Below, one piece after another: positions 1-64,000 of a DNA stretch of 64,000 bases; position 1 is the stretch's first letter, and each line of letters starts with the position of its first letter. The notes under the pieces are model-generated. The model was not told the origin of the DNA. It saw only the letters and a list, made by a program, of their open reading frames with translations, and searched no databases. The position numbers were made by a program, and so were the translations under genes. This DNA comes from Trichosphaerium sp. ATCC 40318. Its lineage: Eukaryota; Protista; Tubulinea. The DNA lies in contig JALMLS010000573.1 in NCBI GenBank assembly GCA_038496445.1, positions 124,001 to 188,000 of the forward strand, written 5' to 3'.

Positions 1-920
1 CGTGTCAATACATCCTAACACTTAATTGCAACCGAAGAGTCTAACTTTATTATTGCCGTTGATTGTAGGCAGGCAGTTACAAATAGCTAGGCTCTATACG
101 GAAGCACCATAAATAATACAGTTCCCACTATCCCGTTAAATATTGTCCAAACACGAACTTGCTAAGCAATACAAGCCGGAAATGACAAGAACCAACTTTT
201 GGTGGATTTTAGTACTTTTAGCAGCAAGCTATCTTAAGTCTACAAAGTAACGAGTCATTATTAATATGTGTACAATGTAAACAAATAATACTAGTTTGGC
301 CTACTACAACTTGGAAAAAAGTGGTATCTCACTTGCTAATTTTCTGTGAACTACATTGGTGAATGACGAAAGAAGTGGACTTTTCAACGAATGTACTTTG
401 TACAAAATCATACAAAACCATACCCGGTTAACCACACAAGCAAAAAGCTCACAATGGGAAAATCTAGAAACTCAAGACGTGGCGTAACAGTCTCCCCACG
501 GTATGGGAAAAAAAAAATGCACAATAGAAGGAAAAGAGCAAACACAAGATCCAACGCTGCCAAAGGAGAGTTCCATCCGGCATTAAAGCGATACACTGCA
601 AACTGCAGTAATTGGTTGCGTTCACCAGCGAAAGTATAGGGCGTGTAACTTTGGCTTCATAGACGAACACACTTTCGAACAATCTATAAAAAAAAGTGCT
701 TCATGGATTGTTGTCTTTGTGCCAAATAGCCTTTGCTACCTTTCAGGATTCCGTATTACACTTGAAACAAGGAACGAAGATAATTCATGTTTGTATAGTA
801 TTGTACAATAATAAATAACTATAACCAATAAGATCCATTAATAGGATACTATGACAGTACACCACGTTCAGCTGCTCAAGGTGTCATAGCTATGCTCTGG
901 TACTTTGTCGTCAGTTCCAA

Positions 921-1340
921 TTGTTTTCAATCGTTACATCACCTAACAATATCGAAATATCAACGATATTACAGATAGAGATCTCAAAGCATTGGCAGGT
1001 GTTAAGTCCCTTTATCTTCCGTGAAAAAGTGACGGATGAAGGCATTAAAGCACTCAAAAGGCGTTCAAACAAATTGATCTCTCACTCACCAAGTGACAGA
1101 CGAACGTTTGAAATTGAAAGGATACATACCATTTGGCTCAGTGAGTGCAAACACGTGACTGATAAAGGCCTTAAAGCGCTCAAAGGTGTTCATACAATTT
1201 ACCTTGATGGATGTAGTGTGACAGATGAGGGTATTAAGGCATTAAAAGGAGTTCATAGTATTCAGCTATTCAATACTATAGTAACAAAGAAAGGTGTAAA
1301 AGATATTCTAGAATACACGCCTGACATTCGCTGGACATAA
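921..1340 (+). pseudogene. Frameshifted remnant of the LRR (GVHTIxL-type) family
   Basis: 3' part reads VTDKGLKALKGVHTIYLDGCSVTDEGIKALKGVHSIQL. Upstream LRRs (ITDRDLKALAGVKSLYL) lie in another frame. The 5' end is unclear. Confidence 0.7.
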
Positions 1341-1544
1341 AAGAATAGGTAATAAACCTATGCTGGATAGACCATAATCACAGAAGAGGATCTAACAGTT
1401 GAGGGTATTACAAAGTTGCCAATCCATGCATGTGAACCTTTTATTTTAATGGGAATGGCTCTTTAATTTGGTTGTAAACGAATAAACATTTCACATTTCT
1501 TTTTACGATTGAGTTGTCCATACTAACGATTTCCAATACGAATG

Positions 1545-2083
1545 AGGAATTTCGACTCGTAAAAAGTTGAGCGTAAAAATAATATGGTTCAGAGATTTGG
1601 TCTTTTTTTGGTTTATTTTTACGCTCAAAACTTTTCACTCGTAATCGTAATTTACATGTAAATGTTGTTAGTGAACTACTGAGGCTTAACCTATGTTTTA
1701 TTAAGTTTACAAGGTTGTTAATAATGACAGTGCTGTCACAGTGATTGAAAAAAAAACCAATTGATTCACTTCTATTGATGAGAGCCTACTGAGCACTTTC
1801 TAATGACTTTAAAGTATAACGTTGCAAAAGCAGCGTTAAACAACATTTCAATGTATCCGAAGAGCTTGTATAAGGACCAATAACAAGTGGTGATCTTTTT
1901 TGTATTAATGACTGTATTGTGCAACCAATAAATAAAGTGTTTTTGAATGAGTTACGATTTACGAGTGAAAAGCATTGAGCGTAAAAAAAACGTAAAAAAC
2001 TAAACCCAAAACTGTCGTAAAACTAAGTCCATTCTTTGAAACCAGAAATTTTTACGCTCAGCTTTTTACGAGTCGAAATTCCT
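1545..2083. mobile_element. MITE-like element with ~36-bp terminal inverted repeats and a second internal inverted-repeat pair
   Basis: AGGAATTTCGACTCGTAAAAAGTTGAGCGTAAAAAT at 1545 has its reverse complement (1 mismatch) ending at 2083. A second IR pair lies at ~1615-1650 and ~1951-1986. There is no clean TSD. Confidence 0.7.
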
Positions 2084-2806
2084 TAATATATGGCAAATTC
2101 ATGTTTACTACGAAAAACTTTGTATTTCAAATACCTTTATATTATTCATAGTGTCCTGTCAGATGATAGGAGTTTACTTCAGTGAAGTTGCAACAAACAT
2201 TATTTCTAGTTTCTCTACTTCTCAAGAGTTCTAAACTCTAAATGGCTGTAACATTTGTTTTTGAATCGATTGATGGGTTAAAACCCAACGTCTTTTGCCT
2301 ATCGCTCACAACGCTCCTGAAACGCGTACAAATAGTCGAAATTGGGTCTACTACGCATGCAAAGCCCATACAGAGGCGGAACGTTTAAGTGGAAGTCGAC
2401 ATATTTTTCGAAATAGCGCTGGTCGCTATGCCTCCCAATGTACAATTGCATGGCTGAGAGGGTTCAAATGTTACATACGCATTACTCTAGTGGCCGTACA
2501 GGCTAACTTAATTTCAATAATCGCCCAAGAATGTCCTTGACGAATTCGTTGTAGCTACTTAACACTGACTTTTTGTGTTCTCTGAAATATAGCGGGTCTC
2601 GTGATGGTATTGTAAGGAAACGGTCTTGACTGGTGGTAGGTTTAAGTGTCTACTATACTTCCCATATACGACACGTTCCATTACCCGTTCTTCTCAAAAC
2701 AAACTATTTTTTAAGTGAATCATTAGCAAACTTTTAAGACACTTCTTGAATAATCATAACTTAACAACAGATTTTTTTGAATCACTTCTACCTAAGCTCA
2801 AAGCAC

Positions 2807-3960
2807 ATGGCAATTGATAAATCAGTGGCTGCTGATATAAATAAATATATTCTAGCTGTTATTAACAGTAATGGGGCTGCATTCTTCGCTGGTACACTTG
2901 TAGTGTACGGAATGCTTTTTGGTCCTTTTCTTACAGTTGGATCTGTTTGCTTGTTTGTTTTGGTTCTTCTTTTCCCATTTGCATGGCTTCTTGGCGTTAT
3001 TGAACATAGACTAAAGTTTTGTTTCTTATTAATCGTATTATTCGTACAATCATGTGGGGTACGACTTGATTTATTTTGAGTAAAACAAACGAAAGAAATG
3101 AAGAATTTTTCCTTTTCAAAAAAATAAGCCAACAAATGGGATATTAATTTCTACCTTTAGCTTGCTGATATTATTGCTGATATTGGTCTATTGGTTAAAG
3201 CGCTATTGATGCAGCTTGGTGTAACTAAAGAGGTTGATGTTGGAGAAGGTGAAGAGGCGGATTTCAACTTTTTGAGGATAATGTTAGCTCTTGCGAGTTT
3301 TGTACCTATTATAATGATACTACTGTTTATGTCCCAAGCTAAAACAAAAAAAGATGAAAAAAGAAGCAGCCGGTCAATTTATGTACGCTCAAGACCAGAA
3401 ATTCTTTCAAAAATATCAAAGTTGTAACTTTTTGGTTTTCGTTTAAAAACTCAAATCACGTGCGTCTTTCTTTGTATTAATTTTTTCGTTTTTAGTTACA
3501 AGGAGGTGCTGCGTTTCTTTTAGCAGTAATAGTATGGAAAGTTGTAGTTTTCTGTACTAGATTATCACTTGTTGTTGCTACAATCGCAAAGTTGCTTCCC
3601 AATAGAATTCTTTCAAAAAGTAAGAAAATCCAAGGAATAGTTAAATTCGCTGGATGGATTGAGTTTTTACTGTTACTCGATTTAATATGGTCTGGTATAC
3701 CCCTAGGTGTATTGGTAACGTACGAAATGTTTGGTGTTCAGCACTTGGGTTGGGGAGGGATGTGGGAAGGCGAACATACTTTCGAAACAATCAAATTCTT
3801 AGCACTTATTGTTGACAGTATTGGCGCTTCGTATTTCTTCATCTATGGAATTCACCATGCTCCTCACGAGCATGAACATAAACACAACACACACAACCAA
3901 AACAGTAATGCTATTCAAAACGAAGGGGAGAAAAAGGCACTCATCAGTAGCCATGTCTAA
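2807..3960 (+). CDS. Multi-pass membrane protein of unknown function (3 exons)
   Basis: Three hydrophobic ORF segments can be joined by GT-AG introns (~3059-3160, ~3383-3495). His-rich C-terminal tail. Confidence 0.6.
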
Positions 3961-4371
3961 TTATAAAAATAAAACATATTTATATGCGATTGTTAAATTG
4001 GATGACAGCTTCACACCTAGCCTCAGAATTTGTCTCAGCATCTGAGAATACGACAAACAAACACTTCAAGTAGTACCACAAAACCTGCGGAGCAGTAGGG
4101 TTTCAAAAGTGATATCGCACAGGCTTTGAGAAGAAAGAATATTTAAACGAAAACACCACCAAAAAAACATTGCTATTCTTGAATTTTTTTTTATGCATAC
4201 ACCCGGTTTCCAGGTTTCGCTATTGTACATGAATAAAAGTTTCCACTTTGGGTTCTCTCACCAACAGGTAAGTACCCAAGCCGTGACTTTTTTTCTCTTT
4301 TTTTTTATCATCGTTTTTTTTTTGTGTTTTCTTCTTCTCACACACGTGGAAAAACTTATGCCCTTCTTTTT

Positions 4372-7138
<2,767 letters not shown>

Positions 7139-7657
7139 AATAAATGGATGAGGTTGACTAGAAGAAGGAAAATGCTAGAACGTTTTAAGTTAGTAATTTA
7201 GTCACTGTTTTCGGTATAACACCGTTACTAAATGTATAAAACACTCCGAATGGTGATAGTGTACTATTATTTCCAAAAGACGGTTTTAGCGAGAAATGTG
7301 ATGCTAAAATAGCCGCTTATACAAATACAGTGCATTTTTACACATTGGCAATATGTTTCAGCTTGTATTATAACTCTGACACTTTTTGTTGACATACTGC
7401 TTCAAATAGACGACAATTCATACTTATGTTCGTTTTCAACATTGGCGGAAGTCAAAAATGCATTTTTAAAGCCAAATGAAACGTGTAATGCCGAAGTTCA
7501 GATCCAAACCTAATTCTTTGGTTTTTCAATTCCGTTCAGCGCAAGTAATAAGCTATGAGCAAACAAACAAAATAGTATTCCGCGGACGTCCTGTTTTTGA
7601 GACAAGACACTTTATTTGAAATTCATCGATTCTGTGAAATCTACGTCCACTACAGCG

Positions 7658-8567
7658 TTACTGCCTGCGTTTACTATTAACTTGAACCCCATTTAAGCAA
7701 TCGTGAAAAGAATCCTTGTACAAGAGGTTGTGTTTCTCCGCTCTTAGTATTTTCTTGCTTTTTTCTGGCCGTTGCAACTTTGTTGTATTTCAGCACAGCA
7801 GCGTTCATTGCTTTGCGCACGCCCGTGTCCTAATGGATTATTAGGATGTTATTATTATCATATTATATTTATTACTTCTTTTGCGCTTGTTTCAACGTAA
7901 TGTATGCCAAGAGACTTAGCTACTTGCGTAGCTTCTTCATACGAAACTTTTCTTTTATCTTTTATGTCCGCTTTCGTGCCAATCATAACAATGGTGTGCT
8001 TCTGTTTAATCATTAGTTTACCTGATGTCGTGTCCTTCAAGGGCAAGAATTATTACTTGTTTACCTCAGTTGTGTATTTACAGGCTTGATCGTAGTACGT
8101 AATAACACTTTCAAAGCTCCTCATGTTTTCGATTGAAAAAAAAATAAGAATTATTTGAGCTCCTTGTAAGCACGCTTTGATTATTGTAGGCATTGATTCT
8201 CTGCCTCCACCCTTTTCCCACACCTTATAAATAGTAAGTAAGAAGTGAGAGCGGTAAGTTGAAGGCAGGTAACGTACTTGAAGAGAAATGCTGAACTCAT
8301 TGCTCGTAACTCGTTTATGGTACTAAACAGATGTTTGCGAATACACACAGGATATTTTAGTACGAATTCTACGCCAATTGTACGGTCGTGATTTGTAGAG
8401 AAGCTGTTATTAACATAGCGTGATATAAATGATGATTTACCAACGCCTTAGAGCATTTTTAGCCTCTTTAATCAAAACAGCAACTAACCAGAGTCTCCTA
8501 TTATTAATACTTTATAAACATCAACATCTCTGCGTGGTTGAGGTGTATTAGCTCCTTGCTTTGGCAT
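7658..8567 (-). CDS. Divergent Rab-like small GTPase
   Basis: KVLIIGDSGVGKSS (G1), TIGVEF (G2), WEKGGGRE replacing WDTAGQE (G3), GTKAD (G4), ETSAK (G5). About 4-5 short introns. Confidence 0.85.
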
Positions 8568-8969
8568 TAAACGGTTATTTGAAAAAAAGCCACTTCCTTA
8601 GGTATTGTGAACTCTAGACGTAGCTTCACTCGCTCCTATGTAATAACAATGCACCTGCAAACGCGAATTCACTAAGCCCTTACGAAACTTGAGAACACTA
8701 ACAAAACATAAAGAAAAAGAATGAGTTTTCTTCGATTTCAGTGATTTAGGCTTAAACCAAATTATTTTTTGAGAGTGACCTAAGAACTCGGACTTGTACG
8801 TTCCGTGGTTGCACGCGTCATACAAAATGTGAACTTTTAGCTCTTGGAGCACTAAGAAAATCCTTAAAAATTACGCAAATTAAATTACGTTCCCACTGCG
8901 CCTTAACTCAATTATAATCAAATCACACAACAGTAAACGCAACACAACAACTACTACTTATACTACTCA

Positions 8970-10351
8970 ATGCTTAAATTAACTCTTAGTACAAGGGTGA
9001 GTTGCAACAAACGACTTCATATTTCATCTCGCTAATTGTTTCTGTAGATCGCTGCTCAACCTATTCGCGTCGCTAAACCAACGCGTTTTAAACAAAAGAG
9101 ATCATTTAGCGTTTTATCGCAAAACAAAATGACGAAAACGTCGTTTGGCTCCAAACTCGCTTCAACCACCATGTACCAACGATGGTATAATATAGATGAA
9201 CGCGTTAGTTATGCATACGAACATAACCACAAACCAAGCAGCTTCGTAAAAGACGTAAGAGCGCTACACTACTTTTAGTCATAACAAAAAAAAATCAATG
9301 TCATTTTCGACCTTCTTGTGCTGAACCGTATCTGTAGGTGAAGAGAGGGCCGCCGTACACTGATGTAGAGAAACTAGAAGGTGAATTTAATGCTCTGGTG
9401 TCACATCACGCGGAACCTCGAACCACTGGAGACAAGGTACGCGGAGTAACTGTTCATCTTCAGAAAAAAATATTACGCAAATAGATTAGCTGTAAAATGA
9501 CCAATATAACGCTCACATTAATGCCAGGTTGCTCTTCAACTCGTTACAATGGTTAAACCGTTCAACCACATGTTTTTTAGAGATAAATACACTCATCACG
9601 CTGTCGTACTAGAAACAGTCGCAGCTGTACCCGGAATGGTATGTGACCGCGAAAAACACCGTTTATAACTAATTAGTTTGCTTTTGTTTTAAATGTGACA
9701 TTTGCGTGATTTTTTGCTGTTAGGTTGCTGGTATGATGCGCCATTTTAAGAGTTTGAGAAACATGCAACGTGATCACGGTTGGATCCACCAACTTATTGA
9801 AGAAGCAGAGAATGAACGTATGCACCTTCTAACGTGGATGCAGGTACAGGATCTTTTTTCTTTCGCGTCAGCACAAGAAACTAATTTCTTTAGTTATGTC
9901 AACCAACTTTTATTGAACGCATGCTTGTCGTCGCAGCGCAGTGTGTATACACTCCATTTTACGCGGTATTATATACATTAACTCCAGCCGTCGCACACAA
10001 GTACGTTAGAAGCAATAAAAGGGTGACATTAATAGTAATTTAGGTTTGTCGGTTACTTGGAGGAAGAAGCTTGTCTTCAGTATACTCTCATGCTAAAAGC
10101 TATTGATGACGGTGTAATCGAAAATGTACCTGCTCCTGATATAGCCAAAGAATACTGGAACTCGAAACCGGAAGCGCGTCTTCGTGACGTCGTATTGGTA
10201 CGTTATTTATGAAGATTGTTTTTTTTCTTCTTTTTTTTTGTCAGTCTCATTGTCTTACTCTTTTTTCCTGTAGGTAATTAGAGCTGATGAAGCTATGCAT
10301 AGAGATGTCAATCATAAATTCTCGGATAGAGCGAAACATGGCATGTTTTAG
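8970..10351 (+). CDS. AOX: Mitochondrial alternative oxidase
   Basis: [31 protein letters not shown] and [13 protein letters not shown] di-iron motifs. Basic, Ser/Thr-rich N-terminal presequence. Confidence 0.96.
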
Positions 10352-11333
10352 AAACTCTTCATGAATTTGTAGTTCGTCTTGTGACGTCTTTTTCTTTGGA
10401 CTTTATGGAAAAAACAGCCTAATAAAAGGCAATTGTAAATAAACCTTAATCACTGCAAGTATCAATAACCGTCTTGTACGATCTATGCATTGAAAAACCT
10501 GGAGATTTTTGTCTCTTTAAGAAATCACGTGATTGTTTATTCCTGTAGTTGCTCAATAAATTTACCCTAAACTGATCTCATGCATAGCGGCAATGTAGTT
10601 AGAGATTCAAAAGACTCTGTATTTGGCGCTGTACTGATATTCTAAAAAGGTTGGCATACATTGTGCGGGCATGCAAAGGACTACAGCAGCCGCTGTAAGC
10701 TACCTAAGAAAAACTTGTAATTTGAAGATGCCATTTGGGCAATATCGTAGTGATGCTAGCTTGAGCCGTATTCACGCTAATGACTTGTAAAAATCGATGT
10801 CTTTAGTATCAACTGAAACAAAGTAGACTAGTAAAACACTGTAAAATAAACGAAAGAAGAACTACATGTGCACTCGATTTTAACCAAAAAATCGGCTGTA
10901 AGCAGATTTTACATTGTATTCAGTGACCTTTCTTCATCAAGAAACAGTCTGGAGATTTAAAGCAACAAGTAAAGAGGTAGCACAATTGTAATAGTACATC
11001 ATATGTACAAGTTTGATTTCGTTGTATCGGTGTTGTGATTACAGATGGGACTCACCATTATGCTTGTTAAACTCTGCTAACCTACGAGCTATTTCATGTT
11101 GATTATGTGTAATTTTTTATACTGTTTAGGTGACAAGACATTTTGTTAAGCATACAACAGTTTAAGTAGATATTCTCTTCTCACATTCAATCCACTGTCT
11201 TATTCTTGACTCTTTGCACCTCTAATTGCATCTTTTTATTTAACAATGTATGTATTGTTAATTATTTATTGCCGTCGAATATGCGCTATTCTTAGATTAT
11301 TCTTAAAGCTTGAGTGTACAACAAGTTGTAGCC

Positions 11334-11528
11334 GTGGATTTAGTTTTTCCAGAACTGACAAGATCCGTCAGATCTTGTAGTTTTTAATAGATCTTGCAAG
11401 AACTAACAAGATCTTGTAAGAACTAACAGAAGTTGCAAGATCTGTCAGATCTGACTAAACACGAAAACCAAAAGTCACAAACAGCAAAAAGTTGCAAAGA
11501 TTAGCAAACTTGAATGATACGGACAATA
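11334..11528. mobile_element. Right-end fragment of the TA-flanked MITE family (full copy 28195-29041)
   Basis: Near-identical to ~28848-29043; ends GCAAACTTGAATGATACGGACAA-TA. Confidence 0.8.
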
Positions 11529-12914
11529 AGTAGCATTATGAACTACTCATTTAGATACAATAATTCCTATCTGCACGAAACGAGAAGCAAGCCTCTTTTG
11601 ACGAATACGCTAGGTGACACTCTGCGGTAGCGTTCAATTTTTTAATTTTACGCTTTTTTTTTGTTCTGGCACGGACTTTGACGTCATTTGATTATTATCA
11701 CGGATTCGTTGCAAATAAGGTGGTAAAAACGCTAAAAAGGAAAATGAGACTTTTTGGCCCATAGAAGACCAAGTTTGAGACAGTTTCGATTTCCAACCAA
11801 GTACAGACAAAACCCAAAATAGATAAGGAAATCATATCTCCCGAAATTTCGCCAACTTCCATATTTTCCGGGTTCACGAAGCACCATCGAACACGTAAAT
11901 CTAATCACTCTAACGTTATACTTTGTTCTTAACAAACGTCAGTCAGGCAAAGGCAAATAATGAATGAGCTTTAGTCATGAATACCTGTGAACACGCCTAT
12001 TAATTCACAACAGCTTTTAGTCTCCACGTGGTGTGTATCATATCAATAGTGTACAGACTTTAGCAGCTAACAAAGCCATATTGATTTTACAGCACCTGTG
12101 AATAGTATATTCCATATTGGACGCTATTGGAGTTTGTTGGAGGAGAGTCATGAAATACTAATAGTACAGCAGACGGGGAAAAACACTTTTTGTCCCTTTA
12201 AGTCACTTTCAATGTGGCGTCATTCACTATAGTAGTGTCTGTTGTTACAGTCAAAGACCTTGACCTCAAAGTATAAATTAGATTTGTTCTCACCCAATCC
12301 ACTGCGCGAACGCCATCTTCAAAGGTGTTAAGGCACAATATCGATAAAAATCTTCTCCTATTTCTACAACTAGCTATGATATTATCTCTATTGCCATCTA
12401 AAACACCCCAAGAGCTAAAGTTGGAGTTCATCTCTGGAACAAAACCTCACAAGAGTCTCAGTACTTACCACCGACTGCAGTGTTAAACACAGAGTAGTGT
12501 ATTGTGGAAAAAAATTGGGCTTAAATTTATGCAGTAAGTCATAAATTACAAATTCTTATTGGTCTGGTGGCACCAATAAAATTTCAACAATACATATAAT
12601 AGCATCTTGTTATTTTATCTACAACATACACCTCTTACCTTCCAAAGTTGAACAAATTACAATTGAACATTGCACTTATAAGTATCCTTTATCTTCAGTG
12701 CAAGGTGTATGGTATCGCGATTATGGTGCCATGGATGTTTCTATAAAGAGATTAAAAATGCAGGATACTTAAGAAAACTACAACAAGCTCACATGAAACT
12801 CAACAACTTTATAAGAATTTGTTTGCCAAAACAAGTTATTGACCATTTATGAGGAAAACTAAACTGTGGTTGTTTATTGATAAATGTTGCTTGTTTACAA
12901 CAGACACATTAGAA

Positions 12915-15900
12915 TTACTTTGCTGTACTTTCAAGGAGAGCTATTTTTGCCATAAGAATGGCATTCCTCTCCTTTAGGCTAGTGTTGTCTCGCATTAGAT
13001 CTTGGACACTTTTGGAAATGTTGTTGACGCTTTCCTTGAGATTGATTATGGTTTTCTGTGAATTCCGCTGAAGTTCAGCCAGGCTCTTCTTTAATTTCTC
13101 TACCTCGTTTGATTCTTGTAATTTTAGTTCGAGATTGACATAATTGTAACTTGACTGTTCATCAGCAGTTGAATCATCATGGGCAGCCCACAGTTTTCTA
13201 TTACAAAACTTAAGTTTAAAAGAACAGAGATATAAACTTATACCGGTTAGAAATAAAAGTGTCGTCAGAATCAGATAGTTCATCATCAGATAGCTCGCCA
13301 GCTGAACCATCAGTATCTACTTCTGAAGTTTGATCTTCAGTTTGTTCATCATCGGATAGCTTGCCAGCTGAACCATCAGTATCTACCTTTGAAGCTTGAT
13401 CTTCAGTTTGTTCATTATCGCCTTTCTCTTTCTTTGTCTTTTTATCAACTTTCTTGGCTTTTGAAGTTTGACGTTCTTTACGTTCAACTTTGATGATGTA
13501 CCGAGCAACAGCTTGAGTATCTAAAATAGTGTTTGAGAATTTAATCACATTTTTCAATTGTATTGCTGAGTGTACCTTGTGCCACTACCAGCTCATCGTA
13601 TACTGCATCTTTAAGTTTATTTGGTGGCAGAAGTTTACCAGTGCGGTCTACCAATGCATAGTGACTTTGATAGCCTGGTTTTATTGGCTTTCCATGTAAG
13701 CTTTCAGTGCGGTATCTGGCACCATCTTTGTTTGCTATAGGTATGAGAGGATCATGCTTTTTGTCAAGTAAGTAAAGAATATCCACATCGATATTATTGT
13801 TTGCTTACCGGATAAACGTTCCCAGGAGTAACAAGACTTAAAACCAGTGTTTTTGCAGTTCTTCCTGATAAATCATATGAAGTAGCATACTTTATGCTTC
13901 TCTATTGGCGAAAATGAATACTGACCACCTGCAAAAATTGGGTAATAACGTACAGTGAAGTATATCCCTTGACCATAGTATCCAGCATCTAAAGAACTCA
14001 CAGTTCCAAAACCAGCCTTTACAATACTGTAAGCTGCTTCTTCGCTTGTTCCATGGACCATCAATATCACTGGTAACTAAATAAAATGTTTGTAGTGCAA
14101 GAGTACCAAGAACATTACCTTATCTTTTTTTTCAGTATAACAATCATTAAAAGCAGTGAGGGAGTTGTACTTTTGGTACACAGTCTCTTTGTATTCATCG
14201 TAGGTACTTTCTTTCCAATTTTGTTTTTTAAACAACTTGGGCAGTTCTCTAGTAGGTGCATGTTTAGAATCATGAAAATGCCTATGAAGTGTGGAGCAAC
14301 CGTACTGATGTCTGTGTGTCAGTATTTCGTTGAATCGACCAAAGTTTTCTGTCAAGATCTCATTATAAACGAGAGTCGCTTCAATGATATCGTAATTGTC
14401 ACAGCCATGTAGTTTTGACATCTCCTGTTTGAGGATGTTGAACTCCCTGACAGCCACTTTGTCATTTGTATCGAGGAGATTCAGTATTTTGTAGTGTGTC
14501 GCCTTTGCAACAATGCCTCTTTTTATAATATAAGAATTAATAAAAAGAAATTGAACGCACGTGTTAGAGCTATCCCAATTATTTGCAAAATACAATCGCG
14601 GATTTAGACTCCATGCGTTTTTACCTTTTAATCCTTTTGAAAACTGTTTTTAGTATTATATCACCACACACTTCTTACCTTCAATACACTCTTCTTTTAA
14701 GGAATCGTCTTGCCTGTTATTACCCCAAGCATCATTGGGCATATCATGCAGAATACCTTGCATTGATTGCCCATCTTGTTTCCAGAATTCCTGTAGAATG
14801 TTGTTTGTAGTGTAGACGTTAACAGTGAAGATATCGTACTGGAGACAATACAACTTTGGGATCGCATGTAGAACAAATTAAATAACAAATACCTTTTTCC
14901 ATTGCCAGTTTGAAATAATACCGTGTTGGCTAAACGTTGTATGGTTTGTTTAAGGTATTGGTATTCAATAAAGTGTACCAAGTGATGAAGCCATTCGTCA
15001 AACTCTTTTCTCCCCTTTACGTTGACATTTTGCGAATAGTGCTTTTTACAGTATCTCCACAGTGGACGGCATTGTTTACCACTCGGACAGTATTTTAAGA
15101 AAGTTATGAATTTTTCAACAGCTGAGGGTGTATTTGATATCACTTCTCTAATTAAAATGAACATAAAGTCTTGCCACTTTCTTTGGCACGGAGTTACTAC
15201 TTACAGTGTTAGCTATTATTTCACCAAATTTTTTGTAATGTGCCCAATACCTGAATCCTTGTTGGTTTCACTTTCATCAATAGTATCAATATTATTTGCG
15301 TTAGGTTTGATTAAATTCAACATTAGCATTGATATATAGTCAAAATCTCAAATGATTGTAAATAAACATAGTTTTTATCTCATTTGTGATATTACCTGTA
15401 GTGTAAATCAAAGCTGTCTTTCCATCTTTATCAACAACTTCAATATTAGCATTGGCGTTGAGTAATGTTGATATAACTCCATTGTGTCCTTTCCATGCTA
15501 AATAGTAGAGTGAGATATGTACATGTTGTATCTCATCATATCATGTTACCTGCATGTATTAAAGCTGTTTTTCCATCTTTATCAACAGAATCAATATTAG
15601 CGTTGGCTTTGAGTAAGATTGATACAACTTCATTGTGTCCTTTTTGTGCTAAATAGTAGAATGAGATATGTACATGTTGTATCTCATCATATCATGTTAC
15701 CTGCATGCAATAAAGCTGTCATTCCATATTTATCAACAATATCAACATTGGCATTAGCTTTGAGTAAGAGCAATACAACTTCATTATCTCCATTCCGTGC
15801 TAAATAGTAGAATGAGATATGTACATGTTGTATCTCATCATATCATGTTACCTGCATGCAATAAAGCTGTCATTCCATATTTATCAACAACATCAAAATT

Positions 15901-18630
15901 GGCATTGGCTTTGAGTAAGAGCAATACAACTTCATTATGTCCATTCCGTGCTAAATAGTAGAATGAGATATGCATCTTATCATGTCATGTCACCTGCATG
16001 TATTAAACCTGTCATTCCATCTTCATCAACAAAATCAACATTGGCGTTGGCTTTGAGTAATGTTGATACAACTTCATTGTGTCCTCCTTGTGCTAAATAG
16101 TAGAGTGAGATGTGTGTTGTATCTCATCATATCATGTTACCTGCACATATCAAAGCTGTTCTTCCATATTCATCAACAACATCAATATTAGCGTTGGCTT
16201 TGAGTAATGTTGATACAACTTCATTGTGTCCTCCTTGTGCTAAATAGTAGAATGAGATGTGTGTTGTATCTCATTATATCATGTCACCTGCATGTATTAA
16301 AGCTGTCATTCCATATTCATCAACAACATCAATATTGGCGTTGGCTTTGAGTAATGTTGATACAACTTCATTGTATCCTTCTTGTGCTAAATAGTAGAAT
16401 GAGATGTGTGTTGTATCTCATTATATCCATGTCACCTGCATTTATTAAAGCTGTCATTCCATCTTTATCAACAACATCAACATTGGCATTGGCTTTGAGT
16501 AAGAGCAATACAACTTCATTATCTCCATTCCATGCTAAATAGTAGAATGAGATATGTACATGCTGTATCGTATTATGTCATGTTACCTGCATATATTAAA
16601 GCTGTCTTTCCATTTTTACCAACAGCATCAATATTTGCATTGGCGTTGAGTAAGATTGATACAACTTCATTGTGTCCTTTCCATACTAAATAGTAGAATG
16701 AGATATGTACATGTAGTATCTCATCATGTCATGTTACCTGCATACATTAAAGCTGTCATTCCATTTTCATCAACAGCATCAATGTTGGCGTTGGCGTTGA
16801 GTAAGATTAATACAACTTTGTTGTGTCCTTCTTGCGCTAAATAGTGGAGTTAGATATGTACATGTTGTATCTCATCATATCATGTTACCTGCATATATTA
16901 AAGCTGTGTTTCCATTTTTAGCAACAGCATCAACACTAGCATTGGCGTTGAGTAAGAGCGATACAACTTCATTGTGTCCTTTCCATGCTAAATAGTAGAA
17001 TGAGATATGTACATGTTGTATCTCATCATATCATGTTACCTGCATGTATTAAAGCTGTCATTCCATCTTTTCCAACAGCAATATTGGCGTTGGCTTTGAG
17101 TAATGTTGATACAACTTCATTGTGTCCATTCCATGCTAAATAGTAGAATGAGATAAGTACATGCTGTATCTCATCATGTCATGTTACCTGCATGTATTAA
17201 GGCTGTGTTTCCATATTTATCAACAACATCAACATTGGCGTTGGCTTTGAGTAAGAGTGATACAACTTCACTGTGTCCTTTTTGTGCTAAATAGTAGAAT
17301 GAGATATATACATGTTGTATCTCATCATATCATGTTACCTGTATGTATTAAAGCTGTCTTTCCATCATCATCAACAATATCAATGTTGGCGTTGGCGTTG
17401 AGTAAGATTGATACAACTTCATTGTGTCCATTCCATGCTAAATAGTAGAATGAGATATGTACATGCTGTATCTCATCACATCATGTTACCTGCATACATT
17501 AAAGCTGTTATTCCAAGTTTATCAACAGCATCAATGTTGGCGTTGGCGTTGAGCAATGTTGATACAACTTCACTGTGTCCTTTTTGTGCTAAATAGTAGA
17601 ATGAGATATGTACATGTTGTATCTTATCATGCCATGTTACCTGCATGTATTAAAGCTGTCATTCCATATTTATCAACAACATCAACATTGGCATTGGCGT
17701 TGAGTAATGTTGATACAACTTTATTGTGTCCTTCTTGTGCTAAATAGTAGAATGAGATATGTACATGTTGTATCTCATCATATCATGTTACCTGCAAGCA
17801 ATAAAGCTGTCCTTCCATTTTTACCAACAGCATGAATATCGGCGTTGGCTTTGAGTAAGATTGATACGACTTCATTGTCTCCTTTCCATACTAAATAGTA
17901 GAATGAGATATGCACACGTTGTATATTATCATGTTATGTTACCTGCATACATTAAAGCTGTCATTCCAAGTTTATCAACAGCATCAATGTTGGCGTTGGC
18001 GTTGAGCAATGTTGATACAACTTCATTGTGTCCTTTTTGTGCTAAATAGTAGAATGAGATGTGTGTTGTATCTCATTATATCATGTCACCTGCATGTATT
18101 AAAGCTGTCAGTCCATATATATCAACAACATCAACATTGGCGTTGGCGTTGAGTAAGCTTGATACAACTTCATTGTGTCCTTTTTGTGCTAAATAGTAGA
18201 ATGAGATATGTACATGTTGTATCTTATCATGCCATGTTACCTGCATGTATTAAAGCTGTCATTCCATATTCATCAACAACATCAATATTGGCGTTGGCTT
18301 TGAGTAATGTTGATACAACTTCATCGTGTCTTTTTTGTGCTAAATAGTAGAATGAGATAAGTACATGTTGTATCTCATCATATCATGTTACCTGCATGTA
18401 TTAAAGCTGTCATTCCATCTTTATCAACAGCATCAACATTAGCGTTGGCATTGAGTAATGTTGATACAACTTCACTGTAGCCATTTGTTGCTATACTTTG
18501 TCAACTATTTGCTTACCAAGCATTACAAACCTGCAAAAGAAAACACAATTTCAATTATGGGGAGATGGATGTTGTGGGTTGGTTCTTGCTGTTCAAAATG
18601 TTGGTTTTTGTCATTCTGCGATTCTGTCAT
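12915..18630 (-). CDS. 21-ankyrin-repeat protein with central unknown domain, PARP-like ADP-ribosyltransferase domain and C-terminal coiled coil
   Basis: Exon 1 MTESQNDK...IVFSFA (18630-18531). 21 ankyrin exons (18490-15396). PARP motifs MVHGTS, GYYGQGIYFT, LVTPGNVYP, GYQSHY, YDELVV. Acidic duplication and coiled-coil tail. Confidence 0.85.
13279..13419 (-). repeat. 66-bp in-frame tandem duplication in acidic linker
   Basis: EQTEDQASKVDTDGSAGKLSDD / EQTEDQTSEVDTDGSAGELSDD. Confidence 0.85.
15396..18490 (-). repeat. Tandem array of ~151-bp units, each a 99-bp ankyrin exon plus a ~43-52-bp phase-1 intron (21 exons, 20 introns)
   Basis: The acceptor motif (CTAAATAGT on +) recurs 20 times from 15498 to 18340. 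Minus-strand intron GTAAC/GTGAC...TATTTAG. Exon consensus AQKGHNEVVSTLLKANANIDVVDKYGMTALIHA. Confidence 0.95.
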
Positions 18631-19297
18631 GACGTGTTGTCACCTTGAGGTTATCACAAAGCAGTATTAAGTCGGTGATACCTTGATACATGAGATTTTT
18701 CAGTGAAGTGTTTTTGTAATTTGGTTTGCGTTCTGGTTTGGGTTTTTTTTTTAACCGCTTGGAGACCTTCAATCGCTCGAAAGTGGAATACTCTTTTGCG
18801 GGCTATTTTTTACCCCGATAGGCAAGCACAAAGGATATTATCATAATGCCGTTATTGTAACCAGACAGAATTAGCATTATTATAACACGCCAAAATACAA
18901 GAATGTTGTGCTGTTGTATCTTTTCGGCTGTAAAAAATGTTGTTGCTTACTTTATTCCAGGTGGAGATTTTATTCGCTTTATTTTGTTTTTCTATCTATG
19001 CTGGTTTCACCTGCTGATTTTTAGATGTCACGTACACGCTATCGTACAATGAGCAACTCGTAGTGGAGGTAGCAACAAGTTCGTAACAACTAACGCACTA
19101 ACGGCAGAAAGGGCTGCATAACACGGTTTACAGGTTAAAGGAATTGTTACGAAGCGTTTTTATTACACGCACGTGATTTTTGTAAAACCACCACATACTT
19201 GTTTCGTTATATTTTTAAGTACCTACCTGTATTGGCGTGTACAAAGCGTACAGTAATATTGATTGTGTTTACTTCGGGCTAGAAAAAAAAAAATAAG

Positions 19298-19624
19298 AGG
19301 ACTAGTAACGCTCCGTCAAAACGGCTCAAAACAGCTGGAAGGTTCTCCCAGACGCAAAAATATCGCTACCAGAGTGTTTACGAATATCAGGCCCTAACTT
19401 GGATTTTGAGCGCATTCAATCTAACAGCGTGCTCACCTACAAAACAAGTCTATCTACATTTAATAAAAAAAAACAATTGGAACCACGTGTTTTACCATAC
19501 GGAAGAAAAGCGGAAACAACTTGCACAACTCCAAACAGCCAATCCGAACTATAATACATCGTGGAACACACCAATCAAACCTAAAGAGGTCATGAAATTA
19601 ATGAGGGCCCTGCGTTTATCGTAG
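19298..19624 (+). CDS. Possible terminal exon of a hypothetical protein
   Basis: About 108 open codons (RTSNAPSKRLK...MRALRLS) with no recognisable motif. Confidence 0.25.
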   Translation, partial: RTSNAPSKRLKTAGRFSQTQKYRYQSVYEYQALTWILSAFNLTACSPTKQVYLHLIKKNNWNHVFYHTEEKRKQLAQLQTANPNYNTSWNTPIKPKEVMKLMRALRLS

Positions 19625-20476
19625 GGTAGAGCTGTTAGCAAATGGAAGAAAGTAAATCCGTACTGGTTGGGCTTTTGAACAGAAACTTCTCAAACACGGT
19701 AGCGAGTATTGTAATTGCATGGTTTGTGTTAACGTGTAGTTTTTAGTCTAAAAGCCATCGTAGCTTTTTTTATTCCCCTTCAGCTCTTTGATGCGTTTGT
19801 GTAGCGAGCACCTGATAAAATACTATGGTCATTTTGCTTGAGTTATTTCGTTGCGTTGCAATTGAAACATTACTTGCACTTACGGTACATAAGGTCATGT
19901 GATAGTACACATTGCTGATGGACCCTGCATCCTAAACACTAGTGACATGTAAACAGGTTCACATTGTACTAGTTCCCAGAACTGTCAAGTCTTGTAAGGT
20001 CTGAAAGAAGTTGTAAGTTTTTGCCAGAAATAGAAACTGGTTAGAGTTCTAACACTCTCAGTTGACTTGCTTCTATCAACTAACCAAGGAACATTAACTA
20101 AGACGATGTTGGGAGGAAGATAAAATGTCTTGTGGCTCTAGTGCAGCGCCAAGCATTTGTTATATTATACAAGAACACTTGGAAAATAAAAGAAAGGTGT
20201 TTACAGTTTTTTAAAAACAAATTGAAAAGGAAATTTTTGGGTGGGAAGTGGGTGATTGCTGCTCGAGCCATGTTGTTTAAGCTTTGTCGGTTGTTGTTGT
20301 TGTTGATTTATACGAAGTCAACTGAAGTTTACCCAAACGTCTGTAACGGAGTCCCATGCTTATTTCTCAGCGCCCTCTTTTCAACTTTCTCTGATATAAG
20401 CATAATATCACGGTTGTAAGTTTGAGGCGCACCACAATGAATTTAGCATTTACCAACAAAGCTGTGGAAACACTAG

Positions 20477-20570
20477 TATTGTCCGTATCATTCAAGTTTG
20501 CGACAGGTTTGGCAGAAGATCTTGCAAGAACTAACAAAACTGACAGATCTTGTAAGTTCTGCTAGTTCTT
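20477..20570. mobile_element. Truncated left end of the TA-flanked MITE family
   Basis: TA-TTGTCCGTATCATTCAAGTTTGC... matches 28193 onward and abuts the LRR pseudogene. Confidence 0.8.
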
Positions 20571-21485
20571 GAGATGCTATGTTAGACCATATTTCAGGTG
20601 TACGTAACCTTGCACTACAGATAGATGATGTGCATAACCTTTGTGATTTGCATAATGGACTTACGTCACTATGTGGTATTCATACACTAGACTTATCGCG
20701 TACATACAATAAATGTTGCTATGACTGATATAACAGACAAAGGATTGGTAATGCTTTCTGGAGTCCACACTATTGATTTATCCAATTGCTATCACGTTAC
20801 TGACCATAAAAATACAGTTTGCATATTGTGATATTACTGATAAAAGTTAACAAATGCAAGTTTCATATCTTTTACTGATTGCGAGAAAATTACTGATGAA
20901 GGAGTAAAGTATTTATTGACACAAAATCAAATAACAAAGAAGATTAAAAAAAATAAGCTTGATCACTGCACTCAAATATTACACTAAAGCTGTTGGCAGG
21001 TATACCATGTACAGAACTATATGGGTGTACACAACTAAGAGATGATACTGTATCAAGGTTAGTAGGAGCACATCATATTGACTTGGGTAAGGGCACATCT
21101 TTAACAAATGATGTGATAAAACAATTGGCAGGTGTAAAAGTCATAAGTACTTCAGATATTGATTGCGTTGAGATAGTACTTTAAAGGCACTCGCTGGAGT
21201 ACATACAATTTTGATTGATTCAACATCTGTGACAGATAAAGGTTTACAATACTTGGTTGGAGTTAAAGTCATAAGCCTTTGTGAGTGTAAGCTTATAACT
21301 GACAACGGAGTGAGCTGTCTTATTGGTGTTAAGAGAATTTGTCTATCAAGCTGCTCACAATCACAGATGATGGTATTGTTAATTTAAAGGGCCTTTATCA
21401 AATTGAATATATGAACACTCAAATAACAGACGAGAACGAAAATCTAGTAGAGGATGTAGAAACAAGAGCTTCTGGCCCAAGTTTT
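20571..21485 (+). pseudogene. 5'-truncated, frameshifted paralogue of the F-box/LRR gene at 44679-46088
   Basis: DAMLDHISGV, EGVKYLLTQNQIT, LLAGIPC, IKQLAGVKVI and ALAGVHTILIDSTSVTDKGL are collinear with the 44.7-46 kb gene but spread across frames. Confidence 0.85.
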
Positions 21486-22234
21486 TTTGTTGCTGACAAC
21501 CCCAACTTTTTTTAGTGTATTCGTCATTGGTGATAGAAAAAGTGGTTGGTTCAGGGAAACTAATGTGCTCTCAATTATAATACAAGTTCTAATTTACAAC
21601 AAATTATTTTACGGTCACGTGAAAAAAAAGCGTTTTGTTTCTTTCTCTGTTGACCCACTGAGTCATGAATAAGAACTTCATCTTTTTTGAGTGATGTCTT
21701 TTGTAGAGGGATTTTCTTTAGTACTCTTCTTTGATAATCCCATTTTTTTTTGCTTGTATTTTGTCATCACTATGGGCATTCAGTACATTGTAACAAGCAA
21801 CAAATGTTTAATTCACTTGATGGCGCACGGAAATTATGAAGGTTATGAGCAATACCCAACTGAAAAATGGGATTATCGATAATCTTGTTTGTGGATATCC
21901 GGTCAGGTTCATACCTTTAGGCTTTTGAACATCAAATTCGGTTTGTATACTGTTGGTTCTAAACCTGCATGCTTTATGTTTAGCGATGGGTAGATGTGAC
22001 AATAACAGAGTAGGCATTAAAAACCTTGTTCGTACGTAATAAATAACAAAAGGTACAAAAACAGCTTTTGTGGCTGGCACTGGTACCGCAGCGTGTCATG
22101 GATGCTTCACGTCTGCAACAGCTGCAAAAGACAACAACCCACTTTTGGCAACGATTTTATAGGTCTAAATAATGCTGCAACTGCTCTGGGTGCTAGTGGA
22201 ATGGACAGTTCTACATTAAAGTTGCTTTCTTGCA

Positions 22235-24518
22235 TTAATTTCTAACATCAACAAGTTCCGACTTTCCGATGAAATCCTCATAGCAGCCACCAAGAAGTTG
22301 TCTAACATCACGGTATATCTCATCTTCAGTTATATTCCAACCTGTAGCCGCAGTCTAAAGCAAATATCGTGAGACAAAACTCTGTAGGGTCGAAAGACAT
22401 TTATGGAAAATACTGTATTTATGGAAACCGTTTTTTGAACGTTACCTTGGTGTATGCCTCAATAAGTACTTCACAAATAACGGTACGTGAGTGATTCCAT
22501 TTATAAAGTAGTTGATCAAGTATACGCGCATCTGAATGCTGAGCTGTGAATGCAGTACCTTAAACAAAAACGTGTTTTAGCTAAAAACAAAAAGCAATGG
22601 AACTCAGATTTTCGTATTGTTATGTGTTTACCTAACAACTCGACACGCATTTCTGTCATTTCTCGTATTATTGAAGGATTATTAAGGTACCACCAACATC
22701 CATATAGATGTAGGTTACGTAGTTTTTGAGAAAGAATAGCAATCTCATGTTGGTTGGAGCGAGAAAGCAAAGTAATAAGAATTTTTACCTAATTTTTTTT
22801 GTTACCAAGTGAAAGAACGTTGCAAGTGATCGAAAACGAGTTTGTGCGCACATACCTTCGGGTTTTGTTTACATAACAGCTTTATGAAATCGCAATTTAC
22901 AGTTTCTAGACCATCACCGCCTCCTCTAGTGAGGTTTAATCGCTAGAAGTTCACTTGTTTTTGTTTTTGTTTTGAAATCACGAACCTTAACCCAGGATTT
23001 AGTCCTCTTTCGGCGCCTACCTTTAAAGCTAAAGGAAGGGAATATTCAACAGCGAGAGGAAACAGAACTTGGTCTAAACAGTATAGTCAGTAAAGATTTT
23101 TAGTATTTTCTAATGTACTGAGCAAGTTGTTTATTCTGGCATCTTTTGATGGGTACACGAATTTTGCTGGTGTTGACGCCATAAAGTATTCGGGTTTTAG
23201 AATCTAAATGTGATCAGGAAAACCACGATAGATGTGTAATCCACGTACCCCTATCCATTCTTTTAAGAATTCTTTTAGACCATCAAGTGTTTCTTCATAT
23301 CCATCTCTTTTCAAAGCTGCCTTTAGCGATGTTAGTCATACACAGAGTATGCTGGAATTGTTTAGCTTTAACGGCCTTACCTTGATAGTATCCCAATCGC
23401 CGTTCAAGAGTTGATCGACACGGAGAGCTGTCTTCAACTGAGGTGGTACAGGTTTCTTTTGCCTGAAGTATGATGCTATATAAAGAAGATTAAGAGAAGC
23501 AATCTTGATTGTACCAATAGTAAAGAGTGCACTAACCTTCTTCGTCATTAAATGGTACGTTTGTCATTACAGCATACTGAACGTTTGCTTTTTTGAACAC
23601 AAGAGACAAATAGTCGCATGGGTTTTGCTTAGAGAACCATTTTCTTATAGAAACCAAGTCACGGTCTTTTACTTCTTTGTCCAGACCAAGAGACTTTAGA
23701 GTTGTGAGAATACCTGAAAATAGAATAAGTGAGAAACGATATGGGAAAACAGTTGCGAAATAAAATAGCGATAAGCCATTAACAGTAAGTTGTATCTACC
23801 TCGTTGTGCTTCTGATATAGGAGACCTCTAATCGTGCGTATTAGAACGTAACAGAAAAGTTCGCTTTTTGTTTATGTTTTTTTTGTTTGTATCACGTGAT
23901 AAAACGTCGTACCTTTACAAATAGCGCATCCCAAATCAAATCAGCTTGCTGTTCTTTAGACATTTCGAAAAACATGTCATAAGACAATTCTTCTGGAGCT
24001 ACCTTTTGATAACACGTGAATAATCATGTGACAAAAAATATTCGCATGTTGGGAACGCTACACATAAAAACCAAACAAGTAGAAGGCAATACAGCAAAAG
24101 TAACAAAGGAAGACTTTTAAGACGAAGAAAAAAATTCCAAAACTATTTCGTCAACAAAAAAGGCCTGGAAACAAAGTAGAGATTTTTTACAAACGGTTTT
24201 TTAGTGTTTTACGCTTAATCGGATCCTTATAGATGAGAATAAAGCGTAAACAAGCGTCTTTTTCACAAAAACGTGTCATGTCAACAGACGTACCATAAAG
24301 AACTCAGATACTAGATAATGGTACGTAAGTAGCTCGTCTATACCATATAGCATGAGTTTACCATGTTCTGGTGGAAATAAATGAGTGTGTAAGTCCTAGT
24401 ACGTTATAGTAAGTACAACAGCGTCTTCTCAACTCCAGAAAGAGCGTACAATACATGGGACTTCCATGAATGCCTTACGAACAGTTGAGGATATTTGGTC
24501 GCTTGTGAGAGCGGTCAT
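22235..24518 (-). CDS. uxaC: Glucuronate/uronate isomerase (amidohydrolase fold, divergent bacterial BH0493-like type), ~11 introns
   Basis: DLHTHLFPP, GIDELLTYHYLVSE, RSPISEA, ALRVDQLL, LHLYGCWWYLNNPSII, QHSDARILDQLLYKWNHSR. Confidence 0.88.
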
Positions 24519-24838
24519 AACGGTTTTAGAATTATTATGAAGTCAAGTTTGAAGATAAGATGACCAACTTCTTAGGTAATATTTTTTTCCTTTTCTAAGC
24601 ACGTAGATTTCGATGACCATCTGTCTTGTTCATCTGTCACTTGCAGTGTAATGATATTGTTCGTAGCCCCAAGCTGTTCCGATCAGTTAAAACGTTGGAT
24701 TGACTATACCTTAAGACAGCTCACCTAAATTAACACGTGTACAATCGAACTAAAATTTACAACAAAACCAATAAATTTTTCAGGTAACCTCAAAACCCTC
24801 TGCATAAGATAAGGCTCAAAAACGATCTTTATTGCTGC

Positions 24839-25790
24839 TTACATAATTTGACACTTCTTCTTCTCCTTATCTGGCATGCCATTGGCCTAATGGTATTCTT
24901 CAACTAATTCACCATTGCTAGACAAGTTACTCTCCTTCTATCTCACCATTTACATAGGTATATGTGTACCATACTTGACCACCTGTACTGACATGTCCTT
25001 CTTTTTTACCACCAACACTACAACAAAGTTCTAGTATCTGGCCATCCGATTAGAGATGGCAGAAATACCGGTCCGAACCGGTTCCGGACCGAAATGCAAA
25101 AGACCGGTCCGTAAACGGTCCAACGCTGTCAAAGGGAGTACCCTTGGAAAATCGGAAAAATAGCCGAAAAAGGACTTTTTGTCAAAGGGTACTCCCTTGG
25201 ATTTTTATCCGTCCAAACGGTCCCTGTCACAGAATCTCAGAACCCTCCATCTATTGACCTACTCACTGTGTGCATGCACATAAGGTGGCTGTACACTTTT
25301 TGTGGCAGGTTTGACTATCACCACTTTTTTTTTTTCATACACCTAAAATAGTTTAGATGCTATAATTTCGCGTAAGTAATGCACTTGATATGTTGTTCTA
25401 TATTGAAACCGGACCGGTATCGGACCGGTATTTGCCACCTCTACATCCGATACCACTTCTGCATTTTCCCTTCCGTTTTTCCATCAACATATGTACAAAC
25501 TTCTAATGCCAGTAGCACAATTGTATTTCTTAAGCTCTCCCTCTAGTTACCATCAACATAGACTCATCTCTCAAGACCTCCTGCGGCATTGTTTACATTC
25601 GCCGCGTTTTATACCATGTTTCCAGTTCCAATTTCAAAGTACCATTTGCCGTGTTTTTCCCAGTTTTCATCAAACCTAGTTGATGTCGCTGCAGCTTTAC
25701 ATGTCAAGGACCATTTTGATATATTTCATTGTCTACATCGGTAATATAAAGGTATAGCTCCTGTGGCAAGTGTAGTATATGAGCTGCCAT
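24839..25790 (-). pseudogene. F-box-like plus MORN-variant repeat pseudogene interrupted by a hAT MITE
   Basis: MAAHILHLPQELYLYI start; GNWKHGIKRGECK and YVDGKRKG-type repeats with stops and frameshifts; ends KKKCQIM* (CaaX-like). Resembles the gene at 59987. Confidence 0.7.
25051..25443. mobile_element. hAT-type MITE (393 bp) with perfect 8-bp TSD
   Basis: TSD CATCCGAT at 25043-25050 and 25444-25451. TIRs TAGAGATGGCAGAAATACCGGTCCGA / TCGGACCGGTATTTGCCACCTCTA. Subterminal ACCGG repeats. Confidence 0.92.
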
Positions 25791-26074
25791 TGTACTTATA
25801 AACAAAAGATAGGACGATCGTGATAAAACTGTTTATAGCACTTCGTTTAGCGCTACAGTGACGTACCGCTCAAATTCTAGACCTAGTAAGACACCCACGT
25901 GTCCTAAACAATTTCCCTTTTTCAATGAATAGTTTTGTACATTTGTGTTGGCGCTAAATTTAGATATTTAAACTGGAATATTAAGTCAGGTGTACATTGC
26001 TTCCACCCATTAAAAGCATCGCTTTGGTACAAAACATAGTTCGTTTACACTCGAATAGCATTAAGAAGCCAACA

Positions 26075-27415
26075 ATGGATGAAAACAGTATTAAAGAAGT
26101 ATCTAGCGATTCTGATACCAATAAGGAGCTTTTAGACCTACCAACGGAGATAATAGCTCATTTACTTGAGTTTATAGATCGTTCTAATCGTTTTTCCGTC
26201 TCTCAAAGCTGTAAACGATTATCGGATATCATACACCAGCACGTTGGCTACTATTTTATTGTATTTCAATCATACGACACCAAGTCGCAGTTTTCTCAGC
26301 TTCAAGGTAGTCCGCTATTAAATAACACAAGCATAGTCCTTTCATTTGCACAAGATGAACATCTCAAGCAACTTGCAGGTGTTAAAAATCTTTCAATTCG
26401 TCAAAGCGGGATATCAGACACAGGATTAAACTATTTGTGTGGTGTACAGGATCTTACTCTATCTAATTGTACAGATACAACAGAAAAAGGATTAAAACCA
26501 GTAGTACGACACCTCAAATCCATTTGCTTGTATGCTACGCCAGGATTGACAGCAGAGGGATTGAAGTTACTGTCTGGGATACCAAACATCGATATACGTG
26601 AATCCCCAGTCGTAGATGATGATGTTCTAGTTTCATTATCAGGAGTATATACTATAGATTTGCGTAAGTGCTACCTCATATCAGACGCTGGTATTTCAGC
26701 TCTAGCTGGCGTTCACACCATTAATTTAAGTGAAACAAACGTGACAGACAAAGGTGTTGCAGCTTTGGCAGGTGTTCACACTATCAAGCTTTGTAAGTGC
26801 CTAGGGATCACTGGAACATGTATGAAAAGCCTTGCAGGTGTACACACTATATATCTATCGCATACAAACGCAACAGATGATTGGATTACACCACTGTCGG
26901 GTGTGCATGAAATAATTCTTAATGGCTGTCAACAGATCACTGGAACCTGTATGAAAAGTCTTGCGGGTGTACACATTATAGGACTAGCAGAAACCAACGC
27001 AACAGACGATTGGATTAAGCCACTGTCGGGTGTGCATGAAATAAGTCTTAGTAATTGTCATCATATCACTGGAGAATGTATGAAATACCTTTCAAGTGTA
27101 CATACTATATGTCTATCAGAAACGAATGCAACAGATGATTGGCTTAAGCCTCTACATGGTGTGTATGAAATTGATATCTCATCATGTAGTAATATCACCT
27201 TGGAGTGTATGAAGTACCTTAAAGACGTACACATTGTTGATTTATCATTCTCAAAAGCAACAGATGATTGGCTTGCCCAACTCTCTAGTGCAAAGTTAAT
27301 TTGGTTATTTAATACTCCTGGAATTACAGATAACTATTGTAAGGTATTAGGAAGTAAAGGAGTCACAATAATGGGAAAACCGGGTATGAACACCCTACCT
27401 TCATCCTTCACTTAA
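26075..27415 (+). CDS. Intronless F-box plus leucine-rich-repeat protein
   Basis: F-box LLDLPTEIIAHLLEFID...VSQSCKRL. Repeated LAGVHTIxLSxT/C units, with a 44-aa unit repeated 3-4 times. Confidence 0.9.
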   Translation: MDENSIKEVSSDSDTNKELLDLPTEIIAHLLEFIDRSNRFSVSQSCKRLSDIIHQHVGYYFIVFQSYDTKSQFSQLQGSPLLNNTSIVLSFAQDEHLKQLAGVKNLSIRQSGISDTGLNYLCGVQDLTLSNCTDTTEKGLKPVVRHLKSICLYATPGLTAEGLKLLSGIPNIDIRESPVVDDDVLVSLSGVYTIDLRKCYLISDAGISALAGVHTINLSETNVTDKGVAALAGVHTIKLCKCLGITGTCMKSLAGVHTIYLSHTNATDDWITPLSGVHEIILNGCQQITGTCMKSLAGVHIIGLAETNATDDWIKPLSGVHEISLSNCHHITGECMKYLSSVHTICLSETNATDDWLKPLHGVYEIDISSCSNITLECMKYLKDVHIVDLSFSKATDDWLAQLSSAKLIWLFNTPGITDNYCKVLGSKGVTIMGKPGMNTLPSSFT

Positions 27416-28194
27416 AAAAATACAATTCACACCTTATGCTTTGATACCTTCATCTTTACCTTTGTGTTAGCAAGGCTAATATCATAAACACCTGTAAGTT
27501 CAACCTCTTGTTCGGCATGGAATAAATATTGTTTTCCCTTGATTGTTTTGCTCATTTAATTCTACAGTTTAAAAGACTTTGCAATATTTATACAATCAAA
27601 TCTTATCTTATACAAACTTATTTTTAATCGGGCAACGCTCATCCAAAACACTTACATATGTCATTGTTTAGTCAACATTTTACCCAACAATAACCACTTG
27701 GTTACGCTCTTCACATAAATGTTCACATAACATTACTTTGTTATCTGCAGCAGAAAACGCAGACGCGTTTTATGTCGGGAAAATGACGAGGACCTTGAAT
27801 GACCGAGACCAACAGTTTCAAGAATTCCCTCTCCTGTAACACATTCTCCCTTTCCTAAATAAATACACGTCAATTCCTTAAGACCCGCCACCGCCGCTGC
27901 GCTCCCCATCTCCTTTCTTTGTGCTTGGGGGGTTAAGCACTCTGGCGTAACGTCTGAGGTTTTGTACCTTTTCAGGCCAAACCAGTATTGTTGTGTCATG
28001 AGGTTCAGCTAACAAGGACGTAGGCGCTTTCTTGAGTTTGCATGTGGTGATCTAGTGTTGACATCAAGGCATGGCGTTAAGCAATGTCACTAATTCTATA
28101 TTTGAAAATCAAAAGCAATCTTCAAATTCCACAATTGTAATAAATACTCGAGTAAAAAACACGTGTTTTGAAACGACGTTTGATGGAAGTGATA

Positions 28195-29041
28195 TTGTCC
28201 GTATCATTCAAGTTTGCAACAGGTTTGGCAGAAGTATCAAAGTGTAAGATCTTGCAAGAACTAACAAAGCTGACAGATCTTGTAAGTTCTGCTAGTTCTT
28301 GCAAGATGTCAGATTTTGTCAGTTTTGATAGTTCTTGTAAGAACTGACAGCTTTGATAAAAACCTGCAGAACCAGTGCAATGTGAATGCATCACATTCTA
28401 TAACTCGTGACAATGTACCATGCTTGCCGTCCTTATGTACGCTAAGGCAAGGCGAAAAAGCACTGTGTCAAAAGTCACATCATCTAACAAGACGTCACAG
28501 TATTTACTTAGGTGCTCTCATTACTACTTACCCCCAGGAGCCATAAAAACGGCTACGAATTAACAATAATTACATGTTAACTTGCTAGCACCAGGAGCGA
28601 ATACCGGCACATATTCAGGAGGAGTTAAATGTGCGATAATGCTAAAACCTCAAAGAAAATTCCAAGGGCTTCCAAAGTATCTTGCGCTGAGTGTACGGTA
28701 TTAACATAGCGCAATAATCCGTTTTAGAGTATAGAAGACAACTGCTGGACCTTAGAGGACGTCAACAGAACTGCTAAGCTAATGTACCAAATAAAATAAT
28801 GGTTATTAATAAAAACACGTGGTGTCGCAATAATACATGTTGTAAACGTGGATTTAGTTTCTTCCAGAACTGACAAGATCCGTCAGATCTTGTAGTTTTT
28901 GACAGATCTTGCAAGAACTAACAAGATCTTGTAAGAACTAACAGAAGTTGCAAGATCTGTCAGATCTGACTAAACACGAAAACCAAAAGTCACAAACAGC
29001 AAAAAGTTGCAAAGATTAGCAAACTTGAATGATACGGACAA
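28195..29041. mobile_element. Complete ~850-bp MITE with 23-bp TIRs flanked by TA (Tc1/mariner-like TSD)
   Basis: TA|TTGTCCGTATCATTCAAGTTTGC ... GCAAACTTGAATGATACGGACAA|TA. Subterminal AGATCTTG / AAGAACTAACA repeats. No transposase. Confidence 0.85.
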
Positions 29042-29044
29042 TAC

Positions 29045-29126
29045 CTGCATTAATCAAAGTTATATCTGAAATATCCAAAGTCCTAGTTTTTTCATGTCCG
29101 TTTTCTTCACTCTGTGACTCTGCCAT
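29045..29126 (-). pseudogene. Orphan first exon of a paralogue of the ankyrin-PARP gene
   Basis: MAESQSEENGHEKTRTLDISDITLINA-G|GT resembles exon 1 MTESQND...FA-G|GT. Upstream 29127-29200 resembles 18631-18715. Confidence 0.65.
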
Positions 29127-29826
29127 GACGTGTTGTTACTCTTGAGCTAACACAAAAAAATAATAAGTAACACGTGAGATTTTTCGGTGAAGTGTTATTG
29201 CGTTTGTTTACCGGTTTTTTGAAGCTCTCTGGAAACGGAAAGTACATCTGGTAACGTAATAAGGTGATATGGACATTACAATAAAAACGGTTCGAAAAAA
29301 CCGGAACGTAAAAGCAGTGAAGTTTATCAACTTACACTACAATTTTTAGCAGTTGGTAGTTTTTGCCGTATTCACAGTTACAGACGCTATCACTCTCCAT
29401 AGATTTACCCATTCCATTCAATTACCAGTCATTGATACTAAAGACGCACCATGTGCATAAAGGAGTGAAGGAGAAAGGCAAGTGACTGACGGTACCAAAA
29501 GCAACGAACCTTCATTATAAATTCTTGGTACGTTTTATACTTATAAAAGCCTAAAGCATCTTAAATATCTTAGTTGCCACAACGACTAAAGAGCTGATTC
29601 TTAGCACAATGCACAGTTCAGCCTGCGTACAACTTTATAAATAAAAAAAACCTAAGGTCTCGCTCAGCTTTAATAAACACGTGCGTTTTGACTTTTCCAA
29701 AAAATGGACATCTTTCTTGTCTGATAGCTCACTACAGTACGCAAGGCGTGATACTATTATTCAAGACATTCACAATAGTTCAAAAAAGATAGGCAAGCGT
29801 AATAGGTACTAACAGGCTCAGTTTGT

Positions 29827-32056
29827 TTATTTGAACTCGTACACAACAAAATGAAGCATACCGGATAAAGAATAAGACGTTGTGCTAAAACCAGGGTCAC
29901 GAACAACAAAAACATCATTATCTGAGTCGTATCCATCAATTAGAACCTGTTGCTACAAGTTACAAACAATGAAATAAAATCCACAACTTTTTTTGGTTTT
30001 CAAAGCTGACAAGAAGTCCACTACGACTAATGGACTACTTTTAACCCATATGGCATGGCTGCTTATATTCTTATAAAAGCCGTCTGTTTTTTGCGGCATT
30101 TCTTTTAACGTACCCAGTGAGTTCCAGCTCTAACATTTACAATGACACCATGATCACAACTCTAAATAGTTTCAACAAAACATTCCTTTTGTCATTGTTT
30201 TTTTTTAAACTAACTTACTTTAACGTAGCTACGGAGAGTATTTCCTGTCATTGATGATACGTCTTCTACCATACTAATAGCTCCAAGAACATGAACTGAG
30301 TTCCTAAAAGTCACACTTCAATAAAAAGATAATAGAAGCACGTGTTTCTCTCGGCAGTGTCTTTTGAAAAAAGTATGGAAGTAGTTTGTGATTGATGTGA
30401 CCGCGTACCATACAATGAGATCATTGTCAACATACCCACCATTCTTGATAAGCCAGGTATTCAAAGTTCCTATATTAGGATGTAAGTAAGCCTTTTTCAA
30501 CTACTTTTCAGCTATCACGTGCCTGGATTAGCAGCAGTTCCGTTTATCATAATACCACGAGAATTTAATAACATACTAACACTAGACATTGCACATCCAG
30601 CAGAGCAAATAGTAAGTGATGAAGATGTACCCAAAGGACGTCTTGATGTAAAAAAAAAATTAGTACAATCCCAATAACTAACGTCGTACTTTCCCCACTC
30701 GGAATTACATTGTTTGAACTGTACAAAATTACAGTTTACGGCACTTCCATTTGATGGTTTATCTGACAAGCGATAGTTCAGGTCAACCTGTTACGAAAGT
30801 CAAGAATAGCCATTAATATTGAAGTTGGTTGTTTCTCTTCTTTTCTGAAGACCGTTGTATCTGTTGACGTACATCTGTGCTACATTTGGTTGCATCACCA
30901 GCGTATTGCTTCATATAAGGTGTTGTCCAACCTCCTTTATTTCAAAAAAGTAAGTTCTGGCATTAAAAGAAAAAAAGAACTGTGAAAGTTGTACCAAAAG
31001 GTTCAAAATCAGAGAAGCTTGGGTTACCATCATAGTGAGCATACCTTATTTTTTATCAGTAAGTCGAGCATGAAAAGTATTTGAGAGGGTGTAACATGAA
31101 GTAAACTTACCACAAAGGAACATTTCCGAATGGAGCAAAAGAAGAGCCAAAAATAGGTTCCCACTAGAAGACGACGTGTAAATTCCCCATGGATGGCCAG
31201 AGGCTGTTGCACCGGCAACAAGTTCTTTTATAAAAGCTTGGTTTGCGCTTTGAGTACTCCAATATTGAGGACCCTCAATATCTAACCAAATCTACGCAAT
31301 TAATACTTAGCACGTGATAAAAACGCGATTTCAACAACGCGAATAAAAACAAGAATACTATTTTCTGAAAGCGCAAAAACGGTTTTAGTGTTCATATTTA
31401 ACGTCATTTGAAGCTTTATAAGTTGGTGCACTACTACAGTGCGCTCATGAACAATGCCTTTAAATGTTATGCGAGGAGTGCATGACAAAGACCATAATTA
31501 AATAACATTGAAGTTCCATTCGTAAATCAAAATAGTAAGTACCCTATTGAATGTAGCATTGTACTGATCCAAGTAAGAAACCATACTAGATATTTGAGAC
31601 TGTCCACTAGTGCCACATGTGGGACAAGGAAAAACTACAAAACGGTAGTTACTAACAGAAAAACCGTGATGTAAAAACATTCGATTTACTTTTCCATCCT
31701 GGCGGTTTTTTGTTTTGACAAAGAAACGTGAAAAAACCCTCTACGCGCGTAGAGCTTGCTTTGAAACGTACTGTAAACATCAATATCTGATACACCTCCA
31801 TCCCTTGCATTATAAATAGTATGAGGCGCTAACGGGTCAGGTCTACCAAGAGATTGGTACGCCTAAAGCAGAGTTTAACGAACTAGCCAAGAAAACAAGC
31901 GCAACGTGCCCTAATGATAGCATAATCGAATCCACTTGAAGCAAGACACTTCCACGTGTCAATATAGGCAGAAGTGGCAATATCAACGCCCATAGACGCT
32001 GATACAATAGGTATGAGAACTAGCGCTAATACAAGTACTGTATTAAAGAGATTCAT
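29827..32056 (-). CDS. Secreted GH25 protist-type lysozyme fused to a C39-like cysteine peptidase domain (apparent 1-nt frameshift near 31166)
   Basis: Signal peptide; GVDIA, AIIRAYQSLG, FPCPTCG, IWLDIEG, LWYAHYDG, FGGW..PYMKQY, VDLNY. Then FKQCNSEWG, TICSAGCAMSS, NPGTLNTWL, GTHWVLIDGY, VRDPG. Confidence 0.85.
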
Positions 32057-32370
32057 TTCGTGTAGTAGCCAGCGTGATACAAACAAAACAGAATACGAAG
32101 TGGCAAACTTAAGTTTGTCCCTTTTTTTGGTCATATTTTCTGATAACACCCAGTCGTGGCCACGTGATAGTGTTATACTTACATTAGATTTGAAAAACGA
32201 AATACATAAAATCTTTGCTTTACCCACGTGTTCAGGAATACACTATCACGCTAAGAAAAAGGCATACTGTTTCAAAGCACATCGTGGGTATTTTAGCTTT
32301 TTTCCACACTGCCTTAAACTACAAAGCTAGCGTGATTCAAATTGGCCTACAAAACCATTACTTTACGAGT

Positions 32371-33300
32371 ATGTCTACTACTCTTACTAACGACGACGGT
32401 GAGAAATACACAGGGGAAGTTAATTCAAATCAACAACCTCATGGTTATGGTAGTTATTCTTATGCCAATAGAGACACGTGCGCATCCCTCATTTAAACGA
32501 TAGCGGCGTTATGTTTGATTTTCTCCCTCCTAGGTTCGAGGGACACTACCAAAATGGCAAGAGACACGGTATGGGTACCTACAGGTGCGTTTTTGCTCGT
32601 AACAAAAAAAATTAGTAGCCTTTTTGTACACACGTGTTTTTTTAGGTTCTCTGATGGCACATACTATAAAGGAGAGTATCAAAATGGAAAGAAGCATGGA
32701 CAAGGGACATACAAGGTAAAGATGATGTGAATTTTCGCGGTTATTGAAAGAACACACTTGTTTTTTGCGTCATAACGAGTGTAGTAAAATAATAATGCGA
32801 GGTTTTTGTTTTTGTAGATGCAAGGAGGAACATACACTGGCGAGTTTAGGAACGGCGAAATGGAAGGATATGGAGAATGGCGTTCTGATCAGTATGTTTA
32901 AATTATTTACAGCGCGTCTAAGAGCGTTATTAATTCAGTAGATCCTTTGAAAACCCGGAACTGTACTTTTGTTTCTTTCTCACATTGCTGTTTTTTTTTT
33001 GTTGTTAACAGTCGTTTTGTAGAGGAGACGTTTACACGTAAGTTGATGAACACGTGATTTCCAATTGTATTTAAATAATTGTTTTGGTTTACTTATACGA
33101 TAAAGAGGTGAGTTTAGAAGCGGTAGAAGAGAAGGACAGGGCACATACAGATGGGCAGGTGAGCGAAAAAACAAAAAAAAAATGGCCACGGGTCAACCCT
33201 AGTGTCAAACCATCACGTTTTCCCAATCCCAATCCTTATTTTTTTTATAGATGGTACTGTTAAAAGTGGTTCATGGAGAAATGATCAATTTCAGGATTAG
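32371..33300 (+). CDS. Small MORN-repeat protein, multi-exon
   Basis: YTGEVNSNQQPHGYG, FEGHYQNGKRHGMGTY, YKGEYQNGKKHGQGTY, YTGEFRNGEMEGYG, GEFRSGRREGQGTY. Confidence 0.88.
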
Positions 33301-33555
33301 ATAGAGAACAATCTGCTCCAAATTCGAAAAAAAAAAAGAGAAATAAAAAAATGCATCTTGACAAGTTAGAGTCCCTCCCTTTCTTCTAACCTCCCAACAT
33401 TTTATCATTCGCGTCTTCACCTGGTTTTTCTTTTCAATTTGATTACTTACGAAAAAAAAACAAAGAACTTCCATCAACGTAAATGCCACTTCCTTTTCTT
33501 TACCTTTTTTATTGTTTTTGGGAAATTATGTTTTTGGTTTTTTTTCTTCTTTTTC

Positions 33556-35500
33556 TTAATCAACATCATTCAAACCTGGATAATCTGTCTCTTCTGTTGT
33601 ATCAGGAACTATTAATGGCGTTTCTTCGTTCCCAGAGGTCGTATCTGTTGAATCTTTTGTAGTACTTTCGTCAGCAGTTTTAGGAATTTCCGTATTTTCA
33701 CCAGATCCTTCTGCTTCTTCGTCGGCTTCTTGTTTTGCCTGTTCTCTTCTTTCAGCCTCTGTCTTGAGCAACTCACTGTATAGTCCCCAAATAGATACGA
33801 TACCCTAATATTATATTAAGCACATATACAAGACACTGACAGACAGAACGTCATGGAATGGAAAAAAAAAAAAAAAAAAGTCTTTGAAAAAAATAACATA
33901 CCAAAATACCAGACGAAGCGCTTAATACACCTATCATATGCCACTTTAATGGAAACGATCTATACATAAATTCCATAGCCATGAACCCAATAAATAGAGC
34001 CAGGTAAGTCCATATTTTTGTTGTATTTTCACCAACATATCTTGCTCCGATATACAAAAACACAAGTCCTGAAGTATGAAGACATACAGTTGAAATAATA
34101 CGAATAAACCATAAAGGTACTAGAAAATATACTAATAATGTAACACCAAGTACAATACATGCATCAATACCTGCTTGTTTATACTGTTTGTTCGAGATTA
34201 GAGAGTAAAATGAAAAAACATAAAGCCCAGGTAATAAAAGCCATTCCAATGGCATTGTGAGTAGGTAATCCAAATAAAATATAAGTAGCCATACTGGTAC
34301 TAATATAAGTGGTGCTGGGTCTATATATGTGAATAATTCATCAAAAAAGTAACCAGTGTAGGATACTTTATCATCCTACGAAAAAAATGAGAATTAACAA
34401 CTATCAAGAGACAGAGTTTTTTCTTGCTTCAAAAAAAAGCGAGCGTTGTAGATACATCAGTATGATATGTGTACGTACATATAAGAGTATTGTGCCAAGG
34501 AAGAGTGGTACAAATTGCAGTGAAGATATTAAAACAATCACTACTGCAACAGCAGCCAAAAGATGAAAACTCTCCGCTGGAGGTTTCCATAACTCTAAAA
34601 TTACGACTAAAACCCATATAGGGAAACTTATATCTAAGTTCCTTTGCTATGACATACATTAGAAACGTCCAAACAAAAAGATAATGAAGAAAAAGCATCA
34701 ACCGTTGTTTCTTGTCAAAACGGAAAATCAAAGAAGTGTTCACTTAAAACCATCTCAGAAAACGAACCTGCATGTGTACAAACATTACTGCAAATGTCAG
34801 TAAAAGTACATTTGCCAACTGTGGTATCATAAATGAAGGTACTAGTAGCCATACTACAAAAGATAATACAACTAAAAGAGCTACAGAAGCTCCACGTTCA
34901 ACCCATGTTTTTAACATTTTCATTTGAACAAAAACTATTATTGCTGATGCTATAAACCTAGATAGACGGTAAATACTCTTAACAAACGATTTCTACGCTT
35001 ATGAGATGTAGTTTAGGCGTACCATTCGAAAGGTAATCCAGTAAAGTAATCTAATGTATATAATACGGCCCATATGCCAAAAAATCGAAGCCATAGCGTC
35101 CACAGAACGCCTTTAAGATTGTGAGTAGCGAAAAAACGTTTAATTGCTTTTATCGAAATTGTTTATCGCGTCACCTTCTGGTTGTGGCGCCACCTTGGCG
35201 TTTTCGTGTGCTAGTAATATTTCTTCACCAAAAAAATCGTAAAGCCTTCTTTTCCGCTTGTCTTTGAGTATATTATGTGCGCGGTTTATTTTTTTGAACT
35301 GTATAGAGTTGAATTCATGTTTTTACGCATTATTGACAATAAAAACGTACCATAGCCTCTCCATCCTTATTTTTATCGGGATGGTATACCTTTGCGAGCT
35401 TTCTGTAGGCAGATTTGATTTCTTGCGGTGTAGCATCGAACCTGACATCAAGAAGACGGTAAAACTCAGGCCTTATATCTTCTTCCTCAGTAGCGTCCAT
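33556..35500 (-). CDS. DnaJ-domain multi-pass membrane protein
   Basis: FYRLLDV..DATPQEIKSAYRKLAKVYHPDKN, LKDKRKRRLYD; many hydrophobic exons; acidic tail. Confidence 0.85.
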
Positions 35501-35637
35501 GTGAGAAGTACGTTCGTTAAAAAACACTTGACACGTTCGCTAGAATCAATCGGAAAAGCTTCGGCTTGCCAAAAAAAGTCAAAACGTATCATATTTTTGT
35601 TTTGTGCTTCAAAAAAGCAGGAAGTACTCTATCTACA

Positions 35638-36637
35638 ATGAGCGAGCAATCGTCTTCATCATCAGCATCATCTGCGGATGATCAAGAATTAACTTCAACA
35701 AGCGTTTACGACAAAAATGCAAAACCTAAAAAAAGTGCGTTAAACCGTTCAATGCAATTTAAATTATGCGTGCAATGGAAACCTTTAGCGTTTTTAAAAA
35801 TACAATGAGTATTATCTTGTTTCCTATTTCGCCAATGGGTATTATACTCTATACCTATACGAAATATCGCGGTATTGACTGTATGCAGGTATTTTGAAAA
35901 AACCAGGCGAAGCACCAAGAGATGTAAGCGGACTAGAAATAAAGGTAAACGCACCAGAAGGCACAAACAAAGGTGATAAACCGAGGAAAAAAATGCCTGT
36001 TGAAGGATTGAAAGGTGTAGTAAAACCAGGTACGTTTAATCGCATATTTATTGCAAATTACAGCTTTTTAACGCTAAATAGGCGGTGGTAAGATGATAGG
36101 AGCCAAAAAAGAAATTAGTGCTGAGCCAGCTAAAGAAGAGGTAAAACAATGACTTTACATCAAATTCGAATCCATTAGAGTTTGCTGACCCTCCTTAAAA
36201 ACTCAAAAAAAAATAACGTTTTGTTTACGCGATAACGTCATTTCTATTCAAAATCGTTACTCGCTTTAAACGCAAAAACTGTTTTTACGCTCGAAAACGC
36301 TCATAACCCAACCGAAAAAACCCCAAAAATCTCAAAAAAGAATTTACTCAATGATTTTGCAAGTCATTACAATAACACTACATCGCGTAAACAATGTTGA
36401 AAACACTTTCAAAAAAAGTCAGAAGTCCCATCAAAAATTTTTACTTTGTTGACAATGACGATTCTCTTGCCACCACTGACTCTTTGTTAGGTGTCAGCTG
36501 AGAAGTCTGATGATAATGATTCTAAAAAGGGGAAGAAGGATAAGGGAAAGAAGAGCAAGAAGGATAAGAAAGAGAAGAAGGATAAGGGTAAAAAGGACAA
36601 GAAGGCTAAAAAAGACAAAAAGAAAAAGGACAAATAA
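35638..36637 (+). CDS. Small low-complexity Lys-rich protein
   Basis: Four exons joinable by GT-AG introns; C-terminus KKGKKDKGKKSKKDKKEKKDK... Confidence 0.65.
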
Positions 36638-36894
36638 GAAGAAGGAAAAACATTAACCTAACTGGTTTTTTTTTTGTTCAATTTGTGAAAACACGTGTCA
36701 CACGGCAACTCAATGTGTCAGTAAAGATATATCTACGTACCATGTTGGTGTATTTTATATAGAGAGAGTACTTTAATATGACCTGCTTTACAGGTAAGTG
36801 TAAGACAAGCATTTTTTCGAATTCGAATGATTTTTTTTTTCTTTGTTTTGAAATGGAGACATGTGACTCTTTTAAAATGAGTTTATTTTCTTTT

Positions 36895-37507
36895 TTATTC
36901 TGACGTTGGCTCGTCTTTGCGTAGTACGTAGTTATCACGTATGTAATGGGACACTGGTTTGTAGATGTAATCCATTATGTAGTCAACTGAGTGATCTATT
37001 GGCATAAAAATGATTGGTATGATTAGTAATCCGCATGTTGTTGCTAGTAGGCGCTGTTGCATTGGTTTCCATGTAGTAAGTGATTTTTTAATGTAGTAGT
37101 GACTTGTACGACATGTGAGGTTAATGAATAGTGGTGGTATAGTTATTGACGCCTAATAATGCGTTAGCAGTGGTGTTTGTTGACTACTAGTACCAAAAAT
37201 TGCCAAATGCCAGTTTCTAGTGCGCTATCGAAAGTAGCGTAGGTGCGCTCTGCTGGGGTAAGCTCAGAGGAAGCCAAATAGCTCTTTCTGGCTTTATCGT
37301 ATGTATCTGCGCTGGCGTATATCGTAGCAATCAAATACGTTGCATTTACGAGGTGATGGTGCATTAGAGGCCGAAATGCTTCGCCAATTTCATTTGTCTA
37401 CAAAATTAATCACGGGTTCGCCTGTTTATGATGCGTACGTATCCAAGGAACCGTAACGGGGTGTCTTTGAAAATATCTTTCTCTTCCTTCTCCTCATGAG
37501 GCTCCAT
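36895..37507 (-). CDS. MTFP1: Mitochondrial fission process protein 1 (MTP18) homologue
   Basis: DIFKDTPLRFLGY|TNEIGEAFRP, YASADTYDK, IWQFL|ASITIP, GLLIIPIIFMPIDHSVD; two short introns. Confidence 0.9.
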
Positions 37508-37789
37508 GGTACTAATAAATCAATGCAGTGTTCCCAAGATGCTTCGGTGGCGTATTAAGCGACAACAGGCACTGTGGCGCTAAGTCGTATTTTTTTGTCA
37601 CATTTTTTTTTCCGCTTGTTAGAATTCCCTGGTTAGTACCTACATGTAACTACTTATATTGCAGTGCATGCACGAGGGTTAATTATAGCAGTTTTCAGCT
37701 TAAGTCAATCTCAAACAGAAAGCTTTTTCCCGTGATAAAAATTTGGCGAAGTCAGATCGTGATATCGAGCGTTCTTGGCGTCATTCATC

Positions 37790-40700
37790 ATGGTGATGTT
37801 ATCAAAAGCTTTTCTCGTGAGCTTGATGATGATTTATGGTAAGTATACCTCATCACGTGATGAGTTTGAGCTTAATACAGCAATAGTTATAAGAGCTTCT
37901 GAACCGCGACTTTTCGTATGGGATGTTGAAAAACTTGGTATGTTTTTACTTTCTTTTCATTTGTAAGACTCCTGCTTCCTATGACTATCGTTTTTTTCGT
38001 CCAAATGATGTTTGTAATGGAACGTATTTAAATTCCGGTACTTCCACTCAAATAATGATCACGTGTGGTATTTTTTTTACAACAAATGGGATAATTATAA
38101 AAGTTCACTATGATACTAAAAAATAAATTTAGATAGAGGAAGTGTTTCTGATGAGAATAACTGGTTTACGGTCGGTGGCATACCAAGAAATATGACACCA
38201 GGACCAACAGAAACTATACTGTTTCGTGATAGAGCAAGGCCGTATCGTGTTGTTGTAGATACAGGCAAGTTCCGATCCTTTTGAGAATTCATGAAAAAAC
38301 TTGACAAAAAAAGAAAAACGTTCGTCCTAACAGTTCCTTTCTAGATGTATATTGGAACGATACTACCTTTGCCCCAACAGATGAATTTCCAGATGCTCTA
38401 GTAGATTTTGTATTTGAGAACGGACATAGAACTTTTACGACTGCTTTATGTGTCGAACCATGTGCTTGTGAAGGATGTGTATTATCTTTTAATGCGAACC
38501 ACTCTGAGGTTAACATAAATATTGAATCGAATTTTTATGATGGTGCATTTGATATAATTGCAACTAATTGTACGGGTTCAGTTGTTTGCGAAAGGGAACA
38601 TAGCGACTAATTCATATTTTTTTTCTAGCGACAATTGAATGGCCTTTTGTTTCGAAAGATATAAAACTACGCAATGTTGTTTTACACTCCTCTACAATCG
38701 ACATAGAGCCTATTGACCCAATATTATCCGATAATTATAATCTATTTATAGACTCTTTAACTATACAATCATTCACGTGTGTGATTTATTTTAGGAACTT
38801 TTAGGCTGATTTTTTTTAGGAGAGATGAGGAAGAACTTGTTTTAAATGCTACTGAAACAATAATAAGTGATATAGAGATACTAGAAAACACACGTGCTAC
38901 TGTTAGATATGAAGGAGGAGGGAGCATAGGTAAGTAACATGTAGAATCGTTTTGTTAATTAAACGAACCTTTGTAAGGTTCTTTGAGGATTTCTTCGAAC
39001 AGCAGCTTATCGATTATAACACAAAAGGGATTATTCTTTGATAAAGGAATCACAATAGAACGTGGTAGTGAAATTAAAATATATGGAGATGATCGTCGAA
39101 AAGTGTCAATAATAGCCAATATTTATGGTGGAGTCATTACAGTAGACAACTTTCGGTAAGGAAAAAAAACCCAAGCAAAAATCCTTTATTAAATTTCAGT
39201 TTCTAGCGATTTCGTCATCTTTGAGAATATTGTCATCGATATGGAATCTCTAGTATTAAAAAACATACAGAATTTCTATTTCCATGGGGATATAAACGTA
39301 GAAACACTTGTGATTGAGGAGACGTTTACGTCAGGTGTTCATGAAATTCGACATGGGTCAATATCAAATTTGAAAGTGAATTCATCTTCCGCTACCCTGT
39401 CAGTTCTAATCTCTGGAGATGTAACCATTGGTGATATTACTAAAATAGGAGAGTCAATTATCACAGTCAATGGTTCCTTAACAATCACAGGCGATTATTC
39501 GTCTCAGACAGACATCCATGTTCTTCGAGGTTGGTATCTTTTTTTTTTTTCAAGTTTTCAGCTAACACATGTTCTTCTACCTAGGATCAACATTAGTCTT
39601 AGGTAACTCTGGTGTACCTGATGATTGGATTAACGGTTTAAAAAACATAAGCGGAAGCGATGGAAGTGTTGTTTTAAGAGATGGTATCTTCAAAGGAGAC
39701 ATACGCACTTGGTTAAATCATAATATATTCCATGTCAGTTTAGATAACAATGCTCAAGTAACATACAATACACGTGAGTTCGAAAAAAGAACTACCTGGA
39801 TAACACTTTCTTAGGCGTAGTTCCTATTGGGAATGTTAATCTTGGCGATTGTACAGTAATGATTGGAAACACTACTGGGACACAGCCATTTTTAGGTTTT
39901 GATTTTTTGCAAGTACGTTAGCTGTTTGACATTATTCTGAATAACCTGATTATAGATGACTGTTTATGGAGATACAGATCTGGTATCAGGATACGATAAG
40001 ATACATATTCAGAATCTACATATCAATACGGGATATCTGAAATCAAGTAAGTTCAATAACTTCGAAGCAAACAAAAAACTAAGTTGCCTTAGACGCCGAA
40101 ATTGAAGCAAGTATTTCTTTCTCCAGCAATGGTGGAGTATCCTTTATCGCAGCTCCTCGTATATCAATAAACTCGAATACGTCTATACAAGATACTACAG
40201 CCATAATAGAAGCAGATGACCTAGTGTTCAACAAGAAAATTGAGGTAGATCACAAAGTTGGCAGTTCAGCAACACTTCGTCTTTTTGGTTCTTCATGTAA
40301 TTTTACAACAATGTCAATACGTGGTAAGATTCTCTTTGTTTTTATGCTTTTTTGACATATTCTATTTAATTGAAATTGAAATTTTGTAGGTCACCTTGAT
40401 ATCGCTACAGTAGTATATGGTGATAACATTGACATACATAAAGGTGGTTTTCTAAAAGTTGAAACAACAGAAATACATTCAAGTATTTCATTCTTTTCTT
40501 CAGACGTTGTTGAGATTGATATGACTAAAGTACCCATAACAGTACGTTCTAATAGTTATCTACATATAGACTAAAACCACTTGAGATCAACGGAGACATC
40601 ACATTGTCATCGAACCTTCTTTCTCTGTTAAATATTGATTCAACTGAGTTTTCTTCTTTGGAACCTGGAAATTCTACTTCTTTTGTACTCCTAGAAGCAT

Positions 40701-43526
40701 CTAATATCATTGGATCTTTCTCTACTATTGATTACATATCTCCTAAACTAAAAAACCTAAATGCCGTTTTCAGAATCAAAAGAGAAACAAAACGGATGTT
40801 GCCTTCTACAATAATAGTAGAGATTGACGTTCCTTCAAATAAAACATTGGACGATAAACCTGTTGATGACGATGACAGTAAGTGAAGAGAAAGATTGTAC
40901 CTTGTGCAATCTCAGATTTTTCTTATTCCGTTTTTTTTCTGGAAGTTTTTCGAGAATCTTCGCTTCGTTGTTGCTAACAGTTTTTAGTTACTTTGTATAT
41001 AACTATTGGTGGTGCTGTAGCTGCATGTTTATTACTTTGCTTGATCATAACTCTTCTCCTCATTCTATGGTATTGCTGTAGATCAAAAAGAAAGGCAAAA
41101 GAGGAAATACAAAAAAGTCAAGTTTATTCAGATGCAAAGACGGAAATGAAAAAAATTGATAATATAACTTCTGCTGACGTTCAACCTCTTTCTCCAAGTG
41201 ATGAAGATATGGACGAAACAAAATCAATACCAAGAGACATAGAAACTATAACTCATCCTCCGTTAAGTGCCATTGCTGGCGAGAGAGGACCAGCAAGAGG
41301 GCGCAGAGTAGATTTTGTACGAGCTCCTTCTCAGAGACGTAGAACTACTCTTGAAGATGGGTCTATTATTGCAGATAGTTCTAGATCTGATAATGTATGG
41401 TTTATTGACTGGAAAAAGTTGGAGTTTGGACGAGCAATTGATTCTGGAGCGTACGACAAAATGAATCGATAAATCACTTTGTTTTTTTGTCTGTGAAAGG
41501 AGACACCTGAAGTATTTTTGCTGAATTCGCTTTTACAAATACTCAGCTCGTTCAATTTCAACAAAACGATAGTTATGTCACCATATTATTTGATTTCTAA
41601 AGTCTAGCGTTACCAATCTAAATTAACGATTCGCAAACTATCAACAAAGATTTACTTTTTTTTTAGGTTTGGTGAGGTCTTCAAGGGTAAATATCATCAT
41701 ACTTATTGCGCAATAAAACTAGCAGTACGTCTACAAGCAAGTAAAAACATTAACTAACTGTTTCTGAAAAGAAAACTAGTATACGTAAGAAGTCAACGCA
41801 GAACTTTTTAAAAGAAGCAGAAACAATGATGTACAAGCAACAAGAATTTTTTGTTTTTCTTCTTTTTTTCTTATCTTTCTCTTTTTTTTGACCTGTTAAA
41901 TGTTTTAGGAATATTCCACCTCACGCTCACGTTGTTCAAATATATGGGTATTCATTCAGTCCAGAGGGAAATCCGGCAATCATCATGGAATATCTAAGAG
42001 GAGGTATGTTTGTTTTTTTGAAAAACGGCCTTTTGTTTACAACGACTCTTAAGGTTCACTATGGACAGCAATACAAGAAACAGATTATTTCGATAGTGTA
42101 ACAGAGATAGCTATAGTTCTACAAGGAATATCTGCCGGCATGGTACGTTCAACGAATAACTATCCTTGTTTTGATCATTCATTACATTAACTTTTTATTT
42201 CTCTGTAGTGGCACCTTCACAACATTAATCCTCCAGTACTTCACAGGTACAAGTTATATATTATCATTGGTTTTAATTTAATAATGTATTTAGGGATCTA
42301 GCTGCTCGAAACATTTTGGTATGCTTCCATTTACCAAAGGTTTTTTTTCTACAAGTTACTTGCTTCCGGAAGTGTTTTTCTCGTCAACCACAAGGATACA
42401 ACGTATTTCCTCATTCCCTTTTTGAGAGCTGTAGTGTTTCAGTCTCATTTCAGTGATTGGGAGATTGATTTGTCCCTGTGGGAGAAGCGTGCTTTCAGAC
42501 TACTTCAAGACTTTTATGCTTACTTTTTTTGTAGCTCACAGATAAACTAGAACCAAAGATAGCAGGTATTTACACAATTATAATCTAAAATCATTCGTAA
42601 TATTTTTATTTAGATTTTGGTATGAGTAGGTTCTTGAAAGAGGAGCAAAGAAGAAAAACAGGCGTAAAAGGTAAGGAACTTATTTTTTTTTTTTCATATT
42701 TTTTCGTAAGTTAATTTCTCTTTAGTACCTATTGCATGGATGGCACCAGGTAAACTAAAACATCTAATTATTCAACTACATTACTTAATTGTCGATTAAA
42801 ACTTAACGTTCATTGTAGAGAATTTTACACAAGAGTACACTAAAGCAAGCGATGTTTGGAGGTATGAAAATATATTGTATTTCTTGGACAAAATTGTTCT
42901 TATTTTTTTCCATGTTTTGTATGTCGTTCTGTACAAAAAAAAACCCTTATTGCTTGCCTTTGACATTTCGGTTAAAAGAATAAACCGATTCAATATATTC
43001 TACATACAATCACGTGCATTTATCTTCCATTGTTTAACCTACGTACTTATTTTTGATATTAACTTTTTTTCAAAACAGCTATGGTGTTCTTGCATGGGAA
43101 GTAGTAACTGGCGAGAGTCCAACTCGTGCACATAATATGGACTTAGTTGAATTGGCTAGACAAATATCACGCGGACTAACTCTCCCAATCCCAGACTAGT
43201 ACGCCTACTGTTTTTTGTAACAAAAAAAGCATTTCCGTTTTCAAACTATTGCCACTCATTTTCCTTATCACCTTGCATTATAATTACTACAAAATACCAT
43301 GTAAATTTGTTTGTGATAAAGTGTTGAGTGATATATTGTTTTGCAAGGTTTTCTTCAAGTAGTAGCTTGCTTCAAATACCGGTTTAACCTTTTAAATAGT
43401 GTGGATGCTAGTTTTGAACAAATAATGAAAGAATGTTGGATCTTAGACCCTACTGAAAGACCTGACTTTGATATGATAACAAAACGGCTCAATACGCTAT
43501 ACTCCACATCACAGTCTTTTTTGTAA
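37790..43526 (+). CDS. Receptor-like tyrosine kinase (TKL): signal peptide, long beta-rich ectodomain, TM helix, kinase
   Basis: TM YITIGGAVAACLLLCLIITLLLILWYCC; LEFGRAIDSGAFGEVFKG, HRDLAARNIL, DFGMSR, PIAWMAPE, SDVWSYG, CWILDPTERPDF. More than 25 introns; the 3' end is uncertain. Confidence 0.88.
42370..42493 (+). ncRNA. Candidate intronic structured RNA (long hairpin)
   Basis: Nested pairings AAGTGTTTTTCTC/GAGAAGCGTGCTT (G-U rich), CCACAAGGATACAA/TTGTCCCTGTGG and GAGAGCTG/CAGTCTC, inside a long and relatively GC-rich intron. Confidence 0.35.
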
Positions 43527-43835
43527 AACAAACTGTAAGAAAAAAATAGGAATAAAGACAGAAAAATGAAATAGCTGTCACGTTAGAACCGGAAGAAAGT
43601 GCAACTTTGCCTTCTGTACCCTTATGTTAAACGTGAAGAAAAATGATTCTGGCATTTAATTATTGCCCTGAACAGTTCTTGAAAGGGGTCCCAGATGTAG
43701 GAGCATAGATTCATATTTTTTTGTGTCAAGAAACCGGTCTCTGTTGGTACCGCCATTAGACTCAGTGTGTTTTGAGGTTTGTCTCCTAAGCTAAGGGACT
43801 GTTACTAAAGTGGTCAGTGTGGGAAGATTGGTCAC

Positions 43836-44377
43836 GTGACAAAAGGAGAATTCATAGTGCCACAACAATCAAAGGAGTGTCTTTTGTTGTCGTTTCACTC
43901 AAACTTTCTTCATGGTTCAACCGCTTTTACATTTCGTTTAAAACCTCAACTGAGCAACTTCAGCATGAATATAGGCAAGGCTCAATTGTATCAAGGTTCG
44001 TATGATTACGCTAGGCCATTTTACAAAGAAGCACGTACAAAAAGCCTCAAAACCATCTATATTATCAACTGTGCGCGAAGAAGAGGCGACCCGAATGTCG
44101 AGGACATCGGCGTAGGCAATAAAGTATGTTTCGCTTCAAACTCGACCTAACAATAGAAAACAAGGTGTATTGGTTACCAATGAACGAAAATACGGCTGAT
44201 ACGAGCTCAGCAGAGTATTTGGCGCTATATAAGGACGATTTTGCAAAAATGGTCCAAACTGACTGTAAAATAGTCATACACTGCCAAATGGGCATGTATA
44301 GGTCGGTTTCCTTCAAAAACGCTTTCATCAAAATGTTCCACAAAGGCTTACCAAGCACAAAGGAGCTCGTTCAATAA
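43836..44377 (+). CDS. Dual-specificity phosphatase-like protein (exon structure unresolved)
   Basis: LYQGS...IINCA, then VIHCQMGMYRS (HCx5R motif) in another frame. Confidence 0.6.
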
Positions 44378-44678
44378 ACTTAGAACTGTACGTAACCTGT
44401 CGACAACACTTGTTTCAATGAAAGGCTAAAAACGCGTTTGTTGACAACAAGGCTGTTTTTTAATTTTCGACAAAGAGTCAGTGACGTTGCTTAACGACTT
44501 CAAGACTGGTGAGACTAGAGTATCACGCCAAGACACTTGGTTTCGTACTTAGATTTGACTGTCAACTGAGAATGATCAAGCTCGTATGCCATTATCGTAC
44601 AACACAGTGCAGTTAGATAAAAAAAAACGAGAAAAAAGGTTTCTTTTGGATAATTCGTTTAACTACATAGGGCCTACT

Positions 44679-46088
44679 TTAAAACTTAGGCCACAATTGG
44701 TGTGAGTAGCTTGTGTTGCAGCCTAGTTTATAAATCATTCTTTGTGTTATTTGGGTGCCATAAAAGTACATGTAATCTAGGCTTGTTAAATTAACAACTC
44801 CAGCATTTGTGATTTGTGAACAGTCTCCCAGATCAATTTCCTTGACACCAATAAGGCTGTTCACTCCTTTATCTGTTATAAGCATACAGTCACAAAGGCT
44901 AATGACTTTAACGCCAACCAAGTAGCCTAGACCTTTATCTGTCACAGATGTTGAATCAAGAAAAATTGTATGTACTCCAGCAAGTGCCTTTAAAGTACTA
45001 TCATCAACACAATCAATCCAAGAAATATCAATCATTTTTACACCTGCCAATTGTTTTATGGCATCATTTGATACCAAGTTGCACACTCTCAAACGAATAT
45101 GCTGTACACCTACCAAACATGATAGAGTATTGCTATTTAGTTGTGTACGACAAATCCCTACACATGGAATACCAGCCAGGAGTTGCAATACATTATTTGA
45201 TATTTGTATGCAAGCAAGATTAATTTTTTTTATGATGTTTGTCACTTGATTTTGAGTCAACAAGTACTTTAATCCTTCATCTGTAATATTCATACACTCA
45301 GCCAATGATATTGCTCTTGCATTTGTTAGTGCTCTTACACTTTTATCTGTAATAAAGCAATGATCAAGCTGTATCTTGTGTACACTACCTGAAATGGCAA
45401 TAACACCTTTATCACTGATATTATAACACTTACTTAAATTAATAGTATGAACTCCAGAGAGTGCGGCAAGTCCTTTATCTGCTATAGATGTGTACGAAAT
45501 ATCGATTGTATGGATACCATTAAGTTCTTGAAGCCATTCATCTTTTAAATGCGCACGTGGTACAATGAGTGTATGGATACCATGAAGTGATTTAAATCCA
45601 AAACGTGTCAACTTGCATCCAAGTTTTCTTATACGTACGTCTAGATGATGTACACCTGAAATATGTTCTAACATAGCATCTGTTGGTGATACACGATCGC
45701 TTGTTTTCAGATGATGGACACCAGAAATACTTTTAAAGTCATCATCAGTCAATGTAGTAATATCAATAAATACTTTTGTATTTTTTAAAAGAGGACTTCC
45801 GTTTAGTGTTAGTAGCTGTTTTCTTGACTTGACAGTCACCTCAAAATAACCCAAATGATTCAAAATGATCGTAGAGAAGAGTTTACAAACAAATGTTGCG
45901 GATATACGGCTTTTGTTGCCCAAAAACGCCAGGATACAAAATATAATCTCTGTCGGCAGCCAAAGCAGTTCTAATGCCCTCTCAATACTATTAGAATATG
46001 TTAGGCAACATTAGCAATAAAACACGTGTATTGAAACGTGAACGTACTCTTCTAGATCCGTTGGTGTTTGATTCAGAAGCATACTCAT
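44679..46088 (-). CDS. F-box plus LRR protein (one 5' intron)
   Basis: LLWLPTEIIFCILAFLG..VCKLF F-box; LNGSPLLKNT motif shared with the 26075 gene; GVHTIxL LRRs. Confidence 0.88.
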
Positions 46089-46781
46089 TTTGCAATGAAC
46101 TAGTATGAGTGAATGTCTCAAATTGTGGAAGTTAGTGCCAAATGATGAGCTAGTTAAGTAATGACTGGCTTATGTTATCTTCATGCAAGACCTTGTACTA
46201 AGCCAAAACACAATAACAATGTCATCGTAAGCGTTACGTACATTAAGTGATAAGCAACACTGTTCCTTGTCCGCCTCAATCCTGGCAACATAGTCGGATT
46301 TTTTTGTAATAAGATCAATCAGTCACATGTGGTTTTCCTGATAGAACTGAAGGTTCTTATACAATTTTTGTATCTTATTTTGGGTGCCACAAATAAGTTT
46401 TTTGCCACATAATGAATTAGACGTGTAAAACGAACAGTATAATTGGTTTTATTGCTACAGGAACTGCTTTGTCAAAAACGGTTTGTTTATTGATAGGGAA
46501 TGTTGGATTGCTTACACCAAACACTTGCACTACTTTGTTGTAAGAAGCTATTTTAGCCATTAGTACCGCATATTGCGCTCTTTTAGGCTGCCGTTTCTTT
46601 GCTCGTACGTAACCAAACGCGATACGTGAGGGACACTCTCATTGATAAATTCTTCAACTTTTTAGCTGCACGAAAACACATCTCAAATAGACTTCGAAAA
46701 TAATCCAAACTCACATGTTTGTTTCCGAAGGAAAAGAGGCACATTGTGGTCGAGTTTTTATTTTTTATTTGATTCTTAGTA

Positions 46782-49700
46782 TCAAGCAAATGCTATAAGT
46801 TCTGTTGGCTTGTTTGATACTTTTGTTCTCTTAAACTTTTTACTAAGGTACTGCGCTGCTTTGACGTCACCTGAAGAATAACAAGCTTAGAAATACAGCC
46901 ATATATATATATGAATTCTAGTAGATAAAGTACATGTCAACGTACCACAATAAACAAGAACAGGAATTTTCTTCCAAAGTTTGTTACTTCTCAATTTTTT
47001 TAAAAGATTATCAGCAGCGAGTTCTTCACCATCTCCAGAACGATATCTATTTGTTACTACACGAAACTTACTACCACAGAATCCAGAGTACTTCCTGAGC
47101 CATGCGAAAAGTTCATTGGAAGATGTCATTTGTACGACCTTAAATGAGTGAGAAAAAACTGAGAAAAAATAATAATGTGTTAGCAATCACGTTTCGGTAA
47201 AATGGTTCATTTCAACGAATATACTGCCTCTCTCGTAGATAAGCGAGTATATAAAAAGGTCAAGAAATAGTCCGTTTTATACGAGACCAAACATTTCGCT
47301 TTACCTTAACTTTTTTTGGTAACTTCTCAAGCATTGATATTGTCATTGTATTCTCATCTGATGTTTTATCATTAACCCATACTAAAATACTCTTTGCATC
47401 GCGACAATCAAGACCGAATTCTACCAAGTCAGTTGTATCTGTACGTTTATAATAAACAAGATAGCGAGGAAGTATCTAGAGACCAAAACAGTAAGACACA
47501 CTACTCAACAAAAAGCAGCCTACCTGATTTTTAGAGAACACTACAATCTCATCAGCTTCCGGTGTATCTGTAGGATCACAAGGATAATACACAGTATTAT
47601 TTCCCTTGCGTTTTACAACAGCATAATGCGAGTCATATCCAGGCTATAAAAGAGAACAGAAAGTCAATAAAAACAACTTACTCAGATGGTTGTACCTTGC
47701 ATGGCTTTCCCAGTAAAGTATTTTTGATACCAATACCTGGTTGCTCAGTAACTGGGTAAGCTTTACCCATCATCACCCATGAGATAAGCATACATTGCTC
47801 ACCGGTATCTTCTTTAAGACCAGCATACACAGAACCTGTTGAAGAAAAGTTAAATTTTCCACAATATTATTGGACCAGTTCACGTGCCATATTTAGGATA
47901 CTGAGTAAAGTATATACCCTTTCCTTAAATTAAATTATCAGTACTATATATCAAATACTGGGGAGGACGCAAAGTAAATATGTACCGAAGTATCCTGGAT
48001 CTGTCTGTTTTTTCTTCTTTTTTTCTAATTCCTCAGGTTCTAAAAAATTGTTCTTTGCAATTTGAAAGCTCACTTCCTGTCAATTTGTAAGACTTATCAA
48101 TGCTCTTCTTTACTATTATATTCTTACCTCTGATGTTCCGTGAAAACCAGCAATGAGATTTATACCTTCATTACCAGATACGCGCATTACATAGTTTTGC
48201 AAGTGCCACATTATCCTAAAACGTTTGGTTAAACATTTACAGCTTTATCTCTTCTATAATACTCACCACTCTTTGTGTTCCTTGTCACCTACTAACTTGT
48301 TAGACGTTACTTGAGTAGTATGCTCAATACCTTTATTATTTTCTATTTTAGATTTTGTCCGTTTTATAGTCCTCTCAACTAGCCCATCATAAAATATTCG
48401 AAAGTTATTCTCTAACTTTTCATTATCAAAGAATACAATCTTCGATAATGTGAAGAACGACTGCTTGTTAACACCCATGAACTTATAGAACATATTTCTA
48501 GCTCTAATATATTCCTTGCAACGTTCCTAGGGTCGCATACGGTAAGAAAAAGCAGTAAAAAAAATAGGAAAAAAGATTACCGGATGAGTTTCGTTACTAG
48601 CTAATGTTGTGTATCTCAATCCTTCTTTTTTAATCCATTTACCTTGATTAAAGAAAGACACACCAGATATACTACTCCATAGATCTTTTTTTACATTTTT
48701 GATAACAGGATGCCCTCTATCTAAGTGTGCTGCAACAACTTTACTGCCTAGTAATAGGTTAGAAGAACAAAGGAACATGATGAAGAGTTATTACCTGTTT
48801 GTTGACTAACATATGGTATTGGCGGATGTTTAACAAAGTATCCACTTTGAACAGCAACTGGACATTGCGGTTCAATATGTGGCATCAGATTAGATAAGAA
48901 GGGATTAAGGCATTCCTACAAATAAGAAGGTTTATAAAACTACAACTTACTGTTAACTCTGTTTGGTACCTGCCAAAGATGTGGTGCTTTACCACGTATA
49001 ACAACTTTAAGCACTTCTGATTCATAGTACAATACAATAGTATTGTCATAGAAATCCTTCAATATTACAGAGTTGCAGAAGAGTTTATACCGGACATTGT
49101 GATAACCTTGCAAAAGTTAGTATGACTTAAATAAAAGACATCTTGGATTGTTAAGGCACTTTAACACATCACATTGACGTACATCTTAGTTGTACTTGTA
49201 GGTCAGTGAAACTATCGGATGAAAGAAGCTTTGCGGTTATACAAAACGCAAGAAACTTTGGTTCATCTCCTAGTACAACTAAGCCTTCTTCTAGATCCTT
49301 AAATACAAGGTTAAGAAAATAACAAGAAAAAATTTAAAAGTCTTACTGGTTTTCCATTTTTATCAGGATACACTTGTTGTACTTTGTCTGAAGATACTGC
49401 ATTATTATCAATGCCCCTAAGACGTAGCAAATCCCAAACTTCGTTATTGCGCCTCATTACATACGTCACTGTATCATCGCCTCTAGTATCTTCAACGATA
49501 GTCTTTGAATGTGTATCATTCTTTAGAGACGGAAAATAAAGCATATCAGCCTTTGGTCTCAGAGACAGGATGATGTATCCTTTACATCCATAATGCATCT
49601 ATTACAAAAACATTTAACAACGCACGTGTATATTACTATCTACTACCTGTTCAGCCTCGTTAAGTCTGAAACAAAACTTCATAGCAACAAGAAAGCTCAT

Positions 49701-52649
49701 GATTTGAAATACACTTTTAGGACTCAGAACACCACAAAACAGCTTTGAAAGTCTATCTTGAGCTTCCTTTTCTGTAATTACTGCTGATACTTGTCTTGAT
49801 CGGCTATCATTCAATAATCTTTTTATGTGCTCTTGTGGGCCAACAAAAGCGCTCATTACTTTTGATAGTATCATAGTATCAACGCACACAGTAAGTGATT
49901 GCTATGAAAACAATAAGAAGTTAGAGATCTTCATTTTGTTACCTTGTCAAACATAATGTCACCAATAGAATGTAAGTAATCTACTCCAGCTGCAATTTCT
50001 ACAGGCACAATAAGATTATTACAACGAGAGTGCGCAAAGCTCACAACGGTCGATCTACAAGAAAAAGTCACTGAATGAGCAGTTTAGTAAGTTGTTTAAA
50101 CAAAATATGGCAGCCTTCAAGTAGGTCCAACTATGTTCCGTTATTGCCAAAGGTATTCTGTAGCATACAGTTGAATAATTGAGAAAGCATGACGTACAAT
50201 GACACGAAATTGTCTATAGGTTTTGAAGTACTATCATTGCGAAGACGATGTTTCATTTTTGCTAACATTTGGCGTATTTCTAAATAAACGCCTGGAACTT
50301 CAGCAAAATATTTCTTAAGCCGCTTCGCTTCAGATGCTAGAGCCTCCTCTACAACTGATACGTTCTTGCCTACAACTAAATATTAAATATCTTAAACGAA
50401 GGCAGTGATATGGCATATCGTTTATGCTAAACCACGTGTTGACGTTTTTCGGAAAAAAAAAATAGAGGTGACATTTTGCCACGTGTTTAACGTAAATGAC
50501 TGACAAAGAGTCCTTCTTCTCACGCACCAAGGCAAGAACCAAAGCACAAAGACCCATATGGGAAATACTCGTATAGAACTTTCTTTAGGGATTCTTCTGT
50601 TTGTAGTAGATCACCTGAAAGAACGTCCAGTTTTGAACCCACAGCAATGACAGAATATGAGTTCTTGTTTTGCTGGTATAGCACTTTCTGTAATGTCTTA
50701 CACCAGTGCTCTATATGCTCACATTGTTCTTCAATAGGTAAGGAGGTATCAATCTGTAAAATAGACATAAGCTTTGGTATGAAGAAAAAAATAAGAACGT
50801 ACAACAATTAGGTAAATGGAAAGGCGTTTTGAAAAAAAATACTTGTGAACCGCCATGTATTCCATCTGCCCTGCAAAATCAACAACATTGAAAGATATAC
50901 CACCTATCCTATAACATGTATTGAATAAGTTGGTTTCTTTGTAAGTAAGAGCGTGCCTCAAAGTTGTCGTATCAAAACCGATTGTTGATGGAACATTATC
51001 GTTTTTTGTGCCGGATAGCATATTCACCAAAGTAGTTTTACCTTAAAGCCAATTAAGTACATGCATTGGCTATAACGAGTGATACCTGATCCTCCGTGTC
51101 CTAGTACTAATAATTTTGCTGAATTTCCTTTCACAAACCGATGTGGAGGTAACAGGTTGCCAATTCCCATTTTCGAAGGATTTTCTTTGTCTGCAAAGAA
51201 ATGACCAATATGTGCTATCAACCCTTCAATAGAAGAATCTTTTGTACAGTCAACTGGTAGTACTCCAGCTGCTAGCCAACGTCCATAACTAGTAGCTAAA
51301 GTAGGTAGTCAGTATGACCTTCAAATATCTTTGAGTCGTACCTTGCAGAAGAGGAAGAACGGCGTTCTTATCATGTATAATATAAACTTTAGGTTTTGTA
51401 GCTAACTTAGATAAAATAGTTGATACTAGGCCAAACTTCCACTCTCTTCTGTGAACTGTTGTTAATATAACATCATACCCACTAAAATCAATGCTTGTTT
51501 GCATATTTAGCAATTGGCTAAACTTGAAGACCTCTTTGACTCCCAACGATTTGTATAGTTGTTTACAATATTCATAAGTTTCTACAATCGCAACGATTTT
51601 GTTTTGTCTCGTGTTGCTGTATGTGTCCTCGAAATCCTCTATGGGTTCACCTCTAATTAAACCAGTATCTCCTTCTATAATACCGCTTGCATCACCGGCA
51701 ATATTAGAAGGTAGCAATGCGGTGAATTTCGCTGTAGATCTCACTTTTAAGATTTTAAGACCAAGACTTTTCACTATCTCTTGCCCTGACTACCATAGTA
51801 ATTAACCACTATTAACCTTTACTGAATTTTTGGTTTCCAAACAATACTGTTTATGTATAATTGTTTGATTGACTAACACATTGACGTACAGTGATGCAAT
51901 GATATTTGCACAGAAAAACAAAAAAAATTGAATTTCAGCTTAAAAACTGGCAAACAAAATAAAGGATCACGTACAGTCCAATTATCCTCAAAAGAAAAAA
52001 TGTTTGCTGCATATGTATGTGCCAAGTCTTCGCTCTCTGCTCTACTAATGACACTATCATCTTTTCTATTAAGTTCAATAATGTACTAAATTTTCTAAGT
52101 GAGTGTTCGTGTCACGTGTTCAAAAAAAAAACAGCGATGCGCTCTTTTTTAGCGTACAATTAGTGGATAATTAGCTTTTGATACACCTTGTACAATCCCT
52201 ATATACTCTAGTTTCTTCCTAGCGAATGCGAAAGAGTCTTCATCATTCGATTGAAATAAAATGATAAAACCTTCGCTATTTCGGCTAGTACTTACGTTAA
52301 CGACGCGGTAAAGAATTAAAACAGTAAAATAAGACCGTAACTTACATTGCACTAACGTTTGATTGCTTTAGCTGTTCTATTTGTTTCGGTTTAGCTGACA
52401 TAAGGTGTAATTGAGTACAACACAGCTCAATCGTTCTCTCGGTTCCTTTCCTATCTCTGAAAAGCATTTTTTTACCCTTTAAACGTAATTAAAGAAAGTT
52501 TGACAAATTATTTAGCATTGTATGTATTATACGCACAACATCTAGTACAAATACGTTAGAAGTAGTTCTTAATGCGTAAACGCACCCTGTATGAAATTAT
52601 TATCGTCACTTCCGAAAATAAACACACGAAGTGTTCTCTTTCCCGCCAT
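46782..52649 (-). CDS. Roco-like protein: degenerate Ras-like N-terminus, ROC GTPase, COR, PARP-like ADP-ribosyltransferase, C-terminal alpha/beta domain
   Basis: KLLVLGHGGSGKTTL, STIG, DFAGQMEY..VH, VGSKLD; YLHSIGDI (COR); GFHGTS, DPGYFGKGIYFTQ, GYDSHY, ADEIVVF, ILPRY. The 5' exons are less certain. Confidence 0.8.
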
Positions 52650-52779
52650 TTGGGATACCTTTACAAAGGCTACGCTGTAGGAACTCTGATAAGCACTATT
52701 GCAACAGTCAAGTGCAGTCACGCGTTTGTTGAACGTTGTAAAACTAAAAATGATTTTTATTTGAAGAAATAATTGACTT

Positions 52780-54312
<1,533 letters not shown>

Positions 54313-54415
54313 TGCGAGCTTCTCTTGAACAGTAGAATCTGTTTTTTTCCGTTCGTCAGAACACGCACTTAATCGCAGTATCTGTTTAAGTGTTAAACAC
54401 AATTTGATAGGCAAC

Positions 54416-55183
54416 ATGGCCCAATTTCATGTGGCTAGCGTGAGTCTTGTTAGAGACATGAATAAGCCGTTTTCTGCATTTACAACAGAATTGCAAAAAG
54501 AGATGGATTTATGGCCAAATACTGTAGCTCTTGCCGTTTTTCCGGAATATTGCTGGCGATTGTCAACTTATGATGAGGTTTTGTGCTATTTAAAGCAACT
54601 TCAGTCTAAAATGCGTTCAGACCTTGTAATAGTATTTGGTACGCTTGAGTTTGTATTAAATGGTAGATTTACGAACAATGCGATACTTGTTGATAGCAAA
54701 CAAATAAGATACATTCCAAAAACACGTATTCTAGAAGGTGAAGTAAAACAAGGACTAAAACGAGGTGAAAATCCAGGTGTAATCACTTATGAAAAGTTCA
54801 AACTTGGTATTCTGGTATGCGCTGATCTATGGGACCAAAGCCTTGTTCACAAGTTAACAAAGGATCAAGGAGCAGATATACTAGCTGTACCAGCATGGAC
54901 AGCAACTAGACAAGGTAATAGAGAAGTTGCAAGGCTTGATTGGTTCTCTCTTGCAAGGACAAGAAGTTTAGAGTATGGTGTTGTTGTAGTTGTCTCAGAT
55001 CACGTGATAAACAGACCAACAACTGATGTAGCTAACGCTACTGTTATATTTGATCCTGCTCATAGAAAAAAGTTATTTCCTAAAGAAGAGTTTATTGTAC
55101 GTGATATTGAAGAAATAAACTTAGAAAAAACGAAATCCTGTAGGGAGAGATGGATTAAAAAAGGATTGGGTGTACTAAAGTAA
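54416..55183 (+). CDS. Intronless carbon-nitrogen hydrolase (nitrilase superfamily)
   Basis: Glu-Lys-Cys triad: AVFPEY, YIPKTR, GILVCADLW; also GADILAVPAW and RTRSLEY. Confidence 0.88.
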   Translation: MAQFHVASVSLVRDMNKPFSAFTTELQKEMDLWPNTVALAVFPEYCWRLSTYDEVLCYLKQLQSKMRSDLVIVFGTLEFVLNGRFTNNAILVDSKQIRYIPKTRILEGEVKQGLKRGENPGVITYEKFKLGILVCADLWDQSLVHKLTKDQGADILAVPAWTATRQGNREVARLDWFSLARTRSLEYGVVVVVSDHVINRPTTDVANATVIFDPAHRKKLFPKEEFIVRDIEEINLEKTKSCRERWIKKGLGVLK

Positions 55184-55514
55184 GATGCAAACAAGTGAAA
55201 TGGCACTATGTTGCGATGAATTATTAGACAAAGAATAAAGCAGTTGGAATTCAATATCAGCCTTGAAGCATTGTGAGCTGTGGTTAGCGGTTTACAGTTT
55301 GTTCCAAAAATAAAGGAAATAGTAATAATTTTGTGGTTGCTAAGAATTCTTTTTAGCATAACATGCAAGAAAAGGAAAAAGACAGCACGATATTGAACAC
55401 TAGCTGCTAGGTTCTATCGAAACCGGTGTAACATTAGTGAGTGTTGCTGGAAGAAGTGCAGAACTGTATTAACAGACAATTTGTGCAGATACGGCAGTAT
55501 CTATTTAGCGATCC

Positions 55515-55689
55515 TTTTGAGACAGTTTTTATAAATCCGAAAATTATGAGAAAAAAAGAAGGCACAAGCATAAATAAGCAATTGAAGTGTAGAAAAATAC
55601 AGCATCTCAGGCGAGTAAGACCGTCTCAAAGATTCCGTAAGTCCAGTAAATACCAAAAATCCGTTCCTTTTTTGTAAACTGTCTCAAAA
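55515..55689. repeat. 175-bp segment bounded by a perfect 14-bp inverted repeat
   Basis: TTTTGAGACAGTTT ... AAACTGTCTCAAAA. Confidence 0.4.
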
Positions 55690-56127
55690 CCCCAGAGCCG
55701 AAAAGCTAACCTCACGATGCTACAACCCAACCTCTTAACAGGAGTCTCTTTGATATCTAATCTGATTAATTCCAACATCTTTGGTATTTAGCACTACTTA
55801 AATACCCGAACCTTTTAAACCACTCCACTCCTACAGCCTACGCGCAAATTTCCCGTAGAAACACTTTTGCGCTTGTTTGTACCAAACTTGCCTTAATGTA
55901 CCTAGTTCGGGTATTGCAGCTGGGAATAACAACGCATGGTAAAGGGAGAGCGATATTAACGACTAAATAGTGAAGTGATGATGAAAGCAACACTAGATTA
56001 CATTGTAAAATCAACTAATTATCTAGTTGGTCTTTGTACGTTGTTTATATCTACTGGCGAGCGTTTGGTGGTTTTTTTAAAAGGAAATGGTGCCAACAAA
56101 CGTGACAGGGCCTTTTGGCCCAGCATA

Positions 56128-59100
56128 ATGCTTAACGGCACCTTTGGTGACCGCACAGCGTAACAGTGTATGCATACGTTTTTAACTTTATCCAGCATCC
56201 CACGAACGAGCCTATTTACGCGCAGCAGAGAACAACCACCTCTCGGACCTTAAACTTGTCTTAGAAAACAACCCAGAGTTGAAAATTGATTGCGTGGATG
56301 AAGATAACCGCACTGCGCTATACTACGCATGTAAACACGGTACAACAGCATTCTAGACTGGAATTGTAGCAAAACCGCTTTTTTCCCTTGCACGCATTCT
56401 AAGCATGCAAAGCATGCAACTAATTGCGTTATTAAATACTCTAACTATCCCTAAACCCTGTTAAGGCAACGATGACATGGTTTTGTTTCTTATGAGCAAA
56501 GGAGCTGATTTAGGAAATTACATTAAGTTAGCTGAAGAGCGTGGGCATTACAAGTGCGAAAAAGAGCATAAAGAGTCCAAAAATAACTAACCGGAATTTC
56601 TGCAATCAAAAGTGTTTACAGAATTCTTCGTGATCATTTAGACGCCGTTGAGAGGGAAAGATCTATAAAAGCAAAAAAGAAAATGAGTCTACGAATAGCA
56701 CGTTCTGCTAGCCCACGTGATAAGACTAAAACAAGACCGAGGGAAACAAGTACAGGTAAATTTCGGTTAAATATTTACATTCAACGGCTTTTTTGGAAGA
56801 TAAAAAGCGCTGTTCAGTTTTCGATTTTGGGCTTAATTTGTATCTGTTTAGCGTATTATTATGATGTAGAACGTGTAAAAAATGCAAATGCTCATGTACA
56901 GATGAAGTATGGTACATTGAGAGACTAATACTAAAAAATCGAATCTTATTTTTTGATATAGCTAAACGGCTAAAGCAAGCTGGATGGTGAGTGCCAAGAA
57001 ACAAAATCAAACAAATATTTGTTGTCTGTAATGAGTGTTAATATGTTTAGGAAACCTAATCTACCTGTAATTTTAATACCCGGACTAATGTCCACAATAC
57101 TACGTGTGCGTACTTGCTTCTCTTTTTTTTCTTTTTTGATTGTTACTTTCTTTTTTCTTTCTTTATTCTTATGTACTTTTAAAGGATACAGAAAAGTCTT
57201 CACTATTTCATAGAAAGGGAAGACGTGTTTGGGTATCTGTTGGAGCTATGTTGTTTGATTTAATGGAAAAGTCAACAACTATTTCGAGCGATAAAACAAA
57301 ATCAATCGATCAAGGTCTTCTTGATAGAGCTCTTCAATTACACAAGCCTGTCATTACTGCAGGAGTAAGCTATAATTTTTAATACTTTATACTTGAGTAT
57401 AATTTTAACTAATAATTTATAAAATAGGCTAATTGCGAAGATACAGTTGAAGAAGAAGTACGAAAACATCAAACTTAGTTATATTTTTTTCCATTTTTTT
57501 TTCCTTTCGCAGTTTATAACTCATTAAGGGCTGCAGCCTACCGTAATTTATATAAACATACACCATAACTTCATTTTACATTATTTCACATAATTCGTTG
57601 GAAAACATCATCATCTAGATAGACTTGCCCTACAACGAAGCGAAATACTTATTTTTTTTGTAGATAGCTAAATATAAAGAGAGTACACAGTTCGAGGTCG
57701 ATCAAAAAAAAGACGGGTTTGACAGAAAAGAATGGATTGGTGCTCTTAGGCTCCATGGAATTGAATGTAAAGATCCAAATGGTATTAGAACACGTCCACA
57801 GAGTGGTCACGAGGGTTGTGCTTGCTTGGATCCAAGTTTACCAAAATCAACATATGTAAGTATGTGCCTTCTTTTCTTTCTCTAAGTGGTTCTTTTTTAA
57901 GGTAATGATGTATATTATTAAAGCCTTGCTTGCTGTTGGTTACACAGAGTCAAACTTTGCCAGTATGACAGTACGTCTGTCTTTCAATTGAAAGTTTCTT
58001 TTTGAACTGTTGGTTTTTTTTCTTTTCTTCTACATTTTGTTCTATGGTTCTACAATGAATCAGATTTATTTACAAATAAAAGCCCAAAAACAATTCATTT
58101 CAACGCTTTGATTATTCCACTAGCAATTGTGTCCTTTTCTGTTTAGAGTCAATAAGAGAAAAATTTTTGTACCGACCAACTTTCATGCTTCTTGATGCTA
58201 ATAATGAAATCTAGTATGACTGGCGTCTATCTGCAATGCAACTAGAAGATAGAGATAAATATTTTACATGTGTTAAAGAGAGGGTAGAAGACTTTCATAA
58301 GAAGAATCATAAAAAAGTTGTCGTAATCACCCATTCTATGGGTTGTATTGTTTTTAAGATATTTCTCGATCACATGAGATACAGTGCAGGACAAGATTGG
58401 ATTAATAAACACATACATACGTATGTAGCCATGGGTGGTCCTTTTCAAGGTAGTGCAAAAGGATTGAGAGTAACAGTGCGTGCGTTTTGCTTTCTTCTTT
58501 TTTTCTTAGTGTGACAAAAATGCAACAAACAAAGTTTCTTGTTTTAATGAAACATGCACTATTTTTATGCGCTGACTACTTATTCTTGTGCTCTACTAAT
58601 CTCGTTTTTAGGTAGATGGCGGCGAACTCAGTTTAGGGTTTTTGTTACGCAAGAATGAGTCCAAATTTTTGACACGAAGTTGGAGTAAGCATTCATTGTA
58701 TTTTTTGGCATACTTAATGTTTTTCCTTCTTACAGGTAGTACTGCCAACCTATTACCGACTAGAAAAGATGTAGGAATAGTGGATGGTGAGGAATGTGAT
58801 GCATTTGAAACTGTGAGGTATGCAATTCGCTGAAACTTTACATGATTTTCTCTTTTATTTCATTTTATTTCTTCATTTCTTCATTTCTCACTTTCAATGC
58901 TTTTGTAGAAGACAAAAAGGTGCAGAGTTATGCCTCGAATTTTACAAAAACTGGTACAAGCGATTTGATTACTTATCAATAACTAAGGCACCACCCGTCA
59001 GTACGCACTTTAAAAAATCGTCAAAAAAAAAACCAGACCAAACGTTCCTTTCAGTCATCTATCTTCATGCTGATTATATGTCTTTTTCAGAGCGTTTTGT

Positions 59101-59743
59101 TGGTATTTATGGAGTTAATTTGGAGACTGAGATTAGTGCTATTTATAAGTCAATACCTGGAAAGCCTGGTGAGATTACTGTTGATCCTCACGGCATTGCA
59201 AATCTTGCTGAAGGAAATGTTTTGGAAAAGGTAGCGTTCTTTCCTTTTAACTACTACTAGTGGACTGACTAACTGGTTTTTTAAAAGGGTGTTATATACG
59301 AGACACCGCGTACTGAAAGAACAACACATGATGGGGAGAAGGTCATGGTTAGTGGTAAGTACAAGTAAAAAGATGTTTACAAACCTATTTTTATGTTTTT
59401 TCTCATTACTGTTGCAGCATAAGTAACACCCTAATTTCGTTACTTTTGTTGTTAAAAATAATACCAGTTATCTATTTAACATATACTGATATAAGTAATA
59501 GGTGACAGTACTGTTGATTACGAGTCTTTGAGTCATCCTATGACTTGGAAGGGTAAAGTAAAATACTTAAAGATATACGAACTAGAAGAAGTAGCACATC
59601 GTGACATGCTATCCAAACAGTCTGTTATTGAAATTATAGCACGTACAGTATGTTGGAGGGGTACAAGACATATAGAACGAAATAATGGCTTTGTTAACTT
59701 AAAGTCTGCTGTTAGACAATTGCAACCACATATAACAAAATAA
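56128..59743 (+). CDS. Ankyrin repeats plus TM helix plus LCAT/PDAT-like acyltransferase/phospholipase
   Basis: DEDNRTALYYACKHG..MVLFLMSKGAD; TM; PVILIPGLMST, YDWRL, ITHSMG, GGPFQGS, GDSTVDYESL, AHRDML. The start is uncertain. Confidence 0.82.
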
Positions 59744-59986
59744 AAAAATTTTCCAACATATTTTACACCAAATTTTAACGCCGTCCACCAATGGCTGACA
59801 CAATGTGACCGAAGGTCAGGCTCTTTTCCCAGGATGGTATGAGACTAACCAACCTCAGATGAAATACATGACGGTTGATGGCAAACAAGAAGTGACTGAT
59901 GGGTCAAACAATGTCAAGTTCAGTCCAACTTTTTCCTTGCTGTGTTTTTTTTGCTGAAACCGTTTCGAGTGAAACTACGTTTACAC

Positions 59987-60989
59987 ATGTACAACCACGG
60001 AAATAGCCCATTTAGATGCTCCGAAACTGGGGTTTCTCTTATTAAACTCAAAAAACAAACTTCCGTTAATAAAAGTCCTCAAACGCTTCTTGAATTACCT
60101 AGTGACGTACAAAGGGAGATTTGCAGGCTCGACTTTGCAGTTTTCAATAAATATAATTGTCTCTCTCGTACAGCAGCAATTCGAACACATTACGATGATG
60201 CCTTACAAAAGCATGGCCCATGGGAAGAATATAGAATAAGTACGTAAACCTGTTCGCTCAACTCAGAGTTTTTTCTGCCAAAAAAGTTGCTAATACAGAA
60301 TAGGCCATTTTGATGAAGAGTACTTAAGGATTAAGTGTACTTACCAAAATGGAAAAAGACAAGGCCACTGTATCTCATACCATCTCATTAATGGACAAGA
60401 AGCTGAGACATCGTACTACAAAGATGGTAAGGAACATGGAACAGTATATAGGTACAACGAAGATGGAAGCCAAAGTAGTATAGAAAACTTTAAAAATGGT
60501 ATTCAACATGGCGTACAAAAACACTGGACAAAAGGTAACCTCCATAGCTCAAAGGAATACAAGAATGGAAAGCTTGATGGGTTATCACAGACTTTCTTTG
60601 ATGATGGTCATTTGGATGTATCAGGGTACTTTAAAAAAGGTAAAAGACATGGTGAGAGAAAGATGTGGTATGTTAATATTTGTGGAAGTGATCATCATCA
60701 AATTGAAGTTCATAGTAATTGGAAGAATAATGAAATGCATGGAAGATGTCGTGATTGGCATCCTAATGGTCAATTACTTCAAGATTCTATGATGTACAAA
60801 GGAGAACGTCATGGTATTTGTAAAAGATGGTCTCCAGATGGTACTTTAACTCATCATGCAAAGTTTGTTGATGGCAAAGAGGTTGAGGTTTATACTGATT
60901 TAAATATTCCTTATGTAGACCCAAGAGACACAATGAGACAATTTGGTAATGCTAGATTATTTGGGCTTTTTAACCCTAACCAGAACTGA
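59987..60989 (+). CDS. F-box-like plus MORN-variant (YwqK-like) repeat protein, one intron
   Basis: LLELPSDVQREI; YQNGKRQG, YKDGKEHG, FKNGIQHG, YKNGKLDG, FKKGKRHG, WHPNGQ. Confidence 0.82.
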
Positions 60990-61496
60990 GGGTTTTTTGC
61001 GTTTTCGGGCTGAACACTTCAGTTTCTGAGCACATCATAAACTCATTGTAACGTTACAGTTTACTTACGTACTATAATAAAGATTTCCACATTAATGTAG
61101 ATACACGTGATTCCTTTAGTACAATAGAGAACATATGAAAGAACTAGTTAGGCTAATCTCAATCCAGAAAAAAAATCAAATTAGCCCATTTTTCGACTGT
61201 TTACTGTGGCAGAAACAAGCACGAATATATTTATACTATAATACTAATGACTATCGCCTTTATTCGTAACAGAAGATCATAAACTTAGCCTTTAAAAAAA
61301 GCAAATTGTCAGTTCAACGAATACCAAGCTGAAAATAGAACGTAGATAGCATTTTTACTATGTTGTTTTTCAATAAAACCCATGAAGTATTTCAGAAAAT
61401 CAAAAACGTGAGAATTTTGTAAAAATGAACGTTGAGTTCAACTTTTTTTTTTAAGTGAACTGTCACATTCTCTTCACGTACTCTTTCTATTTTAAA

Positions 61497-62342
61497 ATGA
61501 GATCAAGCGACCAAAGAAGCGCTTCAACAAAAAGTATATATCACAGTTACGCAGCTGGCTTTGGTGCTGGTATTGTATCATCACTAAGCGGATATCCTCT
61601 TGATGTCTTACGAGTATGTTTTACCCCCTTTTTGATGTTCTGCTCCTCATAACACTCTTAGGTTCGCTTTCTTTTTGGCTCCTCTAAAAAAAACTTATTT
61701 AACGGGGCTACGTTCATGTTTTGCCATCAGCTTGCCAAGTCAGGCCTCGTCTGGCCTATTCAGAGAACACTTGAAGATGAACTAAAAAAGTATCCAAATT
61801 TACCTTATCAACCTTTAATCTCGGGGAGTATTGGCGCTGCAGTACCATCAATAGTACTAAATCCTTTGAATGTTATTAAACTGCGATACATGGAATCAGA
61901 CGTGCCTTTAAAGTTCTTTGGAATATGGGATGACTTAATGCAAAAAGAAGGCTTTAAGTGGACAACTCAGGGGATGCAAGTTACTGTCATAAGAGACTTG
62001 GTATGGGGTGGCATCTACTTTCCAATGTTCACCTATTTAAACAATATTACAAAGCCAGACGTGGGAGAATCGTGGATGACAAAGATAGGTTGCATGGCGT
62101 GTTCGGCAGCAGTTGCAACAGCACTAGCTTCTGGAATTGATGCAGTAAGATTGCTACAAATGAGAGCTCCTAAAGAGGAGGGTCAATATATATCTTTGTG
62201 GTCAGCTATAGAGAAAGCTAATAGACTATCTATGAGGAATCTAAGCTCAACATTAGTAGGTGTAGTTCGCGTTACTCAAACGACAGTATTGAGTCATGTA
62301 ACATTTTTAAAATTGATGCAAGTGGAAACAAATCATTGGTGA
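61497..62342 (+). CDS. Divergent mitochondrial carrier (SLC25) protein
   Basis: YPLDVLRVR and NPLNVIKLR signatures, degenerate third signature GIDAVRLLQ, RDLVWGGIYF; one intron. Confidence 0.85.
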
Positions 62343-62957
62343 TTACTCACGCCACAGAAAAGTGAGGTGTAAATATCCTACAGTAGTAGTACAATTTAAG
62401 AATAAATAAACGAAATGCTGGTCACGTGACTCTCCCTAACATTAATTTAAAACATTGGCTCAGCTTGTGCTATTTCTAAACAACTTGTAACAACGTACTT
62501 ACGATTCCTTTTTTCGGACAGAAGAGAACCGTAACAATATTCCGGTATTCGAATATAAAAGGAAACTGATTTTATTCTATAGCCACAAGCCTCAAAAATC
62601 AAAAAACGACTTGTGTAAGTGTTGTAGGTTTAGGATAGGTGTATTTCAGTATTATTGCAGTTTTCTGAAGGTATTAATATTTTTTAGAGTTGTCTTGTAG
62701 TTATTTATTCATCATTGGTATATTCTACGCGGTTTTAACAAATATAGAAAACGATACAGTGGTTTTTAACTCGAGAAATTGACAGCGAAATTCGAACTTG
62801 AACTTCTTTAATCAAATCCACAAATTCTCACAGATTGCAACACTTCAGGGCAAGCCGTTTTACGCTGTACTGATAGGAATTCAAATACTGTTGTACAATT
62901 ACTTCTAGACCCGTTCCACGTATTAAAGGCTTCAATCGCCTTGTAAGCCCTCAAAAA

Positions 62958-63743
62958 ATGGATACAGCTTTCGATAGTTCACAAAGACGACGAAGAAAGG
63001 TCAGGCGATCAGCCTCTGTTGGAGGCGTAGCTGCTTCACGTTCTACTACATCGTTTCAACGACGCCCTAGCATGCTTAGTGCACAAGGCCCAAGGAAAGT
63101 TCACTCTAAAAGTGTACGAGGAGCCAGGAACAGTAAACGTCTTCAACAAAGGCGGAAACCAAAGAAAAGGATAGCCAAGGAGTGTACAGAAGAGCAAAAG
63201 GAACATATCAAAGCAGCTGTGCGATTAAACCGGAAAACGGTTCAGCGTACATTTTTTACACGTCCTAATAACTCAACACGCGACCCTCATAACATTGTGA
63301 TGGATGCTATAGCTGCGGCTGAAATTAGAATAGATGTTATGGCGAGATCGATCACAGACTTCGCAATAGCGCTAGCTCTTAATGATAGAAGAGATATACC
63401 TATACGCATTCTAGTGGATAAGACAAACTTGTGTAACAACGAGTACTTACGCCGTTGCATGAATTTAATCGCAAAACGTAACAAACGCGTCTCTTTCAAA
63501 CAATGGCCTCCTGATGACGCAGATAAAAACATACAACTACGCATGAAAGCCATGATTATTGACAGATACTGTGTACTCTCTGGGACGTACAGTTACTCCA
63601 TAGCAGCCAAACGCCAACACAGTGAAAATCTAGATGTCACTGTTGACCCCAGAACAGTTAAGAGTTGGAAAACAATGTTCGAAACACACTGGAAAGAAGG
63701 CGCTCCGTTCATTGTGACCGATGAAAGAACCAAAGCAGAGTAA
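62958..63743 (+). CDS. Intronless PLD6/Zucchini/Nuc-like single-domain PLD protein with degenerate HKD motif and basic N-terminus
   Basis: AIAAAEIRIDVM..SITD..IA.AL, IRILVD, LRMKAMIID..VLSGTYSYS..A...HSENL, FETHW. Confidence 0.8.
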   Translation: MDTAFDSSQRRRRKVRRSASVGGVAASRSTTSFQRRPSMLSAQGPRKVHSKSVRGARNSKRLQQRRKPKKRIAKECTEEQKEHIKAAVRLNRKTVQRTFFTRPNNSTRDPHNIVMDAIAAAEIRIDVMARSITDFAIALALNDRRDIPIRILVDKTNLCNNEYLRRCMNLIAKRNKRVSFKQWPPDDADKNIQLRMKAMIIDRYCVLSGTYSYSIAAKRQHSENLDVTVDPRTVKSWKTMFETHWKEGAPFIVTDERTKAE

Positions 63744-64000
63744 AAGTGCAAAAAGGGAAAAACGCACTCTAACGATTTTACAAGTACACTTCAACCGAGT
63801 TCACGCGTCTATAAACGCTATAGAAATAAAGTAATGTTTAAAAAACTGCCTGAAAACTTTTTCTGAAAAACAAGGCCATGCTTCAACAACCTACACAAAT
63901 AGTATGTACAGTTTCATCGCCAATTTCGACTAAGTGAGATAAAAAATGTTGCTGGTATTCAGTGATGTTACGAAAACGGTTTTTGACTAGAAATGACTTT

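Follow-up and report, generated by a model that had tools for sequence, protein, structure and literature searches.

We describe here an intact gene on the minus strand of a stretch of 64,000 nucleotides from Trichosphaerium sp. ATCC 40318 (the window), lying at positions 12915-18630, the product of which looks like a putative fast-evolving target-recognition enzyme. The gene model runs from an ATG at 18630 to a stop codon at 12915-12917 and comprises 34 exons and 33 introns (GT..AG in all 33), with 1356 codons plus the stop and not a single internal stop codon. From its sequence the product is predicted to be a cytosolic, probably dimeric ADP-ribosyltransferase choosing its targets via a long ankyrin solenoid, a reading that we hold to be reasonably probable. 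The window protein aligned end to end, across every exon junction, with two transcript-derived relatives, P0001 and P0002, with 61% and 58% identity, respectively, over the whole C-terminal half. The gene as a whole is supported by the model, by this alignment and by the absence of introns from RNA-derived contigs.

All parts of the gene lie on the minus strand. Exon 1 (18531-18630) contains the start codon (18630-18628), a hydrophilic N-terminus and a first half-repeat, and no transmembrane helix was predicted in this region. It is followed by 21 one-repeat ankyrin exons separated by 20 conserved introns (15396-18490) and by a degenerate ankyrin cap exon of 96 nt, phase 1-1 (15251-15346). Then come a Cys-rich linker of four exons (14561-15199), placed by the gene model and the alignment and conserved in P0001 and P0002, for which neither a Pfam family nor an Atlas lead was obtained, and a divergent PARP-type catalytic domain of the H-Y-E type (13521-14518). 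The latter, supported by Pfam, PDB profile matches and RNA contigs, is encoded by exons 14518-14306, 14248-14119, 14076-13954, 13901-13809 and 13756-13576, running on into the exon that begins at 13520. According to the gene model, a spacer (13244-13520), Lys-rich and then acidic, comes next and contains a 66-nt tandem repeat (13271-13420, 2.3 copies by Tandem Repeats Finder), of which the X1 and X5 RNA contigs carry about one copy fewer. The gene ends with a helical, leucine-zipper-like tail including the stop codon (12915-13197), which is conserved in P0001 and P0002 and gave a weak Pfam match to TSC22 (E 6.5e-4), together with a bZIP_2 match in P0001. An Rfam search of the window returned no RNA family.

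The PARP part is transcribed and spliced, and splicing also connects the linker to the last ankyrin exon. RNA contigs were compared over positions 12850-15700, i.e. the PARP part and a short piece of the array; they are short, none of them crosses the array, and some, with 90-99% identity, stem from paralogues or from a different strain. The introns at 13521-13575, 13757-13808, 13902-13953, 14077-14118 and 14249-14305 were missing from the X1, X4 and X5 contigs, with 0-1 mismatches per exon. In record 17 of X5 the segment 15346-15251 is directly followed by 15199-15102, and the 41 letters left over match the last ankyrin exon. The junction sequence of exons 1 and 2 was found as loose contig ends in X2 and X4. 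A preliminary description of this DNA had taken the ankyrin array and the PARP-type domain for a single spliced unit, which is borne out by the missing PARP introns and by record 17, bridging the ankyrin end and the linker.

The array itself was detected by Tandem Repeats Finder as a 151-nt period in 20.5 copies (15410-18478, score 4155). Between 18490 and 15396, 19 of the 21 ankyrin exons measure 99 nt, one 96 nt (17135-17040) and the last one 102 nt (15497-15396). The 20 introns take the form GTRACAT...CTATTTAG and are 52 (15 introns), 48 (three introns), 49 or 43 nt long. Every array exon has phase 1 at both ends, as does the cap exon, which was absent from the earlier description and brings the total to approximately 22 ankyrin repeats on frame-neutral exons. 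In these respects the gene model agrees with what had been claimed from the letters: a unit of about 151 bp made of a 99-bp exon encoding one ankyrin repeat plus a phase-1 intron, 21 stop-free exons whose lengths differ by multiples of three, freely varying introns and symmetric 1-1 phases throughout. Among the 19 internal exons, the ankyrin frame is the sole open one, the other two bearing stops except for one frame of one exon, and all 21 exons retain both the frame and the framework residues. The conserved 19 nt at the intron 3' end occur 19 times at ≤2 mismatches, only within the array, where shuffled sequences lead one to expect none.

Three-kb tandem arrays are error-prone in assemblies, and the repeats might have been collapsed or wrongly expanded. 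We regard such an artefact as extremely improbable: the units are individually distinct (mean divergence 13%, nearest neighbours 2.6-10.6%) and all in frame, junction sequences of ankyrin exons are present in independent runs, and a collapse would not yield 21 different intact exons. At the protein level, the mean identity between repeats is 71%, whereas in a relative with the same architecture, L001, the repeats are much less alike (38%), suggesting that the array was homogenised or expanded in a lineage-specific manner.

Most differences between the repeats fall on the beta-turn and inner-helix positions with which ankyrins contact their ligands. Ranked by entropy, the most variable positions are 5, 3, 32, 14, 22, 10, 13 and 2 (designed-ankyrin numbering), and these top eight include five of the six binding positions chosen a priori (hypergeometric P ~0.0013, calculated by hand from the ranks). 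In tests in which sites were counted as independent although the paralogous repeats recombine, nucleotide diversity at the first and second positions of the binding codons was 0.312, against 0.112 in the middle of the introns (Mann-Whitney P = 0.011) and 0.111 in the other codons (P = 0.0016). At their non-synonymous positions, the binding codons are about 2.8 times as diverse as intron or four-fold sites. The pN/pS ratio was 1.23 at the six binding codons, a value neither clearly nor significantly above 1, 0.60 elsewhere and 0.77 overall.

Part of this pattern could be accounted for if the array were a young tandem expansion, generated by unequal crossing-over in the recent past and devoid of special function, within an ordinary regulatory or scaffold ADP-ribosyltransferase with a tankyrase-like housekeeping task and with surface residues that merely drift. 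At neutral sites (four-fold sites, mid-intron) the units diverge by only about 0.09-0.11, so that the array is young or homogenised; the overall pN/pS and the non-significant ratio at the binding codons fit such an origin, and relaxed constraint at the surface could produce a similar contrast between binding and framework codons. Exons holding a single repeat are known from ordinary ankyrin genes as well, e.g. human ANK1. However, relaxed constraint alone should not surpass the neutral level, which the binding codons exceed in non-synonymous diversity, and frame and framework residues have been kept in all 21 exons. We therefore rate this explanation as unlikely, while giving it real weight, and prefer that of a target-recognition enzyme with a diversified binding face.

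The units of the array are recombinant mosaics. The 5' half of an exon, its 3' half and the intron have different nearest relatives, four gametes were found at 43% of site pairs, and the PHI test indicated recombination (permutation p = 0.0025); no gradient of distance was seen along the array. Of the earlier proposal, the part concerning variation of the array is supported, with binding-surface variation above the neutral level and cassettes that swap segments. The description of the cassette as homogenised stands only in part. The splice-signal ends alone are more conserved, while mid-intron diversity (0.112) is on a par with that at four-fold sites (0.092) and in framework codons (0.111), and the idea of introns specially homogenised, and hence more conserved than the exons, was rejected in that form.

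Diversity might also be generated in RNA or somatically, by regulated skipping or choice of symmetric exons or by cassette rearrangement, giving many isoforms per genome. Since all array exons are in phase 1-1 and their splice sites are near-identical, any subset of exons would stay in frame. Against this possibility, the joints seen within the short piece of the array that was compared (back 99, skip 145) come from assembled contigs and are of the kind that paralogous repeats produce if no more than two units are available for matching. The inverted repeat of the introns (ATGAGATA / TATCTCAT), considered as a functional hairpin, was discarded, as RNAalifold found no consensus pair and its minimum free energy was no lower than that of shuffled sequences (z-scores -1.7 to +0.9). 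We consider diversification of this kind very improbable, and favour exchange in the germline.

An H-Y-E ADP-ribosyltransferase domain had been proposed downstream of the array, and its triad does align with the catalytic positions of solved PARPs. The codons concerned are 14055-14053 (His), 13962-13960 (Tyr) and 13594-13592 (Glu). In the profile alignment the His falls on 'HGTS' of PARP12, the Tyr on 'G.YF', and the Glu on that of 'DEF' in PARP4 and on an Ile in PARP10. The Pfam PARP family (PF00644) was matched by the exon 14076-13954 alone with 20.5 bits (E 3.6e-4), and its gathering score of 26.7 was exceeded by both P0001 (30.9 bits) and P0002 (36.5 bits). The closest sequence-profile matches in the PDB were PARP12 (E 5.6e-9), PARP10 (1.4e-6) and ZAP (1.3e-4), with PARP4 also among the nearest. 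PARP1-type chains reached only E about 0.14, and no tankyrase chain was among the sequence matches at E ≤ 1, though many have been solved. In the alignment A4 the Glu is conserved throughout, and the His everywhere except in P0005 and L006, where it is a Gln; as the catalytic His is replaced in P0005, not all members of the family need be active. Both AlphaFold models of the domain, built on shallow alignments, are of low confidence (pLDDT 35 and 50), and our structural claim therefore goes no further than a 'PARP-like' fold. With the better of these two models, all top Foldseek matches were PARP catalytic domains, at TM scores of only 0.4-0.5. Pfam detected no SAM, WGR, PARP regulatory (PRD), NACHT, NB-ARC or HET domain in the linker and C-terminal exon pieces or in P0001 and P0002, and the remark that SAM is absent therefore stands. 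The phmmer matches of the 41-aa exon bearing the His and the Tyr to TALE repeats of the PDB were dismissed as spurious sums of many sub-threshold matches. A search for homologous proteins with the 134-aa read-through of exons 14518-14119 yielded no match, full-length kin falling outside its length window. A giant-virus origin of this PARP subfamily was not supported either, given zero relatives in IMG/VR contigs.

The same PARP subfamily was found behind other domains. A motif scan and alignment showed that a ROC gene within the window ends in it, its PARP exons having been missed by tblastn of the C-terminal half at E ≤ 0.01, and in metagenomes it forms the C-terminal end of single-pass FG-GAP/EGF receptor-like proteins. 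The subfamily has the signature VHGT; D.GYYG.GIYFT; KPGYQSHY; YDE[LI]VV. Such a shared end is in keeping with a signalling or effector module that follows sensor domains of different kinds. We would only tentatively go further and suggest that the ankyrin-array-PARP, ROC-PARP and FG-GAP/EGF-receptor-PARP proteins form an unrecognised protist class of putative innate-immunity or allorecognition sensors, with ADP-ribosylation as common output, carried out by a dedicated subfamily of H-Y-E PARPs, the ankyrin sensor owing its diversity to the swapping of frame-neutral cassettes and possibly also to a regulated choice among them. With one subfamily occurring on both ROC and transmembrane receptor-like proteins, the idea of a general design in which sensors signal through a PARP can be tested directly.

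In the mechanism that we propose, the array would evolve through germline events between exon-plus-intron cassettes, namely unequal crossing-over and gene conversion of short tracts, the 1-1 phase holding every recombination product in frame, and selection would maintain or favour diversity of the binding face. A protein ligand recruited by the array would then be modified by the PARP domain, or affected by its use of NAD+, and two chains may pair via the C-terminal zipper. The likeliest context is a putative role in conflict, either antiviral or antibacterial defence or self/non-self recognition. The amoeba lineage of the host has been reported to be rich in giant-virus genes. Alternatively, in an amoeba that fuses and has many nuclei, the gene could purely be a determinant of allorecognition, comparable to the het-type NLRs of fungi, rather than an anti-pathogen sensor. 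Trichosphaerium has been described as having many nuclei and a complex life cycle (PMC10521059), and the combination of internal conservation, hypervariable binding-face sites and repeat exchange is that of fungal NLRs (PMC4986451); the gene, however, lacks any NACHT/NB-ARC or HET domain detectable with Pfam, and we deem this narrower role quite improbable. If the reading as a fast-evolving target-recognition enzyme holds, the gene would be, as far as found, the first homogenised ankyrin array with one repeat per exon and a hypervariable binding face to feed an ADP-ribosyltransferase, and it would join fast-evolving repeat sensors, such as fungal NLRs and brown-algal ROCOs, with the PARP effectors of host-pathogen conflict.

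Ankyrin repeats have been gained independently by PARPs at least twice (PMC2964712), and the present gene would then represent a third independent fusion beside the two already known. In tankyrases (PARP clade 4, ankyrin - SAM - PARP), an N-terminal ankyrin array likewise recruits partners to a C-terminal H-Y-E PARP domain, and self-association is likely in both, through SAM in tankyrase and through the zipper-like tail here. The gene described here differs in having no SAM and in its nearest catalytic domains, those of PARP12, PARP10 and PARP4, and tankyrase repeats do not form a homogenised array of one-exon cassettes. Of the parallel with tankyrase drawn earlier, the pairing of ankyrins and PARP without SAM is retained, but only as an analogy, because the two catalytic domains belong to separate branches of the PARPs. 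Clade 1A (ankyrin-WGR-PRD-PARP; Dictyostelium, ciliates and fungi; PMC2964712) likewise offers ankyrin-PARP fusions in protists, but here neither WGR nor PRD was detected. The vertebrate clade 3 mono-ARTs (PARP12, PARP10, PARP14/15 and ZAP) have the closest catalytic domains by sequence profile and, with a weak model, by Foldseek. They carry Ile, Leu or Tyr at the position of the catalytic Glu, which the family described here keeps, and are equipped with CCCH, WWE or macro domains instead of ankyrin, ROC or transmembrane-receptor modules.

Regarding the array, the ANK, TPR and WD repeats of fungal NLRs (PMC4986451) are similarly alike among themselves, hypervariable at binding-face sites and exchanged within and between genes. 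They are, however, not separated by introns and are associated with a NOD (NACHT/NB-ARC) domain, whereas here the effector is a PARP and the mean repeat identity of 71% lies under the 85% criterion of that study. The ROCO and NB-ARC-TPR genes of Ectocarpus (PMC3341825, PMC11378527) resemble the present gene in that each exon holds one repeat and has a fixed length, exon borders are neutral to the frame, exons are shuffled and the variable sites lie on the concave face, and the window contains a ROC-type gene that has this same output domain. Antisense or inactivated exons, as in Ectocarpus, were not seen here. The repeats are LRR or TPR there and ankyrin here, the exon phases 0-0 there and 1-1 here, and the introns of the present array are tiny and co-duplicated with their exons, its output being a PARP instead of a GTPase or a kinase.

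The minus-strand gene at 12915-18630 contains a tandem repeat with a period of 151 nt, found by Tandem Repeats Finder in 20.5 copies between positions 15410 and 18478, each unit of which corresponds on the minus strand to an exon and a short intron. The 20 array introns have the form GTRACAT...CTATTTAG and measure 52 nt (15 introns), 48 nt (three), 49 nt (one) or 43 nt (one). The exons lying between them are 99 nt long, except for one of 96 nt at 17135-17040. The ankyrin exons number 21 when the partial first repeat (18490-18392) and the 102-nt final repeat (15497-15396) are counted; each encodes one 33-residue repeat and all are in phase 1-1, so that any duplication, deletion or exchange of a cassette stays in frame. 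The last 19 nt of the intron were matched 19 times with up to 2 mismatches, always inside the array, and 0 times in shuffled sequences. The preliminary description had reported an approximately 151-bp unit composed of a 99-bp one-repeat ankyrin exon and a phase-1 intron, together with the 96-nt exon, the 102-nt last exon and the four intron sizes; the mapping recovered all of these, and this observation was correct in each checkable detail. The array is unlikely to be an assembly artefact, because all 21 units are distinct and intact.

A gene model was built from canonical splice sites and from joints in public contigs. It comprises 34 exons, 33 GT..AG introns and 1356 codons without internal stops, from an ATG at 18630 to a stop at 12915-12917 on the minus strand. 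A short, hydrophilic N-terminus is followed by the 21 ankyrin repeats and by a degenerate cap repeat with its own 96-nt, phase 1-1 exon (15346-15251, minus strand). A linker rich in Cys, of about 190 residues, leads to the PARP-type domain (exons 14518-13576 and the start of exon 13520, minus strand), after which come a spacer, first Lys-rich and then acidic, and a helical, leucine-zipper-like C-terminal tail. No transmembrane helix is predicted in the product. The protein relatives P0001 and P0002 align with the spliced model from the linker through to its C-terminal residue (61% and 58% identity), unbroken at every exon junction, which validates the spliced model. The spacer contains a 66-nt tandem repeat (13271-13420; 2.3 copies, 90% matches) encoding acidic repeats of 22 residues that lie after the PARP domain and before the zipper. 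About one copy fewer is present in the RNA-derived contigs of sequencing runs X1 and X5, suggesting a length polymorphism or a paralogue.

Evidence for splicing came from the contigs of four (X1, X2, X4 and X5) of nine matching sequencing runs, none registered as RNA, which were compared with positions 12850-15700. Introns 13521-13575, 13757-13808, 13902-13953, 14077-14118 and 14249-14305 are missing from the X1, X4 and X5 contigs, which differ from the exons of the gene by 0-1 mismatches per exon; these contigs therefore derive from transcripts of this gene or of an allele nearly identical to it. An X2 relative with about 92% identity confirms introns 14519-14560 and 14633-14677, and the exon 1/exon 2 junction is spelled by loose contig ends in X2 and X4. 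In X5 record 17, the cap exon 15346-15251 is spliced to 15199-15102 and the other 41 letters match the last ankyrin exon, which connects the array to the linker. The proposed spliced transcript linking the array to the PARP exons is thus supported at the joint between last ankyrin exon, cap and linker and by the removal of the PARP introns; as no contig spans the array, we infer the presence of all 21 ankyrin exons in one mRNA. Intron 14249-14305, spliced out in contigs of three runs, is 57 nt long, in frame and stop-free, and its retention would add 19 residues to the PARP domain with the frame kept.

G+C content is 34-39% throughout the window. The window fits the figures of the published Trichosphaerium draft genome (37.7% G+C, mean exon of 154 nt, mean intron of 75 nt and 8.7 introns per gene; PMC10521059); the paper on that genome mentions neither ankyrin nor PARP. 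The neighbouring genes are ordinary eukaryotic ones, among them a protein kinase gene (about 4372-5941, minus strand; Pfam Pkinase on three ORF pieces) and an F-box/LRR ORF of 472 aa (25997-27415, plus strand). The latter is unusual in being intron-less, the other genes of the region being split into very short exons. Downstream of the ankyrin-PARP gene lies a 19-nt tandem repeat of 3.5 copies (11385-11452), and no Rfam family was found within the 64-kb window.

Exon 14076-13954 by itself matches Pfam PARP (E 3.6e-4). When the read-through of exons 14518-14119 was searched against 1.84 billion representative proteins, the only true relatives were P0001 (590 aa, 66% identity) and P0002 (450 aa, 62%), both of which pass the Pfam PARP gathering score. 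On L001, the JGI contig carrying P0001, the frame upstream encodes ankyrin repeats, so P0001 has the same architecture as the window gene; the ankyrin-PARP combination is also found in P0004 and P0005, members that are more distant. Among solved chains, a profile search retrieved PARP12 (E 5.6e-9), PARP10 (1.4e-6), PARP4 (1.5e-6), ZAP (1.3e-4) and PARP1 (about 0.14), and no tankyrase chain at E <= 1. An Atlas feature search likewise indicates PARP. Both AlphaFold models of the domain are of low confidence; with a weak model as query, the top 50 Foldseek matches were all PARP catalytic domains, led by PARP10/12/14/15. The His of 'VHGTS' aligns to PARP12 'HGTS', the Tyr of 'GIYFT' to 'G.YF', and the Glu of 'YDELVV' to the Glu of PARP4 'DDEFVV' and to the Ile position of PARP10. 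By these alignments the His-Tyr-Glu (H-Y-E) of the catalytic site is present, as the preliminary description had stated for an ADP-ribosyltransferase domain downstream of the array, and the catalytic domain is placed beside PARP12/10/4. In two members of the subfamily, P0005 and L006:1-627, Gln replaces the catalytic His (QGTS), so some members may be inactive or altered in chemistry.

A published clade scheme distinguishes tankyrase (clade 4) from a separate ankyrin-PARP group (clade 1A) (PMC2964712). Pfam finds no SAM domain, in agreement with the preliminary description, and no WGR or PRD domain. Under this scheme tankyrase is ruled out by the absence of SAM and of any tankyrase match at E <= 1, and clade 1A by the absence of WGR and PRD. 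The joining of ankyrin repeats to PARP in the window gene appears to be a third such event.

A second gene of the window, on the minus strand at 46782-52649, carries a Roc domain on ORF 50749-51027, and its end exons bear the signature of the same PARP subfamily as the ankyrin gene ('FHGTS', 'GKGIYFT', 'AYPVTE', 'PGYDSHY', 'DEIVVF'); the PARP-like exons lie at about 48140, 47924, 47760, 47643-47479 and 47475-47263 (minus strand). One effector domain is thus found with two N-terminal modules, ankyrin and ROC, less than 35 kb apart. In JGI metagenomes, 11 loci have relatives with 35-46% identity, and no viral relative was found among IMG/VR contigs. Four of these loci (L004, L005, L007 and L008), with about 50% G+C, have ORFs that lack introns and reach 2282 residues. 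In each of the first three, FG-GAP and/or calcium-binding EGF repeats are followed by a single predicted transmembrane helix and, at the C-terminus, by the PARP domain of this subfamily (Pfam). L008 has FG-GAP/EGF repeats and a single transmembrane helix, its PARP end being known from a tblastn match alone, with no Pfam PARP match at E <= 0.001. All four are receptor-like proteins that cross the membrane once and have their PARP output on the cytoplasmic side. From the ROC and metagenome contexts, this PARP branch recurs at the C-terminus, as a cytoplasmic output placed after sensor-like modules of very different kinds.

Distances between units of the array are flat with separation (0.12-0.14 for offsets 1 to 11), and the nearest neighbour of a unit may be anywhere from 1 to 15 units away. 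The closest relatives often differ among the exon 5' half, the exon 3' half and the following intron; unit 2, for example, shares the 3' half of unit 15 but the intron of unit 6. The pairwise homoplasy (PHI) permutation test gave p = 0.0025, and four gametes were found in 43% of biallelic site pairs, some just 1-3 nt apart. This pattern is the one left by short-tract gene conversion and unequal exchange acting repeatedly, and recurrent mutation at hypervariable sites also contributes. Mean repeat identity is 71% in the window array, 38% in the array of the relative on L001 and 42% between the two, which indicates that homogenisation or expansion was lineage-specific.

The introns differ less than the exons (mean pairwise difference 0.077 vs 0.161), as special intron homogenisation would predict. 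This excess conservation is confined to the splice signals, however, pi being 0.048 in the first 7 nt and 0.028 in the last 17 nt, while the middle 29 columns (0.112) match four-fold sites of invariant codons (0.092) and framework codons (0.111). Special homogenisation is therefore rejected, and exon and intron have travelled as a single cassette. A functional intron structure is also unsupported: the stability of an 8-bp inverted repeat falls within shuffles (z -1.7 to +0.9), and RNAalifold gave no consensus pair.

Ankyrin repeats bind via the beta-hairpin/loop and the inner helices (PMC4986451). In a codon-by-codon alignment of the 21 repeats, using designed-ankyrin numbering, 11 of the 33 positions are invariant and variability is highest at positions 5, 3, 32, 14, 22, 10, 13 and 2. 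Binz and colleagues are said to have randomised positions 2, 3, 5, 13, 14 and 33 in their designed ankyrin libraries of 2003. Five of these six a-priori binding positions are in the top eight (hypergeometric P ~0.0013, calculated by hand from ranks). Nei-Gojobori pN/pS is 1.23 for the six a-priori codons and 0.60 for the other 27; for the ten most variable codons it is 1.23, and 0.37 for the remaining 23. At codon positions 1+2, pi is 0.312 at binding positions, compared with 0.112 in mid-intron (Mann-Whitney P = 0.011) and 0.111 in other codons (P = 0.0016). On the binding face, divergence that changes amino acids therefore reaches just under three times the neutral level and exceeds the prediction of relaxed constraint. 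Diversifying selection on the binding face is likely, a grade short of proof because the sites sit in recombining, non-independent paralogous units.

The best-supported reading is that the product would be a target-recognising ADP-ribosyltransferase, whose binding face would be kept diverse and whose cassettes would be shuffled in the germline. The preliminary description saw in it a candidate variable immune receptor; a role in allorecognition, in a multinucleate amoeba that undergoes fusion, is just as reasonable. [quoted passage not shown]
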